In this document: positions 1 to 64,000 of the stretch, piece by piece
How positions within the stretch are numbered: the first letter of the stretch is position 1
Layout of the letters: the number at the start of each line of letters is the position of its first letter
Virus record (IMG/VR): IMGVR_UViG_3300042375_000779
Origin: an uncultured virus (IMG/VR IMGVR_UViG_3300042375_000779)
Taxonomy: Duplodnaviria; Heunggongvirae; Uroviricota; Caudoviricetes
DNA: 64,000 bases
Reading direction: 5' to 3' (one strand)
Notes under the pieces: model-generated
Seen by the model: the letters and a program-made list of their open reading frames with translations, nothing else
The model's database searches: none
Told to the model about the DNA's origin: nothing
Position numbers and translations under genes: made by a program

Positions 1-2
1 CT

Positions 3-1706
3 TATGATGGTTCGAACAACCAACTATTGGAATGGAAACGTAAATTTAAGGACGTTAAAAATTTTAAATTAACAAGACCTCAGGCTGAATATGTTATAAA
101 ATATAAAGAAACAACTCCAAAGGTTGCAAGAAAATATATTAATATCGTTTCAACTTTTGGTGAAAAACTACAAGAAGATAAACTATTAACAACCGCACCC
201 GAATCAATTTGGTGTGAGAAATTATTATGTGAATCAGATAAGGCGTTTCACATTTGGGGTAAAATTCTGAATCACGAACAAATGTCATCCTTTTGGTTAC
301 CAAAGGCTGCCGTGGTTCAAGAAGAGAAAAAATTGGATAGGGTGATTGATTATAGTAAGTACGACTCAAGACCTCCAATGGATCACCAAAAAATTGCAGT
401 TGAAAAGTTATTAGCAAATAACAAATTCATATTGGCGGATGATATGGGTCTTGGTAAAACAACATCCGCAGTAATCGCGTCGTTAGAAAGTAAAGCAAGA
501 AAAATACTTATAGTGTGTCCCGCATCTTTAAAAATAAATTGGGAGAGGGAAATAAGAAACTATTCAAATAGAAAAGTTTTAATTGTCGAAGGACGTAAAT
601 GGGGATCAACGTATGACTACTATATTATTAATTATGATATTATTAAGAACTACCACACCACAGACAAGAGTGAGGATAGTGACGATTATAAATTATTGGT
701 TAATGCCAATTTTGACTTGGCAATCGTAGATGAAGCACATTATATCTCTAACGCTACCGCAAATAGAACTCGACTATTAAATGATGTTCTTGAAACTATA
801 CCCAAAGTATGGTTATTAACAGGAACACCAATGACCTCAAGACCTATTAACTATTTTAATCTATTAAAGATTGTTGAATCACCATTAACATTAAATTGGC
901 AATCATATGTTCGTAGATACTGTAAAGGATATCAATTCAACGTTGGTAATCGTAGAGTATGGAACACGAGTGGAGCATCTAATTTAGATGAACTTCGTGA
1001 ACGAACGAAAAATCTTGTTTTACGTAGAATGAAAACAGATATTCTTGATTTACCTGAAAAAATTGTAACACCAGTGTTTGTTGAATTAACAAGCAAGATG
1101 TATGATGAGGAATTAGAAGAGTTTACACGTATTAGTACCGACAAAAAGGATAACGAAACTATAAGTGTAACACTTAATCGTTTGATGAAGATTAGACAAC
1201 TCATTGCGTATGAAAAGATTCCTTATACTTGTGAACTAATTGATAAATGTTTAGAACAAGGTAAGAAGGTAATCGTTTTTACCAACTTTACAATGAGTCT
1301 TGATATGATTCACGAGAAATATAAAAAGAACTCCGTTACTCTTGATGGTCGTATGAATAAAGATAAGAGACAAGAGAACGTTGATAGGTTTCAAACTGAT
1401 GATAAAATAAAAGTGTTTATTGGTAACATTAAAGCTGCGGGTGTTGGTATTACATTAACCGCCGCTGAGGTTGTTATTATGAATGACTTATCATTTGTTC
1501 CTGCAGACCACTCTCAAGGAGAAGATAGGGCTTATAGATATGGACAAAAAAATAGTGTTCTCGTATACTATCCTGTATTTGAGAACACCGTTGAAAAAAT
1601 TATCTATAATATCTTACAAAAGAAGAAAAATATTATTGACCAAGTAATGGGAGATGGAGAATATTCCGAATCGTTTAGTAAAGATTTACTTAAACATCTC
1701 TTTTAA
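3..1706 (+). CDS. SNF2-family (SMARCAL1/HARP-like) helicase; 5' end lies outside the window
   Basis: LADDMGLGKT (motif I), IVDEAH (II), LTGTP (III), QGEDRAYRYGQ (VI). The frame is open from base 3, so the track's TTG start at 27 is probably internal. Confidence 0.9.
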   Translation, partial: YDGSNNQLLEWKRKFKDVKNFKLTRPQAEYVIKYKETTPKVARKYINIVSTFGEKLQEDKLLTTAPESIWCEKLLCESDKAFHIWGKILNHEQMSSFWLPKAAVVQEEKKLDRVIDYSKYDSRPPMDHQKIAVEKLLANNKFILADDMGLGKTTSAVIASLESKARKILIVCPASLKINWEREIRNYSNRKVLIVEGRKWGSTYDYYIINYDIIKNYHTTDKSEDSDDYKLLVNANFDLAIVDEAHYISNATANRTRLLNDVLETIPKVWLLTGTPMTSRPINYFNLLKIVESPLTLNWQSYVRRYCKGYQFNVGNRRVWNTSGASNLDELRERTKNLVLRRMKTDILDLPEKIVTPVFVELTSKMYDEELEEFTRISTDKKDNETISVTLNRLMKIRQLIAYEKIPYTCELIDKCLEQGKKVIVFTNFTMSLDMIHEKYKKNSVTLDGRMNKDKRQENVDRFQTDDKIKVFIGNIKAAGVGITLTAAEVVIMNDLSFVPADHSQGEDRAYRYGQKNSVLVYYPVFENTVEKIIYNILQKKKNIIDQVMGDGEYSESFSKDLLKHLF

Positions 1707-2708
1707 TTTATCTAACATTTCTATTGAATCCTTTTCTAATGAATTATCTTCATAGTCACTGAAATTGATAGTTAATGTTTTATTTTCTTCATCTAACTTA
1801 ATGTAGTTTGACTCTTCTTCTTTTTTAATTTGAAATTGGATGTTATTCTCACCACAAATTTTCATTAAGTCGGTTAAGTTTTCGGGCATTGGCATATTTT
1901 CTTGTATTTTAAATTTTATATCATCAACAGGGACAATAATACTTTTATCTTTCCTACCTATTTGGTCTGTATTTTTAAACATAATAAACGAAGATGGCTT
2001 ATCACCATACTTTGTTTGTGTGTAGATATAGTGGTCACATCTATCGTATTTTAAATCATTAGTGGAACCATTTATATAATACTTCCCACCGTAATTTTTA
2101 TCTGTATATCTACCACCTTTTACTTGAATCCTAATTATTGAATCATCCTCTAAAGTTGCTTCAATATCAATACCATCCATATCATCTTTATCACCAGTCT
2201 TAAACCCAAATTTAATATTTTTAATATTAGGATAGAATTTCTTAAGATAAATAACGGCAATTATAACTGATATATTACCTCTCTGCCAAGATTGGTTTAA
2301 TAACCCATAAATTAAATCGTAATATTTGTTTGTAATTTTTTTTGTAAAATATAGGTCGAAATTACCAATTATGAAATTCCATAATACAATTACATTCTCT
2401 CTATGATATTGAGGATTACCAAACTCCACAAAAATATTTGGATTGTCTTTTATACATTCCTCATAAAAGAATTTACACAAATTTGGGTGCGTGTTAATTC
2501 TATTTGCATCATCCCAATCCCCGTCCTCCGTTAAAATTCCTTCTTTTTCTCTAGATTGACACCACCCCCACTTTCCTATTTTACGGTATTCCATTTCAAA
2601 ATTACGTTGAGCCTCATTGAAATAAAACCCCTTAAAACCATCCCAACCTTCGTCAAACAAGGACTTAAAATCGTTATATTTTAATTTTTTGTCCATATTA
2701 TTGTACAT
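1686..2708 (-). CDS. Hypothetical protein with a PD-(D/E)XK nuclease-like motif
   Basis: 340-aa ORF; DDMDGIDIEATLEDDSIIRIQVKG resembles the D..(D/E/Q)xK core. Confidence 0.5.
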   Translation of the reverse strand: MYNNMDKKLKYNDFKSLFDEGWDGFKGFYFNEAQRNFEMEYRKIGKWGWCQSREKEGILTEDGDWDDANRINTHPNLCKFFYEECIKDNPNIFVEFGNPQYHRENVIVLWNFIIGNFDLYFTKKITNKYYDLIYGLLNQSWQRGNISVIIAVIYLKKFYPNIKNIKFGFKTGDKDDMDGIDIEATLEDDSIIRIQVKGGRYTDKNYGGKYYINGSTNDLKYDRCDHYIYTQTKYGDKPSSFIMFKNTDQIGRKDKSIIVPVDDIKFKIQENMPMPENLTDLMKICGENNIQFQIKKEEESNYIKLDEENKTLTINFSDYEDNSLEKDSIEMLDKLKEMFK

Positions 2709-2750
2709 TTTCTTTTGAAATATAAACTATTTATATGAATAAATCAAACA

Positions 2751-3860
2751 ATGAGCGCAACAATTATTTCACAACCGGAGAAGGAAAAATTATATACTCA
2801 GGTATTCCATTTGTTGGGTATGCCTGTTAGAGGTATCGAACTTACAGAGGAACAAATGGACACATTTATCGAATTATCATTATCTGAATACGAACAATAT
2901 GTAAGTGATTGGTTAATTGAGTCACAATGGTCAGCTTTAGCGGGTCTAGACGTAGATACTCAATCATTAACAAGAGCGTTTACAACTAGAAGTTTAGATT
3001 ACGAAACTCAATACTCACATTCATATTCTAAAATTGTAGGATTACAAGCTGGTGGGGATTCTGAACTTAAAAAGGATTACATTGAACTTGTTGACGGTCA
3101 ACAAATGTATTCAATTCCAGCGGGTAGAGAAATAAATGAACTTTTATGGTTTTCTCGTTCAGAATTATCTGATTCTATCATCGACCCGTTCTTAGGTGGT
3201 TTTGGTGGATTAGGAGGTATCGCAGGATCTGGTGGTTTCGCTCAAATGGCCAACGGAGGTTCATATTTTATGATGCCAGCGTTTGACTTGTTATTGAGAA
3301 TGCAAGATAGAAGTATCAAAAACCGATTAATTGGTGGTGACTTAACATACAGAATCACTGCAGGTCCAGACGGAACAAAAATTATTCACTTATATAACGT
3401 ACCAGGAGGTAGATTTGATTTCTCAAATGTTAAACGTAATTATAACGTTTGGTATTGGTATTATGACACTATGGACAGAGACACTTGTTTAGATAAAAAC
3501 AAAGATGTTGTAAAATTACCATCAGACGTTGAAACCGAACAACTTACTTGGGACGCATTAAACAAACCCGCACAAAACTGGGTTAGAAAATATTTGATAG
3601 CATTTGCTAAAGAAGGTTTAGCAAGAATTTGGGGTAAATTCTCGGGTGACTTACAAGTTCCTGATAGTTCAGTTAAATTGGACTACTCATCATTATTAAC
3701 CGAAGCCAAAGATGAAAAATCTAAATTGGTTGAAGAACTTATGGCCAGATTAGAAAGACTCCGCCCCGAAAAAATCCTAGAAAGGAAAGGTAACGAAGCG
3801 GAGAATCTTAATAAGTCTTTGAAATACAGACCAATGGTATCACCATTTAATGTAATCTAA
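2751..3860 (+). CDS. Neck/head-completion protein (T4 gp13-like)
   Basis: IELTEEQMDTFIELSL at the N-terminus and WVRKYLIAFAKEGLARIWGKFSG...LDYSSLLTEAKDEKSKL at the C-terminus match the gp13-like pattern. Confidence 0.65.
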   Translation: MSATIISQPEKEKLYTQVFHLLGMPVRGIELTEEQMDTFIELSLSEYEQYVSDWLIESQWSALAGLDVDTQSLTRAFTTRSLDYETQYSHSYSKIVGLQAGGDSELKKDYIELVDGQQMYSIPAGREINELLWFSRSELSDSIIDPFLGGFGGLGGIAGSGGFAQMANGGSYFMMPAFDLLLRMQDRSIKNRLIGGDLTYRITAGPDGTKIIHLYNVPGGRFDFSNVKRNYNVWYWYYDTMDRDTCLDKNKDVVKLPSDVETEQLTWDALNKPAQNWVRKYLIAFAKEGLARIWGKFSGDLQVPDSSVKLDYSSLLTEAKDEKSKLVEELMARLERLRPEKILERKGNEAENLNKSLKYRPMVSPFNVI

Positions 3861-6754
3861 ATTTCAATTGCGTGTAGAGCGAAATCGTTGGTATTTGATA
3901 AAATGATTTCGTCTTCATTACTTTTAATACTTTGAGCTTGGTTTTTAAGAACCTTACGATTATGGTCAACCCAATATTGGTCAACTAATTGTAAACTATC
4001 TTCCACATACATAAAATACGGATCACGACCAACTCTATTCCAAAAGATAACTTCCCCTTCAGATAAAGTCATTACTTCATCAAACTTATCCTGACCATCT
4101 TCTTTAAGTGGAAAACCGTTTACTAACTCACATTGTAATTTAGTAAAGTATTGACGATCTATTGGGTCTTCAATTAAAATATCCTCACGAATTGAAGGGT
4201 TAAAGGCAACCAATAATGGTTCCACTCTTTTATTAAAGTTTGTTAAATAACGAGGAACATTATAGTCCCCTCTTAAATCGGGATTATCTACAATATCTTT
4301 TTCTGGAATCATATAACAGTTAACTTGAACATAATCACTTGGCATTGATTCACCGTGCTTATCAATATACTCCTGTTGTTGTTTCTTAGTTGGTTTATTA
4401 ATTTTAGTTACATCACCAGATGATTTTTTATCACCATTATTAATGTAATAAATTGTATCACCTAAACCTGCGGAGTGGTTATTTTGTAATATCAACTCCA
4501 TATGTGCTTGACGTGACATTAATGAACCCGCCTTTGTTGTCTTTTGTATGTGTTTTTTATAATCGTTAATAGATTGTTTAACACGAGCCTTGTTTGCTAT
4601 TTTTGATAATGGAATTTCTTTATTATAAATCTTTTCCACATAATCATAATACAATTCTACGAACGACAATCCATCACCATTTAACAAATATTTTAATCCT
4701 TCATCTAAGAATTCTACAACATATGTTTGTAGTTTTTTAGATTTAATTGTGTTACCTGTTAATTTAATTTTCTCTTTACCCTTCTTAATCAACTTAATAA
4801 TATAATTCTTACGAGATACGTTGATACAAGCAGGTGCTGTGTAATCAATATCTAATCCCATTTCATTTCTCATAAAGATATCATTGAATTCAGCGGTGTC
4901 AGCTTCAATTCCGTGATATTCTTTACCTTCAATTACTAATTCATTTAAACCTTTACCAATATAAACAGAATCTTTAGCGGTTTCAGGCGTTTCAAAGTTA
5001 ACACCATCCGTATCCATTACAAGAGGTTTATATCCTTTTTTCATATAGAACATAATCATCATTCTTAAACACTGACGACCAATACAGGTAATGGTTTCAC
5101 CTGAATTCATTTCACCCCAAGGGAATACGTGAGGTGCGGATAAACTACCGAAATATGCATTAATAAAAATCTTAATTGGTAATTGTTTACGGTCATACAT
5201 TTCCGATAATATAGGATCACTGTCTTTTAATTCACCAGCGAGAAGTTTATATTTAATACGAATATTACGGAAATATTTTAACATTGATTTTTGTACCCCC
5301 ATAATATCACAATCAGGGAATACATCATATACAAGTTGAATAGATGGATAAAGTGACGAGTAGTCAAACTTAACAATGTTCCTTGCGTATCCTACATTTA
5401 ATAAACGAGATAATCCTCCCGTAAATGCACGTTTCTCATCTTTAGATGGAATGGCTAATTTATTTTCATATGACCACGCTAACATTATTAATTTCCATAA
5501 TGTTGCAGTACCCATTGTTGCTGCTCTTTCATATGTCGTTGGTACTAATTTAGAAAGTAAGAACGTTGATTGAGAGAAACTATCATCTACGACCATAGTT
5601 TCATACAAGTCATCATCGAGATATTGTTCTACAATTTTTCTTCCCGTCCATATTTCAAACTTACCTGGATATTTTTCCAATAAACCATCAGTACCGGGTT
5701 CCCCAATTTGTTTATATCCACCTGTCTTTGGATTAACATAGTAACTCTCATTCTCTAAATAAATTTTAGAAATTTTACCACCATCCACATAGATACGATT
5801 TTCTTTTTCTTTCTCTAAGTAAGTGGTGATGTATTTCAATCCCCAAGATTTAATTTCAGAATTAATTGCCTGAGCTCTACGTACTGCGTGTGCAATGTCA
5901 ATAATATTGAACCCCCATATAACGTGTTGTTTATATGTTTCTATTTCGTTAGCTAATTTCAACATACCCTCTTTCTCTTTCATCCCTTGTTTAGTGAATA
6001 TCTGAGTGAGTCCATTGACATCAACACCAAGTATTTCAGCTCTTTTTAATATAAAGGGCCAGTCAAAAAACGCTGAGTTATATCCACTAACGATTGTTGG
6101 TTTTAAATCTTTAATATATTTGAAAAATCTTTCAATACAATTCTTTTCACCGTCTTCACCAAATGCCGCAATTGTTTCATTTAAACCACGATTATCTTTA
6201 ACCCCGATTAATATGATAACACAAGTTTCAGGGTCAAGACCAGTGGTCTCAATATCAAATACAAATCTATTAACACCACTATATTCATCAATACCTTTAA
6301 ATAATCTTTTCTTTGTTTGAACAAGGTATTGTTCTACCGGAGTTAAAATTATAAAATTCTGTCTAGTTGTTTCACCCCAAGGATCAAGTCCACCCTCTTT
6401 AAAGAAAGAAACTAAACTCGTATAACTTTTTAGACTCTTAACCAAATACTTTAATCCATTCTCAAGTCTGACATTATCGCCGGTCTCTAATTTTTCAATA
6501 AGAATACCGTGTTTAGTCATTGCCTTCTTTTGATCGGTCTTGGAGTCATTGTAAAATCCCAACCCAATCAAGTCACCTACCCATAAAAATGGTGTAAAAC
6601 TATCAGGTTTAACAATTTTACCCAATTCAGGGTCTTGAATAATTTTGTAGATTTTGTTGGTTGGATAATCATACTCGACACCAACAATGAATTCTTCGGG
6701 GTCTGCCCCGTTCAGGAAACTCTCGATGATTTCCTGTGAGATAACTTCTTTCAT
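3857..6754 (-). CDS. Family B DNA polymerase with 3'-5' exonuclease domain
   Basis: FDIETTG (ExoI), GYNSAFFDWPF (ExoII), DYSSLYPSI (motif A), KIFINAYFG (B), MDTDG (C). Confidence 0.95.
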   Translation of the reverse strand: MKEVISQEIIESFLNGADPEEFIVGVEYDYPTNKIYKIIQDPELGKIVKPDSFTPFLWVGDLIGLGFYNDSKTDQKKAMTKHGILIEKLETGDNVRLENGLKYLVKSLKSYTSLVSFFKEGGLDPWGETTRQNFIILTPVEQYLVQTKKRLFKGIDEYSGVNRFVFDIETTGLDPETCVIILIGVKDNRGLNETIAAFGEDGEKNCIERFFKYIKDLKPTIVSGYNSAFFDWPFILKRAEILGVDVNGLTQIFTKQGMKEKEGMLKLANEIETYKQHVIWGFNIIDIAHAVRRAQAINSEIKSWGLKYITTYLEKEKENRIYVDGGKISKIYLENESYYVNPKTGGYKQIGEPGTDGLLEKYPGKFEIWTGRKIVEQYLDDDLYETMVVDDSFSQSTFLLSKLVPTTYERAATMGTATLWKLIMLAWSYENKLAIPSKDEKRAFTGGLSRLLNVGYARNIVKFDYSSLYPSIQLVYDVFPDCDIMGVQKSMLKYFRNIRIKYKLLAGELKDSDPILSEMYDRKQLPIKIFINAYFGSLSAPHVFPWGEMNSGETITCIGRQCLRMMIMFYMKKGYKPLVMDTDGVNFETPETAKDSVYIGKGLNELVIEGKEYHGIEADTAEFNDIFMRNEMGLDIDYTAPACINVSRKNYIIKLIKKGKEKIKLTGNTIKSKKLQTYVVEFLDEGLKYLLNGDGLSFVELYYDYVEKIYNKEIPLSKIANKARVKQSINDYKKHIQKTTKAGSLMSRQAHMELILQNNHSAGLGDTIYYINNGDKKSSGDVTKINKPTKKQQQEYIDKHGESMPSDYVQVNCYMIPEKDIVDNPDLRGDYNVPRYLTNFNKRVEPLLVAFNPSIREDILIEDPIDRQYFTKLQCELVNGFPLKEDGQDKFDEVMTLSEGEVIFWNRVGRDPYFMYVEDSLQLVDQYWVDHNRKVLKNQAQSIKSNEDEIILSNTNDFALHAIEI

Positions 6755-6840
6755 TATTTTATATTTTGTGACGTATTATCTTGTGAAGAATTCACAATTT
6801 GTCTTGTTCAATACAAATATAACAAAAAAAGGTTAGTTTA

Positions 6841-7209
6841 TCAAATTACGTTGATAAATAATTTTTCGGAAATTGGGGTAATTAACTTTGTTGTTGGGTT
6901 ACTATTGGTATCTAAGAATTGTACACTAATAATTCCCTCGAAACGACCTTTAACTGACGTACCCTCTTCTGTAAAACGATAGGTAATGTAGTATTCGTCA
7001 GTTGTTTGGTCATACTTTTTGGTCCTTGTTGTTAATATACAAGAACCGTTTAAAATATGATATTCTTCCGTTGTAACATCAAACATTTCAAATGTAATGT
7101 CTGAATTCTCTAGCATATCATTAAAGGACGACTTGTCGTTTTTACCGTCATCAATCAATCTCATTTTAAGGATTGGTTCTGTTGCTCCTTGTCTTATAAA
7201 AAATTCCAT
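6841..7209 (-). CDS. Putative virion protein (BppU N-terminal-like)
   Basis: FFIRQGATEPILKMRL...YRFTEEGT...GRFEG pattern. Confidence 0.4.
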   Translation of the reverse strand: MEFFIRQGATEPILKMRLIDDGKNDKSSFNDMLENSDITFEMFDVTTEEYHILNGSCILTTRTKKYDQTTDEYYITYRFTEEGTSVKGRFEGIISVQFLDTNSNPTTKLITPISEKLFINVI

Positions 7210-7229
7210 ATGTTATAAATAGTTTAAAC

Positions 7230-8738
7230 TTATATAGGTGTCGGTGTAGGCGTTATAGTTGGTGTACTAGTCGGTAAAGGTGTTGGTGTATTAGTGGAAG
7301 TGGTGGTTGATGTAGGAGTTGGTGTTGGGGTACTAGTTGCTATTGGTGTAGGTGTTGGTGTAATAGTCATACCTGAAACATTATCATAACACACATCTCC
7401 ACATATTGAAAAATCATAGTTATTTAATCTCATTAAAAAATTATGTCTAACGTGAACAAAATCTAACGGTTCCTCATAATATTTTATTGATTTCATATTA
7501 AAACAACAAACACCATTGTGAATGTTATTCATTAATCCTGTTCCCCCACCCCAAGATTGTATAAACGGTTGAACCCCTCTTTCAGATGGTATAACCTCCT
7601 CCCAATTTTCTAATTTGTAAATTGGTCGTCCATTAATGTATATTTTTAATATCCCCAACCTTCTTTGTTGTTCGTCTGCCCATTGTTTGGATAATACTTC
7701 ATTTTCATCCCAAATCGCTAGTTGAGTTGACGTAACCGCAGTATAAACAATATCTTGATATGGGTTAATTCTATAACCTATCATATCATTCCAACCACCA
7801 TCATTCTCTAAATTACAATCGGTATATCTTTTATAACGGTCAAAAACAATTGTAACATTAAAGTCTTTTACGGGGTCTATTGTACATAATTGAGGTGTTT
7901 GTCCACTAGCAACGTAAAAACTTTCTTGGTATGTACTAGTTCCACAATAACCAGAATAGTGATGTGCAACCCATTTAATTCTTCTATCTGAGGTAAACTG
8001 AAAAGAAAGATTGTTATCGGCGTAGTCATATGTATCGTTTTCACCTCTTACTCCAATATAGTAAAATGTACTACCCGCACTCCAAGGAAGATTATTTCTA
8101 TTAAAGATAAAATCCAAAGTCCAACCTTTTTCTGTTCTTCTTTTTAATATTGGAGAACAATTGTCGGTTCCTAAACCTTCATTAAATTTAAATGCCCAAG
8201 GTTTTGTACCAATTCTTGGCGATTGAGGACAACAAGCTAATGGATTGATAATATTTTTTCTACAATTATAAACGTTTGTTGTAAATCCAGAAATAAGTTG
8301 AGATTCAGTATATCCCGTTAAAATAGAGGACGTTATCCCAGTTTGATTATATCCTAAAATTTTAAAATAATGGGTTTCATTATTAATAAGTGTAAATTTA
8401 AATATATTATTGTCTAAAATTGTATAAGTAAATCCCGTTCCAAAACGTGATACAAAATTATTATATGGCAATGTCATTGATAATCCAGAATATATGTAAG
8501 AACTTAATAAATCACTTACATTATCCTCAATAAGTCGAATTGTTGACTTTACGCAGTCAAAATTAGTCAAGTTGGTGTTAATTGTTAGACCCGTATATGT
8601 TATAGGGGTGGTTAAATCTAAGACATCTTTGTTATAGTCGTCATCCAATTTGGTCATTTCGTAGTCGTAATACTCCGAACTATCCAACCTAACGTCTAAC
8701 TTTGTACCATAAAAATTTAAAATATTTTGAGTATTCAT
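7230..8738 (-). CDS. Putative virion structural protein (LamG-like beta-sandwich) with a Pro/Thr-rich tail
   Basis: Beta-rich ORF with LKIYINGRP and a C-terminal TPTPT repeat. Start moved to MNTQN (8738) because the promoter motif lies at 8744-8751. Confidence 0.5.
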   Translation of the reverse strand: MNTQNILNFYGTKLDVRLDSSEYYDYEMTKLDDDYNKDVLDLTTPITYTGLTINTNLTNFDCVKSTIRLIEDNVSDLLSSYIYSGLSMTLPYNNFVSRFGTGFTYTILDNNIFKFTLINNETHYFKILGYNQTGITSSILTGYTESQLISGFTTNVYNCRKNIINPLACCPQSPRIGTKPWAFKFNEGLGTDNCSPILKRRTEKGWTLDFIFNRNNLPWSAGSTFYYIGVRGENDTYDYADNNLSFQFTSDRRIKWVAHHYSGYCGTSTYQESFYVASGQTPQLCTIDPVKDFNVTIVFDRYKRYTDCNLENDGGWNDMIGYRINPYQDIVYTAVTSTQLAIWDENEVLSKQWADEQQRRLGILKIYINGRPIYKLENWEEVIPSERGVQPFIQSWGGGTGLMNNIHNGVCCFNMKSIKYYEEPLDFVHVRHNFLMRLNNYDFSICGDVCYDNVSGMTITPTPTPIATSTPTPTPTSTTTSTNTPTPLPTSTPTITPTPTPI

Positions 8739-8792
8739 ACGTTTATAAATATCTTTCATAAGATTTGATATTTATATAAAAAGTGTATTTAG

Positions 8793-9542
8793 ATGAATAA
8801 TTTTATAAAACAGGTAATTGAAGAGAAATTTGCTTCAAAAGCACAACAAAGATTCTTCTTTGCTAAGGCTAATGAGAAGGATAAACCTAAGAAAGAAAAG
8901 AAGAAATGGGGTAAATGGGCTAAAGAATTCTCTGACGACACGGATTATGATAAAATACCTAATAAGGTAGAAAAAAAGGAAGTTGAGACCGAAGTTGATG
9001 AAATAGTTGACGCAAAAGGAAACATTCAAAGAAGTAAGAAAAATCCAGTTGGGGCTGCTAAGGGAATAACTCAAAAGAAAACAACTGATCAGGTGGCGAA
9101 AACAGGTACGGGTCAAATGGGTTCGTTTGGTGGTGCAGGTGCTCAACCATATAGAAGATATTGGGGTGAATCAGATATGAGTAAAGCTCTTGGGTATGAA
9201 AAAACTTTAGGACAAGACGCCGACTTAGAAGATGCTGAGGAATATTTTGAAAAAGAATTAGGAATGGATGGTAGTGAGGCTGAAGATAGATTAAGTGCTA
9301 TTGGATACGACCCAAAACTTCCAGAAGATAAAGTTAGGTTAGTTGAAAATCCAAAAAAATTCATTGAGGAATATATTGAATCTTTAATGGGTAAAAAATC
9401 CAATGAGAATGATATTGTGACAAATGATGTCAAAGAAATTAGTCCAATCGTAAAAAAACAAATTAAATCATTAAAAAATACAATGGATAGTCACAACTTA
9501 TCTATTGAGGATTTAATCAAACATCTTAAAGATAATGAATAA
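8793..9542 (+). CDS. Hypothetical protein, probably head-associated
   Basis: 249-aa ORF starting IKQVIEEKFASKAQQRFF; follows the TATTTATA motif. Confidence 0.55.
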   Translation: MNNFIKQVIEEKFASKAQQRFFFAKANEKDKPKKEKKKWGKWAKEFSDDTDYDKIPNKVEKKEVETEVDEIVDAKGNIQRSKKNPVGAAKGITQKKTTDQVAKTGTGQMGSFGGAGAQPYRRYWGESDMSKALGYEKTLGQDADLEDAEEYFEKELGMDGSEAEDRLSAIGYDPKLPEDKVRLVENPKKFIEEYIESLMGKKSNENDIVTNDVKEISPIVKKQIKSLKNTMDSHNLSIEDLIKHLKDNE

Positions 9543-10029
9543 AGAATTAAAAGGTAGAATTTTTGATGTACCACAAAATATCTTAGATAAGATTAATCAC
9601 ACAATAGTTAGTCTTAATGGAGAACACGCACGTGGTATTGATAGAGCTAAAAAAATTCTTAATGACAAAAAAGTAAAATACGGTCAATTAAAGTCAATAA
9701 TTCACGACCTTAAGACTATAGATAAAGTTCAAGATAAATTAAAATACGACTTATGTGGTGGTGATTTAATGGAAAAATGGGCAAACCAACATTTACAAGG
9801 TGAAAGAGATTTAGTAAGTAACATTAAAGATGGTAGAAAACGTGCTGACGATATTTCGTCAATGACGGGAGAGAGAAGAAATAGTCACTTAAAAAAACAC
9901 ACTAAAAAGGCAGGATGGTTACCACCAACTAACCTTATTAAAAGTAATTCACATAAAAACTCAATATCATCAATCAAATTAACGGGATTATTTGAGGAAG
10001 TTGAAAGAATTAAAAAATTAATGGAATAA
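9535..10029 (+). CDS. Hypothetical protein
   Basis: 164 aa, coupled to the upstream ORF; ends EEVERIKKLME. Confidence 0.6.
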   Translation: MNKELKGRIFDVPQNILDKINHTIVSLNGEHARGIDRAKKILNDKKVKYGQLKSIIHDLKTIDKVQDKLKYDLCGGDLMEKWANQHLQGERDLVSNIKDGRKRADDISSMTGERRNSHLKKHTKKAGWLPPTNLIKSNSHKNSISSIKLTGLFEEVERIKKLME

Positions 10030-10030
10030 T

Positions 10031-10690
10031 ATGGCAACACAATTAGAAACACTATCCGAAAAATTTAGAAAAGATTTATTAACTAGAAATTCGTATAACG
10101 ATAATGGTCAATATAGTTCTAACCATAAGAATGCGATGTCTGATGGAGATGAAAAGGGTAAAGGTGAAAATAGTAATAATATTGGTTCGTCAATCGATAT
10201 TCAAAATAGGATAACTAATTTAGGTAGAAATATCTATACAGATAATAATACATATAACTCAAACAATCCCAACGCATTATCTGATGGTGATGAAAAAGGT
10301 AAGGGAGAAAGTGGTAATAGTGTCGGATCATCTGTGGATATACAAAATAGATTGGAATTATTAGGTAGAAACCAATATAAAGATAATAACGGTTACGGTA
10401 TTAATAATCTTAATGCATTATCAAACGGTGATGAAAAAGGTAAGGGAGAGTACAATAACAGTGTGGGTTCATCTGTAGATATACAAAATAGAATAGATAA
10501 CACAGCAAGGAATATTTACAATAAGGATAACGGTTATTCAAGTGTACACGTGAATGCGTTATCTAACGGTGACGATAAAGGAAAAGGTGAAAATTCTAAT
10601 AATGTTGGTTCATTAACTGATATTAACGCTAGAATAGAAACCGCGGCGAGAAACAAATACGGATTGACAAAAACATATCCAGATTTTTAA
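10031..10690 (+). CDS. Protein with four 47-aa tandem repeats
   Basis: Repeat unit RNxY...NALS(D/N)GD(E/D)KGKGE..NxVGSSxDIQNR. Confidence 0.75.
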   Translation: MATQLETLSEKFRKDLLTRNSYNDNGQYSSNHKNAMSDGDEKGKGENSNNIGSSIDIQNRITNLGRNIYTDNNTYNSNNPNALSDGDEKGKGESGNSVGSSVDIQNRLELLGRNQYKDNNGYGINNLNALSNGDEKGKGEYNNSVGSSVDIQNRIDNTARNIYNKDNGYSSVHVNALSNGDDKGKGENSNNVGSLTDINARIETAARNKYGLTKTYPDF

Positions 10691-10691
10691 T

Positions 10692-11585
10692 ATGGAGTTA
10701 AATAAAATATTCTCTAAAATTATAGGAGAACAAGAGGTTCCAAAGGGTAAAAAATCAAATACCTTGGTAAGTGCTATTACCAATAGGAATCCTATTACAT
10801 TTTATTATACGGGACCAAAAGAACCAGGTAAGGATAGTGTTAAGTCTGGTGTTAGGGTAAGAGCTGAGGCGGTTGCAATGGGATTAAGTAAGGGTGGGAA
10901 TGTTATTATTAGAGCTTATGTTCAACCACCTTCAGTATCAAAAAAAGGTTATAGTAAAACAAATTGGAGAACGTATCGTGTTGATAGAATGAGTAATTTA
11001 AAAATTCAACAAGACGAGACTTTTGACGTTACAAGACCTGGTTACAAACAAGGTGCAGAATCGGACAAAGGTCCAATGATTACAACTTATGTTACAACAA
11101 ATTGGACTGAAACTCCTGAAGTTAAAAAACAAGAAACTCCACCTCCATCGGCAACCCCACAACCCAAACCAACAGTTAAACCATCTAAGGAACCATTACC
11201 ACAACCTAAGACAGATGAAAAACCATCTGCAGTACCTCAAGAACAACCTAAAGATTTTTCAGGTGAAGTTTTCAATAAACTACAGGGTAATGCTAAAGAT
11301 GTTAATGGTGAGAAAGTTGTTACCACCCAAGATTTTGAAAATGCTAGCACTGAGTTATATAAAATGAAAGAGAAAGAGTGGATTGATTCTCAAAAACAAA
11401 TTGGTAAAAACGTTAACGCTGGTGAAGGTACAAGAAGAAGATTTGAAATGTCTTCTAAATCAGATTTATCAAATTTATTATCTAAAAACAATATTAAAGT
11501 TTCAGATGAAGTAAACAACGATGTGGAAGACACAACAGATTTACAAGAATCAATAAAAAGAATTAAAACTTTAATGTTCGGGTAA
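10692..11585 (+). CDS. WYL-domain protein
   Basis: AITNRNPITFYYTG...RAEAVAMGLSKGGNVIIRAY...WRTYRVDRMSNL, followed by a Pro-rich linker. Confidence 0.7.
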   Translation: MELNKIFSKIIGEQEVPKGKKSNTLVSAITNRNPITFYYTGPKEPGKDSVKSGVRVRAEAVAMGLSKGGNVIIRAYVQPPSVSKKGYSKTNWRTYRVDRMSNLKIQQDETFDVTRPGYKQGAESDKGPMITTYVTTNWTETPEVKKQETPPPSATPQPKPTVKPSKEPLPQPKTDEKPSAVPQEQPKDFSGEVFNKLQGNAKDVNGEKVVTTQDFENASTELYKMKEKEWIDSQKQIGKNVNAGEGTRRRFEMSSKSDLSNLLSKNNIKVSDEVNNDVEDTTDLQESIKRIKTLMFG

Positions 11586-11618
11586 TTTTAATTATCATTA
11601 TATAAAATACTTATTATT

Positions 11619-12185
11619 ATGTCAGGTCAAGGAGTAATATCACAAAACGATTTAATGTCAAGATTAGTAAACGCTAAGAAAGTGATGAATAAAGTGGACG
11701 GTGGAAATTTTGAAAGAGGTCACATAAATGAAGCTATGTTATTATCTGACCCAGAAGAGCTTATGAAAAATCAAAATATTTCTCCAGCAAAAAGAGAAGC
11801 TCAAGGTTCTCCATCTATCGATAAAATTAACAACTCAAAACTACCTGATGCAATTAAACGAGCAATGATTGAAAATCCAATATCTCAAATATCTTTAAAT
11901 GATACCTTAGATATGGATTTTATCAAAGGGGCTAAAAGATTAATGGAACAAGAAGGTGTATCAACTAGACCGTCTGCTCAACCAAAACAAACTATTGTCA
12001 ATAACAATATAGATATGAACGCGATTGCGGTTCTTATCGAAAACACGGTTCGTAAGGTTATGGATGAGAAACTAAATCAAATCCTAACCGCTTCTACAAC
12101 CTCATCAATTAATGAAAACCTAGTACTCAAAGTAGGTGATTCAATCTTCAAAGGTAAAATTACTGGAGTAAATAAAGCGAAGTAA
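11619..12185 (+). CDS. Hypothetical protein
   Basis: 188-aa ORF in the operon. Confidence 0.6.
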   Translation: MSGQGVISQNDLMSRLVNAKKVMNKVDGGNFERGHINEAMLLSDPEELMKNQNISPAKREAQGSPSIDKINNSKLPDAIKRAMIENPISQISLNDTLDMDFIKGAKRLMEQEGVSTRPSAQPKQTIVNNNIDMNAIAVLIENTVRKVMDEKLNQILTASTTSSINENLVLKVGDSIFKGKITGVNKAK

Positions 12186-12239
12186 CGTTTTGTTTTATCG
12201 ATTTTTTTGTTTATTATTTAGACATATAACTTAATGTAA

Positions 12240-13469
12240 ATGTCAAAAATAAGAATCTTAGCAATCCCATCTGACCAACACGGTGTTGGGAAATTTAGAA
12301 TATTAGACCCATACAAATATCTAGCGGAAAATCATTCTGATGATCTTCACGTGGATATCGCGTTTAATGTTGAAAATAACGATGAAGCGTTTCTAAATTA
12401 TGATGTAGTTGTTCTACATAGTTTCATCCATCAATTACCTCACGAAGATAACGTAAAGAGAATCAACTGGTTAAAATCAAAAGGGATTAAGGTTGTTGTT
12501 GACATTGATGACTTGTGGGCTGTAGATCAAAGACATCCAATGTATCATCAAATTAAAGGACAAAAAATCGCTGAGAAAAAAGTAGAACTTTTAAAATTAG
12601 CTGATTACGTAACCACAACAACTCCAATATTTGCACAAACTATTAAAAATAGACTTGGTGTAAAGAATGTTGAAATATTTCCTAACGCAGTAAATCCAGA
12701 TGAACCTCAGTTTCAATCCAACCCAACTAAATCAGATAAAGTTCGTTTTGGATGGTTAGGTGGGTCATCTCATCTACACGACATCGAATTAATGTCATCA
12801 GGCATCGCATCTATTCATAGTTCATTTAAAGACAAATCACAATTCGTATTATGTGGTTTTGATTTAAGAGGTACCGTTACAGAAATGACTCCAGATGGTC
12901 AATCTAAAAAACGTAACATATTACCCTACGAAACAATATGGTTCCGTTATGAAAGTATTTTTACTGAAAAATATAAAGCTATTGATGAAGAATATAGAAA
13001 TTATTTATTAAAATTTTCCGATATTCCATATGATGATTCGAATAAACCATACATTAGAAAATGGACACAAGAAATTAACAAATATGCTAACAACTATAAT
13101 TCTTTTGATGTATCTTTAGCTCCGTTAGTTGACACTGAATTTAATTCAAATAAATCACAGTTAAAAGTAATTGAAGCAGGATTCCATAAGAAAGCGTTAA
13201 TTGCAAGTGATGTTAAACCTTACACGTTAGATTTAATATCGGCAATTGATAGTGGCTCAAGTGAATTCAACAGTAAAGGAAATGCGTTAGTAATACCTCC
13301 ATCTAAGAATCATAAATTATGGGCGAAATATATGAAGAAACTTATTGACAATCCAAATATGATTGAGGATTTAGGTAATAAACTTTATGAAACAGTTAAA
13401 GACAAATATTCATTAAAGAATGTATCGAAAGATAGAGTTCAATTTTTTAAATCAATTATAAACAAGTAA
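12240..13469 (+). CDS. GT-B (GT4-like) glycosyltransferase
   Basis: VVVDIDD, FGWLGGSSH, DVSLAPLVDTEFNSNKSQLKVIEAG. Confidence 0.85.
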   Translation: MSKIRILAIPSDQHGVGKFRILDPYKYLAENHSDDLHVDIAFNVENNDEAFLNYDVVVLHSFIHQLPHEDNVKRINWLKSKGIKVVVDIDDLWAVDQRHPMYHQIKGQKIAEKKVELLKLADYVTTTTPIFAQTIKNRLGVKNVEIFPNAVNPDEPQFQSNPTKSDKVRFGWLGGSSHLHDIELMSSGIASIHSSFKDKSQFVLCGFDLRGTVTEMTPDGQSKKRNILPYETIWFRYESIFTEKYKAIDEEYRNYLLKFSDIPYDDSNKPYIRKWTQEINKYANNYNSFDVSLAPLVDTEFNSNKSQLKVIEAGFHKKALIASDVKPYTLDLISAIDSGSSEFNSKGNALVIPPSKNHKLWAKYMKKLIDNPNMIEDLGNKLYETVKDKYSLKNVSKDRVQFFKSIINK

Positions 13470-13481
13470 ATAAAAACAACT

Positions 13482-13712
13482 ATGCATTATCTAGTAACTA
13501 TCGGTTATGAAACCGAACAAATGGACAGAGAAGGAAACGCTCGTGTTAAGAAGTACAAGTACATTATCGAAGCTGAATCAGTAGAAGAAGCAACAATTGT
13601 GGCATCTAAGTACAGATCAGGTGATACTCGCTCAAGTGAAAGTATTTCCGTAGCCAAAATGGCAATCGAATGTGTAATCGATAATAAAAACACACCAGAA
13701 TACTACAAATAA
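13482..13712 (+). CDS. Small conserved protein (DUF4494-like)
   Basis: YLVTIGYE...KYKYIIEAESVEEA resembles the Bacteroidota DUF4494 pattern. Confidence 0.4.
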   Translation: MHYLVTIGYETEQMDREGNARVKKYKYIIEAESVEEATIVASKYRSGDTRSSESISVAKMAIECVIDNKNTPEYYK

Positions 13713-13738
13713 TATTAAACCAAAACACCAACTGAATT

Positions 13739-13957
13739 ATGGAATTCTATAGTAGAGAAATACAAATTATGCGTCAATCACAAAGTAAAATGGCGCTAGA
13801 GTACATTACATCAGTAGGTGTTTTGGTTACTGTTGAAGAGTTAACAAGAATAACAGATTTATTTGTAGAAATTTGTTTAAGACCTCAAGATGATGACCTT
13901 AAAAAAAGAATTAAGGCATTAGATAAATGGATAATAGAAAAGAAAACCAATTCATAA
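13739..13957 (+). CDS. Hypothetical protein
   Basis: 72 aa; the stop overlaps the next ATG (TAATG). Confidence 0.55.
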   Translation: MEFYSREIQIMRQSQSKMALEYITSVGVLVTVEELTRITDLFVEICLRPQDDDLKKRIKALDKWIIEKKTNS

Positions 13958-14547
13958 TGGAAAAGGGAGATTTAGAAGATTACATAAGTAAATTAAAGGA
14001 TTTAGAAAAAGAAATGTCCGATGAGGATGGAGAAGACCTATCTTTTATTGGTGAATTAGATTCACTACTAAAACAATTAACAACAGACGTACAAGACAAT
14101 TACGCCGCGGCAGGATTTACCACCGATGTTAAAATTAAAAAATTAAACCCGAACGCAATCATTCCAACATATTCTAAGTCTGGTGATGCGGGAATGGACT
14201 TAACAATAACCGAAGTTATTAAAAACACAACCGAAGACATTTCTTATGGATTTGGTATTGCATTAGAGATTCCTGTTGGGTTTGTTGGGTTAGTTTTCCC
14301 AAGATCATCGGTTCGTAAAACGGACCTATTATTAACAAACTCAGTGGGGGTAATTGATAGTGGTTATAGAGGTGAACTTCAAGCAACATTCAAAAAAACA
14401 CAGGGAGATTCGTCAGTTATTTATGAAATAGGTGAAAGAGGAGCTCAAATCATTATTTTACCTTACCCAAAGATTAATTTTGTCAATTCTGACAGTCTTT
14501 CCGAAACCGATAGAGGTGAGGGTGGATTTGGTAGTACGGGGAAATAG
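13957..14547 (+). CDS. dut: Trimeric dUTPase with an acidic N-terminal extension
   Basis: GDAGMDL, PRSS, GVIDSGYRGE, RGEGGFGSTG. Start taken at the coupled ATG at 13957. Confidence 0.93.
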   Translation: MEKGDLEDYISKLKDLEKEMSDEDGEDLSFIGELDSLLKQLTTDVQDNYAAAGFTTDVKIKKLNPNAIIPTYSKSGDAGMDLTITEVIKNTTEDISYGFGIALEIPVGFVGLVFPRSSVRKTDLLLTNSVGVIDSGYRGELQATFKKTQGDSSVIYEIGERGAQIIILPYPKINFVNSDSLSETDRGEGGFGSTGK

Positions 14548-14591
14548 GTGATATTTATTAATAATAAATTAGAATTTAAAAACAAAATATT

Positions 14592-15320
14592 TTGGCAGTA
14601 AAACCTAGATCTAGTAAACCCCAACCACCTGTATTAGTGGAAGAAAGAAAAACATCACATAAGGAAAGAATCAGACAGATAATAAAGAAGCCAAAGGAGA
14701 AATTTTTAACCAAAAACCAAGAAATTTATTGGAATATTCTTGGTGAAAACCAAATAACATTATGTTTTGGACCTGCGGGTGTTGGTAAGTCATATATTGC
14801 AATGAAAAGGGCAATAGATTTATTACACGACGATTCTAACAAATATGAAAAAATCATCATAGTTAGACCAGCGGTTGAAGCTGAAGAAAAATTGGGTTCA
14901 TTACCAGGTGGATTAGAAGAAAAATTAGACCCATACATTTACCCGTCATATTATCTATTAAATAAAATTATAGGTAAAGAAGCAAGAGAACGTTTAAAAG
15001 ATGAGGGTTATATTGAAGTTGCCGCTTTAGCGTATATGAGAGGTTGGAACGTGGATAATACCATACTTGTTTTTGAAGAAGCTCAAAACGCAAGTCCCTC
15101 ACAGATTAAATTATTACTTACTCGTATTGGATTTAGTTCTAAATTTTTCTTATCTGGTGACCTTGAACAATCAGATAAATTTAGAGACAAAACTAAGTCA
15201 GGTTTATATGACGCTAAAAAAAGATTACAAGATTTAAAAGGAATTGGAATTTTTGAATTTGGTATGGAAGATATAGTTAGAAATCCAATCATTGGAGAAA
15301 TTTTAAATAGATACGATTAA
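14592..15320 (+). CDS. phoH: PhoH-family ATPase
   Basis: GPAGVGKS, RPAVEAEEKLGSLPG, YMRG, EEAQN, LTRIG, GDLEQSD. Confidence 0.93.
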   Translation: MAVKPRSSKPQPPVLVEERKTSHKERIRQIIKKPKEKFLTKNQEIYWNILGENQITLCFGPAGVGKSYIAMKRAIDLLHDDSNKYEKIIIVRPAVEAEEKLGSLPGGLEEKLDPYIYPSYYLLNKIIGKEARERLKDEGYIEVAALAYMRGWNVDNTILVFEEAQNASPSQIKLLLTRIGFSSKFFLSGDLEQSDKFRDKTKSGLYDAKKRLQDLKGIGIFEFGMEDIVRNPIIGEILNRYD

Positions 15321-15401
15321 TTGTAAAATATTACAATTTGACTCCATATAATAATGCGAATAGGGTTTACTTATAACCTTATTCGCATTATCTTTTTCCA
15401 T

Positions 15402-16052
15402 ATGGAAATATACATTAGCATAGATGGAGTTTTAAGAAACCTCATTCAAAAATTTAACTACCACTACAAAGATGCGTTTTTACAATCTGAATTCGAAAAT
15501 GAAAATGATTTCGAATACAATATCGTATATCCAATCCAAAACGACAACTTACTTAACTCATACAAATTTCAATCATTGGAAGAGTTTGAGTTTTTCACTT
15601 ACATAGAATATCCCATTGAAATTTTTGGTCACGCGGGCATCAGTTACCCAACCTCAATCTCAGATTTAAATAAAATTATTTTTGATAATCCACAACATAA
15701 CATCACAGTGATTGGTGTTGATGAAGTTGGTAAATCAAAACCTGCAACATTATTCTTTCTTTCAAAAAATGGTTTCTTAGGTAATAACATTAAATTCATA
15801 AAATCTAATGATATTGAAAATGAATGGGAGAAATGTGATATGTGGGTTACAGATAATAAGAAAATTATCGATTTAAAACCTGAAGGGAAGAGTGTTATTA
15901 AATTTCAAACCACTTATAATGAACACTTTACAAATGAAAAAGAAATAACTAAATTAACAGAAATAAAAGAATTATGGTCGAACTCTTTGGAAAATCCTAC
16001 TACATTGACATTGACGGAATCACCGAAAAATGTAGAACCGGAAATACAATAA
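15402..16052 (+). CDS. HAD-fold 5'(3')-deoxyribonucleotidase-like protein, degenerate motif I
   Basis: MEIYISIDGVLRN (SxDG in place of DxDG) and ..TYNEH near the C-terminus. Confidence 0.55.
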   Translation: MEIYISIDGVLRNLIQKFNYHYKDAFLQSEFENENDFEYNIVYPIQNDNLLNSYKFQSLEEFEFFTYIEYPIEIFGHAGISYPTSISDLNKIIFDNPQHNITVIGVDEVGKSKPATLFFLSKNGFLGNNIKFIKSNDIENEWEKCDMWVTDNKKIIDLKPEGKSVIKFQTTYNEHFTNEKEITKLTEIKELWSNSLENPTTLTLTESPKNVEPEIQ

Positions 16053-16252
16053 AAGATGATGAAGGCGAAACCTTAGAAATTAACATCTTTAAATATGAAA
16101 TCATTAAAATGTGTTTAGATAGAGTTTTAAATGATTATGAAGATGTTGATGAAGAAATGGGGGTCTTTGCCTCTAATAATGTAAATGTATCATTAAAGAT
16201 TGCATTTAACACACTAATAAAATACGGAATATTAATTGAAGATGATGAATAA
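15974..16252 (+). CDS. Hypothetical protein
   Basis: 92-aa ORF overlapping its neighbours. Confidence 0.55.
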   Translation: MVELFGKSYYIDIDGITEKCRTGNTIKDDEGETLEINIFKYEIIKMCLDRVLNDYEDVDEEMGVFASNNVNVSLKIAFNTLIKYGILIEDDE

Positions 16253-17306
16253 AGAAAACATAGAAAAACTAGAGTCAGCCCTAGGTAGGTTAGACAAAAA
16301 TGAAAACGTCGTATATTTTTTAACATACGATACAAAAAATAATCCAAGGGCAGCGGTAAAACATATCTACGATATGGCGTTGACCTTAAACCAAAATGGT
16401 TATACTTCTAAAATTTTAGTTGAGGATAACACATATGGTGGAGTATCTCATTGGTTAGAGGGTGAGTATAACGATATACCTGTCGTATCTATTAAAGACG
16501 ATAAGGTTGAAATAAAAATCGACGATGTGTTAGTGGTACCTGAATATTATTCAAATGTACTTCAACAATTATCGAGTATTAAATGTGTTAAAATTATGTT
16601 AGTGCAACAGAAAGATTACATATTTGATACGTTACCAGTTGGTAGTAGATGGTCGGATTATGGTTTTGATAAAGCTATAACTACAACAGAAGCATCTAAA
16701 AGATATATCTTAGAGTTTTTTCCGGAGGCGATTGTACACATTATACCTCCAATTATTGGGGATCACTTTAAACCTTCTGAAAAACCATTAAAACCTTTTA
16801 TTGCAATTAGTTGTAGAGATCGAGTTATTCATAGAAGAATAATTTCCGAATTCTATTTAAAATTCCCACAACTTAGATGGATAACATTTAAGGATATGGT
16901 TCAATTATCATATAGTGAATTTGCAGGAGCAATAAACGAATGTATGGTTTCTGTTTGGGTTGATGATGAATCAACATTTGGTACGTTCCCATTAGAATCA
17001 ATAAAATGTGGAATACCAGTTATTGGAAAAATTCCTAATGTTGAACCAGATTGGTTAGATGAAAATGGTATGTGGACATATGATTCAAATAAAATTGTTG
17101 AAATTTTAGGAACATATGTTTTAGCCTGGTTAGAGGGAGTGGAATTAAAAGATGAGGTTAAACAAAAAATGGCCGAAACTTTATTACCATATGAAGAATC
17201 AATAACTAAAAATAATATTTTGTCAATCTTCAATTCATTTAGAAATAAAAGAGTTGAAACAATACAAAAAGCGTTAGATAAATTAAAAGTAGAAGAAAAT
17301 GTATAA
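16245..17306 (+). CDS. Glycosyltransferase-like protein (GT-B)
   Basis: LVVPEYY and DDESTFGTFPLESIKCGIPVIG (E-x7-E-like). The start is approximate. Confidence 0.7.
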   Translation: MNKENIEKLESALGRLDKNENVVYFLTYDTKNNPRAAVKHIYDMALTLNQNGYTSKILVEDNTYGGVSHWLEGEYNDIPVVSIKDDKVEIKIDDVLVVPEYYSNVLQQLSSIKCVKIMLVQQKDYIFDTLPVGSRWSDYGFDKAITTTEASKRYILEFFPEAIVHIIPPIIGDHFKPSEKPLKPFIAISCRDRVIHRRIISEFYLKFPQLRWITFKDMVQLSYSEFAGAINECMVSVWVDDESTFGTFPLESIKCGIPVIGKIPNVEPDWLDENGMWTYDSNKIVEILGTYVLAWLEGVELKDEVKQKMAETLLPYEESITKNNILSIFNSFRNKRVETIQKALDKLKVEENV

Positions 17307-18084
17307 AAAAGATATCACAGTATTAATTCCCGTTCATAGAATTGACGGAGACTATAGAGAAATGTTAATAAACGCATTATCATCTTTGGAATCATTCCAT
17401 AACGATGTTGTGGTTTCCGTTGTATGTCCATCGTCAGTAAAAAAAGACTTAGGTCAATTATCAGATAAAATCGAAGTTAACGTAATTGAAAATAAAGGTA
17501 AAACAGATTTCTGTTCACAAATAAACTTAGGTTTAGAAAAATGTGAGACAACTTGGTTCACAATTTTAGAAATAGATGACGAATTTAAATCTATATGGTT
17601 AAAATCTGTAAATGAATACATTAAAGAATATAGTGACGTTGATGTATTCCTACCAATAGTAAAAGATATAAATGTTGACGGTAAATTTTTAAGTTTTACC
17701 AATGAATCAACTTGGGCATATGGTTTTGTTGAAAAACAAGGATTTTTAGACAACGAAACACTATTGGAATATCAAAATTATCAAACTAGTGGTGGTTTAT
17801 TTAAAACTCAAGTCGTTAAAGATAATGGAGGATTAAAAGACAATATTAAATTGACATTTAACTACGAATTATTATTAAGATTAACACATAATGGTGTTAA
17901 AGTTATGTCAATCCCAAGAATTGGGTACCAACACGTTAATTTTAGAGAAGATTCACTATTCTGGGCTTATAAAAATGACGAATCTGTAAAGTTAGAAGAA
18001 AACGAAGTTAAATTTTGGTTAGAAACAGCTAAAAAGGAATTTTTCTTTAAAAATAAACGAGATGTTAAATATGCGGAAGCTTAA
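17299..18084 (+). CDS. GT2-family glycosyltransferase
   Basis: ITVLIPVH, FCSQINLGL, ILEIDDE. Confidence 0.75.
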   Translation: MYKKDITVLIPVHRIDGDYREMLINALSSLESFHNDVVVSVVCPSSVKKDLGQLSDKIEVNVIENKGKTDFCSQINLGLEKCETTWFTILEIDDEFKSIWLKSVNEYIKEYSDVDVFLPIVKDINVDGKFLSFTNESTWAYGFVEKQGFLDNETLLEYQNYQTSGGLFKTQVVKDNGGLKDNIKLTFNYELLLRLTHNGVKVMSIPRIGYQHVNFREDSLFWAYKNDESVKLEENEVKFWLETAKKEFFFKNKRDVKYAEA

Positions 18085-18782
18085 TGCCAAGACCAAGAAC
18101 CCAAAAAATATACTTTGGGGAGGATCAAGAGAAGGCGGTAGTCAATTACTTAGAAAGTACTGATGAAACAGAAAGAAATAAGATATTCAATGAATATTTA
18201 CGTGAACCCCTAATTATAATGGTCGAATCAATTATTCGACGTTATAAACTTTACAGAAAAGATATGGAATTTGAAGAAATTCACAATGACACTTTGTCTT
18301 TTCTTATTACTAAAATTAGTAAATTCGACCACACTAAAAACCATAAGGCATATTCGTATTTTGGTACAATTTGTAAAAACTACCTTATGGGTGCCATTCA
18401 AAAAGACACTAAGGAACAAAACCGTAGTGTCTCTTATGACGACATATCCTCATCAATTGAAGATAGACCAGATTTATCCTACACTATAGATGCGTTTCAA
18501 TTAGATTATAGAGATGTTATCATTAAGTTAACCAACGAATTAGAGGAATTTGTTGAAAACGAGGATTTAACCGAAAATGAACGAAAATTAGGTTATGCCT
18601 TACTTGAGATTTTCAGCAATTTTGATAAAATATTTCAGGTTGGTGATGGTAATAAGTTTAACAAAAACCTCATCCTACTTTCATTGAGGGAGATGACCTC
18701 ACTATCAACCAAAGAAATCCGTATTTCCCTTAAAAGGTTTAAAAAACTATATAGTGGAATAATGATAGGGTTTTTAGAATAA
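18084..18782 (+). CDS. Phage RNA polymerase sigma factor (gp55-like)
   Basis: Sigma region-2-like segment LITKISKFDHTKNHKAYSYFGTICKNYL; YFGEDQEKAVVNY N-terminus. Confidence 0.7.
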   Translation: MPRPRTQKIYFGEDQEKAVVNYLESTDETERNKIFNEYLREPLIIMVESIIRRYKLYRKDMEFEEIHNDTLSFLITKISKFDHTKNHKAYSYFGTICKNYLMGAIQKDTKEQNRSVSYDDISSSIEDRPDLSYTIDAFQLDYRDVIIKLTNELEEFVENEDLTENERKLGYALLEIFSNFDKIFQVGDGNKFNKNLILLSLREMTSLSTKEIRISLKRFKKLYSGIMIGFLE

Positions 18783-18796
18783 ATCTATTTATAGGT

Positions 18797-19177
18797 ATGA
18801 GAGAGAGAAAAAATAATATTACGCTAGATGTAGATTCGGCATTATCCTTAATGCAAGAAATATACAATGATGTTGTTGAGAACAGAAACACCGCGTCTTT
18901 AATTATGAAAAAGATGCTTTCTTTTATGAAAGACGCCGAAGATATGAGTGTAATTGGTCCGGTTATCAAGGAACAACAAAAAATCCTTAATGAGTGTACC
19001 GAAAAGAAAATATCACTAGTTAAACTTCAAAGTGTTATGTTAAAACAAACACAAGGATCTGGACAAAAAGGTGGTGGACCTATGGGTAAATTAGAATTAA
19101 CCGATGAAGATAGAGAACTTTTAGATAAATTGGTCAACGACGGTAATGAATCTAAAAACAATAACTATAAAATATAA
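18797..19177 (+). CDS. Hypothetical coiled-coil protein
   Basis: 126 aa, preceded by TATTTATA. Confidence 0.6.
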   Translation: MRERKNNITLDVDSALSLMQEIYNDVVENRNTASLIMKKMLSFMKDAEDMSVIGPVIKEQQKILNECTEKKISLVKLQSVMLKQTQGSGQKGGGPMGKLELTDEDRELLDKLVNDGNESKNNNYKI

Positions 19178-21063
19178 TGAGTAAACTTAAAGATACTAAG
19201 GCTAGGTTACAATCAAAACTAGAGGTCATCAAAAAAATAAATGATGACCCTAATAGTTTAATGGATAGCCTTTCCGATAAACTTCTTAAAGATTTACCAT
19301 CCACAGACCAACTTTTTGGTAAAAAATTAGACGATTTCTTAAATAAGGCTAAACGTAAGAAAGAAAACAAAAAAGATATTTTTGGTGATTTAATTGAAAT
19401 TGCTGAGGGATTTTTAAGTTCAGGTAAAAAGGTAGAATCGTCAGATAAGTTGTTATCGAAGGGTAAACTAAAACAACACGGTTTAACCGCAGCTAAAAAA
19501 ACGTTAGACGCTAGTAAAGAAATTGTTACAAGTAGCGTTAAGAAGGCATTCTTCGCTGGTGAGGGTATTTGTGGTGCTAACCTTACATTAACGGGTATTA
19601 GTGTGAAAATTAAGCCAGAGGAAATAGATTTAATGCATATGTTAACTGTTGATCCAACAACTTCAACAGGACAAATCGTATACGAACAACAATCACCAGA
19701 TAAAGGTAAAGAAAAAGTTAATAGAGAACTATATAGTATTTTTTCTGGTGGAACATATCAATTTGATTCTAATAATAATAACACACTTTTTAAAGCTCAA
19801 TTCGACCAAGCAAATCAAGAATTTAATATTACCGATTTTAATGGTTTAAATGTCGAAACTTTTTTTAATGATTATTATTCCACAATGGAACTTCCCGATA
19901 TTCAACATATCACCAAAACGGCTATGTTAATGACTATTCAAGGAGATGGTAGTGATAATCCATTATTCAATAAAGGAATGAATAGTGTTAATAGATTGTT
20001 ACAAAAATTATGTGCAATTTGTGGAACACCAACAAAAAAGAATGAATTAAAAAATCAAAACGCGGTTGATATGTTTAATGAAACCGATGAAGACATTGAG
20101 TCTTATTTTGATTTTGATGACGTTGAAGGAATTGATTTAGATGATGAAGACTCTAGATTTAGAAGAGTATTAAAGTTTAAAGATTGTGATAATTTTGAAA
20201 CTCCAGTTAATCCATCCACAATTGAAGATTTTGTTTACTTTAGTAAGAAAAAACCATTAAATGAATTAGTTGATTCTACTTTAGGTAGAACTGCAACTCA
20301 AGCTTATTTAGATTCTGGAAGTAGCATTCCACCAATTAATTTTAATTTAAATTTAATGAATTTATTCATTTTAAATTTACCTAAAGCGTTAATATCAAGT
20401 TTATTATCACCTAAGATTTTTTTACCAATTGTTATAATATATAAAGTTGTAAAATCAATAACCGATCAATCTATTAATGTTAAAATATTAATGAAGATGT
20501 TATCTAAATTGTTTAACACAATTATTAGTCAACTTTTATGGAGATTTTTACAAGAATTTTGGAAGTTGGTTAAAATAGATTTAATAGCGTTTGTAATTAA
20601 AATTGTTAAGAAAATATTGAAAAATAAATTCAAAAGATATCTAACGATTTTAAAGTCGTTAATTTCGTTTTTACTTAAGATACTTGAAACTGAAATTGAT
20701 AACTGTTACGCTTTATTCAGTGCAGTTATTAGTGCAATAACCGCGGCATTATCCGCAAACATATCATTAAAGGTTCCAGGTATATTATTATTGTTATCTG
20801 AAATGTTACCAGGTTATAGTCAGGATAGAGCTTTTATGAACGTTATGGAAAGAGTTGCGGCTTCGGGTGTAAAAACAGGTCCAATATTTGGTGAAACAAA
20901 TAACATTGGCACTCTGGTTAAATCCATAATAGACGGACACACGGAAGAAATGGATCAGAATTCTTTTGTGAAAATAACATTAAAAGCAGGAGCATTACCA
21001 GGACCATCTGGTGGTGCGGTTATTATTCCTGGTTTAATTTCTGGAGTTGGTAAAATGTTTTAA
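19177..21063 (+). CDS. Hypothetical protein with amphipathic/hydrophobic helices, in the baseplate region
   Basis: 628-aa ORF upstream of the gp5-like gene. Confidence 0.6.
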   Translation: MSKLKDTKARLQSKLEVIKKINDDPNSLMDSLSDKLLKDLPSTDQLFGKKLDDFLNKAKRKKENKKDIFGDLIEIAEGFLSSGKKVESSDKLLSKGKLKQHGLTAAKKTLDASKEIVTSSVKKAFFAGEGICGANLTLTGISVKIKPEEIDLMHMLTVDPTTSTGQIVYEQQSPDKGKEKVNRELYSIFSGGTYQFDSNNNNTLFKAQFDQANQEFNITDFNGLNVETFFNDYYSTMELPDIQHITKTAMLMTIQGDGSDNPLFNKGMNSVNRLLQKLCAICGTPTKKNELKNQNAVDMFNETDEDIESYFDFDDVEGIDLDDEDSRFRRVLKFKDCDNFETPVNPSTIEDFVYFSKKKPLNELVDSTLGRTATQAYLDSGSSIPPINFNLNLMNLFILNLPKALISSLLSPKIFLPIVIIYKVVKSITDQSINVKILMKMLSKLFNTIISQLLWRFLQEFWKLVKIDLIAFVIKIVKKILKNKFKRYLTILKSLISFLLKILETEIDNCYALFSAVISAITAALSANISLKVPGILLLLSEMLPGYSQDRAFMNVMERVAASGVKTGPIFGETNNIGTLVKSIIDGHTEEMDQNSFVKITLKAGALPGPSGGAVIIPGLISGVGKMF

Positions 21064-21065
21064 CA

Positions 21066-21266
21066 ATGGATAAAAATAAAATAATAGAAATAACTAATGA
21101 CGTTCAAAATAAATCAAATAAAGATTTATTTGTTGTGTTAGACGAATTAGGCGCTGAATTTGAAAAAACAAAAACTTTAATTATAGACTTAACTAGACAT
21201 TTAGAGGCAGTTGAGGATTTATATAATAAAGTTAATAAAGAAATAGAAAAAAGAACTAAATCGTAA
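21066..21266 (+). CDS. Hypothetical protein
   Basis: 66 aa, translationally coupled. Confidence 0.55.
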   Translation: MDKNKIIEITNDVQNKSNKDLFVVLDELGAEFEKTKTLIIDLTRHLEAVEDLYNKVNKEIEKRTKS

Positions 21267-22816
21267 TGAAGATTATTGACATTGGTATTTGTATCGACAA
21301 CGTTGACCCAAAAGGAATGGGTAGAATTCGTTGTGTTCGATATTCAGATTACGTAGGTGAAAAAGAAAAGGCGTTAACATACGAAGCTTGGGGTAAAAAT
21401 GATTTATTTGTGGCAATACCATTCCTACCAACAAATATTAATTTTATTCCTGAAATTAATCAAGCAGTAAAAATTCTTAATTACAACACAGATAAATCCA
21501 ATACCAACCAAGAATATATTGCAGGTCCATTTACTACTATGTTTGATTTTAATAGTCAAACATTCTCACAACAAATTGACAACACCACATATGGTAACGC
21601 AAATAAAGAGAGAGATAGTATAGTAGACAAGAACGATAAGTACATAGACAAAAGAACAGAATCGTCTTTTGCAAAGAAAAGTGATTACGGTGTTTATGGA
21701 AAGTATGGTTCAGATATTATATTCACAGAGAATGGTCTTCAATTAAGAGGTGGTAAGTTATTATCAAAAGGAGCGGCAAGTCCATCTAACAGAAAGAAAA
21801 TGTTGACTTACCCAATAATGGGTAAAAGACCAGCGGCGACTTTATCATTAAAGAAGTTTTCTAAAAAAATGGTTTTAGAGGAGAAAACAAAAACCAAGGT
21901 CGATACTGAAGTTAAGGATATAAAATATATTTTAGAATATCAAATAGATAAATTAACTGACACAACAAAAATTGAATTTTTTCTATATAAAGTATTAAAA
22001 ACTTTTGGTCAGGTAACTAAGACTAGTTTCTTTAATGAGAATACACCGTTACCAATGAGTGTACTAAAATTAGTTAATACCGACAACACAGATTCTACCC
22101 CAACCTTTAAAATTGACATAACAACGAATAATATTAATTTTATTCATAGTGAAATTAATAACATTTTTTATACTGTAATAGACAGAGGATTAAAAGGACT
22201 ATTAAGAAGTTTTGGTGATTTATTTTCCCAACTTTCAAATAGTGGATTACCTAAAGAAGGTGAGGATTTTCCATTGTATTTTAGACCATCGGTAAAATTC
22301 ATCGAAATGACCCCATTAACGGTAACCGAAGAAACTGATAAGGAAACTATCCTATCAAAGGTTAAAGTCTTTAAAATAGGTCCTAAAAGTGGATTAATTT
22401 GGTCTCAAACTCAATTGACTCCACCCGTTAAAAGACAGAAAATTAAAACCACACATTTAAAGACAATTAAGGCTTCACCTGAACAAACATTTGCGGCATT
22501 AAAATCTGACAAATTATTTCTATTATCAACCGATACTAATGAAACTGAGAAATCTATTAATTTTAACACGTTAGATAAATACGAGTACACCCAGGAGGAT
22601 TATATAAAAAATATTGAACCTAACACATATTCTACAGTTAGGGGTGAGAATCTCCTAAGATTGTTACAACAGTTAATTTTAGTTGTTTTTAACCACGAAC
22701 ACAACGTAGTTGGACCTATGGTTCAGAACTCAGAATTCGAGGAATATATGCAATTATTGGAGTTACTTAAAAGTATTGAGAATGATCTCTTGAACAAATC
22801 GATTAGAATCAATTAA
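21266..22816 (+). CDS. Baseplate hub/spike protein (gp5/VgrG OB-fold-like)
   Basis: GICIDNVDPKGMGRIRC...PFLP...PEINQAV N-terminus; HxH motif (NHEHN) near the C-terminus. Confidence 0.65.
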   Translation: MKIIDIGICIDNVDPKGMGRIRCVRYSDYVGEKEKALTYEAWGKNDLFVAIPFLPTNINFIPEINQAVKILNYNTDKSNTNQEYIAGPFTTMFDFNSQTFSQQIDNTTYGNANKERDSIVDKNDKYIDKRTESSFAKKSDYGVYGKYGSDIIFTENGLQLRGGKLLSKGAASPSNRKKMLTYPIMGKRPAATLSLKKFSKKMVLEEKTKTKVDTEVKDIKYILEYQIDKLTDTTKIEFFLYKVLKTFGQVTKTSFFNENTPLPMSVLKLVNTDNTDSTPTFKIDITTNNINFIHSEINNIFYTVIDRGLKGLLRSFGDLFSQLSNSGLPKEGEDFPLYFRPSVKFIEMTPLTVTEETDKETILSKVKVFKIGPKSGLIWSQTQLTPPVKRQKIKTTHLKTIKASPEQTFAALKSDKLFLLSTDTNETEKSINFNTLDKYEYTQEDYIKNIEPNTYSTVRGENLLRLLQQLILVVFNHEHNVVGPMVQNSEFEEYMQLLELLKSIENDLLNKSIRIN

Positions 22817-22842
22817 TTTGATATTTATAAAATAAAAGAGAG

Positions 22843-24216
22843 ATGTCATATTTTCGTTCATATTTTGAAAAAAATAATACAATCATTAAAAACTCCCAGG
22901 TTAATACTGCGAAGAACCCAACTACGGAGATTTTTTATGGTTCAGGATTTTCTAAATTCATATTCAAAGTTGATTTTAGTGAATTAAAAAATAAAATCGA
23001 TTTAGGTGAATATGTCATTAATAACGACACCAAACACACCTTACGTTTAACCAACACTATATTTGGTGACGAAACGTTTTTAGGGGCTAAAAGAGGATCT
23101 GGAAGACAAAGAACCAATTCATTCGATATTATTGTTTTTAAAATATCAGAATTTTGGGATGAAGGTTTAGGTTTTGACTATGAAGATGGTGGTTATGATT
23201 TTACTACAGGTAACGAAACTTTTGATGAAAGACCATCTAATTGGTTTAATAGAACAACATTAAATCCTTGGACTACGGAAGGTGTTTATGCTAATACCCC
23301 AACTATAGTTACAACAATGCATTTTGATAATGGAAATGAGGATTTAGACGTGGATATTACACAATATGTGAACGGAATTTTAGTTAGTGGTAACACAAAT
23401 CACGGTTTAGGTTTAGCATTTGCGGTACTTTATCAAGATATAACCGCCGAAATTGACCAATCCGTTGCTTTCTTTACAAAATATACACAAACATTTTTTG
23501 AACCATACGTTGAGACTTATTTTAACGATAGGATTAATGATGACAGACTAAATTTTGTTGAAAAAACAATTCAAAATTTATATCTATATGTAACTAAAGG
23601 TACTAATTTTTATGATTTAAACACAATACCTAGAGTTGATATATTAGATAGTAATAATGTCATCATCACTGGTTTAAATGATTTAGTACCTATAAAAATT
23701 AAAAAGGGTGTATATAAGGTTAGTTTTGGTTTAAATGGTGTTTTATGTGATGGAAAACGTTTCTTTTATGATAAATGGAAATTATTATCTTTAGATGGTG
23801 TATCTATTGGCGACGTTAAACAAAAATTTATACCAAAGCCCTATACGTCACTTTATACTGTTGGTGAAAATCAGACAGAATTAGAAAGGTACGCAATACA
23901 ATACTCAGGTATTAAATTGAATGAGAAAATAATTAAGGGTGAGAAAAGAAAAATCGTGGTTAAGTTTAGATCAATAAACCAACCAAAAACTGAACTATTT
24001 GATGAGGTTTATTATAGAATGTTTATTAAGGAAGGTAGAACTAATGTAATAGTTCACGATTGGACTCAATTAGATGTTACAAATGAGAATTCATTTACAT
24101 TGTTTACGGAAAATTACATACCTAGAGAATATTGGATAGAATTAAAGGGTAAAACCCATACTGAAGAAATATTCTATGATGACTATATAAAATTTGAAAT
24201 TGTATCAGAAAAGTAA
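22843..24216 (+). CDS. Putative virion structural protein
   Basis: 457 aa, beta-rich; WDEGLG, DITQYV...NHGLGL pattern. Confidence 0.55.
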   Translation: MSYFRSYFEKNNTIIKNSQVNTAKNPTTEIFYGSGFSKFIFKVDFSELKNKIDLGEYVINNDTKHTLRLTNTIFGDETFLGAKRGSGRQRTNSFDIIVFKISEFWDEGLGFDYEDGGYDFTTGNETFDERPSNWFNRTTLNPWTTEGVYANTPTIVTTMHFDNGNEDLDVDITQYVNGILVSGNTNHGLGLAFAVLYQDITAEIDQSVAFFTKYTQTFFEPYVETYFNDRINDDRLNFVEKTIQNLYLYVTKGTNFYDLNTIPRVDILDSNNVIITGLNDLVPIKIKKGVYKVSFGLNGVLCDGKRFFYDKWKLLSLDGVSIGDVKQKFIPKPYTSLYTVGENQTELERYAIQYSGIKLNEKIIKGEKRKIVVKFRSINQPKTELFDEVYYRMFIKEGRTNVIVHDWTQLDVTNENSFTLFTENYIPREYWIELKGKTHTEEIFYDDYIKFEIVSEK

Positions 24217-24221
24217 TATTT

Positions 24222-24596
24222 ATGAATATGAAACTAAATGAAATAATTAAAAAACACCTAAATAAGGTTGTTAAAGAGAACGAAAATGTTGGTCAAGAAA
24301 ACTATATGTTTTTTGGTAACTTAAAACAGATTCAAAGACAATGTGAAATGTTGTTAAAAATGAATCCAGATGAGTTAGATTCCATAATCAAAAATGGTCA
24401 CGATTGGGCTGACGATCACGTATCTGAAGCAAAAAACAATATGGACCAAGTGTTTGATTTCTTTATGAATGAAACAAAAAAAGAAGGGGATATTAATGAA
24501 ATGAAAGACGACCCTTGTTGGAAAGGATATGAAATGGTTGGAAAGAAAATGAAAAATGGTAAAGAAGTACCTAACTGTGTACCAAAAAAGAAATAA
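24222..24596 (+). CDS. Hypothetical protein ending in a PCWKGY...VPNCVP module
   Basis: 124 aa; HDWADDH motif and a C-terminal Cys pair. Confidence 0.6.
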   Translation: MNMKLNEIIKKHLNKVVKENENVGQENYMFFGNLKQIQRQCEMLLKMNPDELDSIIKNGHDWADDHVSEAKNNMDQVFDFFMNETKKEGDINEMKDDPCWKGYEMVGKKMKNGKEVPNCVPKKK

Positions 24597-25102
24597 TGAA
24601 AAAAATTGTTTGTGATAATTGTGGTTGGTCTTGGAAACTATCGGAAGGTGGTAAAGACCCATATATATGTCACAAATGTGATACAGATAATACCAAGAAA
24701 TATAAAAAAATGATTATTACAGTTACTGAAGAACAATTCGAAAGATTATTCGAATATAACGAAGAAACTCCAGTTTTAATATATGAAGACATAGATGGAT
24801 CAGTTCAAATGACCAACTACGTTATTGATAATATGTTAAACGAGGCCGAGTATCAAGGTCGTAAAGTTCAATTGGGTAAGATAATGCAGGGTGACATTAA
24901 AAAGTTTAAAGTATACGTTAAGAACGATAAGGGTAAGGTTGTTAAAGTTAACTTTGGTTTTGGTGGTAAGTCCGCTAAAGGTAAAAGAATGGTTATCAAG
25001 AAAAATAACCCTGAAAGAAGAAAATCATTTAGAGCAAGACATAATTGTTCAAATCCAGGTCCAAGATGGAAACCAAGATATTGGGCTTGTAGAACTTGGT
25101 AA
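24596..25102 (+). CDS. Zn-ribbon fused to a basic phage domain (RRKSFRARHNC...YWAC)
   Basis: CDNC...CHKC at the N-terminus; C-terminal domain of a type common in phages. Confidence 0.6.
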   Translation: MKKIVCDNCGWSWKLSEGGKDPYICHKCDTDNTKKYKKMIITVTEEQFERLFEYNEETPVLIYEDIDGSVQMTNYVIDNMLNEAEYQGRKVQLGKIMQGDIKKFKVYVKNDKGKVVKVNFGFGGKSAKGKRMVIKKNNPERRKSFRARHNCSNPGPRWKPRYWACRTW

Positions 25103-25543
25103 TTAGTAGTAAATTACGTCAACATCACATTCTCCCAATAACTCGAGACTTTTCTTTTGTGATTCATCCCATTTGTCTTTATTCTTAGTTGTGCATATCT
25201 GTTTACAATAAACAGTTTTAATCCCACTATTCACTATACCTCTAGCACAATCCATACACGGTAATCCCGATGTAAGATATATTATGGAGTTTTTTAACGA
25301 TACTCCAATACGAGCGGCGTTATATATTGCATTACGTTCTGCGTGTTCCATCCAAAAGTACTTTTCAGGTCTTTCCTGACGTTCTTGTTTAGAATCGTCC
25401 AATCCCCTCGGAAATGAATTATAACCCGTAGAAAGGACCTCTTTGTCCTCCCCAACGATAACTGCACCTATCTGTGTTGATTGGTCTTTAGATTTCTGTT
25501 TAACCTGTTCCGCAATGTTTAAAAAATATTCAGTCCACTCCAT
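25103..25543 (-). CDS. dCMP deaminase
   Basis: SKD..TQIGAVIV, STGYN, HAERNAI, PCMDC. Confidence 0.93.
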   Translation of the reverse strand: MEWTEYFLNIAEQVKQKSKDQSTQIGAVIVGEDKEVLSTGYNSFPRGLDDSKQERQERPEKYFWMEHAERNAIYNAARIGVSLKNSIIYLTSGLPCMDCARGIVNSGIKTVYCKQICTTKNKDKWDESQKKSLELLGECDVDVIYY

Positions 25544-25544
25544 A

Positions 25545-25859
25545 TTAAATTAGTTTTTGTTTTGCCCAATAATATAACAACCCAGTTGCATATCTATGTA
25601 AATTTTTAGCCTCTTTCTTTAATATTAGGTTCCCAATTTGTACTAAATGTGCTTTATTTGTCAAATCTATCCCAATAATGTATCCCCCATCAGATTTATC
25701 GTAAGTTGTCTCTTTCATTGGTGGAAAATACTTTCCCTCATCGTCTAGTTTCAACGTCCTAATCATTTCTGTCTTATTCATCTTACATTCTATACTTCTA
25801 GAATATATTAATTTCTCTAAGACATCTAACCTTAATTTACTGTAATCTACCTCTGACAT
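25545..25859 (-). CDS. Hypothetical protein
   Basis: 104 aa, preceded by TATATTTG on the minus strand. Confidence 0.6.
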   Translation of the reverse strand: MSEVDYSKLRLDVLEKLIYSRSIECKMNKTEMIRTLKLDDEGKYFPPMKETTYDKSDGGYIIGIDLTNKAHLVQIGNLILKKEAKNLHRYATGLLYYWAKQKLI

Positions 25860-25898
25860 ACCACAAATATAAGAATTTTTTTGGAATATACGAATAAT

Positions 25899-25930
25899 AA
25901 AAAAACCCCCACATTTCTGAGGGGGTCTTT
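25899..25930 (-). terminator. Intrinsic terminator after the major capsid gene
   Basis: ACCCCC-ACATTTCTGA-GGGGGT hairpin with an A-run on + (U-run on -). Confidence 0.75.
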
Positions 25931-25949
25931 AGTATGATGAATCCTAAGA

Positions 25950-27683
25950 TTATCTTAATGTATCCAAACTGAATGTAACGATACCTTGTACATCAATTAC
26001 ACCAAAGTAACGGTTGTTCACCATTTTCTTTGCGTAACGTGTCATAATACCCTTTATAGGGGTCATATTGAACGGATTGTACATAGTAGGAGTTAATTGT
26101 AATGGAACGTACGGTGCGTAGATGTAACCAGCGTCTAACAATGATTTACCTTTGTGTCCAATCAAGATTTTTCCTGCTGGGAAGTAAGGGTCACGGTATA
26201 CTTGGTAACGACCTGCTAATGTACCTACTTTCTCAATACCCATATTGTACTGATCTTGCTCTGGATGAGCGTTAGATACGTGGAAGTACTCTAAATCATC
26301 AAATACTGCAGAAACTTCTGAAGAAACAACGATCCAGTTAGCACCACCTCTTAAAGTAGTTTTGTGGATTTGAGCTGAAACTTGGTTGATTTTAGTGATC
26401 AAAGTTTGGTTCCAATCTTTTTGAGTGTAACCTTGTAATGTTGCACCAGATGCACCACCGTATTTCCACTCATTGTAATCCCATTTAGCTTTCCAAGCTG
26501 CACCTTTACGTAAATCACGTAAGATTTCACGGTCAACCTCAGCTGCGATTTGCTCAGATAACAATGCAGTTAACTCAGCTTCAGCGTCGATGTTGTGGAA
26601 TGCACTAACGTCTTGAGCCAATTCTGGAGACCAGCTAGCTCTTAATTTTCTTTCAGTTACAGAAACTGTTACAGAAGAAAGGTCAAAAGATACTTCACCA
26701 ATTTGATCTTCAAATTCTAAAGATGCATATCTACGGTAAACCGCTACGAAATCAGCACCATCTAAATCAGTTGTACCTGTTGGTTTGAATGTAGAGAAAC
26801 CTGCAGTTGCAGAATATGTTTCAACGTCTACACTTAAGTAGATAACACCATTCTCATCACAGATATCTTGATATCCAGCACCGTTAGCAGAATCAAATCT
26901 TTTTACTCCGTATTCAACGATACCTTTACCATATTTTTGTGTTACCACATTGAAAGGTAATGAAGCACCATCCTTAACTTTAGAAGATGAAATCTGTAAA
27001 GAAGCTAAGAACTCTTCTGTATCCATTTCGTTACCGTCTGGACCAGCTAATTTACCTTGACCTGGTTTAGAGAAACCAGTTAATTTAACAATAACACTAG
27101 AAACTGCAGTTGAACCTGAAGTCAATGTTACTGGAGAACTTTCAACACCAGTTGCAAAAGTAACGATAGACGTACCAGTTAAAGAAACGTCAGTAACTTC
27201 TCCTTTAGAGTAGTCAAACAATCCTTGATCTGCGTCATCTCCACCTTCGTAGAATCTGTCGTATAAGTTATTTCCTGTGTAACCAGTAGAAGCACTTCCA
27301 CCAGCTCCTGGCATACCATATGGAGAATAGTGAGCTCCTGAATTTCTTTCCTGAATTTTAGGAACGAAGAAGAATAATTTACCAATTGGTAAGTTCATAG
27401 CTTGTACAGACACGATGTCGTTAGCTAATAATTTAGAGAATACACGACGGATAATTGGGAAAACTACAGTCTCGAAAGAACCAGACGCATCAGCTACAGC
27501 TGCTTCGTTGATTAAGTGTGACGCTTGGTTTTCATACAATTGCGCGATGTTATCTTTTTGGTGACCTTCTAGACCTTCTAAGAATCCTAGTTCGTCCCAT
27601 TTTTTGATGGTATCTTCTTTGATAACTCTAAGGTGTTTTAACCCGATGTTACCAACCATACCGCTTTCTAATAATGCTCCCAT
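25950..27683 (-). CDS. Major capsid protein (T4 gp23 family)
   Basis: FPIIRRVF..LLANDIVSVQAM, RKLRASWSPELAQD...HNIDAEAELT, YAPYVPL, GIMTRYA. Confidence 0.97.
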   Translation of the reverse strand: MGALLESGMVGNIGLKHLRVIKEDTIKKWDELGFLEGLEGHQKDNIAQLYENQASHLINEAAVADASGSFETVVFPIIRRVFSKLLANDIVSVQAMNLPIGKLFFFVPKIQERNSGAHYSPYGMPGAGGSASTGYTGNNLYDRFYEGGDDADQGLFDYSKGEVTDVSLTGTSIVTFATGVESSPVTLTSGSTAVSSVIVKLTGFSKPGQGKLAGPDGNEMDTEEFLASLQISSSKVKDGASLPFNVVTQKYGKGIVEYGVKRFDSANGAGYQDICDENGVIYLSVDVETYSATAGFSTFKPTGTTDLDGADFVAVYRRYASLEFEDQIGEVSFDLSSVTVSVTERKLRASWSPELAQDVSAFHNIDAEAELTALLSEQIAAEVDREILRDLRKGAAWKAKWDYNEWKYGGASGATLQGYTQKDWNQTLITKINQVSAQIHKTTLRGGANWIVVSSEVSAVFDDLEYFHVSNAHPEQDQYNMGIEKVGTLAGRYQVYRDPYFPAGKILIGHKGKSLLDAGYIYAPYVPLQLTPTMYNPFNMTPIKGIMTRYAKKMVNNRYFGVIDVQGIVTFSLDTLR

Positions 27684-27715
27684 TTTAAAATATTTGGTTT
27701 TTGTTTTTTTATTTA

Positions 27716-28891
27716 TTATTTTATTTTACTCATTAAATCTTTCATTCTTCTGAATTGTGGATTCTCGTAAGCTTTCGCCTCAGATAATACCTCTTGAGAA
27801 GATGAAGATGATGGAGTGTTAGAGATTTTCTCAACTACTGATTCAGTTACTGTCATTTTAGTTCCTAATTCAGATTTTATTGTGCTGAACAAGTTTTTAG
27901 CTTCGTTCATAGTTGAAATTGAATCAAATCTCTTTAATATGTTCAATTTCTCCTGTTTTGTGGTAGAATGTTCTGTGAACAAACGAGTAGCATAAGCTAA
28001 GTTCGCGTTGAACACTGCAACTTCGTTAAGTTTTTCCTTGAAAAGAATTAAAGCTTTTTTGTACTCAGAATTTTGTTTCTTAAGTGTTTCAACTTCTTCA
28101 TTCATTTCTTTACGACCAGCTTTGTATTTTTTACCTTGGTTCGCTGGAGTTCTAACGTCATTACCGAAAGTTCTTGCTGCTTCTGTAGCTTCAACTTCTT
28201 TACCATCTTCCTCAGATTCTTCTTCAGAAACCTCAGTCTCTTCTTCTTCCTCTTCGTCTAACTCAATTTCATAGATAGTTTCTTCACCTAATTCTGGTGC
28301 TTCTTCAGAGTCATCTCCGAATTCGTCAGCAACAGGTGACTCACTTTCTCCACCATCAAGTTTGATGATATACTCGTCATCACCCAAGTCAACATTAATG
28401 TCATCACCGTCTTTCTTAACAACAATACCATCTTCTGGTTTCATCGCCTTGAAAACTTTTAAAACTTCATCATCTGAAGCTCCGGTCATATCCATTACAT
28501 CTTCATCATCTGTATCTGTGTCATCAAAAGATGGCATTTCAACTTCTTCTTCATCATCAGACGTTTCGTCTTCAGAATCCATAGATTCGATGTCTTTACT
28601 TGGATCATCATTATCAAGGTCATCAACATTTTCAGAATCGTCTTCACCTTCTTCATCGTCGGCTACTGGTTGTTCTGACATATCATTTGTTCCCTCTTCA
28701 TCAGGTTCAACAGAATCATCTCCAATTACAGGAGTTGTTTCGTTTTCATCCTCTTCTTCCGATTCTTTAAGCAAATCATTTAGTTCTTGTTTCATTGTTG
28801 AAGCAAGTATACCCTTTGCATTTTGCTTTACTGCTTCTTCAAGTGTTTGTACTTGAAGTAACGCTTGTTCTAAAATGGATTTTTCGGTCAT
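27716..28891 (-). CDS. Prohead scaffolding/core protein (gp22-like)
   Basis: Very acidic protein lying between the protease and MCP; LNEVAVFNANLAY; C-terminal RMKDLM. Confidence 0.75.
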   Translation of the reverse strand: MTEKSILEQALLQVQTLEEAVKQNAKGILASTMKQELNDLLKESEEEDENETTPVIGDDSVEPDEEGTNDMSEQPVADDEEGEDDSENVDDLDNDDPSKDIESMDSEDETSDDEEEVEMPSFDDTDTDDEDVMDMTGASDDEVLKVFKAMKPEDGIVVKKDGDDINVDLGDDEYIIKLDGGESESPVADEFGDDSEEAPELGEETIYEIELDEEEEEETEVSEEESEEDGKEVEATEAARTFGNDVRTPANQGKKYKAGRKEMNEEVETLKKQNSEYKKALILFKEKLNEVAVFNANLAYATRLFTEHSTTKQEKLNILKRFDSISTMNEAKNLFSTIKSELGTKMTVTESVVEKISNTPSSSSSQEVLSEAKAYENPQFRRMKDLMSKIK

Positions 28892-28972
28892 TTTTTTTGT
28901 TTTATTACTTTATAAATATTACGGTTTTATGGAAAATTCTCTTTTCTAATATTAGAAACCCTAAAAAATTGA

Positions 28973-29656
28973 TTATTTAGATAAAAATTTATCTAAACCA
29001 CCCATTAATTTTTTCATTCTGTCATCAAGTATCGGATTTTCCTGTACCGATTCTTGATACTGTTCTCTATCTGATAGGTCAGCAAATACATATGCTCCTG
29101 GAGTAGATGGTGACGATACTAAATCAAAACAAACTAATTCAAAGTCTTCCTGAACTACATTTTGACCTTTCACGTTCTTTAATGATCCCACCCCACGAGA
29201 AGATATACCAAGAGTTGCTCCGTTCATAATTAACATCGCAGCTTGGTCTCCTTTAGTAGATACAATACCCATCTTTCTCCAACCTGGAGAAGTGAATAAT
29301 TTTATTTTACCCATTAACATTTTTCCTTCCCACCAAGTCTCAAGAATAGAGTGTGAAACTCTATCTAAATCAATAAGTGATGAGGATGGGTGGTTTAATT
29401 CGTTAAGGGCTCCACCTTTTTTAATAAGTTGTTGATATTTTTGGTCTTCTCTCTTAAGAATGACTTCGGGATAGATTCTCCCGTTTTTGTTGGGTGTATC
29501 GTATTTTTGCAAAACGGCATAAAGGATAAGGTCTTGTGAAAAGTCCATATCCTTCATCTCCGATATAATTTTTTTGTTGTCTTCGGGGGAAACGTGTCCA
29601 GCATCGTATTCGATTAATATTCCTCTCCCCGTCTCATTAGGACCTAATATCTTCAT
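28973..29656 (-). CDS. Prohead maturation protease (gp21 family)
   Basis: NKNGRIYP, ELNHP, RVSH, GISSRGVGS, FDLVSSPSTPGA. Confidence 0.93.
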   Translation of the reverse strand: MKILGPNETGRGILIEYDAGHVSPEDNKKIISEMKDMDFSQDLILYAVLQKYDTPNKNGRIYPEVILKREDQKYQQLIKKGGALNELNHPSSSLIDLDRVSHSILETWWEGKMLMGKIKLFTSPGWRKMGIVSTKGDQAAMLIMNGATLGISSRGVGSLKNVKGQNVVQEDFELVCFDLVSSPSTPGAYVFADLSDREQYQESVQENPILDDRMKKLMGGLDKFLSK

Positions 29657-29697
29657 TTATAGTTTCTATTAATACTATAAATACAACGATATATAAG

Positions 29698-30123
29698 TTA
29701 TTTCTTGTTTTTGTAGAAGTTAAAGAGATTTTTATTACATAACCTATCGTCAATGATGGATTTTATAATCTCTTTAACTGATAATTTAATGTGTTTAGAC
29801 TTAACATCGAAGAAATTATCTACATATAATGTAACCTCAAGGTTCATAAATGACCTTTTATTTAATTTTATACCCTTTGTTCTAATATCTAAATCTACAA
29901 TAGATTGAGGTTTGAAATTTTCATTTTTTAAATTATAAATTATTTCTTTAATTCCCCTTCTAGTTTTATTAATCAGATAATCAAAATCATCGGTATCGTT
30001 ATTTGGTTCTACCCAAGCATTTAGTTTTAAGTAAATTGTTTTTAAGTTTTTAAAGTCTACGGTTCCGTATCCTATTTTTACTTCATTGTATTCTCCAAGG
30101 GAGATATACTTTCCTGTTTTCAT
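29698..30123 (-). CDS. Hypothetical protein in the head module
   Basis: 141-aa ORF. Confidence 0.6.
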   Translation of the reverse strand: MKTGKYISLGEYNEVKIGYGTVDFKNLKTIYLKLNAWVEPNNDTDDFDYLINKTRRGIKEIIYNLKNENFKPQSIVDLDIRTKGIKLNKRSFMNLEVTLYVDNFFDVKSKHIKLSVKEIIKSIIDDRLCNKNLFNFYKNKK

Positions 30124-30225
30124 TTATATTTTCATATTATTTTTATTTATGGTGTTAAAAAAATATAAACTAAAATATTTGAAATACCAAAAAACATTTA
30201 GTATATTTGTGATATAATTATAGAT

Positions 30226-30417
30226 ATGTTATATATTAAAGTAGACAGTAATAAGGGAATCGAGGGAGCTCTAAAGCTGTATAAAAACAAGGTACGTAAT
30301 ACCAAACAAATTCAAGAGTTAAGAGAAAGACAAGAATTTGTTAAACCCTCCGTTGTAAAAAGAACTCAACGTTTAAAGGCGACGTATATTCAACAAATTA
30401 AAAATGGTCTTGATTAA
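30226..30417 (+). CDS. rpsU: Ribosomal protein bS21 (phage-encoded)
   Basis: IEGALKLYKNKV...ELRERQEFVKPSVVKR...KATYIQ matches Bacteroidota bS21. Confidence 0.9.
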   Translation: MLYIKVDSNKGIEGALKLYKNKVRNTKQIQELRERQEFVKPSVVKRTQRLKATYIQQIKNGLD

Positions 30418-31160
30418 ACAAGACCATTTTTAAGTTGAGTAAGTCGATAATAATTATATTTGGATAAACCCATATCTTGAACCTCATCCTTTACTTTACT
30501 TAATTTAGTAGTTAAGTCATTGTCATTAGATTCACTTAAAAGTGAACCAACTCTATTAAGAATGGATTCTTTTAATTCTGTAGTTTTAGAAACTAAATCT
30601 TCATTTGAAATTGAAAGAATAGTTTTTAATTCTGTTTGTTGAAATTCGTTTAAATTGTTACTGTATAATACGTTAAAATTATTAGCTAATACTGCGTGCA
30701 GTAAATTTTCATTTTGAGAGTAAGTCACTTGTTTAGATTCGTTTACTTCTTTCTTTGTTGTTAAATGTTCTACTAATTTCTTTTTTGCAATAACCTTCTT
30801 TTCAATATTTGATAATGAATCTTTTTCAGATAAGACATCTAAAGATTCATATAATTCATTTGATGTGATTTCAACCAAACCCAATTTTTTGTTTAATGAT
30901 TCACAAAACACATTTAAATCGTTCCAATTACCCATTGGTTGACCAAAATACGTATTTAAACCCTCAACATATAATTTTGCAATCTCTTTGTCATCAAAGT
31001 ATTTGTTCTCAATTTCTTCATAAAACAAATACATTTCTTTAAATGCTTTGTTTTCTTTAATTGTTTGTAATATATCTTTAACTTCAGTCTTATTTTCTTT
31101 AGAATAAGACTCAGTTAATTTTGTCAACATTTTGGATTTTAATTCCCCGAATTTGTTCAT
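30414..31160 (-). CDS. Hypothetical protein in the head module
   Basis: 248 aa, directly downstream of the portal gene. Confidence 0.6.
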   Translation of the reverse strand: MNKFGELKSKMLTKLTESYSKENKTEVKDILQTIKENKAFKEMYLFYEEIENKYFDDKEIAKLYVEGLNTYFGQPMGNWNDLNVFCESLNKKLGLVEITSNELYESLDVLSEKDSLSNIEKKVIAKKKLVEHLTTKKEVNESKQVTYSQNENLLHAVLANNFNVLYSNNLNEFQQTELKTILSISNEDLVSKTTELKESILNRVGSLLSESNDNDLTTKLSKVKDEVQDMGLSKYNYYRLTQLKNGLV

Positions 31161-31162
31161 TG

Positions 31163-32980
31163 TTAGTCGTTTAATATGTCTTTTATTTTTGTTTCTATTT
31201 CATAAATATTACGTTTCGCCTTATCCATATCAAATAAATCATTAATTGATAAACTTTCGTCACCTAACATCCCTAATATTTTTGATTTCTTAGATTTTGA
31301 TTCACTAAGAGGCGCTTCTCCTCCTGTATCAGCTGGTGGTGGAGCACCTCCACCCATATCCATTCCACCTCCCGCAGGAGCTTCACCAGCTGCTCCCGCA
31401 GCTTCAGCCGCCTTTCTTTCCTCTTCTGGAATACCATATTTAGAATCCACTTCATCAAATACTCCTGAACGTTTAATTACATTTTGGGTATTTGTTAATT
31501 CAAATCCCATTGCTCTTTCTAAACGTTGTTGTTGTAAATCAAGAATAACTTCAGAATCACTAAATCCAAGTATGTTCTTTTTAGCCCAAGTATGTGAAAC
31601 AGGTAAGATACCAACTTGTGATTGATCTGAGGTTGCGTCTTTATAAAGAGTAACCTTTTCTTTCCATTGTTCTATACGTAATAAATCAGATTGTGCCGAT
31701 GGGTTCGTTAATGATAATGTAAAATTATTTAATTCATCTTCTAAACCCATAAGGTATAAATGAACTAAAGCAATTTTATTTAATTCTTGAATTAATGATT
31801 TTTGAATTCTATTAATTGTTCTAGCAAAACGAATATCCATCAATGCTAAAGTTTTACCTTCACCTACAACTTCTTCAAATCCTAAGAACGCTTTTGGAAT
31901 ACGTAACGCGGCTAATAGTTTCTTTTGAATATATTCAATATCCGCAATTTCACCTAAGTTTTGTGCTCCAGGTAATGTTTCAATCGGACTTGTTTGTGCG
32001 GGATCACGTACAGGAATAAAATAATCCTGATCTACGGCCATTTGGTTATATCTCATATCGACATTACCATTACGTGGATCAGCAATAGCATCTCTTTTAA
32101 ATTTACTTGCTACACGTTGTACATATGGTTCAATATCTTTATCATCCATATTACCTACAAATACTTTGAATACACGTCTTTCAGGTGCTCTTGAAGTTCT
32201 ATAGATTAACATAGCATCTTCAGCAAGTAATAGTTGTTTCCAAATTCTTCTAATCTTATCTAACATAGATGTTCCATAAGGAAGTTTTCTATCGTCACCT
32301 AATAATCTAAAGTGAGCAATCTCCCAAGCTTGGAATTCCATATCTTTATTTTTCCAAGTAAAACGTAGTTCTCTTGTTGGTAACTTAGCATCTGACATTT
32401 GCCCTGGGTTTTTAGATGCCGACCCTTCAATTCTTTCTATTTCAATGTTTGGTAATTGTTGTACACCAATGATACCTTTTTCAGGATCAATTTTTAAATA
32501 CACAAAATCATCACCATACTTACATAAACCTCTAGCCCACATTTGTAGGTTAGTGTTTACATCTAATTTGTTGATAAATAAATCTTCTAATATTGTTTTA
32601 ACTCTATCCGATTCAGAAAAGATTGTTAATATTTCACCCTTTTCTGAAAGTGTTGTAGATTCTTCTGCGTAGATGTCTAACGCCGCTGAAATTTCTGGAG
32701 TAAACTCCATAGATTCATAATCATATGTTGCGGCCAATCTATTTGGTTCATAATAAACCGATTGGTTATATAGAGATTGATCTAATTTAGACCACTTATC
32801 TGCAACGTATTGACTTTGTTGAGCTTGCAACATTGCCTTTTCGTACTCTTCTCTATTGTCCGTGTTTAGTATTTGGTCTTTAGAGAAATTAAATGAAGGT
32901 ATCTGGTCTTTTTTTACCTGATTAGGGTAACCGAACATCCTTGTTAATTTCTGAAAGACTGTGTTATTATTCTCTGCCAT
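31163..32980 (-). CDS. Portal protein (T4 gp20 family)
   Basis: PEISAALDIYAEE, LAEDAMLIYRTSRAPERRVF, DYFIPVR, IETLPGAQNL. Confidence 0.95.
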   Translation of the reverse strand: MAENNNTVFQKLTRMFGYPNQVKKDQIPSFNFSKDQILNTDNREEYEKAMLQAQQSQYVADKWSKLDQSLYNQSVYYEPNRLAATYDYESMEFTPEISAALDIYAEESTTLSEKGEILTIFSESDRVKTILEDLFINKLDVNTNLQMWARGLCKYGDDFVYLKIDPEKGIIGVQQLPNIEIERIEGSASKNPGQMSDAKLPTRELRFTWKNKDMEFQAWEIAHFRLLGDDRKLPYGTSMLDKIRRIWKQLLLAEDAMLIYRTSRAPERRVFKVFVGNMDDKDIEPYVQRVASKFKRDAIADPRNGNVDMRYNQMAVDQDYFIPVRDPAQTSPIETLPGAQNLGEIADIEYIQKKLLAALRIPKAFLGFEEVVGEGKTLALMDIRFARTINRIQKSLIQELNKIALVHLYLMGLEDELNNFTLSLTNPSAQSDLLRIEQWKEKVTLYKDATSDQSQVGILPVSHTWAKKNILGFSDSEVILDLQQQRLERAMGFELTNTQNVIKRSGVFDEVDSKYGIPEEERKAAEAAGAAGEAPAGGGMDMGGGAPPPADTGGEAPLSESKSKKSKILGMLGDESLSINDLFDMDKAKRNIYEIETKIKDILND

Positions 32981-33034
32981 CGTATATAAATAGTTTTCTT
33001 TATAATATAAACCTTTTTATTTAATTAGGAAATG

Positions 33035-34810
33035 TTATTTACTTTTTCCGAACAACCAAGAGAACTCTTTGTACATATCTTTTGGTACGTTATGGGGATT
33101 ATCCTTATGGAAAAAACTTGGGTCGGTGGCCATCGCCCCGATCGGGTCTAAAGATGTACCATATGAATAGTGTGTTTTATTAACCTCATATGTTCTTTCT
33201 GACATAGTCCAAGACTCTAACATTGCTTTGTTGGCGTTTTCTGTTTTTTCAAGTTGATTAAAACAAATATCACCTGAATATAGGGCCATTGATAGACTCA
33301 TAATGGCATCATCGTGAGAACCTTTCATATGGTCTGGTCTTCCATTCATATAAACAAATGTATTAAGTTCGTTTAATAATCTATTTGACCTAACTAAAAA
33401 CCCCTTTCTTAACGCTTCTTCAAACGCTGCAACAATTTGAGTTCTTTTATTGTTGAAGTTTAACCCAGGAATCTTATCTAACGCCTTTTTATTATACTCC
33501 CAAATATTCTGAGTATTAATCCCATCAATATAAAGGTTTTTATAATTTAATTCTTGTAATTTTCTTGATGTTGCAACCCCCATACCTCCCGTAATATCAA
33601 TTACTATAAAGGCGTTACCGTATAATATCCCCCATTTATAAGCTACCGAAGCTAAATCATCGGGTGGTATTTTACCAATATATTCGGCAACCTGTTCTCT
33701 ATCGTCAAAATCTATAATGTTAATTGATGAAAAATCCTCACTATCACCCCTACTAACGTCAACACCCATAATGTATCTATGACCATTAATTGGTTCTTTC
33801 CATTGCCAAAACGTTCCTTGCATATACTTTTCAATCGGAACTCTAATCATATTCTTGGCAATATTTTCTTGAATGTCTCCAGGAATAACTCCATCTCCAG
33901 AACCTAAAAAGTCACATTCTAACTCCTGAGCAATCTTACGTCTATCGTATTTAAATTTCTTAGACATTGATTCAAACCAAGAAGAGAACGGTTTATAACC
34001 TTGTTCTTCTAATTCTCGGTAGTTACTCATATCGAAGTCATTAAGAACAACTTCATCATCGTTATATTGTTCCCTATTCAACATATAATGACATATGTCA
34101 CTACATTTAACCCATCTTAAGTCTTTGGTATATCTTGGGTCTTTAAACCACCTTAAATCGGTTATATGGAAGTCATTGATACCTCTTAAAGCTTGGTCAT
34201 AAACACCATAGTAAATTTGGTCATATCCATTTGGAGTTGAGATAAGAATAATCTTACCACCCGTTGATAGGGATGCCATAGATGCTGCCCAAAAATCATC
34301 ACCAGCTTCGATATAAGCCGCCTCATCAAAAACAAGTACAGTTGGTGTAAAACCACGAAGAGCATCCGCAGATGTTGCAACCGCTTTAACTTCTGAACCG
34401 TTATTTAATCTAAATCTACTTTCTGAGTTCTTATCGGGCGAAAACCCAACATTTATCCATTCAGGCCATTGGTCAATGAAGTGTCTAACTTTATTAGCCA
34501 TCTCAATTGCTGTATCACGTTTGTTTGCAATGATAAGAATTCTTTCAGGATTCTCAGGTTTTGCTAACTGTAACTTTTTTGATAACCAAGCCGCGGTTAC
34601 TGTTGTTACCCCCGCTTGTCTATATTTTTTAGTGATATTTTCGTTGTAGTCTTCGTAGTCCTGAATCAATTGTATTTGGTCAGGAAATAAATCCATAGGT
34701 ACATACTTCTTCTGAGTGTTATCATACGTTTGTAGATAGGTTCTCAGTGCATAAGGAGTGTCCTTTATAATTTTTGCGTATTCTAATAATTGTTCTGCTC
34801 TACTATTCAT
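33035..34810 (-). CDS. Terminase large subunit (gp17 family)
   Basis: KYRQAGVTT, VFDEAA, ISTPNG, QELEC, GVDVSRG, HDDAIMS. Confidence 0.95.
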   Translation of the reverse strand: MNSRAEQLLEYAKIIKDTPYALRTYLQTYDNTQKKYVPMDLFPDQIQLIQDYEDYNENITKKYRQAGVTTVTAAWLSKKLQLAKPENPERILIIANKRDTAIEMANKVRHFIDQWPEWINVGFSPDKNSESRFRLNNGSEVKAVATSADALRGFTPTVLVFDEAAYIEAGDDFWAASMASLSTGGKIILISTPNGYDQIYYGVYDQALRGINDFHITDLRWFKDPRYTKDLRWVKCSDICHYMLNREQYNDDEVVLNDFDMSNYRELEEQGYKPFSSWFESMSKKFKYDRRKIAQELECDFLGSGDGVIPGDIQENIAKNMIRVPIEKYMQGTFWQWKEPINGHRYIMGVDVSRGDSEDFSSINIIDFDDREQVAEYIGKIPPDDLASVAYKWGILYGNAFIVIDITGGMGVATSRKLQELNYKNLYIDGINTQNIWEYNKKALDKIPGLNFNNKRTQIVAAFEEALRKGFLVRSNRLLNELNTFVYMNGRPDHMKGSHDDAIMSLSMALYSGDICFNQLEKTENANKAMLESWTMSERTYEVNKTHYSYGTSLDPIGAMATDPSFFHKDNPHNVPKDMYKEFSWLFGKSK

Positions 34811-34854
34811 ATATATAAATACAAAAAAAGGTGGTAAAACTTACCACCTTTGTA

Positions 34855-36174
34855 TTATTCGTCTTCAGGTAACCTTATCCCAAGAGATCCAAGTAAATCA
34901 TCTAAATTATCCCCGTCTCCACCTTCGTCACCATATTCCATATTATATTCTTCTTCCTCCCAATCCTCATTTCTTAATGATTCTTCAATGTCTTGAACCA
35001 TTCTTGCGATAATCTCTTTACCTAATCTATCACCTCTCATTATTAACTTTGTAAGTTTAAAAAATTCTTCGGTAGTTAATGATGAAAATCTTGATATTAA
35101 ATAATTTGCCAAATGCTTCTTATCGTCTTCAAATAATTTATCAGGATAGGATTCGATGAATTTTTCCCAGATAACTGGACCGAATCTAACGTCCCACATT
35201 TCTGCAGGTAAAGTGTCGGTTTTATTCATAACCATTTCGGCTGATTTTGGATCATCAGGTAAACCTTGAGTTGCCAAAACCTCCATTGTTCCTTTAATTA
35301 ATTCGTGAACTAATACAGGGAAAAATACACCTCTTGCTTTAACAGTTGGTGGGTTAGTTTCGGTATCAAGTTCTTCTTTACCCGCAAAACCACCTCCTTG
35401 ACCCGCACTCATTAATGCATCATCAGGGTATATCCAATAAAGTAAGTCGTTAATTGACATTAACACACCATACTTTCTTATAATTCCAGTACTCATTTGT
35501 TCAAGTCGTGTATTAACTAACTCAAACATATAATGACCTTTTTTTGCTGAACCTTGAATCAATGCATTTAATAATCTTCGTTTTGCAACTTCATCATTAA
35601 ATTTATCGAAAGCGTTTATAGTTTGTTCAATATCTTCACCAGCTTCTTCAGAGTCTACACCAAATTGTTCTTCAACTTCTTCATCAGTTGGATTTTCTTC
35701 TTCTTGTGAAAAACCAGAATTGTCTATTTCACCAATACCAACTAATAGAGCGTCAAATTGTAATGACCCTTCCGGTATTGCCAATTCTTTCTTAACTAAT
35801 TCAACGGCTAATTGTTCTAATTCTTGTTTATATGTTCTTTCGAACTGCATAATGTCCATCATATTCTGACGAGCTGCCATAGATAATTGAGCGAACGCAT
35901 TTTGGTCGGTAACATTACCTTGGAAACCAGTATAATGTTTTACCTTTTGAACTGTATCAATAAAACGTTTTGATGCGATTAACTCTTCAAAGTTAGAAGG
36001 TAAACCTTCAGGTTTTTCTTGTGGAATGCCTGGGTTATCTTTATATGTATGTTCTTTATCCGCTAGCTTTGCTGCTATATCAGGATTAATTCTTTCTGGA
36101 TTGTTACCGTAGTCTAATGGCATCTCTATAAGATTTCGTTCGATCAAATGTAACAATTTTTTCTTAGAAAACAT
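34855..36174 (-). CDS. Hypothetical protein
   Basis: 439-aa ORF; contains VHELIKG. Confidence 0.65.
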   Translation of the reverse strand: MFSKKKLLHLIERNLIEMPLDYGNNPERINPDIAAKLADKEHTYKDNPGIPQEKPEGLPSNFEELIASKRFIDTVQKVKHYTGFQGNVTDQNAFAQLSMAARQNMMDIMQFERTYKQELEQLAVELVKKELAIPEGSLQFDALLVGIGEIDNSGFSQEEENPTDEEVEEQFGVDSEEAGEDIEQTINAFDKFNDEVAKRRLLNALIQGSAKKGHYMFELVNTRLEQMSTGIIRKYGVLMSINDLLYWIYPDDALMSAGQGGGFAGKEELDTETNPPTVKARGVFFPVLVHELIKGTMEVLATQGLPDDPKSAEMVMNKTDTLPAEMWDVRFGPVIWEKFIESYPDKLFEDDKKHLANYLISRFSSLTTEEFFKLTKLIMRGDRLGKEIIARMVQDIEESLRNEDWEEEEYNMEYGDEGGDGDNLDDLLGSLGIRLPEDE

Positions 36175-36176
36175 AA

Positions 36177-36866
36177 TTATTTTGAGTTTTTGAACTTAAT
36201 TCCTAATTTATCAAACTTTAAGAATTCAGGTAATCCCTCTTCTCCTTCAGCTTTTGGTTTTGGATTATGTTTTGGTTCAAAAGGATTTTCTCTTTTTGGT
36301 TTACCAGGTTTTGTTGTTGGTTTCTCTCTAACAGGTGCATCGGTACCAGGTTTAGATGGTTCAGGTGCAGCTTCGTAAGTCATAAACTCAGGAGTACCAT
36401 TGTGTCCTACTTTAACATTAGGTCCAGCTTCTTGTAATTTAAATTGAATCATTTCCATAATTTCATTTTTAGATGTAAAACTATGAAAATTTTTGTTAGT
36501 AACAGAAGATACCCACTCTTTTATATTTTCCTTTTTGTCTTTTTTATTAGAATCTTTCTTTTTTTGACCTTTTAAAATTTTGAAATCTTGAGCATCTATC
36601 TCACCATTGTGGTTCTTATCCAATTTTTTCTGATTACCCTTTAATTCTTCTTTCATTTCCTCTTCGTATGTTTCAATAGATTGGTTTTTATCTTTAGCAT
36701 CTTTAATCTTTTGATTAACTAATGGATCTTTTTTTGATATCATTATATCTGCCTCACCTAATATTCTACTTGCAAATGTTGCAAGTTGTCTATCACTAAA
36801 ATTAACTAGTGTTTTTTCTGAAAATCCTTCTTTTAATAAGGATTGAATAATTTCATTTCTTTTCAT
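36177..36866 (-). CDS. Hypothetical protein with an EF-hand-like motif
   Basis: LDKNHNGEIDAQDF. Confidence 0.6.
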   Translation of the reverse strand: MKRNEIIQSLLKEGFSEKTLVNFSDRQLATFASRILGEADIMISKKDPLVNQKIKDAKDKNQSIETYEEEMKEELKGNQKKLDKNHNGEIDAQDFKILKGQKKKDSNKKDKKENIKEWVSSVTNKNFHSFTSKNEIMEMIQFKLQEAGPNVKVGHNGTPEFMTYEAAPEPSKPGTDAPVREKPTTKPGKPKRENPFEPKHNPKPKAEGEEGLPEFLKFDKLGIKFKNSK

Positions 36867-37264
36867 AATTCTTTGAATTTTATCTCTTCTTTTAATAATT
36901 GATAATCTCTTTGTTTTAGTTTTTTAGAAACAGATTCCAAAGATTCTCCAAACTTAAATGTAAGTCTATCGAACTCAGATTCAAAATCAAATTTCTCCCA
37001 AGCCAATGCAACTACACCATCTACAGCATCAATAACTCCGAAATAATCGGAGTCTTGAACTAATTCTAATTTTAAATCGGTATTTTTTAATAGACCAACT
37101 AAGTCCACATATTCTATTTCAGGTGATTTAGATCCAGATGTTGCTGAGGCCGGTATAACAAACCATTCCTCTATGTCAATTTCAGTTGATGAACTAAAGA
37201 TAAATTCGTACTGTTTTTGACCTTTATAATCTGAACCAATTTCATTGACATAGATTAGATTCAT
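36863..37264 (-). CDS. Hypothetical protein
   Basis: 133-aa coupled ORF. Confidence 0.6.
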   Translation of the reverse strand: MNLIYVNEIGSDYKGQKQYEFIFSSSTEIDIEEWFVIPASATSGSKSPEIEYVDLVGLLKNTDLKLELVQDSDYFGVIDAVDGVVALAWEKFDFESEFDRLTFKFGESLESVSKKLKQRDYQLLKEEIKFKEL

Positions 37265-37265
37265 T

Positions 37266-38333
37266 TTATTTGAAATATTTGCTTAGTGTTTCACCAACAC
37301 TTTGATTAATTTCATTTTTGATTTTATCCATATCAATTTCTTGAATATCATCAGATTCTTCATCAATATCCGCATATTTTGATAAATCAATTTCACCAGT
37401 TTCAACGGGTGTATTAATAAATGATTCTAAAGCGTCCATTGGTTCATATTCACCTGTTAGTCTCGCCATTGATAATTCTTCATCAATATCCTCATCAGAT
37501 GTAGGTTCTTCAGTTGGAACTTCTTCATCATCACCCATTTCAGGTTCTTCAGCTGGAATTTCCTCATCATCACCAAAATCTTCATCTCTTTCAAATTTCT
37601 TAGAAATCTCTTCGATATCCTCTTCTTCAAGTTTATCTAAATCAACTGCGGATATAATCATATTAAGAACATACTTAATATCATCACTCTCCATTTTTTC
37701 TTTTTGATCTCTTAATTCTTGACCAAGTTTACCTGCAAATTTTTGTACTTCAGCCATATAATCAGAAGGTTTTCCTTCCGAACTTGTTTCACCACCCATA
37801 TCTTCACCACCCATATCGTCCGATGGAACTTCAGTATCTGGAGCCTCCATATCAGGAGCTGGCATATCTGAAGATGGTTCAGCGGCAGGTGCCTCCATAT
37901 CAGGAGCTGGCATATCTGAAGATGGTTCAGCAACAGGTGCTGGTGCATCCATAGCTTCAGGAGCGGGCATCTCTTCTTGAGGTTTGTTTTGTTTTAAAAC
38001 ATATTTTGTTGCTTCTTGTAGTTCTTCTTGACCCTTAACCAATTCAAGTCTTTTTAACGCTTCAGCGTATGAAGAAAATTTGTTTTTATTCTTCATAAAC
38101 ATACCACCGATATAATCGAGTGACGATTCGTTTAATCCTCTTTTAACATAGTATCCGTCTTTTTCTCTAACGATACCATATACTCCACCACCATTCTTAG
38201 CTTCTGAAACTAATTCTGTTGATTTTGATTGTTGGTTATTATTTGCGTTCTTATAGTAAGTTAATTCGAGGATTCTTTTTAATTTGTCATCCCCGTTTAA
38301 TTTCTCACTTCCAAGTGATTTAAATTCTGCCAT
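37266..38333 (-). CDS. Acidic hypothetical protein, probably head-associated
   Basis: 355 aa, E/D/P-rich, preceded by the TATTTATA motif. Confidence 0.6.
   Translation of the reverse strand: MAEFKSLGSEKLNGDDKLKRILELTYYKNANNNQQSKSTELVSEAKNGGGVYGIVREKDGYYVKRGLNESSLDYIGGMFMKNKNKFSSYAEALKRLELVKGQEELQEATKYVLKQNKPQEEMPAPEAMDAPAPVAEPSSDMPAPDMEAPAAEPSSDMPAPDMEAPDTEVPSDDMGGEDMGGETSSEGKPSDYMAEVQKFAGKLGQELRDQKEKMESDDIKYVLNMIISAVDLDKLEEEDIEEISKKFERDEDFGDDEEIPAEEPEMGDDEEVPTEEPTSDEDIDEELSMARLTGEYEPMDALESFINTPVETGEIDLSKYADIDEESDDIQEIDMDKIKNEINQSVGETLSKYFK
37843..37931. repeat. In-frame 48-bp-period tandem duplication
   Basis: GCCTCCATATCAGGAGCTGGCATATCTGAAGATGGTTCAGC at 37843 and 37891 (encodes AEPSSDMPAPDMEA twice). 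Confidence 0.9.
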
Positions 38334-38404
38334 TTTGATATTAATTAAGATATACTTATTCTTATCCTATAAATACATAGATATATAGAAAAAAATAAGG
38401 TTCC

Positions 38405-39178
38405 CTATTGTGTTATGGACAATTTCTTATCTGTTATGTCCGTTTTTAGTTTTAGTAACTTATCGATGTATCCGTTTCTTCTAAGTAATTTAAAGGTTAG
38501 ATTCTCATAAGAATACTCTCCACCCGACTCTAAACCACTTTGTCTGAATTGTTTTAATTTTTTTCTTAACGATTCAATCTTAGGTAAAACTTCATTACTA
38601 AGTCCCAAATCAATCAATTGATCTATTTTCTTAGCAAAGTCCTCACCCTTCTCCAATATTTTTCTATCGTCAATGTTAGGTGTTTCCTTTTTAGGTTCAA
38701 TTTCCCACTTATCGTGTAAAATAGAATAAACACCCGAAGAAATGTGCGGTTCCTCCACATCTTGAACATAAACTTCCACATCAAAACCTTTAATCTTGAT
38801 GTCGTGTTTCTCATTCCAAACATTCTTTTTAGCATCGAAAAATTCTTTAATGATTGTCTGTAGAATGGGTGAATCGTTATCACCATCTATTTCACCCATA
38901 TCTATTAATACGTGTAAATCGACATCAGAAAATTCCGACCAATTGTAATTTGATAAAGAACCAGTCAATACTATGTCGTGAATAAAGAATTCAATACCAA
39001 AAGATTCAACAAAATCGTCAGCAATCTCAAGCAAACGTTTTCTAACGACTTCTTTCATTTTGAAACCATCCTTTGATTCGTCAAAAATTTCATTTGACAA
39101 AGTGTCTTTGGTTTCAAAAGATTTAACTATCTTTTCGTCATCTTTAGTGTACTCAACTAGTTCTTCAAATAAACTCAT
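38405..39178 (-). CDS. Pol-beta-superfamily nucleotidyltransferase
   Basis: LTGSLSNYNWSEFSDVDLHV (GS...DxD) plus a third acidic residue in DVEVYVQ. Confidence 0.8.
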   Translation of the reverse strand: MSLFEELVEYTKDDEKIVKSFETKDTLSNEIFDESKDGFKMKEVVRKRLLEIADDFVESFGIEFFIHDIVLTGSLSNYNWSEFSDVDLHVLIDMGEIDGDNDSPILQTIIKEFFDAKKNVWNEKHDIKIKGFDVEVYVQDVEEPHISSGVYSILHDKWEIEPKKETPNIDDRKILEKGEDFAKKIDQLIDLGLSNEVLPKIESLRKKLKQFRQSGLESGGEYSYENLTFKLLRRNGYIDKLLKLKTDITDKKLSITQ

Positions 39179-39420
39179 TTTACTTTGGTAAATTTGTGTG
39201 TTTTGGATATCTCCTGATTAAAATACTTCCCCTGGGATTCGGCCATTCTAAATTTAGTGAACTTAGCCCAAGGAATCTTTTCGTATTCATAAATAGATCC
39301 ATTATTAAAAGTTACCGATAATTTCTCTTCTTCAGTGAAATATGTTGCACTCTGTAAGTTTGATGATTTAATTGTAACTTCAATCAAGTTACCATTAATC
39401 GATTCTGATATAATACCCAT
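39175..39420 (-). CDS. KTSC-domain protein
   Basis: KSSNLQSATY...LSVTFNNGSIYEY...AESQGKYFNQEI. Confidence 0.85.
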   Translation of the reverse strand: MGIISESINGNLIEVTIKSSNLQSATYFTEEEKLSVTFNNGSIYEYEKIPWAKFTKFRMAESQGKYFNQEISKTHKFTKVK

Positions 39421-39512
39421 AGTTTTATGTTTTTATAAGAATATACTAAATAAATATCAAATAAAAAACCCCTCGTTTGTGAGGGGTCTATATATTTTCA
39501 ATAATTTCTTGA

Positions 39513-40064
39513 TTATTTCATACATTCCTGTAAATCAGCGTCTTGTTGATTTTGTTCAGCGTCCATCGCTCTTACCATTGATTTAGTTAATGAATTGAAA
39601 ACTTCTTCTCCATATCTCTCTTGAATGTTGTTCTCTTGACGTAAATCTTTGAATTTACCCCCAACCAAGAAACCTAAAACATTAGCTAATAATACTCTTC
39701 TGAATGATTTAGCCGAGGCTTCACTTTTTTCCATACCACCTTTTACTAATTTGATGTATGAATTAATATCTACAACGGTTTTCATATCGTTATTTGAATC
39801 TATATTAATTTGTTTTTCAGATTTTGGTTTGTCACTAGACTCATATGAACTTAGATATTTCTTAATCGCCATATGTCTAACGGTACCATCTTTTTTAACA
39901 AACGCAACACTTACAATTTTGTTAGATTCGATTGCCGCTCTTAAATCAGATAAATCTTCCGATGTTTGGAAATCTTGATGTGATAACGCCATTTCATTTG
40001 CGTCTATCATTTCTTGTATCATTTTAGTTAATTCAGATTCGGTCAATCTTAATATTCTTCCCAT
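39513..40064 (-). CDS. Hypothetical protein with an SH3/WYL_2-like fold
   Basis: IVSVAFVKKDGTVRHM...KSFR pattern; N-terminal RLTESEL motif. Confidence 0.5.
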   Translation of the reverse strand: MGRILRLTESELTKMIQEMIDANEMALSHQDFQTSEDLSDLRAAIESNKIVSVAFVKKDGTVRHMAIKKYLSSYESSDKPKSEKQINIDSNNDMKTVVDINSYIKLVKGGMEKSEASAKSFRRVLLANVLGFLVGGKFKDLRQENNIQERYGEEVFNSLTKSMVRAMDAEQNQQDADLQECMK

Positions 40065-40129
40065 AATATTCTATATTTCTATATAAATATTGGTAAATAA
40101 TAAAAAACCCCCATAATTGGGGGTCTTTA

Positions 40130-40498
40130 TTAATTAAGAGATATAATTCTTTCTAACGGCTTCTTTTTATCAATCGGTAACGTTAGTTCTAAAATTCCAT
40201 TTTCAACCTTACCCTCAACATCTTTTTCTTTAACGTCATCAGGTAATGAGTAAGATTTGGTGAAACTATTCACAAAGTGGGACGTTTCACTCTTTTCTTC
40301 TTTTGAATAAGAAATTTTAATTATACCATCTTTAATGGTGATTTTTAAATCTTCCTTGGTTAAACCAGGAACACCCATAAGAACCTTATACTCCATTTCG
40401 TTTTTAGTAACGTTTATTTGTGGAGAGGTTCCTACTCTCGATTGTTCAAACACATTATCCAATGTGTTGAAGAACGGGTCTTTAAATAATGTTATCAT
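40130..40498 (-). CDS. Small heat-shock protein (Hsp20)
   Basis: VPGLTKEDLKI, FTKSYSLPDDV, VENGILELTLP. Confidence 0.92.
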   Translation of the reverse strand: MITLFKDPFFNTLDNVFEQSRVGTSPQINVTKNEMEYKVLMGVPGLTKEDLKITIKDGIIKISYSKEEKSETSHFVNSFTKSYSLPDDVKEKDVEGKVENGILELTLPIDKKKPLERIISLN

Positions 40499-40537
40499 AA
40501 TAATATTGTTTTTGTACTTTTGTACAATTTATTTGCC

Positions 40538-40593
40538 AAATGTCTAAAAGTGACATTTAGACATTTGTTAGACATTTTTTTAGACATTTTGTC
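40538..40593. promoter_or_regulatory. Repeated (A/T)GACATTT operator-like array between the divergent hsp20 and clpC genes
   Basis: AAATGTCTA (inverted), then TGACATTT and three TAGACATTT copies. Confidence 0.55.
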
Positions 40594-40650
40594 TTAATTT
40601 TGTTTTTAGAATAATTTATGTTACATTTGTACAAAATAAAACTTATTAAT

Positions 40651-42669
40651 ATGGCTGTAGATTTTTTTGAAGAAGGACCACAAACTAACCCAAGGAAAGT
40701 TCGTAAAGGTTCAGAAACACCAATTTTAGATAATTTCTCAAGGGACCTAACTAAGATTGCGGAAGAAGGTAAAATTGACCCAGTAATTGGTCGAGATAAA
40801 GAAGTGAAAAGAATTGCACAGATTCTGTCCCGTAAGAAAAAAAATAATGCAGTTATCGTGGGAGACGCTGGTGTGGGTAAAACTGCGTTAGTTGAAAAAT
40901 TGGCTTTAATGATTTATAAGGGTGAATGTCCCACCAATCTTTTGGATAAGAGAGTCGTTTCCCTTGATTTAACTTCACTTGTTGCGGGTACAAAATATCG
41001 TGGACAATTTGAAGAAAGGATTAAGGCGATTTTAAATGAGTTACAACAAGTAACTAACGTTGTGGTTTTTATTGATGAATTACATACAATGGTTGGAGCG
41101 GGAAATGCTAGTGGTGCAATGGATGCTGCTAACATATTAAAACCAGCACTTGCAAGAGGTGAGATTCAATGTATTGGAGCAACTACTTTTGATGAATATA
41201 AGAAACATTTAGAAAAAGATTCGGCACTTGTAAGGAGATTTCAAAAAATCATTCTAAAGGAACCAAATCAATCTGAAACAATTGAGATATTAAAAAATCT
41301 TAAATCATCATACGAAACGTTTCATAAGGTACAATATGAAGATAATGTTATTGAAACAGTTGTCAAACTTTCAAATAGATACATTACAGATAGACAATTT
41401 CCAGATAAAGCTATTGATGTATTAGATGAATTGGGTTCGGAAAAAAGAGTAAGTAGTAGAATACCAGAGTCAATTGAGAAATTGAAAAAATCAGTTGATG
41501 AAATTAAAGAAAAAAAGATTCAAGTGGTTAAGAGTCAAAATTATGAACAAGCCGCAAAATTAAGGGATGAGGAAAGAAAGTTAATCACTAAACTTGAAGA
41601 TGAGAAACAAAAATGGTCAGATAGTTTAAAAGAAAATAAAACACCAGTTACTGTTGATGATGTTTATAATATTATATCAGATATGACAGGTGTTCCAATT
41701 ACTAAATTAGACTCTAAAGAAACTGAGAAACTTTTAAAAATGGAATCTCTTTTATCTGCTAAGGTAATCGGACAAGATGACGCAATTGCAACTATCTCTA
41801 AATCAATCAGAAGAAACCGTGTGGGTATTAAAGAAGCAAATAAACCAATTGGTTCATTTATTTTTATTGGTTCCACGGGTGTTGGTAAAACATTCTTAGC
41901 TAAATCAATTGCTGAGTTATTGTTTGGTGATCCCGAAAAAATAATTCGAGTTGATATGAGTGAGTTTATGGAAAAACACAATGTATCAAAACTAATTGGT
42001 TCTCCTCCAGGTTATGTTGGATATGATGAAGGAGGTCAATTGACTGAGAAAGTTAAAAATAACCCCTTCTCTGTGATTTTATTTGATGAAATTGAGAAAG
42101 CACATAAAGATGTATTCAATATTTTATTACAAATTTTAGATGAGGGACATTTAACCGATTCATTTGGTAGAAAAGTAAACTTCACCAACACAATCATTAT
42201 TATGACTTCTAACGTTGGAGCAAAGCGTGTTTCTGATTTTGGGGGTGGGGTTGGATTTACCACTGTATCGAGCGAACAACAAAAATCTGAGGTTAAAAGA
42301 TCAATCATACAAAAGGCATTAAAACAACAATTTAATCCTGAATTCCTAAATCGTATTGATGATATTATTTTATTTAACGCACTTAACGAAGAAACTCTTA
42401 AAAAGATTATTCAAATTGAGGTTGGTAAATTAAATAATAGATTAACCGATAAGGGTTATAAGATTACTTTTGATAAATCTGTAATTGATAGAATTTATGA
42501 ATTAAACACCCAAGAGGAATATGGTGCAAGACCTTTAAAACGTATCATTCAAAATTTATGTGAAGATTTCCTAAGTGAAGAAATATTACGAGGAAATATT
42601 AAAGAAAATGAGAATATTACTTTAAAGTATAAGGCTGAAAAACTAACGATTGTAAAAAAATTATTGTAA
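40651..42669 (+). CDS. clpC: ClpC-like AAA+ ATPase lacking the N-terminal domain
   Basis: Two Walker A motifs ([16 protein letters not shown]), UVR-type [12 protein letters not shown] and a VGF ClpP-docking loop. Start taken at MAVDF, downstream of TACATTTG. Confidence 0.88.
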
Positions 42670-42783
42670 ATAGTTGACTTTTTACATAAAGCATATATAT
42701 TTATATTCTTGGAGGTTCTCTTTGTCGATTACCTTTTCGTTTTTTTTCATAAGTAAGTGGGGTTGAACCCACCGAAAGACCTT

Positions 42784-42813
42784 AAAACCCCGACACATCG
42801 TTGGGGTTTTTTA
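42784..42813 (+). terminator. Intrinsic terminator
   Basis: AAAACCCCGAC-ACATC-GTTGGGGTTTT followed by a T-run. Confidence 0.75.
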
Positions 42814-42858
42814 TTGCTAAATTTGGTATAATCATTATTTCTTCGTATATTTACACTT

Positions 42859-43047
42859 ATGAAGAAATATATATTCGTTTTCGCACTTTCTGCTATTGTA
42901 GCATTAACTGCGTGTGGTACAGGGTCTACCACAACTGAACAAACAGACTCAACATCGGTTAATGTTGATTCAGCTGCGGTTAACGCAATTGACTCTACTG
43001 TAGTGGCAACTCCTACTGACTCTTCTAAAAAAGAAGAGGTTAAGTAA
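42859..43047 (+). CDS. Small lipoprotein
   Basis: MKK + hydrophobic stretch + LTAC lipobox; T/D/S-rich tail. Confidence 0.7.
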   Translation: MKKYIFVFALSAIVALTACGTGSTTTEQTDSTSVNVDSAAVNAIDSTVVATPTDSSKKEEVK

Positions 43048-43102
43048 CCAAATATGGGTTGGGAGAGATTTTTCCCAACCCATTTCTATTTATTAATAAA
43101 GT

Positions 43103-43534
43103 ATGAATATGGAGGACAAAGAATATACTGGTGACTTAATATTATTAAGAGGATTACCTGGAAGTGGCAAATCATCGTTAGGTGATATAATTCTACACTG
43201 TCCAGGGTCTAATACCCCCGATGTACTATCTGCGGATAATTTCTTTATGGATGATAAAGGAAATTATAATTTTGATGCAACTAAATTAAAACAAGCACAT
43301 AACGATTGTCAACAAAAATGTGCCGAAAGAATGAAATTAGAAATTTCTAGAATTGTTATTGCAAATACTTTCACCGAAAAATGGGAAATGGACACATACT
43401 ATCAAATGGCGGAAAGATACAAATACAGAGTACATACTGTTATTGTAGAAAATAGACACGAAAGTAAAAACGTCCACAGTGTTCCAGACGAAAAATTGGA
43501 ACAAATGAAAAATAGATTTGAAATTAAACTCTAA
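43103..43534 (+). CDS. P-loop polynucleotide kinase-like protein (AAA_33/N4BP2-like)
   Basis: LLRGLPGSGKS, SADNFF, AHNDC, IANTF, NVHSVP. Confidence 0.85.
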   Translation: MNMEDKEYTGDLILLRGLPGSGKSSLGDIILHCPGSNTPDVLSADNFFMDDKGNYNFDATKLKQAHNDCQQKCAERMKLEISRIVIANTFTEKWEMDTYYQMAERYKYRVHTVIVENRHESKNVHSVPDEKLEQMKNRFEIKL

Positions 43535-43611
43535 AATGAGTCAATTTATTAGTTCGTTTATTAATACTGTTCACCCAAACCAAAAAAGAAACAAACCTTT
43601 AATAAAGAGTT

Positions 43612-44817
43612 GTGTTAGAAAAATTAGAAAAATATTACGCAGATGGTTTGTTAATAAAACAAACTCACCCAACTAAAGATTTAACTATTTGGAATTATTC
43701 CCAAAAAGTTCAATATGAAAAACTATGGGATGACATTACTATGCAGTGTCGTGGATTGGTTACCGATTCAAAAGGTCAAATAGTTGCGAGACCATTTAAA
43801 AAATTCTTTAACTTAGAAGAAATGGATTCACCACCTAGTGGTGAATTTAAAGTTTATGAGAAAATGGATGGATCGTTAGGTATACTTTTTTATTATGAAG
43901 AAGAATTAACCGACGAAAAAAGATATAACATATGGTTTAATAACAACTATGAAACTGGTATGGAAAGGTTCTTTGATTCAAACAATTTACCTGATTATGA
44001 TAACCCATACTATGAACCAACCCCAAAAACAAAAGGTGATTGGGTTTTTGCTTCGAGAGGATCGTTCACATCAGAACAAGCGATTAAAGGTGCTGAAATT
44101 TTAAAAAAGTATAATATAGATTCTTTACATCCTGGATACACATATCTATTTGAAATAATATATCCAGAAAATAGAATAGTTGTTAATTACGGCCCCGAAG
44201 AAAAATTAATCTTACTTGGTATTGTTCATACTATGATTGATGATTTTGAAATGCCATTAGAACATAGTGATGGTCTAATTCGTGGGTGCGGGTTTGAACT
44301 TGTTAAATCATATAATTTAGGTGATGATATTGAATCACTAAAAAATAATATATCAAACGACAATGAAGGATATGTGTTAAGATTTAACACTAAACCAATT
44401 AGTAGAATCAAAATTAAGGGAGAGGAATATGTTAGGTTACATAGAATTATTACAAATATATCAAATAAAGATATATGGGAATATCTGAAAGATAATAAAC
44501 CATTTGATGAATTACTAGAAAAAGTTCCAGATGAATTTAATGAGTGGGTAAAAACCACCGTTAGAGATTTAAGATATGGATGTTTTCAATTAAGAGAACG
44601 AGCAGGTAAATTACACGATGGTTTTAGATATGGTAAATTTAATGACAAGGACTCAGAACCATCTAAAAAAGAATTTGCTGAATTTGCAATGAAACAAGAA
44701 GAAATTTTAAGACCGATACTATTTTCAATGTGGGATAAAAATTATTCCAAAGTAGACGAAATAATCTGGAAATCTGTTAAACCAAAATATTCAAAACCAT
44801 TTAAGAATGAACAATAA
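43612..44817 (+). CDS. RNA ligase (T4 Rnl1-like)
   Basis: CRGLV...RPFKKFFN, EKMDGSLG (motif I), SRGSF, FEII, EGYV, KIK. Confidence 0.9.
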   Translation: MLEKLEKYYADGLLIKQTHPTKDLTIWNYSQKVQYEKLWDDITMQCRGLVTDSKGQIVARPFKKFFNLEEMDSPPSGEFKVYEKMDGSLGILFYYEEELTDEKRYNIWFNNNYETGMERFFDSNNLPDYDNPYYEPTPKTKGDWVFASRGSFTSEQAIKGAEILKKYNIDSLHPGYTYLFEIIYPENRIVVNYGPEEKLILLGIVHTMIDDFEMPLEHSDGLIRGCGFELVKSYNLGDDIESLKNNISNDNEGYVLRFNTKPISRIKIKGEEYVRLHRIITNISNKDIWEYLKDNKPFDELLEKVPDEFNEWVKTTVRDLRYGCFQLRERAGKLHDGFRYGKFNDKDSEPSKKEFAEFAMKQEEILRPILFSMWDKNYSKVDEIIWKSVKPKYSKPFKNEQ

Positions 44818-45283
44818 AATTAACATATATCTAGACGACGTAAGGACCCCATTAGAAGATGGTTGGATAGTTGCCAGGGACTACTATCAGTTTGTATCTT
44901 TAATTGAAACACACGGATTAGATAACGTTGGGAGGATATCTTTGGATCACGACTTAGGTGAGAGTGCAATGATTGAATACTATAATAACGTAAAAGACAA
45001 TTACAAACTCAATTACGAAAACATAGAAGAAAAAACTGGATATGATTGTTGTAAATTTTTAGTCAATCTTAGTATGGACATTAACATTCCTTTACCTCCA
45101 ATATACGTACATTCAGCAAACCCAATTGGTAGTCATAATATGATGGGTTATATTAACAATTATTTGAAGAATTGTAAGTTAACTGAAAGTTGTGGTAGAA
45201 ATGAAATACCACATAGAATTGAGGAGGTCTTTATGTTGAGTCCGGAGGCACGAGAGGCGAGGTGGAAAAGAATTAAAAAATAA
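44807..45283 (+). CDS. Cyclic-phosphate-processing receiver-like domain protein
   Basis: IYLDDVR, ISLDHDLG, TGYD, VHSANPIG; overlaps the ligase stop. Confidence 0.8.
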   Translation: MNNKINIYLDDVRTPLEDGWIVARDYYQFVSLIETHGLDNVGRISLDHDLGESAMIEYYNNVKDNYKLNYENIEEKTGYDCCKFLVNLSMDINIPLPPIYVHSANPIGSHNMMGYINNYLKNCKLTESCGRNEIPHRIEEVFMLSPEAREARWKRIKK

Positions 45284-45351
45284 GTAAAATTAATTTTGCA
45301 GTTAAATAAATTTACCTAATTTTACCAAATAAACTTACTAAACCAACCCAT

Positions 45352-45684
45352 ATGCAAATTAAATCCAAAAAAAGTTCAAATGTGTTTAAAGAACTATCTT
45401 TCGAAGGAAGGTATAACGATTTTACAGATTTTTATGACGAAAACAAAACCGAAATTTACAAATCAATTATTGAGTTATTTGGTGAATTTAAGAACGGTAG
45501 GAAAAAAAGTCTTAACCTACAAATATCGGCTAAAATTAGGGGTCTTGATTGGGATACGGAATTTACCTTTAAAAGAGATGAAACTATCATCCTTACAAGG
45601 GACGTAATGCCATATTTTGAAAATATGGAAGACTATGAAACTTGTTCAGAAATTGTTTCTTTAAAAAAAGACTTGACTTTTTAA
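45352..45684 (+). CDS. Hypothetical protein with a C-terminal UVR-like motif
   Basis: YFENMEDYETCSEI. Confidence 0.55.
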   Translation: MQIKSKKSSNVFKELSFEGRYNDFTDFYDENKTEIYKSIIELFGEFKNGRKKSLNLQISAKIRGLDWDTEFTFKRDETIILTRDVMPYFENMEDYETCSEIVSLKKDLTF

Positions 45685-45731
45685 TTTAGATTAATTATAA
45701 TTTTATTTATAGATTAATAGATTATCGTAAG

Positions 45732-45752
45732 ATACATTTATTTATTTTGTCC
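45732..45752 (+). repeat. 21-bp direct repeat, left copy
   Basis: ATACATTTATTTATTTTGTCC, identical to 56612-56632. Confidence 0.85.
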
Positions 45753-45754
45753 CA

Positions 45755-45783
45755 AAAAATCCCCGGTTTCTACTGGGGATTTT
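45755..45783. terminator. Bidirectional terminator between convergent blocks
   Basis: AAAATCCCCGGT-TTCT-ACTGGGGATTTT. Confidence 0.75.
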
Positions 45784-45797
45784 ATTTTTGGAACATA

Positions 45798-47210
45798 TTA
45801 AAGTATTACCCTCGACCCAACCAAGAAATTGTGTAATAATTGAGAACCTGGATCAGTACTGAAATTTGCCTTATAATTAAAACTAAAACCAAAACGTTTT
45901 GAAATTTTATAATCAAAACTACTACCAATCAAAAACCCAATAGTTCTATTAATATTAGTTGAACCTACAGATGGTTGATAACTTATTGGTGATGACATTA
46001 CAAAAACCTGTGGGGATAATGTTAATTTTTTACTATATTGAAATGGTTTAGTCCAAAAACCAACTAAAGATGTTGAAATACTAATATCTCGTTTACCTTC
46101 TAAATTTTCAGTTAATAAACCAATTCCGCCAACGTTAACACCATAGGTACCAATTTTAGGATCTGGTTTTATAAATGTATATGTTGTAAGAGTCATCCAA
46201 GTACCTTTCAAATATGCTACCGACGCACCATACGAGTGAATTGCATTCAATTTACCATTACTAAAATCCATTTTGGTATAACTTGATGAAACAACATACT
46301 GATCTAATGTTGACCATACAATTCCACTAACACCAAATGACTTATCTCCTGCCATAGATGTTTTACTTACACCCATAGATAACATTACACTATATCTTCC
46401 ATCTATAGATTGTGCACTTGTTAAATCTGACGCTAAAAGCATCGGGTTCATATTTTGTTGTTTCTTTTTTTCTTCTTTTTTCTCTTCCTTCTTTTCTTCT
46501 TTCTTTTCGTCAGATTTTTTCTCTTCCTTATTTTCTTCTTTAGATTCGGATTTAGATTCTTCTTTCTTTTCTTCACTTTTACTCTCTGACTTTGATTCAC
46601 TTTTTGATTCTGAACTACTTTCCGATTTTGATTCAGTTTTAGTTTCTGTTTTAGATTCAGATGATCCTCCACTTGATGAGGATGAACTACTTCCACTTGA
46701 TGACGAGTTACTACTTCCACCACTTGGTGGTGCTGATGACCCAGTACTTGGTGGGGTTGACGCAGAACTTGCAGCTGCAGAACTTGCACTACTACTTGCC
46801 GCGGATGATGCTGATGAAGATGCCGCAGAACTTGCTGCCGAGGATGCGGCTGAGGACGCTGCAGAACTTGCGGCGGCGGCCGCTGCTGCGGCTGCAGCTT
46901 GACTTACTGTTTGTTGTACGGTTTGTGTTACTACTGGATTATTCACTGGACAGGTTATTGCTTCATAAGATGTCTTAACGGATAATAACCAAATTTGAGC
47001 AACTCCAGCATTAACTTCTGCTTGTGTGAATGTTTTAATTTGATTATAAAAACTTATGACCGCCTGTCCATTAATATATGTGGTAGTTGCAAATTTTACT
47101 TCTCCACTACATTTATCAATAAAAGTTTGTGTAACGACAGACTGACCATTTACGTTTTGAAATGATAGTAGGAATAAAAAGAATAAAAATAGGATATAAC
47201 ATTTTTTCAT
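45798..47210 (-). CDS. Exported protein with an Ala/Ser- and Lys/Glu-rich linker and a C-terminal outer-membrane beta-barrel
   Basis: Signal peptide, low-complexity linker, amphipathic beta-strands; paralog of 51039-51932. Confidence 0.7.
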   Translation of the reverse strand: MKKCYILFLFFLFLLSFQNVNGQSVVTQTFIDKCSGEVKFATTTYINGQAVISFYNQIKTFTQAEVNAGVAQIWLLSVKTSYEAITCPVNNPVVTQTVQQTVSQAAAAAAAAAASSAASSAASSAASSAASSSASSAASSSASSAAASSASTPPSTGSSAPPSGGSSNSSSSGSSSSSSSGGSSESKTETKTESKSESSSESKSESKSESKSEEKKEESKSESKEENKEEKKSDEKKEEKKEEKKEEKKKQQNMNPMLLASDLTSAQSIDGRYSVMLSMGVSKTSMAGDKSFGVSGIVWSTLDQYVVSSSYTKMDFSNGKLNAIHSYGASVAYLKGTWMTLTTYTFIKPDPKIGTYGVNVGGIGLLTENLEGKRDISISTSLVGFWTKPFQYSKKLTLSPQVFVMSSPISYQPSVGSTNINRTIGFLIGSSFDYKISKRFGFSFNYKANFSTDPGSQLLHNFLVGSRVIL

Positions 47211-47440
47211 TTTTTTTCTTTTAGGCAGATTCTACCTAATTCTTCTTTTCTTAGTGCGATTGTTTGTGAAATAGTACCATTATTGGATAAAAGATGTACA
47301 ATATGAAGTCCTAATTTTTCACCACCAACTTCAATTTCTTGACCCTGTATAAAACCTAATTCCATTAATCTCAGTCTAATACAAGGATTACAATTTTCAC
47401 AATTTATTGATTGTGGTACATCTATAACTTCTTGTGACAT
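47207..47440 (-). CDS. FeoA-like SH3 domain protein
   Basis: RLRLMELGFIQGQEIEV...IALRKEE; N-terminal CxxCxxC. Confidence 0.7.
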   Translation of the reverse strand: MSQEVIDVPQSINCENCNPCIRLRLMELGFIQGQEIEVGGEKLGLHIVHLLSNNGTISQTIALRKEELGRICLKEKK

Positions 47441-48159
47441 TATTTTAAAAATATTTGTTTTTTAATCATTCTATCTAATATTCTAGCACAAGCAATATCT
47501 AAAGCTTTTTTAGTTGCAATTGATATTGTTGATTGATTGAACTTCATTTCATCTACGGTTGCATCTGATAATAACGTTAATTCTCTTGTTGTTTTGGCCT
47601 CACCTAATCCTGATGCTCCAAATACAACACCAGTTTCCGCATTTGTAAATCTAACCTGTAAACCAATACGAGTAACCATTAAATTTTTCACACCGTTTTG
47701 TATGTTAATTGTTTCATCTTCAGATACTGAATAATCATAACATTCGATAGTTACAAAATATTCCGCTAAATTAATTTTACCTCTACCGTCTAATTTATTT
47801 TCAGAAATTCCTGATTGAGATGCTTGGAATTGTTTAACCATTCTATTCTTAATTTCTGTCTTATCCTCGGTAAATTTGAATCTATTTAGGTTTTCAAGAT
47901 ATTCCATAGAAATATTTGCAACACCTAAACCAACACGTTTTTCTTTAAGTTCTGGATACATCTCATACATCTCGTCTGAAATACCAGCCTTTAATATTTG
48001 AATAGGTATTTGTGGACCATCATAATCTAAAAATTTAGATATATCCATAGCCGTTTCAAATGATGCTTTATATTGTTCTGTTTGAGTTTTACCTATAGTT
48101 TGGGAGTTGGAGGTAAACCCAATCAACACACAAACCAATAATATTAATATTTTTTTCAT
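47440..48159 (-). CDS. CsgG/FlgT-like exported protein
   Basis: Signal peptide; GLGVANISMEYLENLNRFKFTE...IGLQVRFTNAETG...ASGLGEA. Confidence 0.65.
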   Translation of the reverse strand: MKKILILLVCVLIGFTSNSQTIGKTQTEQYKASFETAMDISKFLDYDGPQIPIQILKAGISDEMYEMYPELKEKRVGLGVANISMEYLENLNRFKFTEDKTEIKNRMVKQFQASQSGISENKLDGRGKINLAEYFVTIECYDYSVSEDETINIQNGVKNLMVTRIGLQVRFTNAETGVVFGASGLGEAKTTRELTLLSDATVDEMKFNQSTISIATKKALDIACARILDRMIKKQIFLK

Positions 48160-48211
48160 AATTTTTTATCTTATTTATAAATACAAAAAGGGGAGTAAAA
48201 CTCCCCCTTTT

Positions 48212-48484
48212 TTAACCTTCATTTTCAACTTCTTCAGTTTCTTCGTCTGGTTTGTTGTGTTTGTTATTTATGTACTTATCAACCGATGCAATACCAAAGG
48301 CACCTAGTGTTATTACTAAGAATCCGTTGAATATAAATTCGTTGATTACTAATGGTTTTCCAAAATATCCCGTAATAAGATCAACCGCTAAAGCGATAAC
48401 CATACAGATAAATGATGAAAATCCCACAACTGACTTTTCGTTAATTGTGTTGCTGTCGTTAAATAATTCTTTTAAAAATCCCAT
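48212..48484 (-). CDS. Small two-TM membrane protein (holin-like)
   Basis: Two hydrophobic segments and a charged C-terminus. Confidence 0.55.
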   Translation of the reverse strand: MGFLKELFNDSNTINEKSVVGFSSFICMVIALAVDLITGYFGKPLVINEFIFNGFLVITLGAFGIASVDKYINNKHNKPDEETEEVENEG

Positions 48485-48514
48485 AATTTGTGTTTTTTGT
48501 GTTTTTTGTGTTTA

Positions 48515-49144
48515 TTATCCTTCTATGTGTATTTCGGCCATTTCGTCTTTAACCTTACCACATTTTAAGCATTCTTCAGTTCCATCACCATCTAAGTCAC
48601 CCCAAACGTGTTCACATTGTCTGTGTGCGAAATACATATCGATTTTACCATCACCATCGAAATCAATACCATCCATTATACCATCACCATCTTCATCAAC
48701 TTCAATACCTGTTCTTGGTTTTGTGGTTGGTACTTGTTCAAACGTATCGTTTACCTTTTCTATTTTTGAGTTTTCAATAGCGTTTTGAAACGCTTCAGGT
48801 ATGATTGGAGTGTTGTTTGGTGGAGTTGGTGGTAAATCAGCGGTATTGCTTAATGATGTACCATCTTCCTCGTCCATTTTTTGAACTAACATCTTATCCT
48901 TATCCGTATCACTAAACCAATAGTCAATGATTTTACCATAACTACCAATGAATGCCCCCAATAACAATAATAGAAGTTCTTTCCATTCTCCTTCAATTGC
49001 TGATTTATTTAATATAGCGAAGAACATTCCTCCTATTATAAACATAAAACCACCCAATACCAATGCGGTGATGTACCATCTTCTGGCCATCATATTACTT
49101 AATAAATCCTTAAAACCACTTGGTGGTTGTTGTTTTTCACTCAT
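48515..49144 (-). CDS. Two-TM membrane protein with Ca-binding-like DxDGDG repeats
   Basis: DEDGDGIMD, DFDGDGKID, DLDGDGTE; CxH...CxxC. Confidence 0.65.
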   Translation of the reverse strand: MSEKQQPPSGFKDLLSNMMARRWYITALVLGGFMFIIGGMFFAILNKSAIEGEWKELLLLLLGAFIGSYGKIIDYWFSDTDKDKMLVQKMDEEDGTSLSNTADLPPTPPNNTPIIPEAFQNAIENSKIEKVNDTFEQVPTTKPRTGIEVDEDGDGIMDGIDFDGDGKIDMYFAHRQCEHVWGDLDGDGTEECLKCGKVKDEMAEIHIEG

Positions 49145-49225
49145 CTTTTTTTAATTTAAAACTACATTTTATTAAGAATGATATTAATCCCATAAAGAAT
49201 AATATCGTTCCTATTTGGTAATATA

Positions 49226-49534
49226 TTACCACTTAGGTGCTTCCTCTTTAAATTCGTCACCGTCTTTCTTTTTAACGGGCTTAGCGGGTTCTTTAACTGT
49301 TTCTTTTTCTTTAATGATAACAGTTTTACCACCACCTGCAGCTTGTTGTTGAGTTTGTGAATTTGTAATATTAATTACTGGTGCAGCTTGTACTGGAGCG
49401 GGTTCTGCTTTGTCACCACCTAAAAGTGTTGATAACCATACTCCACCTGCGGTTACTAATGTTCCCGCAACCCCAATTATTGTCTTTTTTAAACCTGACC
49501 AAGTTCCTTCTGATTGTTCTACTTCTTCTGACAT
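49226..49534 (-). CDS. Single-TM membrane protein
   Basis: IIGVAGTLVTAGGVWLSTLL; Pro/Gln-rich tail. Confidence 0.6.
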   Translation of the reverse strand: MSEEVEQSEGTWSGLKKTIIGVAGTLVTAGGVWLSTLLGGDKAEPAPVQAAPVINITNSQTQQQAAGGGKTVIIKEKETVKEPAKPVKKKDGDEFKEEAPKW

Positions 49535-49552
49535 TGTATTTTTTTTAATTTT

Positions 49553-49591
49553 TTAGTTTATTTTATTAAAGTCTGTTATTCCTAATTGTTT
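49553..49591 (-). pseudogene. Orphan 3'-end remnant of the 50310-50681 lipoprotein gene
   Basis: Translates to KQLGITDFNKIN*, versus NLLGITDFNKIQ* in the intact gene. Confidence 0.7.
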
Positions 49592-49595
49592 TATA

Positions 49596-50279
49596 TTATG
49601 CACCAAACGCTTTAGTAAATCCTTCAGGACAAGTTTTTTTACATATTAAATCTGCTATCACAGGTGCAAATGCTGACCCAATTGCAATACCAACTCCAGC
49701 TGGTGTTGCCCATAACGCCGCAGAATCTAAACTCTTAGCTAAACAATTTGAAATTATATTTTTTAATAATGTGTGGTCAATACTATCACTAACATATGGC
49801 ATTAGTAAAAACGCATCTTTTATTATTTCACTCATTTCTCCAACTACAGCAACTTTAACCGCCATACTAGTAATAGTTGATGCCATTACCGATAGAGTTG
49901 TTGATGTTGCTACCGCCGCTGGATTTGCTGGTTCTGGTGTGAAGGCATAAACAATTCCTGCTGAGATTGCGGCTGTTACACCTATATTACAAGCATTTGC
50001 ATCCGCCCAGTTGTATGCGTCTATTACACCTTCTTTTACTTCTTCATAAGCTTCTTTAAAAATTGGAACAACTTTATCATCCCACTCTCCACCCACGACA
50101 TCTTCAAGTCTATGATTTATTTCAGGATGATCGTGTATGTACCTTATTGCTTTATCGGTAAGTCCCCACGTTTCACACGTTGAACAAGGACCGTCTCCAC
50201 CAAACCCATAAAATCTTACGTAGTTATCTCCACAATCTGAGCGATGATAAACTATTCCGTCTCCGTTTCTGTCTGCCAT
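49596..50279 (-). CDS. Hypothetical Cys-containing protein with hydrophobic helices (inserted gene)
   Basis: 227-aa ORF lying between the intact lipoprotein gene and the remnant of its 3' end. Confidence 0.6.
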   Translation of the reverse strand: MADRNGDGIVYHRSDCGDNYVRFYGFGGDGPCSTCETWGLTDKAIRYIHDHPEINHRLEDVVGGEWDDKVVPIFKEAYEEVKEGVIDAYNWADANACNIGVTAAISAGIVYAFTPEPANPAAVATSTTLSVMASTITSMAVKVAVVGEMSEIIKDAFLLMPYVSDSIDHTLLKNIISNCLAKSLDSAALWATPAGVGIAIGSAFAPVIADLICKKTCPEGFTKAFGA

Positions 50280-50309
50280 AATATTTGTTTTTTAATTTAT
50301 TTATTTTAT

Positions 50310-50681
50310 TTATTGAATTTTATTGAAATCTGTAATTCCTAATAAATTGTTATTAGAATCATAAAGACCAACTCTATATGCTGATGGGGGTAGTGCCGAT
50401 GTGTATATTTTTAATATATTATCACCTGATTTAACCTCTACCTGTTCTTTAGAGACCACTCTATTTGATATATCTGTAATTTTAATGGTTACAGTACCTG
50501 CGGACACAAGTTTAACATTCATAGCAACTTCTGAAGTCACAAATGAGGTTTCTAACTTAATACCCGATAATGAAGTAATAGCCAATTCTGGTTTTATTTG
50601 TTTAACTTCAGGTACAAAATCATCCTTAGTACATCCACCAAGAATAATCAACCCCATCGATACAATTAATATTTTTTTCAT
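50310..50681 (-). CDS. Lipoprotein with a T9SS CTD-like Ig domain
   Basis: LGGC lipobox; VTIKITDISNRVV...GDN...TSALPPSAYRV. Confidence 0.6.
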   Translation of the reverse strand: MKKILIVSMGLIILGGCTKDDFVPEVKQIKPELAITSLSGIKLETSFVTSEVAMNVKLVSAGTVTIKITDISNRVVSKEQVEVKSGDNILKIYTSALPPSAYRVGLYDSNNNLLGITDFNKIQ

Positions 50682-50691
50682 TTTGTCCTTT

Positions 50692-51039
50692 TTACTTTTT
50701 TAATACTATTATTGTTTTTTTTATTTCATTTTTTGTAACGTCCTCTATTGTTAAATATAAATATTGGGATTGTATTGAATTTGTGTAAATCTTCTTTATA
50801 TTTTCACCAATTTGTCCATTAAATCTTTCTCGACTAATTACTTGTCCACTTTCTTTATCGGTCATAGTTAAGGTGTAAACACCCGTGGATGGTAAATCAA
50901 AGTAAATAGATTGACCATTTATTACACTACTTTCGGATACGTCAAATACCCTTTCTTTGATATTAATCTCTGGTATTGGTAATTCAGGTTTAGTACACCC
51001 AACCAAAAAAATCAACGATATCAATATTAGTTTTTTCAT
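50692..51039 (-). CDS. Lipoprotein with a T9SS CTD-like Ig domain
   Basis: LVGC lipobox; YTLTMTD..GQVISRE...GEN.KKIYT, paralogous to the previous gene. Confidence 0.55.
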   Translation of the reverse strand: MKKLILISLIFLVGCTKPELPIPEINIKERVFDVSESSVINGQSIYFDLPSTGVYTLTMTDKESGQVISRERFNGQIGENIKKIYTNSIQSQYLYLTIEDVTKNEIKKTIIVLKK

Positions 51040-51932
51040 TAAAATTGAAAGTTTGTTCCTATCATAAATAGGATTGGGTTAGCCTTTTTATATCCTACGG
51101 ATTCTGACAACTTATCCCAAGTTGTGTTATATCTGATGTTAGTGTTTAATATGAACCTTTTAGTTATCTTCCAATCCATAGATGTTCCATAATATAAGTC
51201 CAAATTGAAATCGTCTATATATGATAAATCCGATTCTGTACCATCTTTAAATACTTTATATACATCACTCATTGCAAATATTTGTGGTGATATGTTTACT
51301 CTCTTTGTTTTCAATGTGTATGTGTACATCACCATACCTCTATAACTTATTTCACTTGATGCTGGTACCATTGGATATATTAAATCTTTAAAATCACCAT
51401 TTTCATCTACCGTATATTTTCCTTCCCATTGACCTTCATATGTTCCCCAAAAAGATTTTGATGCAATTACACTATAACCAAATGTTCCAAACTTTTTAGT
51501 TCTAAACACATCAATAAACGATAGTGTAACATCTTTTTGGAAATCAAAATCTGTAGAATAGAATGTTTGCAATGTGGTTGTTCTTTTTTCTGTGTTTCTA
51601 CTAAGACCATAACCCACACCATAATAATTCCATATAGGATTTATTGACGCCGCGAACGTATGTCCCCATTGACCATTCATAGATGATTTATTGTAACCTA
51701 AATTAAGAGTGGTTGACACTTGCTTTCCTATTATACCAACTGAAAGGTTTGATGATGATAGAACATCTTTTGAAAAATTAACATACGATTGTAATATACC
51801 CACATCGTTCCAATCATCACTTTCTCCAAACAATTCTTTTGGTGATAATTGTAACGTATCAGGTTTTACAATTTGTGCGTTTGTAACAAATGTTGTTGAA
51901 ATTAGTAACAGAATTATTATTAGTATTTTCAT
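51039..51932 (-). CDS. Outer-membrane beta-barrel protein
   Basis: Signal peptide, alternating aromatic strands, C-terminal beta-signal GTNFQF. Confidence 0.7.
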   Translation of the reverse strand: MKILIIILLLISTTFVTNAQIVKPDTLQLSPKELFGESDDWNDVGILQSYVNFSKDVLSSSNLSVGIIGKQVSTTLNLGYNKSSMNGQWGHTFAASINPIWNYYGVGYGLSRNTEKRTTTLQTFYSTDFDFQKDVTLSFIDVFRTKKFGTFGYSVIASKSFWGTYEGQWEGKYTVDENGDFKDLIYPMVPASSEISYRGMVMYTYTLKTKRVNISPQIFAMSDVYKVFKDGTESDLSYIDDFNLDLYYGTSMDWKITKRFILNTNIRYNTTWDKLSESVGYKKANPILFMIGTNFQF

Positions 51933-54223
51933 TAGTTTACTTTTACTTTTAATTGTGTTCCATTTTTATTAACTGCATCAGTTGTTGATATTGAAGTCAA
52001 CCCTAATATTCCAGTTAATCCAATTTTTGGTACAAATGTTATTTTATATTCTGTTGTTTTATCTAATGTATTTGAACCATCGGTTATTAATGAACCCAAC
52101 GTTATATATGAACCTCTATCGGTTCCAAAATTGGTTGGGTTACCTTTAGTTGTAAATTCTATCTTTTCTAACTTTAATAACGTGTTATCATAATTCAAGT
52201 TGAATTGAGTACCAACCACCTCTTGTTGTAATGGGTCTACTAATATTGTTACTATTAATTTACCTCCAATGTTTTCACCCATTAGATATGCGTTAATTTG
52301 ATTAGAAACTGAATTAGTACTCAAACTCATAGTTCTAATAGAATTACCTACAACACCGGTTGCACTTTGTTGTGCGGAATGAGATAGGTTTACATCACCT
52401 TTCCAAGTTACATTTACATTGTATGTATTATTAAGTGTACCTGTGTTTAAACTAAACGGAAATAAACTTCTTGTTGAATTAAATTTTGTATTCCAATTAG
52501 ATTTAGTAATTCCATCGTAATCTGATTTACTATAAAGTTTCATCAAATATGTCAATGCTGAATATTCTGTAAGTGGTTGAACTCCTGTCAAATGTTGTAA
52601 TAGTTTATATGTATCTCCTTCATTGAATATACCATTACCATCTACATCCGCGTTCAAAAATTGAATACCATTTGTAAATTCATTTCCACTTTCATTTCCA
52701 AATAATCCACCATTAGCTAATTCCTTAAATGCTAAATAAACATCTGTTACGGTTACAACACTACTATATAATGTGTTTAACTCACTTTGTGAGTTTGCAA
52801 TTATATCAATTCCGTGTTGTTTATAACTTTGAATTGGTGAGAAAGTAAATTCTGCTCTTGTTCCGTACCAACCATCTTGTAATCTTAATTGTGCCTGAAA
52901 TGTGGATGATGTTATCTTAGTTGTCAAATTACCGGGCATTATATAAGTTTTCCAAAACCCACTTACACTATGAATACTAACCGGTCCATCGTATATATCA
53001 AATAATTTAACTGATGTTATATCACTTGGAGATACTCCTGTTCCATCAAATTCTCTTTCGTCTATTAACAATTGATGACCACCTAAATTTGCGTCATATG
53101 GATTTATTATTGCCCATTCAACTTGTCCTGCCGTTGTTGATGCTTTAGTACCAACACCACTTACTTTTGCGGTATCTAAATCATTTGTTAAATCAACTTT
53201 ACCTAAACCACTTATAGCTCTTGATGTGTTAGTTGTTGTACTCCATAGATTATTTACATATCTGTTCGCCTTTGCTGAAAATTTAGTTTCATCCACATTA
53301 CCACCAAAGTCAAAATTAAATTTAGCGGTTAATACTTCACCATTTGAATGAGATACACTATTGGTATAAAATTCAGTAAATGTTGCATCATCGGGATTAG
53401 ACCAAGTTCCATATTCAATTACATAAGGATTTGCAAAATGATTTGGTAAATCATTCCATTGTGAACCATTCCATTTGGTTACCGCGTAGTCCTCATTACC
53501 ACTATCATTTGGTTCACCAGGTGCCCAGTTGTTGTATTGACCAGAAATGTTACCATTTAATTGGCCATTGTTGATTTTAATTAAAGTTCCCTTTTCAGGT
53601 CCAGCATCTATTGTCCATCTTGCTTCACTTGCTTCATCCGTTAATGCAAACCAGATATTTGATTGGGGTACATTTGCAAAAATAAATGCATCTTCATCTG
53701 CTGAAGTAATTGTTACCAAATATCCAGTTTGACCTTTGAATGTTGTTAATAGAGAAGCCGCTCTCGCCGCCGTATAAGTTGCACCGGTTGTTATTGGTCT
53801 ATAAAAGTGTCCGTTTACACCATTGTAATAATATCCCGTTGGGTTTATAGTTGCTGCTACCGATAAAGCAATATTACCTCTTACTGAACCTGTATTTACT
53901 TTTAGGGATGTTAGTGCCGTATTGATACTTGCCATTGTACCCGTTACCACCAAACGAGTTTTATTACCACTTAAAGTAAATCCACTTGCCGCTGTTAATC
54001 CGGTTGTAGTGTTTAATACAAATGTTGTCCCTGATGGAGGATTAACTAAACTAATTGACGCTAACAGTGTGGCTGTTGAATTAAACCCACTTAAAACAAA
54101 ACCACTAGCATCTTGTGCACTAGTGGATTGTAAAAAAGACTTAGAGTCTGGTGCAGAAACACTTTGCCCATTCGTTACAAACGAGCAAAGTGTTAGTAGT
54201 AATATTGTTATTATTTTTTTCAA
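51932..54223 (-). CDS. Exported protein: C-type lectin domain, dockerin-like motif and C-terminal cohesin-like domain
   Basis: YNNWAPGEPNDSGNEDY...WNDL (CTL, EPN/WND motifs); ADVDGNGIFNEGD; VVGTQFNLNYDNTLLKL. Confidence 0.72.
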   Translation of the reverse strand: MKKIITILLLTLCSFVTNGQSVSAPDSKSFLQSTSAQDASGFVLSGFNSTATLLASISLVNPPSGTTFVLNTTTGLTAASGFTLSGNKTRLVVTGTMASINTALTSLKVNTGSVRGNIALSVAATINPTGYYYNGVNGHFYRPITTGATYTAARAASLLTTFKGQTGYLVTITSADEDAFIFANVPQSNIWFALTDEASEARWTIDAGPEKGTLIKINNGQLNGNISGQYNNWAPGEPNDSGNEDYAVTKWNGSQWNDLPNHFANPYVIEYGTWSNPDDATFTEFYTNSVSHSNGEVLTAKFNFDFGGNVDETKFSAKANRYVNNLWSTTTNTSRAISGLGKVDLTNDLDTAKVSGVGTKASTTAGQVEWAIINPYDANLGGHQLLIDEREFDGTGVSPSDITSVKLFDIYDGPVSIHSVSGFWKTYIMPGNLTTKITSSTFQAQLRLQDGWYGTRAEFTFSPIQSYKQHGIDIIANSQSELNTLYSSVVTVTDVYLAFKELANGGLFGNESGNEFTNGIQFLNADVDGNGIFNEGDTYKLLQHLTGVQPLTEYSALTYLMKLYSKSDYDGITKSNWNTKFNSTRSLFPFSLNTGTLNNTYNVNVTWKGDVNLSHSAQQSATGVVGNSIRTMSLSTNSVSNQINAYLMGENIGGKLIVTILVDPLQQEVVGTQFNLNYDNTLLKLEKIEFTTKGNPTNFGTDRGSYITLGSLITDGSNTLDKTTEYKITFVPKIGLTGILGLTSISTTDAVNKNGTQLKVKVN

Positions 54224-54225
54224 AA

Positions 54226-55893
54226 CTATTCAACTATCAAGTTAATTTTATTACCCTTTGCGTCAACCGCGTCAGATAAAACAAAATAGAATAAACCTGC
54301 AGTATTACTTAATGTTGTTTTTGGTGTAAAAATTAATTTATAAGGAATACCAACTTTTATTCTAGCTGTTTTTGTTTGGTCAATAGATCCAAATGTTAAT
54401 CTACCATTATCGTGTGTTGTAAAGTTGGTAATAGTGCTACCCGCATCAAATTTTACTTCATCTAATGTTAATTTTGAATTATCATAATTCATAATAACTT
54501 GTAGACCAGCTAAATCTGATTTAGTTAATGTGGTTGTTAATACCACTTTACCATTTTCTAATGTAGATGTAACACTTAATTTGGCAGTTTCCAATGTTGG
54601 TGCTGTATATGACATAGTAGAATTTAAAGCCATTGTTCTATTCGTAGAACCAACGGAAGAACCAGGGTTTACTGAATTTGCGTAATTACCAGAAGATATT
54701 CTAGTTGCAATCTCAGTAGGTGAAGATGAATGTGAATAATCCAAATCGCCACCCCAAGTATAAACCATATCCACAGCTTGTATTGGTGAGGTAACCGTTG
54801 TTTTATATGTTGGAGTACCATCTAACCAACTTTGGTTTAGTAACCCTGTCATCCATTTAAAATTAACCACTCCATTTACAGGTGCGGCGTTTGATGGAAT
54901 CATTGCGTTCGCAGATACATCAACACCCATTACGTGAGAAAATAAATAATAAGAATCACTCTCACTAAAAGTTGTTTTGTTTTTAGTTATTAAACCAATT
55001 TTCTTTTCTAATATTGGATATGTAAAATAATTTGCGGTACCGCTAATATCTGTTTGTGAAATACCCAAAAACGCCTTATATGCGTCAGATACTGTTACGA
55101 TATTATTCATAAATGTTTTTTGAGTTGCGGCATTTACAAATACCGCAAATGAATCCCCAACCTTAACCTGGGTAGTGAATATCGCTTCACCACTTGCATC
55201 TAAAGATTTAGATGCGATTGATTGTGCGGTCCAGTTAACATCTCCTGTGGTTGTTAATGGTATTAACGAAACACTATGAGCCGTAATGTCATATCCACTT
55301 GGAAACAATACTCTTACTTTAAATTGCGACGTGTTTCCAATAACGTTAGTTAATGATACTAAACCTGTGGTTGTTGAAATTGGTGAAATGTTAGCACCAG
55401 TTGCATCGTATGAATAGGATAAATCTAATTTATGAATATCGGTATACGCCCCCAAATCTTTAATTACATATTTTTGAGTTGCAATATCCCCATCAATAGA
55501 TGAGTCCGTTCTTTGAACCGTTAATTGACCCACATTCCAATCTGAATTTGCAACATATGACCAAGGGGAAGCCTGATATTGTTCATATAAACTAGTGGTT
55601 GGTTTAGTTGAATTTGGGGTAAACTTATAGTTACTCCAAGTAGTATAAAACGTTTGAACTGAACTACCTTGAGACCAAGTGGTACTAACGTAAGCCAATG
55701 CTTTATTATTAAATTGATATCTTAACCAAAAATAACGAGGTGTTGTAGAACCCTTAGCGGTTGTATATTTTACCTGTATAGTGTCCCCAACTTTATATGT
55801 TGGTTTACTAACAATTGTTTGATTAATTGTTAATTGTGCAAATGACGAAAGGGATATTGTTAATATCCCAATAAGTGTTAATAGTTTTTTCAT
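54226..55893 (-). CDS. Exported cohesin-like-domain protein, paralog of 51932-54223
   Basis: Signal peptide; IVTVSDAY, WGGDLDYSHS, LAGLQVIMNYDNSKLTL...SDAVD. Confidence 0.68.
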   Translation of the reverse strand: MKKLLTLIGILTISLSSFAQLTINQTIVSKPTYKVGDTIQVKYTTAKGSTTPRYFWLRYQFNNKALAYVSTTWSQGSSVQTFYTTWSNYKFTPNSTKPTTSLYEQYQASPWSYVANSDWNVGQLTVQRTDSSIDGDIATQKYVIKDLGAYTDIHKLDLSYSYDATGANISPISTTTGLVSLTNVIGNTSQFKVRVLFPSGYDITAHSVSLIPLTTTGDVNWTAQSIASKSLDASGEAIFTTQVKVGDSFAVFVNAATQKTFMNNIVTVSDAYKAFLGISQTDISGTANYFTYPILEKKIGLITKNKTTFSESDSYYLFSHVMGVDVSANAMIPSNAAPVNGVVNFKWMTGLLNQSWLDGTPTYKTTVTSPIQAVDMVYTWGGDLDYSHSSSPTEIATRISSGNYANSVNPGSSVGSTNRTMALNSTMSYTAPTLETAKLSVTSTLENGKVVLTTTLTKSDLAGLQVIMNYDNSKLTLDEVKFDAGSTITNFTTHDNGRLTFGSIDQTKTARIKVGIPYKLIFTPKTTLSNTAGLFYFVLSDAVDAKGNKINLIVE

Positions 55894-55895
55894 TA

Positions 55896-56540
55896 TTATT
55901 GTAAAATTTTAGTAACTAACTTATCGCAAGTCTTTTTAAGAGCATTGCTCAACGATGTTTGATTAAATTGACCACCTTCGTCCACAATAAGAGTTGACAT
56001 TGAAATTTCAGATGAACTCTCCTCTACAATAATTTCTTTTTCTTTTTTACCATCCTTATAAAGGATACCTTTCATTCTGATAACAACCTCTTCTTCGTTT
56101 TTGTGAAAGACAGATATGTTTTTCTTAGTTGTTAATACATCTAAGTAAACGATTTCAACCTTTAACTTGTTTGGTGCGCTTGGTGTTAAGTCGTAGTTTT
56201 TCTCCTGAAGGTATTCCTCCAACATATTCTTAACTCCAAACTCTAAATTCCTGTTACCAGCAAGTTTTCCGATTTTTACGTTATTAACAACACTTTCAAC
56301 CCAGATGTGTTCATCTGCGTTATACATAATGTTATTTGGATCATTTTTGAATGTTCCGTCGATTCTGTGCTCGACATTGTTTGCCCATCTACCAAGAATT
56401 TCCTCATTTCCCGAAACTTGTAAAATCACTGCGGTTACTTGGGTAAGTAAAGCCACAACGATAAACACCATTGCGAAAATCAAAAAACCTTGAATAAATC
56501 TGTCCCTAACGGCAAGGGTAATTGATCTAACTTTTTCCAT
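55896..56540 (-). CDS. Membrane-anchored CsgG-like protein, paralog of 47440-48159
   Basis: N-terminal TM; RNLEFGVKNMLEEYL and FNQTSLSNALKK match the paralog's GLGVANISMEYL and FNQSTISIATKK. Confidence 0.55.
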   Translation of the reverse strand: MEKVRSITLAVRDRFIQGFLIFAMVFIVVALLTQVTAVILQVSGNEEILGRWANNVEHRIDGTFKNDPNNIMYNADEHIWVESVVNNVKIGKLAGNRNLEFGVKNMLEEYLQEKNYDLTPSAPNKLKVEIVYLDVLTTKKNISVFHKNEEEVVIRMKGILYKDGKKEKEIIVEESSSEISMSTLIVDEGGQFNQTSLSNALKKTCDKLVTKILQ

Positions 56541-56611
56541 TTGTTTTTAGTTTAGTTTGTACCCTAAAAACACAGTTAAACCATTATGTGAGGAGTAACT
56601 TATCTTTAAGA

Positions 56612-56632
56612 ATACATTTATTTATTTTGTCC
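56612..56632 (+). repeat. 21-bp direct repeat, right copy
   Basis: ATACATTTATTTATTTTGTCC. Confidence 0.85.
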
Positions 56633-56721
56633 ATTTATAAATATCTAGATAATGACATACGTCATTAAAAAGTTATTTTTATTTTATTTTAACTTTTCTT
56701 GATTATATACGTATTTATTAG

Positions 56722-56729
56722 TATCTTTG
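56722..56729 (+). promoter_or_regulatory. Bacteroidota sigmaA -7 element upstream of the tRNA cluster
   Basis: TATCTTTG = TAnnTTTG. Similar sites at 30202, 40622, 57270, 59447 and 61245, and on the minus strand at 6814 and 25864. Confidence 0.65.
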
Positions 56730-56876
56730 TAAAAGAAAAAGATAAAACTAAATTCAATGAGACAATTAACACATACAATGTCATTTTCAAACCAACCTAA
56801 TTGGAATGAGCTACCTATGTCCATATGTCTCGATGATACTGATGTCGGTTAATTTAATTTAACTTAAAATATTAGA

Positions 56877-56909
56877 AAACCTCGGGACGTAAAAATCTCG
56901 AGGTTTTTT
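56877..56909 (+). terminator. Terminator-like hairpin between a short leader ORF and the first tRNA
   Basis: AAACCTCGGGA...TCTCGAGGTTTTTT. Confidence 0.65.
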
Positions 56910-56914
56910 GTTTT

Positions 56915-56987
56915 AGAGTAGTTGACCAATAGGTAGGTCCCTTGCTTTGGGAGCAAGTGCGTGCAGGTTCGACCCCTGTCTACTCTA
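56915..56987 (+). tRNA. tRNA-Pro(TGG)
   Basis: Cloverleaf with acceptor AGAGTAG/CTACTCT, anticodon arm CTTGC-TTTGGGA-GCAAG and TTCGA loop. Confidence 0.85.
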
Positions 56988-56992
56988 CAGTT

Positions 56993-57064
56993 GTTGATGT
57001 AGCTTAATGGTGAAGCTTTCGGCTGTTAACCGAACGACTATAGGTTCGAGTCCTATCATCAACG
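56993..57064 (+). tRNA. tRNA-Asn(GTT)
   Basis: GTTGATG/CATCAAC; TTCGG-CTGTTAA-CCGAA. Confidence 0.9.
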
Positions 57065-57071
57065 CGACAAT

Positions 57072-57151
57072 ACCCGAGTGGTGGAATGGTATACACAGCG
57101 GTCTTAGAAGCCGTGTCGAAAGACGTGTCGGTTCGAGTCCGACCTTGGGTA
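57072..57151 (+). tRNA. tRNA-Leu(TAG)
   Basis: ACCCGAG/CTTGGGT; GCGGT-CTTAGAA-GCCGT; type II variable arm. Confidence 0.9.
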
Positions 57152-57156
57152 CATAA

Positions 57157-57227
57157 TGTCCTTTGGTATAACGGTAGTACAGGTGTATTTGGCACATCTA
57201 GTTGAGGTTCGAATCCTTGAGGGACAA
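57157..57227 (+). tRNA. tRNA-Gln(TTG)
   Basis: TGTCCTT/AGGGACA; GGTGT-ATTTGGC-ACATC. Confidence 0.82.
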
Positions 57228-57289
57228 CAAAAAGATTTGAGATATTTTTGTATATTCGAAATTATTTCATATCTTTGTATAACAAACAT

Positions 57290-57361
57290 CGCGAGATAGA
57301 GCAGCGGTAGCTCGGAAGGCTCATAACCTTTAGGTCGGGGGTTCGATTCCCTCTCTCGCAA
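57290..57361 (+). tRNA. Initiator tRNA-fMet(CAT)
   Basis: C1:A72 mismatch (CGCGAGA/TCTCGCA); GAAGG-CTCATAA-CCTTT. Confidence 0.85.
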
Positions 57362-57376
57362 CTAAAACTTTGGACT

Positions 57377-57496
57377 ATGGCTAGAACATCGAGAAGAGTG
57401 GCAAAAAGGGCTAGTAAAGCTTTAAGTAGTAAGAAATCGAGTAGAACTACGAAAACTCTTGCTGGTTCGGCTTTAAGACAAAGGAGAAGAAAATAG
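57377..57496 (+). CDS. 39-aa highly basic peptide (not in the ORF track)
   Basis: MARTSRRVAKRASKALSSKKSSRTTKTLAGSALRQRRRK*. Confidence 0.55.
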   Translation: MARTSRRVAKRASKALSSKKSSRTTKTLAGSALRQRRRK

Positions 57497-57869
57497 TATA
57501 TTGGTTGATTGGGATTTAACGGGGCTAGCAAATAAGCGAGAAACGCCAATCATAAAAACAGATGTCCACTCCCCCATCTTCTGTTTTCCAAAAAGATAAT
57601 CAGGTGACGACGGTGGTGTGACCCCACTGTCTATAAATCCCAAAAAACTGTCTTGATTCGCGGTATCAGAGCGGTGAGGGTAGAGTTACTATAAGTCGGG
57701 AGTAATTACCCAATGACGAAAATGTAACCACAGACATAGGGATATGTTTGTTATGATGTACGAACGGGTGCGAAAAACCTGTAATTTTTTTGAGACTAAC
57801 TCAACGAGGACTTTGTCAACCAGAGCAGTGACTCGGATGGTGCAATTTAAGTGAGTTAGAATCAATTTT

Positions 57870-57943
57870 GGATTGGTAGTTCAGTTGGTTAGAATGCCTG
57901 CCTGTCACGCAGGAGGTCGCGAGTTCGAGTCTCGTCCAGTCCG
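57870..57943 (+). tRNA. tRNA-Asp(GTC)
   Basis: GGATTGG/CCAGTCC; CCTGC-CTGTCAC-GCAGG; G73. Confidence 0.93.
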
Positions 57944-58153
57944 CAATGAGTAAGAAGTACTCAGTAAGTTTGGTAACGTTCTTTCAAGATGTTATGGTTG
58001 TCTCCTACCACGGCCTTAAGAGGGGGTCTCGGAATATGGGGGTAACAATCCCACCGAGTATGTTTGACTTTTATGTGCGGGTAAGACCGTCTCGTGTTTT
58101 CAATACGAAAACAGAAGAAAAATCCACTCACTGGGACTTCAGGTGGGACAATT

Positions 58154-58239
58154 GGAGAGATGGCAGAGTTGGTCTATCGCGTCGGTCTTGAAAACCGAAG
58201 TACTGAAAGGTACCGTGGGTTCGAATCCTACTCTCTCCG
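58154..58239 (+). tRNA. tRNA-Ser(TGA)
   Basis: GGAGAGA/TCTCTCC; TCGGT-CTTGAAA-ACCGA; long variable arm. Confidence 0.93.
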
Positions 58240-58476
58240 CAAAGAATTAACTAAGATACTGTAAAACCAGTAGGTGGTGATTCCAGATTTATCTGTGAAC
58301 CATTTAAACCCTGATAGCAATGTTAGTTCTTAATTAATCACAAATAAAAATGTGAGTTATAGTAAAGTAGCCAATTATAAACCAACATAAAGCTGTTGGA
58401 TACAGACGGAGTAATTAACCAGAGTATAGTGCAACAATTGTGATATTATGACAAATACCCATTTGAGTGATTACTT

Positions 58477-58548
58477 GCTCAGTTCGACTAAGGGTTAGGT
58501 CACATCCCTTTCACGGATGTAATACGGGTTCGAATCCCGTACTGAGTA
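58477..58548 (+). tRNA. tRNA-Glu(TTC)
   Basis: GCTCAGT/ACTGAGT; CATCC-CTTTCAC-GGATG. Confidence 0.9.
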
Positions 58549-58627
58549 CAATATTTTTTTTATGTTAAGATATTGATTTTCAATATTTTATTTCGTATGT
58601 TTGTTATATTATTAATATTTATAATAT

Positions 58628-58930
58628 ATGATAGATAAAATCACATTATCGTTAATGTTATTTTTTAATACATTAACATCATCTATCGATCCAAGCCTTT
58701 CCGATGAAAGAAAGTCAGTCAATCAAATAAAAAAAGAGATTAAATCTCTTGAAAGAAAGATTGAATGGGTTGAAGTAACAGATGAGAATTACGCTAGCAG
58801 GGCCGTCAAAACCAAAGGAATCACGGACGAGATTACCAAATTAAATGGTAAAATTGTAAAGATTGAGAAGGTTGCAAATTTAAAAGATAAGTGGGCTAAG
58901 GAGGATTCCTTAACCAAATCAAAAAAATGA
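58628..58930 (+). CDS. Exported/membrane coiled-coil protein
   Basis: Hydrophobic N-terminus; TATTTATA at 58616. Confidence 0.55.
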   Translation: MIDKITLSLMLFFNTLTSSIDPSLSDERKSVNQIKKEIKSLERKIEWVEVTDENYASRAVKTKGITDEITKLNGKIVKIEKVANLKDKWAKEDSLTKSKK

Positions 58931-59376
58931 AAAAAATTTTATTAGTGCTAACGTTACTTTTGGGAGTGGAAGTCGTAGCAAATGGACAAGAGTGGTTTAT
59001 AACTGCCACTCGAAAAGGCGGTCCATCAGATGGTTATATAACGGGTGGTTTTATGAAAAAGGGTTGGGGATTCTATGCGGGTCTTCCCTATGGTGAAATA
59101 GGAGGCCCAAACGGTGGAATTACAATTCCTCCTGGTGTCAATACCAGAACAGGAAACGTATCTGATAATATGAAGTTTGGCGTTCTTAGACAAGTAAAAG
59201 AAGACAAGGCAATTGTTGGGTTTGGATTACAACCAACAATTGATGGAAATAAACCAAATTTTCTTATAATGTACAATCCACTAAGACCAAGTAGTGTCAT
59301 AAATTTATGGACAATTGGTAATGTTGTTGGTGATGATTTAACATTAGGACTTGGATTATCATATAAAATAAAATAA
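58927..59376 (+). CDS. Small outer-membrane beta-barrel-like protein
   Basis: Signal peptide, Gly/aromatic strands, ends LGLGLSYKIK. Confidence 0.55.
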   Translation: MKKILLVLTLLLGVEVVANGQEWFITATRKGGPSDGYITGGFMKKGWGFYAGLPYGEIGGPNGGITIPPGVNTRTGNVSDNMKFGVLRQVKEDKAIVGFGLQPTIDGNKPNFLIMYNPLRPSSVINLWTIGNVVGDDLTLGLGLSYKIK

Positions 59377-59487
59377 ATTTTTAGTTAAATCGAACCCCGA
59401 ACAAACTAAAAAATGTTCGGGGTTTTTTTATACCATATTTTTTTGTTATATTTGATTTATAGTTCTTTGACATTGTAATAAAAACAT

Positions 59488-59573
59488 ACCTGAGTGGTGA
59501 AATCGGTATACACGCAAGACTTAAAATCTTGTGGACAGTAATGTCCGTGTGGGTTCAAGTCCCTCCTCAGGTA
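59488..59573 (+). tRNA. tRNA-Leu(TAA)
   Basis: ACCTGAG/CTCAGGT; CAAGA-CTTAAAA-TCTTG. Confidence 0.9.
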
Positions 59574-59612
59574 CAACACTATCGTTCTTTGAAAATAAAG
59601 GAGAAAATCAAT

Positions 59613-59861
59613 ATGGATATATTATCATTTATTTTAGGAATGTCTATAGTTGTGGTTATCGCAGTTGCGGTAGTTGCGGTTATAGCCTTTGTTAAGGTTA
59701 ATAAAACTAACAAAGAAATTGAAACAATTCATACCATAATGGGTAATGAATTCGAAAGGTCGAATAGAAATCGTGAAGAAGATATTCAAAATGTTTATAG
59801 AACATTGGATTCACGACTTGATAAACTTGAAAGTAAAATAACAACAAGCCGTAAGGCATAA
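59613..59861 (+). CDS. Single-TM coiled-coil membrane protein
   Basis: Start at MDILSFILG (the track's longer start overlaps tRNA-Leu); AAGGAG upstream. Confidence 0.65.
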   Translation: MDILSFILGMSIVVVIAVAVVAVIAFVKVNKTNKEIETIHTIMGNEFERSNRNREEDIQNVYRTLDSRLDKLESKITTSRKA

Positions 59862-59901
59862 AATTTAAATAAAAACTTTCAAAGACGATAGTGTTATTTT
59901 T

Positions 59902-59975
59902 GGTTCCGTAGCTCAGTTGGATAGAGCAACATCCTTCTAAGATGTGGGTCTTTGGTTCGAATCCAAACGGGATCA
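59902..59975 (+). tRNA. tRNA-Arg(TCT)
   Basis: GGTTCCG/CGGGATC; ACATC-CTTCTAA-GATGT. Confidence 0.92.
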
Positions 59976-60028
59976 CGTAATCATTGAAAGAAACGATATC
60001 AGATTTTATCGTTAGATTAAACGATAAT

Positions 60029-60102
60029 GGACTTGTAGCTCACTAGGTTAGAGCGGCACACTCATAATGTGAAGGTAATAGGTTCGATTCCTATCTGGTC
60101 CA
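60029..60102 (+). tRNA. tRNA with CAT anticodon (probably Ile2; elongator Met not excluded)
   Basis: GGACTTG/CTGGTCC with C4-G69; CACA-CTCATAA-TGTG. Confidence 0.8.
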
Positions 60103-60237
60103 CTATTTAAAGTATGGGTCTTTGATGGAAGACCGCAAGAAGAATAGATGTTTTTCATCCATCAAAAATCAATAGTGCTGACTGCAACGGAGACACAAGA
60201 CAGAAGTGAAGGAACTGTCCCTATTGATTATTTAAAT

Positions 60238-60385
60238 TGTAGTGTGACGAAACTGGCAAACGTGCCCTCCTGTCTCGGGGGCGGTGACAAAGAAATGGGT
60301 AAGTAATATGGGGTAGACCACCAGCCGGCCGGCATAGTGTTACTTACTGAATCTCACTTTGGTGGTTCGAGTCCATCCACTACAG
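60238..60385 (+). ncRNA. tRNA-like RNA (GTC anticodon) with a 79-nt variable arm
   Basis: Acceptor TGTAGTG/CACTACA+G, D arm ACG..CGT, CCCTC-CTGTCTC-GGGGG, T arm GGTGG-TTCGAGT-CCATC. Confidence 0.75.
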
Positions 60386-60396
60386 CAAATATTATT

Positions 60397-61209
60397 ATGG
60401 AAATTTTAAACATAAAAGAAAAAGACCTATCAATTATAATTCCCTATAAGAATGGGCATACTATATTATATATGACATTCATTCATCTTTTTAAACATTT
60501 AAATATTGATATATCGTTAGAAAACAAGCCTAATAATTTTTTAAATAATGTTCATATTTTTGTGAGAAATCCAGTAGATAGATTTTTTTCTTCTTATTAT
60601 TGGCTAATCAATATGACAAAAAATGGAGAGGATAAATATAAACAAGATATTTTAAATCTCATAAAAAACACCAACACACATAATATTGATAACTATATTA
60701 ATCGGTATGATATTTTTTTAAAAGAATGTGATGATTTTCATTATATACCCCAAAGCTCTCAAATATTATATAGTAAAAATAAAATTTATAAAAATGAAAT
60801 AATCGATATTAAAACTGATTTAAAATTACTATACGATAAAAAATTTGGAGCGGGATACAAAATTTTAAAAATTGAGGATATTGATAAAGTCATTGAAGAC
60901 AATATGTCGTCCCTAATTAATAAAAATTTTGGTTTTTATAATAAAAAAAATACCGAAGCATTTAATGAAAGTAAGTTTGATTTTTTAAAAGATTACCCAG
61001 GTGATGTAAGTTTTTTATTTTCAACATTCTACCTATATTTTAAAAATATATATAAAATAACGAAGCATCATATAAATATCGATTACACTAAAGAAGTTAA
61101 GTCCACCGAATATAAAACAGTTTGTTCCTTAACTGAAAATGAATCTATTTTCTTTAATTACCCAGAAAGAAGGGTTGATAAAAATATTTTTAAAAAAAGT
61201 TTAGTTTAA
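60397..61209 (+). CDS. Sulfotransferase family 2-like protein
   Basis: IPYKNGHT (5'-PSB-like), FVRNPVDRFFSSY (3'-PB), HYIPQS. Start moved past the tRNA-like RNA. Confidence 0.65.
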   Translation: MEILNIKEKDLSIIIPYKNGHTILYMTFIHLFKHLNIDISLENKPNNFLNNVHIFVRNPVDRFFSSYYWLINMTKNGEDKYKQDILNLIKNTNTHNIDNYINRYDIFLKECDDFHYIPQSSQILYSKNKIYKNEIIDIKTDLKLLYDKKFGAGYKILKIEDIDKVIEDNMSSLINKNFGFYNKKNTEAFNESKFDFLKDYPGDVSFLFSTFYLYFKNIYKITKHHINIDYTKEVKSTEYKTVCSLTENESIFFNYPERRVDKNIFKKSLV

Positions 61210-61289
61210 TTTCATTTATATTTTGTTTTTTAAAAAAGTTTTCTTATCTTTGTAAAAGAAACAAGAAATAGTTCTTTGATTTAAAAATA

Positions 61290-62086
61290 TTGGCCGCCTA
61301 TGGTCAATAAAATAAACCACGAAAGTGGGATAAAGTGATCTGGTTTGGTTAAATCAGGTTGCGGTTTCAGCAATGGAACTCGAGTAGGCAAACAGAATAT
61401 CGTTGAACCTTAAGTACTGAGGGTAACACTGTAGGGAAAGTGGTTCGATGATCAAGCAATCCGAGTTGTTTGGTTGAGGTGGGAACACCAATAAGAATAA
61501 TCTGTAGAGTTAGTTTACAAGAAGTAGGATCTCCAATCTTACAATTGTGTGACTCAATATGATGGGAATCTTAAAACCGAAAGGTATGGTGAAGTACGAG
61601 TGGTGTCGTTATCATCCTTAATTAAACCCTACCAAGGGTTTGGTTTTGAAGGGGTCCAAAAATATGGTAGCAGGGATGTTACAGAGAGTAGTTTAGTATC
61701 GAGTTGTTCAAAAGATAACTTGGCTGGCAGACGAGCCACTACTTTCCAAATTCGGAACCACAATCAATTGTTAATATGGTTTAACAACTTAAAAACAAGG
61801 AAAAGTGCTCGTCAGTCGTTGGAGACAGGTGACTACACAGTCGAGAGGGGTTCTCGGCCACAAAGGGTCCAAACCCAATGTGATTTTTAAGAAAGTTCTC
61901 TAAGTTCGCAAGACTTAGTCGGGGTGGCAACCTCGAAGAGTAATGAGTATTAAAAGAGTATCTAACGACTTAAGGATTGGTTAATCTAATTGACCGTCGC
62001 TGATTGGTACTACTCAAAAGGTAGTGGATAAGAGAAGAAAAGATAATGTCTCTAAAGTCAATCGTTAAATGGTGTAATCTCAGCCC
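61290..62086 (+). ncRNA. Large structured ncRNA (~800 nt), GOLLD-like
   Basis: GC-richer, lacks a credible ORF, has many GNRA/short hairpins. Preceded by TATCTTTG and boxA, followed by a terminator, and adjacent to phage tRNAs. Confidence 0.7.
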
Positions 62087-62159
62087 TTTTATTTTCTTTG
62101 TTTAATAAAACAAAGTGGTGGAATCGAAACGTTTTAAAACCGTTTGGCCCAAAAAGATT

Positions 62160-62188
62160 AGTCGGAAGAAATTCTGACTTTTTTTTTG
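62160..62188 (+). terminator. Intrinsic terminator
   Basis: AGTCGGAA-GAAA-TTCTGACT followed by a T-run. Confidence 0.75.
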
Positions 62189-62221
62189 CAATGACAAAAA
62201 TAATATGTATATTTTATTATT

Positions 62222-62977
62222 ATGAGAATAGTTTGTATATCTGACACTCACGGTCTTCACAAAATAATGGAAGATTTTAATCCATTACCAGAAGGTGATG
62301 TGTTAATTCACGCGGGTGATTGTACTAACGTCGGTAAACCTCACGAGGTTAAAGAATTTGTTGAGTGGTTTATGAATGTTAAAGGTTTCGATTCTAAAAT
62401 CTTTATCGCTGGTAACCACGACTGGGCTTTTGAAAATAGACACCAACCTCACCATAAAGGGGACTTTGATTGGTATTATCATTTAATGAATGAAGAAAAC
62501 CTTTCTCAATCTGATGTAGTTTATTTAGAAGATAGTCAATTTACCATAGAATCTTCAGAATTCTCAAGACCAATTAAATTTTGGGGTAGTCCTTGGCAAC
62601 CTGAATTTTATAATTGGGCTTTTAATTTACCTAGATTGGGTGATGAATTAAAAAAATACTGGGATATGATTCCTGACGATACTGACGTATTGATTACACA
62701 CGGTCCCCCAAACGAGGCTAGAGATTTTGTTAGTAATTGGAGACAAGGTGATGCCAATGTTGGTTGTGAATTACTGAGGTTTCGCGTGGAACAAATTAAA
62801 CCACCTCTACACGTATTTGGTCATATTCACGGAGCTTACGGTGCCGCTCAAATAAAAGATACTCTTTATGTTAACGCAGCAACTTGTAATGATAGATATG
62901 TTCCTTCTAATAAACCAATCGTAGTTGACTTAACTGAAGTTGATGGTAAAATAATTGCAACATATGTCGAAGTATAA
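62222..62977 (+). CDS. Calcineurin-like metallophosphoesterase (MPPED-like)
   Basis: ISDTH, HAGD, AGNHD, LITHGPP, FGHIH. Confidence 0.92.
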   Translation: MRIVCISDTHGLHKIMEDFNPLPEGDVLIHAGDCTNVGKPHEVKEFVEWFMNVKGFDSKIFIAGNHDWAFENRHQPHHKGDFDWYYHLMNEENLSQSDVVYLEDSQFTIESSEFSRPIKFWGSPWQPEFYNWAFNLPRLGDELKKYWDMIPDDTDVLITHGPPNEARDFVSNWRQGDANVGCELLRFRVEQIKPPLHVFGHIHGAYGAAQIKDTLYVNAATCNDRYVPSNKPIVVDLTEVDGKIIATYVEV

Positions 62978-63647
62978 TCAACCAGTAAGTGTTGTAATAT
63001 CAACACGAAAAATTGAAGACAAATATTTGGAACACGTTAGTAAGATGTTTTCACATCCAAAAACTCAAATTATTGTTTATGAAAATGAAGGTGAATATTC
63101 TTTACCTCAACTTTATAACAAAGGACTTGAAGAATCCTCAAATGATATTGTCGTTTTTATACACGACGATCTTATAATTGAAACAACCAATATTACACCT
63201 AAAATATTAAAGATATTTGATACTCATCCAGAATATGGAATAGTTGGTGTAGCTGGAACCGATAACTTAATAAGTGGTATGTGGTGGGAAGATAGGACAT
63301 CAATGTATGGTGTTGTTGGTCACGAGCACGAAGGTAAACGTCACGTTAATCATTACTCCAAAGAATCATATTCTGAGAAGTTAAAAGAGGTGGTTATAAT
63401 TGATGGTTTATTTATGATGATACATAAACAACGAATTAAACATAAATTTAATGAGGAGTTCCCTGGGTTCCATTTTTATGATTTACCAATCTGTATTGAA
63501 AATTATATGGATGGGGTTAAAATAGGGGTAACAACTAAAATAAGACTCACACATAAATCCATTGGAATGGTAAATAAACAATGGGATAAAAATAAACTCT
63601 TTTTTGAAGCTCTTTACGAAAAGAACTTCCCACTTAGAGTTGGGTGA
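62964..63647 (+). CDS. GT2-like glycosyltransferase
   Basis: YNKGL, VFIHDD, IDGLFM, FHFYD. The start is approximate. Confidence 0.75.
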   Translation: MSKYNQPVSVVISTRKIEDKYLEHVSKMFSHPKTQIIVYENEGEYSLPQLYNKGLEESSNDIVVFIHDDLIIETTNITPKILKIFDTHPEYGIVGVAGTDNLISGMWWEDRTSMYGVVGHEHEGKRHVNHYSKESYSEKLKEVVIIDGLFMMIHKQRIKHKFNEEFPGFHFYDLPICIENYMDGVKIGVTTKIRLTHKSIGMVNKQWDKNKLFFEALYEKNFPLRVG

Positions 63648-63689
63648 TTTTTACCATAATTCGAATATTTATATATAAAACAAAAAACT

Positions 63690-63953
63690 ATGACTACAGT
63701 ACTTTTAATTTTATTGGGCCTTGTAATCGCAGGAGCCATTGTGTTTTTCTTAATGAAGTCTGGAAAGATTGCAGATAAGGATGGTAACAACATTCCTGAT
63801 GTTATTGACGAAACTATTAAAGACGTTAAAGAAACTGTTGCAGTTGTTGAAAAGGTGGTTAAGAATATAACTAAACCATCCGCTAAAAAACCAGAGGTTA
63901 AATCACCAACGGAAAAGAAGCCAACAAAGAAAGCAACTACAAAAAAGAAGTAA
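63690..63953 (+). CDS. Membrane-anchored small protein
   Basis: N-terminal TM, DKDGNNIPD motif, Lys-rich tail. Confidence 0.6.
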   Translation: MTTVLLILLGLVIAGAIVFFLMKSGKIADKDGNNIPDVIDETIKDVKETVAVVEKVVKNITKPSAKKPEVKSPTEKKPTKKATTKKK

Positions 63954-64000
63954 ATTATTAATTTAGTAGATACATTAGGGTTAAAATTTGTTTTTTAACC

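Follow-up and report, generated by a model that had tools for sequence, protein, structure and literature searches.

A tRNA-like RNA family with a giant variable arm in Bacteroidota and jumbo phages, and its possible role as an asparagine carrier

We analyzed a 64,000-nt stretch of an uncultured virus (IMG/VR record IMGVR_UViG_3300042375_000779; hereafter the window), which represents a jumbo phage of the T4-like kind and encodes capsid, portal, terminase, PolB and RNA ligase. Because a bS21 gene lies inside its capsid-portal-terminase block, we place this phage with the bS21 lake phages of PMC9723584, which that paper predicts to infect Bacteroidetes and which have one CRISPR link, to Flavobacterium; the Flavobacterium species listed in the supplement of PMC4206432 is without gatCAB. 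At 43103-45283, genes for an AAA_33 kinase-like protein, a T4-type RNA ligase (43612-44817) and a cyclic-phosphate-processing receiver domain follow in a row and likely form a tRNA repair module. The locus of interest lies near the end of the window, downstream of an ordinary tRNA-Asp with anticodon GUC, which a preliminary description made from the letters alone had already placed at 57870 and which we confirmed (Table 1).

Table 1. Coordinates of the tRNA-like RNA, its parts and features of its surroundings in the window.
Feature	Position	Strand	Remarks
bS21 gene inside the capsid-portal-terminase block	30226..30417	+	Context
Phage tRNA-Asn, G1-C72	56993..57065	+	Context; Table 1 of PMC1635274
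Ordinary tRNA-Asp(GUC), G1-C72, tight T stem (-11.2)	57870..57944	+	Context
Whole tRNA-like RNA gene	60238..60385	+	148 nt; 60386 encodes C74, and CA is presumably a later addition
Acceptor 5' strand, with U1-A72 (GatCAB determinant, PMC1635274), G2-C71, U3-A70	60238..60244	+	Pairs with 60378-60384
Leu-type D arm, with A15 and GG-C-A-N-A	60247..60263	+	3-bp stem 60247-49/60261-63
Anticodon arm	60265..60281	+	Stem 60265-69/60277-81; loop CU-GUC-UC; GUC 60272-74, U37, C38
Giant variable arm, 79 nt	60282..60360	+	Covariation; Leu-type register
Arm base helix 60283-87/60354-58, then 2-bp helix and asymmetric A-rich internal loop	within 60282..60360	+	
Arm long helix 60298-309/60337-48; U48 at 60360	within 60282..60360	+	
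Apical GG-UWGA-CC-A-C element, conserved, weakly paired	60310..60322	+	Missing in short bacterial variants
Perfect 10-nt palindrome, phage-specific; proposed homodimerisation site	60324..60333	+	Palindrome counts, phage vs bacterial copies
T arm, weak predicted EF-Tu binding (G-C, G-U, U-A: -8.1 kcal/mol)	60361..60377	+	Table 2 of PMC3239215
Discriminator G73 and encoded C74	60385..60386	+	
GOLLD RNA	61684..62086	+	Rfam match, 312 bits

The 148-nt cloverleaf with a 79-nt variable arm noted earlier was confirmed on the plus strand at 60238-60385: reading the coordinates from the sequence, the acceptor, D, anticodon and T arms pair as claimed. Its anticodon GUC and G73 are indeed Asp-like, position 37 is a pyrimidine (U37), and the suggested Leu/Ser-type D arm resolves into a Leu-type body with a 3-bp D stem and A15-U48. 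The extra domain at 60282-60360 is present with its helices; what had been called a GC-rich apex is more exactly a perfect 10-nt palindrome behind a conserved GG-UWGA-CC-A-C element. The structural account thus held, although U1-A72, a key feature, was absent from it. The acceptor branch is of the 7/5 kind, with a 7-bp acceptor, and not 8/4, 9/3 or 8/5; an 8-bp acceptor was ruled out because the base preceding U1 can be T, C or A. We likewise rejected contacts between the anticodon loop and the arm, in which GUC would pair with GAC or the loop with the A-rich strand, as no consistent covariation was visible by eye. ARAGORN, a tRNA finder proposed earlier as a check, found 11 tRNAs in the window and made no call at 60238-60385; Rfam gave no match for the element even at E values up to 5, and the window RNA folded alone was no better than shuffles (z -0.54). 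Since both programs miss the element and its single-sequence fold is unsupported, the reality of the RNA rests on its homologs.

Four pattern scans of viral contigs returned 31, at least 120, at least 120 and at least 120 loci, and a scan of prokaryote genomes returned at least 120. While 44 of 511 loci (truncated, false hits or variants) were left unparsed, we parsed at least 130 distinct phage copies and at least 109 distinct chromosomal copies from Bacteroidota. All 80 listed prokaryote loci belong to this phylum, mostly to Chitinophagales and Cytophagales, with cultured strains of Chitinophaga, Dyadobacter, Spirosoma and Arcicella among the carriers. To avoid circularity, each feature was counted from a scan that left that feature free. 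Among the matches listed from the anticodon-free scan, GUC and G73 were each found in 97/97, C38 and a pyrimidine at position 37 each in 95/97, and U33 in just 75/97. Among those listed from the scan free in acceptor and arm, U1-A72 as well as G73 with C74 occurred in 92/92, and G2-C71 and a GACCA motif in the arm each in 91/92; here, pairs 3-70 and 4-69 vary while U1-A72 is invariant. A15-U48 and the D loop GG-C-A-N-A, with C or U as first base, were shared by 239 of the 239 copies among the matches listed, and the Leu-type arm register by 236. The length of the D loop is Asp-like by Leu numbering and Asn-like if the invariant A is A21. Arms span 72-104 nt in the family, and some bacterial copies are short-armed.

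A homolog search with covariation analysis of the insert had been proposed as a check, and it showed that the arm structure is conserved. In an alignment of 56 diverse copies out of 98 representatives, 24 of 38 pairs changed on both sides and 96% of cells pair, with 0 of 500 shuffles as good. The three arm stems are strongly supported (both-side changes in 3/5, 2/2 and 6/8 pairs), and covariation is weak in the apical hairpin. The RNA is thus an undescribed, widespread and unannotated family without an Rfam match. Among the papers listed in searches of the openly accessible literature, no title or opening abstract describes it, and BLAST against cultured phages returned just short T-arm matches. 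In four of four lake or estuary metatranscriptomes, the element is covered by RNA contigs from relatives; one contig spans it with the arm intact, the spanning piece carrying 19 differences. Such contigs show presence in RNA libraries, not ends, strand or level, and uncovered bins prove nothing.

We compared these features with the signals read by AspRS, GatCAB and EF-Tu. All five strong Asp determinants named in PMC9976931 (G73, G34, U35, C36 and C38) are kept in the family; the same source gives U1-A72 as the GatCAB determinant and says that G1-C72 aids AspRS, a point against charging of an RNA with U1-A72. Measured against an elongator tRNA-Asp, the RNA has GUC, C38, G73 and G2-C71, carries U1-A72 in place of G1-C72, and is without the tight T stem, the short variable loop and the purine at position 37. 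On the side of GatCAB, U1-A72 is joined by the finding of GatB in every carrier genome. PMC1635274 reports that GatCAB is indifferent to the anticodon, that an engineered tRNA-Asp with U1-A72 and without U20A is amidated 2-fold below tRNA-Asn, and that a D loop of tRNA-Asp length costs 7- to 120-fold in amidation (120-fold with U20A kept); PMC2811023 locates the GatB tail near the D loop and the variable loop. Of all these signals, only the length of the D loop does not clearly fit a role as an Asn carrier; it counts against amidation, except in the case that the invariant A serves as A21. EF-Tu affinities were estimated using Table 2 of PMC3239215 for 212 of the 239 parsed copies among the matches listed, with 27 bulged stems left unscored. 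All 212 fall at -8.0 to -9.7 kcal/mol and none at or below -10.7, compared to -11.0 for the Asp class, while seven ordinary phage tRNA-Asp range from -10.3 to -11.2; the window RNA scores -8.1 and the window's ordinary tRNA-Asp -11.2. Most bacterial copies (82/103 among the matches listed) score -9.4, which equals the tRNA-Asn class mean, and by this model an Asn-loaded RNA could bind EF-Tu. Judged by its sequence features, the RNA would be read as Asp by the synthetase and as Asn-type by GatCAB, and would be a poor EF-Tu ligand when carrying Asp.

This combination sets the family apart from known systems. With tRNA-dependent Asn synthesis by non-discriminating (ND) AspRS, tRNA-Asn and GatCAB (PMC1635274, PMC2330236 and PMC4206432), it shares U1-A72, GatCAB, weak EF-Tu binding of the Asp form and the lack of AsnA. 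It differs in having an Asp anticodon, a 72-104-nt arm and AsnRS present, and it is proposed to yield free Asn instead of an Asn-tRNA for decoding; because the anticodon is of the Asp type, a discriminating AspRS suffices. The Staphylococcus non-proteinogenic tRNA-Gly (PMC9976931) likewise keeps its synthetase identity and has lost EF-Tu determinants, but is of normal size, carries Gly as a peptidoglycan donor and involves neither amidation nor linkage to a regulator. Allo-tRNAs and SelC* tRNA-Cys (PMC5389517, the main text of which leaves Bacteroidetes unmentioned) also occur in bacteria and phages and have a long variable arm, G73 and sometimes GUC, yet their acceptor branch is 8/4 or 9/3, their D arm is Sec-like and they come with many different anticodons, whereas our RNA is 7/5, Leu-type and nearly always GUC. 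Bacterial tRNA-Leu, a class II tRNA, has the same A15-U48, 3-bp D stem, GG-N-A-N-A loop and arm register, but the family departs from it in G73 (instead of A73), GUC and an arm about five times longer. The rule that tells Leu-type from Ser-type arm registers was compared with tRNA-Ser and tRNA-Leu of the window itself; tRNA-Ser shares G73 and a long arm, and the family is without its G1-C72 and Ser-type register. The bacterial Y RNA YrlA (PMC4201824) is another tRNA mimic of bacteria and phages, but its genes adjoin Ro60, within 4 kb, and we found no TROVE/Ro60 among 63 window proteins or 25 neighbor families and no Rfam match. The RNA thus belongs to none of elongator tRNA-Asp, tRNA-Leu, tRNA-Ser, allo-tRNAs and Y RNAs.

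The bacterial copies have a recurrent neighbor. In 69 of the 80 loci with 5-kb flanks among the matches listed, the closest gene on the upstream side runs divergently and belongs to a single family; among the other 11, 5 have no upstream ORF in the contig, and the next commonest neighbor family reaches 23/80. The best NCBIfam match of this neighbor is AsnC (E 2e-47, 161 bits, below the curated cut-off of 227). In E. coli, asnC is divergent from asnA and AsnC regulates asnA; in the RNA-free genome G110, the asnC-like gene is divergent from asnB. The motif TAnnTTTG, a Bacteroidetes promoter element, lies upstream of 50/104 bacterial vs 4/130 phage loci (raw counts among the matches listed).

We then surveyed 141 Bacteroidia genomes using a covariance model (R1), with a strong match defined as 85 bits or more over 106-212 nt; about 22 candidates were scored per genome, so that absence means none among those scored and divergent copies may be missed. 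The RNA was found in 25 genomes, with scores well separated from those of ordinary tRNAs; 11 of the 25 have short arms without the apical element. All 25 carriers possess GatB, AsnRS (3 found on recheck) and an AsnC-like gene, which adjoins the RNA in 22, and GatA was present in five of five tested. AsnA, E. coli-type AsnB and archaeal-type ND-AspRS were found in none of them. The background in the 141 genomes is GatB 105, AsnA 5, E. coli-type AsnB 17, GlnRS 53, AsnC-like 40 and archaeal-type ND-AspRS 1 (below cut-off); these tallies include G229 (RNA-negative, GatB-positive, GlnRS-negative), on which no conclusion hangs. GlnRS-bearing genomes offer the sharpest test because GatCAB is not needed for Gln there: among these 53, GatB occurs in 13/13 carriers vs 5/40 non-carriers (Fisher p 1e-8, uncorrected for kinship). 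Of the 18 genomes with both GlnRS and GatB, 13 have the RNA and four have a GatB-AspRS fusion, while G262 keeps both genes and showed neither RNA nor fusion. The fusion (L702:3176-6493 in G220; also G186, G249 and G276) spans about 1105-1120 aa, supplies a second AspRS and sits behind gatA and a gatC-sized ORF; all four genomes are without the RNA, and from its sequence it may act as a covalent transamidosome. In a sample of the phylum, the RNA was present in 16 of 151 genomes, of which 10 were new, and all 16 lie within the 126 GatB-positive ones; asnC adjoins it in just 3 of 9 new loci.

In PDB alignments, one position of the anticodon domain is His in the Asp/Asn ligase of P. aeruginosa and Leu in the Asp-specific enzyme of T. 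thermophilus and the enzyme of E. coli, a difference presumably diagnostic of non-discriminating vs discriminating AspRS. None of the 125 main AspRSs read (139 found, 128 fetched) has this His, including those of 24 carriers read out of 25, and it is present in both of the fused copies read; a single residue predicts discrimination only weakly. According to PMC4206432, single AspRSs can be non-discriminating, and its supplement gives U1-A72 in host tRNA-Asn, so the ordinary tRNA-Asn route may operate as well. In addition, long genes of the AsnB family, a possible source of Asn, occur in 21 of the 25 carriers; TIGR01536 is unable to tell true AsnB from other amidotransferases. Other routes or auxotrophy are common, because 96 of 116 RNA-free genomes likewise have neither AsnA nor E. 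coli-type AsnB. On a weak AspRS tree (125 genomes, 129 columns), the RNA changes state 15 times, and just 1-4 independent contrasts had support, none of them opposite and none significant in this underpowered comparison; the co-occurrence of RNA and GatB is thus phylogenetically not proven. A control with AsnRS-negative genomes failed, since the three rechecked proved to be split matches to intact AsnRS. The RNA family itself, like its association with asnC and GatCAB, is well supported.

Phage copies show features of their own. Among the matches listed, an apical palindrome of 6 nt or more occurs in 118/129 phage copies (27 expected from shuffles) vs 2/108 bacterial copies (13 expected). Because 33 different palindromes occur among the phage copies listed, self-complementarity rather than sequence is selected, and the palindrome probably serves homodimerisation; the purpose of dimers is speculation. 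A cofold dimer test did not discriminate (108/130 phage vs 66/109 bacterial arms), and the palindrome count is used alone. An extra D-loop hairpin is present in 65/130 phage vs 2/109 bacterial copies among the matches listed. In many phage copies (L032, L036, L040, L054 and others), its loop UGUCUC repeats the anticodon-loop sequence, and other such hairpins are palindromic; the UGUCUC hairpin is a possible second bait for synthetase or nuclease. By a crude alignment score, the closest bacterial copies to that of the window among the matches listed are from Arcicella. Three near-complete phage records hold one RNA copy each. GatB was absent from 3/3 such records and a class IIb synthetase from 4/4, so AspRS and GatCAB must be the host's. 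The RNA was not found in the nearest record to the window (G001, 19% complete). With its G1-C72, the window tRNA-Asn should be poorly amidated by GatCAB and would therefore depend on AsnRS and on free Asn. Asn is just modestly enriched in the window proteome (6.6% vs 5.4%), and Asp equally so. Among tRNA-Asn near phage copies, 1/4 has U1-A72, and that locus is a false search match; a 7-base pattern for phage tRNA-Asn was uninformative.

Taken together, structure, conservation, gene context and co-occurrence make it reasonably probable that the RNA is a non-decoding carrier, which is charged with Asp, amidated to Asn and then relieved of its Asn. Every reaction step here is inferred, the release step above all. 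In this scheme, the host's single, discriminating-type AspRS would read GUC, C38 and G73 and load Asp, and the weak T stem would hold Asp-RNA away from EF-Tu. GatCAB would recognise U1-A72 and amidate Asp to Asn, the giant arm and odd anticodon loop would bar the product from ribosomes, and Asn freed by spontaneous or assisted hydrolysis could be used by AsnRS. An AsnC-type regulator might tune transcription of the RNA, as AsnC does for asnA in E. coli. Phages would have acquired the RNA from Bacteroidota hosts to raise Asn supply in infection, and the palindrome may pair two phage RNAs, plausibly both engaging dimeric AspRS. The widest form of this proposal has, in our view, slightly better than even chances: a tRNA-derived cofactor, with AspRS and GatCAB, would replace asparagine synthetase at the asnC locus across Bacteroidia, its giant arm blocking decoding and perhaps promoting amino acid release, and jumbo phages would carry self-dimerising versions as an RNA auxiliary metabolic gene. 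The earlier suggestion of a synthetase ligand pointed in the right direction; the link to asparagine metabolism was not part of it.

Several other readings share part of this evidence. The RNA might be an AsnC-controlled ligand or scaffold that titrates AspRS and/or GatCAB, or joins them for tRNA-Asn, without Asn turnover. The identity elements and asnC context fit this equally, the large conserved arm with its invariant internal loop could be a protein site, and the phage palindrome suits high-avidity binding; we still regard it as unlikely, since an intact acceptor end, G73, C74 and an anti-EF-Tu T stem matter mostly if the RNA is aminoacylated, and the lack of AsnA and E. coli-type AsnB in 25/25 carriers fits a supply role. 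A non-ribosomal donor of Asp, Asn or Ser to a transferase acting on envelope, lipid or protein N-terminus is a weaker candidate. The weak EF-Tu stem is typical of the non-proteinogenic class, SerRS could also read the long arm and G73, together with G2-C71 and U3-A70, and Leu-to-Ser switches follow A73G (PMC9976931). Yet no transferase recurs nearby, the asnC-like family alone being shared (69/80, next 23/80 among the matches listed), SerRS needs neither GUC nor C38, bacterial tRNA-Ser keeps G1-C72, and the register is Leu-type in 236/239 copies listed. Deliberate mistranslation, with Asn-loaded RNA decoding GAC/GAU and placing Asn at Asp codons, would find EF-Tu affinity in the -9.4 of most bacterial copies and U33 in most copies; we rate it as very improbable, because an Asp-to-Asn change across the proteome is costly and because the 72-104-nt arm, pyrimidine 37 and frequent C33/A33 are unfavorable to decoding.

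For the phage copies only, a repurposed decoy could be envisaged, the dimers of which absorb an anti-phage nuclease that attacks tRNA-Asp or tie up the AspRS of the host. Separate selection is indeed indicated by the phage-specific palindromes and D-loop hairpins, the phage has its own tRNA-Asp and RNA ligase, and its host may be without GatCAB. However, phage copies hold U1-A72, G73 and the weak T stem as strictly as bacterial ones, none of which a decoy needs, and we consider this improbable. As an origin, the pure phage decoy and the cargo scaffold offered in the preliminary description are not supported, because Bacteroidota have the RNA gene in their chromosomes, next to an asnC-like regulator, and the arm is just short in some bacterial copies. 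The same description had raised an unusual tRNA-Asp intron removed by the phage ligase, and a T4-type RNA ligase is indeed encoded in the window. This idea is largely refuted, and we give it next to no credence: cutting out 60282-60360 would leave no variable loop (positions 44-48) and would remove U48, the partner of A15 in 239/239 copies listed. Moreover, the arm shows covariation, bacteria have the gene in their chromosomes, and no joint skipping the arm occurs in the four metatranscriptome contig sets, which show presence and not absence.

If the carrier reading is correct, an RNA gene stands in for a metabolic enzyme and opens a third route to free asparagine, in which the specificity switch lies in a non-coding RNA and not in the synthetase. 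It would address the puzzle, described in PMC4206432, of why bacteria with AsnRS and GlnRS, Bacteroidetes included, keep GatCAB. Because annotation tools do not see the gene, metabolic reconstructions would miscall Asn auxotrophy in Chitinophagales and Cytophagales, and the phage copy would be an auxiliary metabolic gene made of RNA. Whether or not the mechanism is right, the family provides a natural tRNA scaffold with arms up to about 100 nt, widespread and available in cultured strains.

Several variants and neighboring features were observed along the way. In one genome (G138; L536 / L566), a tandem pair of short-armed copies lies next to asnC and has the anticodon UUC rather than GUC, possibly as a Glu-to-Gln variant or through decay, and five short variants have G37. 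Tandem or second copies also occur in several other bacteria (L396, L413, L441, L504, L518, L524 and L531), some with a damaged 5' half. A 76-nt relative (L539, genome G234) has U1-A72, G73 and anticodon AUC but no arm, and its genome has AsnA. The AsnRSs of G196:C19, G241:C1 and G268:C4 are 507-524 aa long, with the TIGR00457 match split in two, which suggests an internal insertion. In the window, long non-coding stretches between tRNA genes (57400-57860, 57950-58150, 58240-58470 and 60110-60230) have no Rfam match at gathering score and may hold more structured RNAs. Finally, contigs of relatives cover the GOLLD region at about 61294-62100 with depths of 1e2-1e5 in four metatranscriptomes, starting about 390 nt before the Rfam match.
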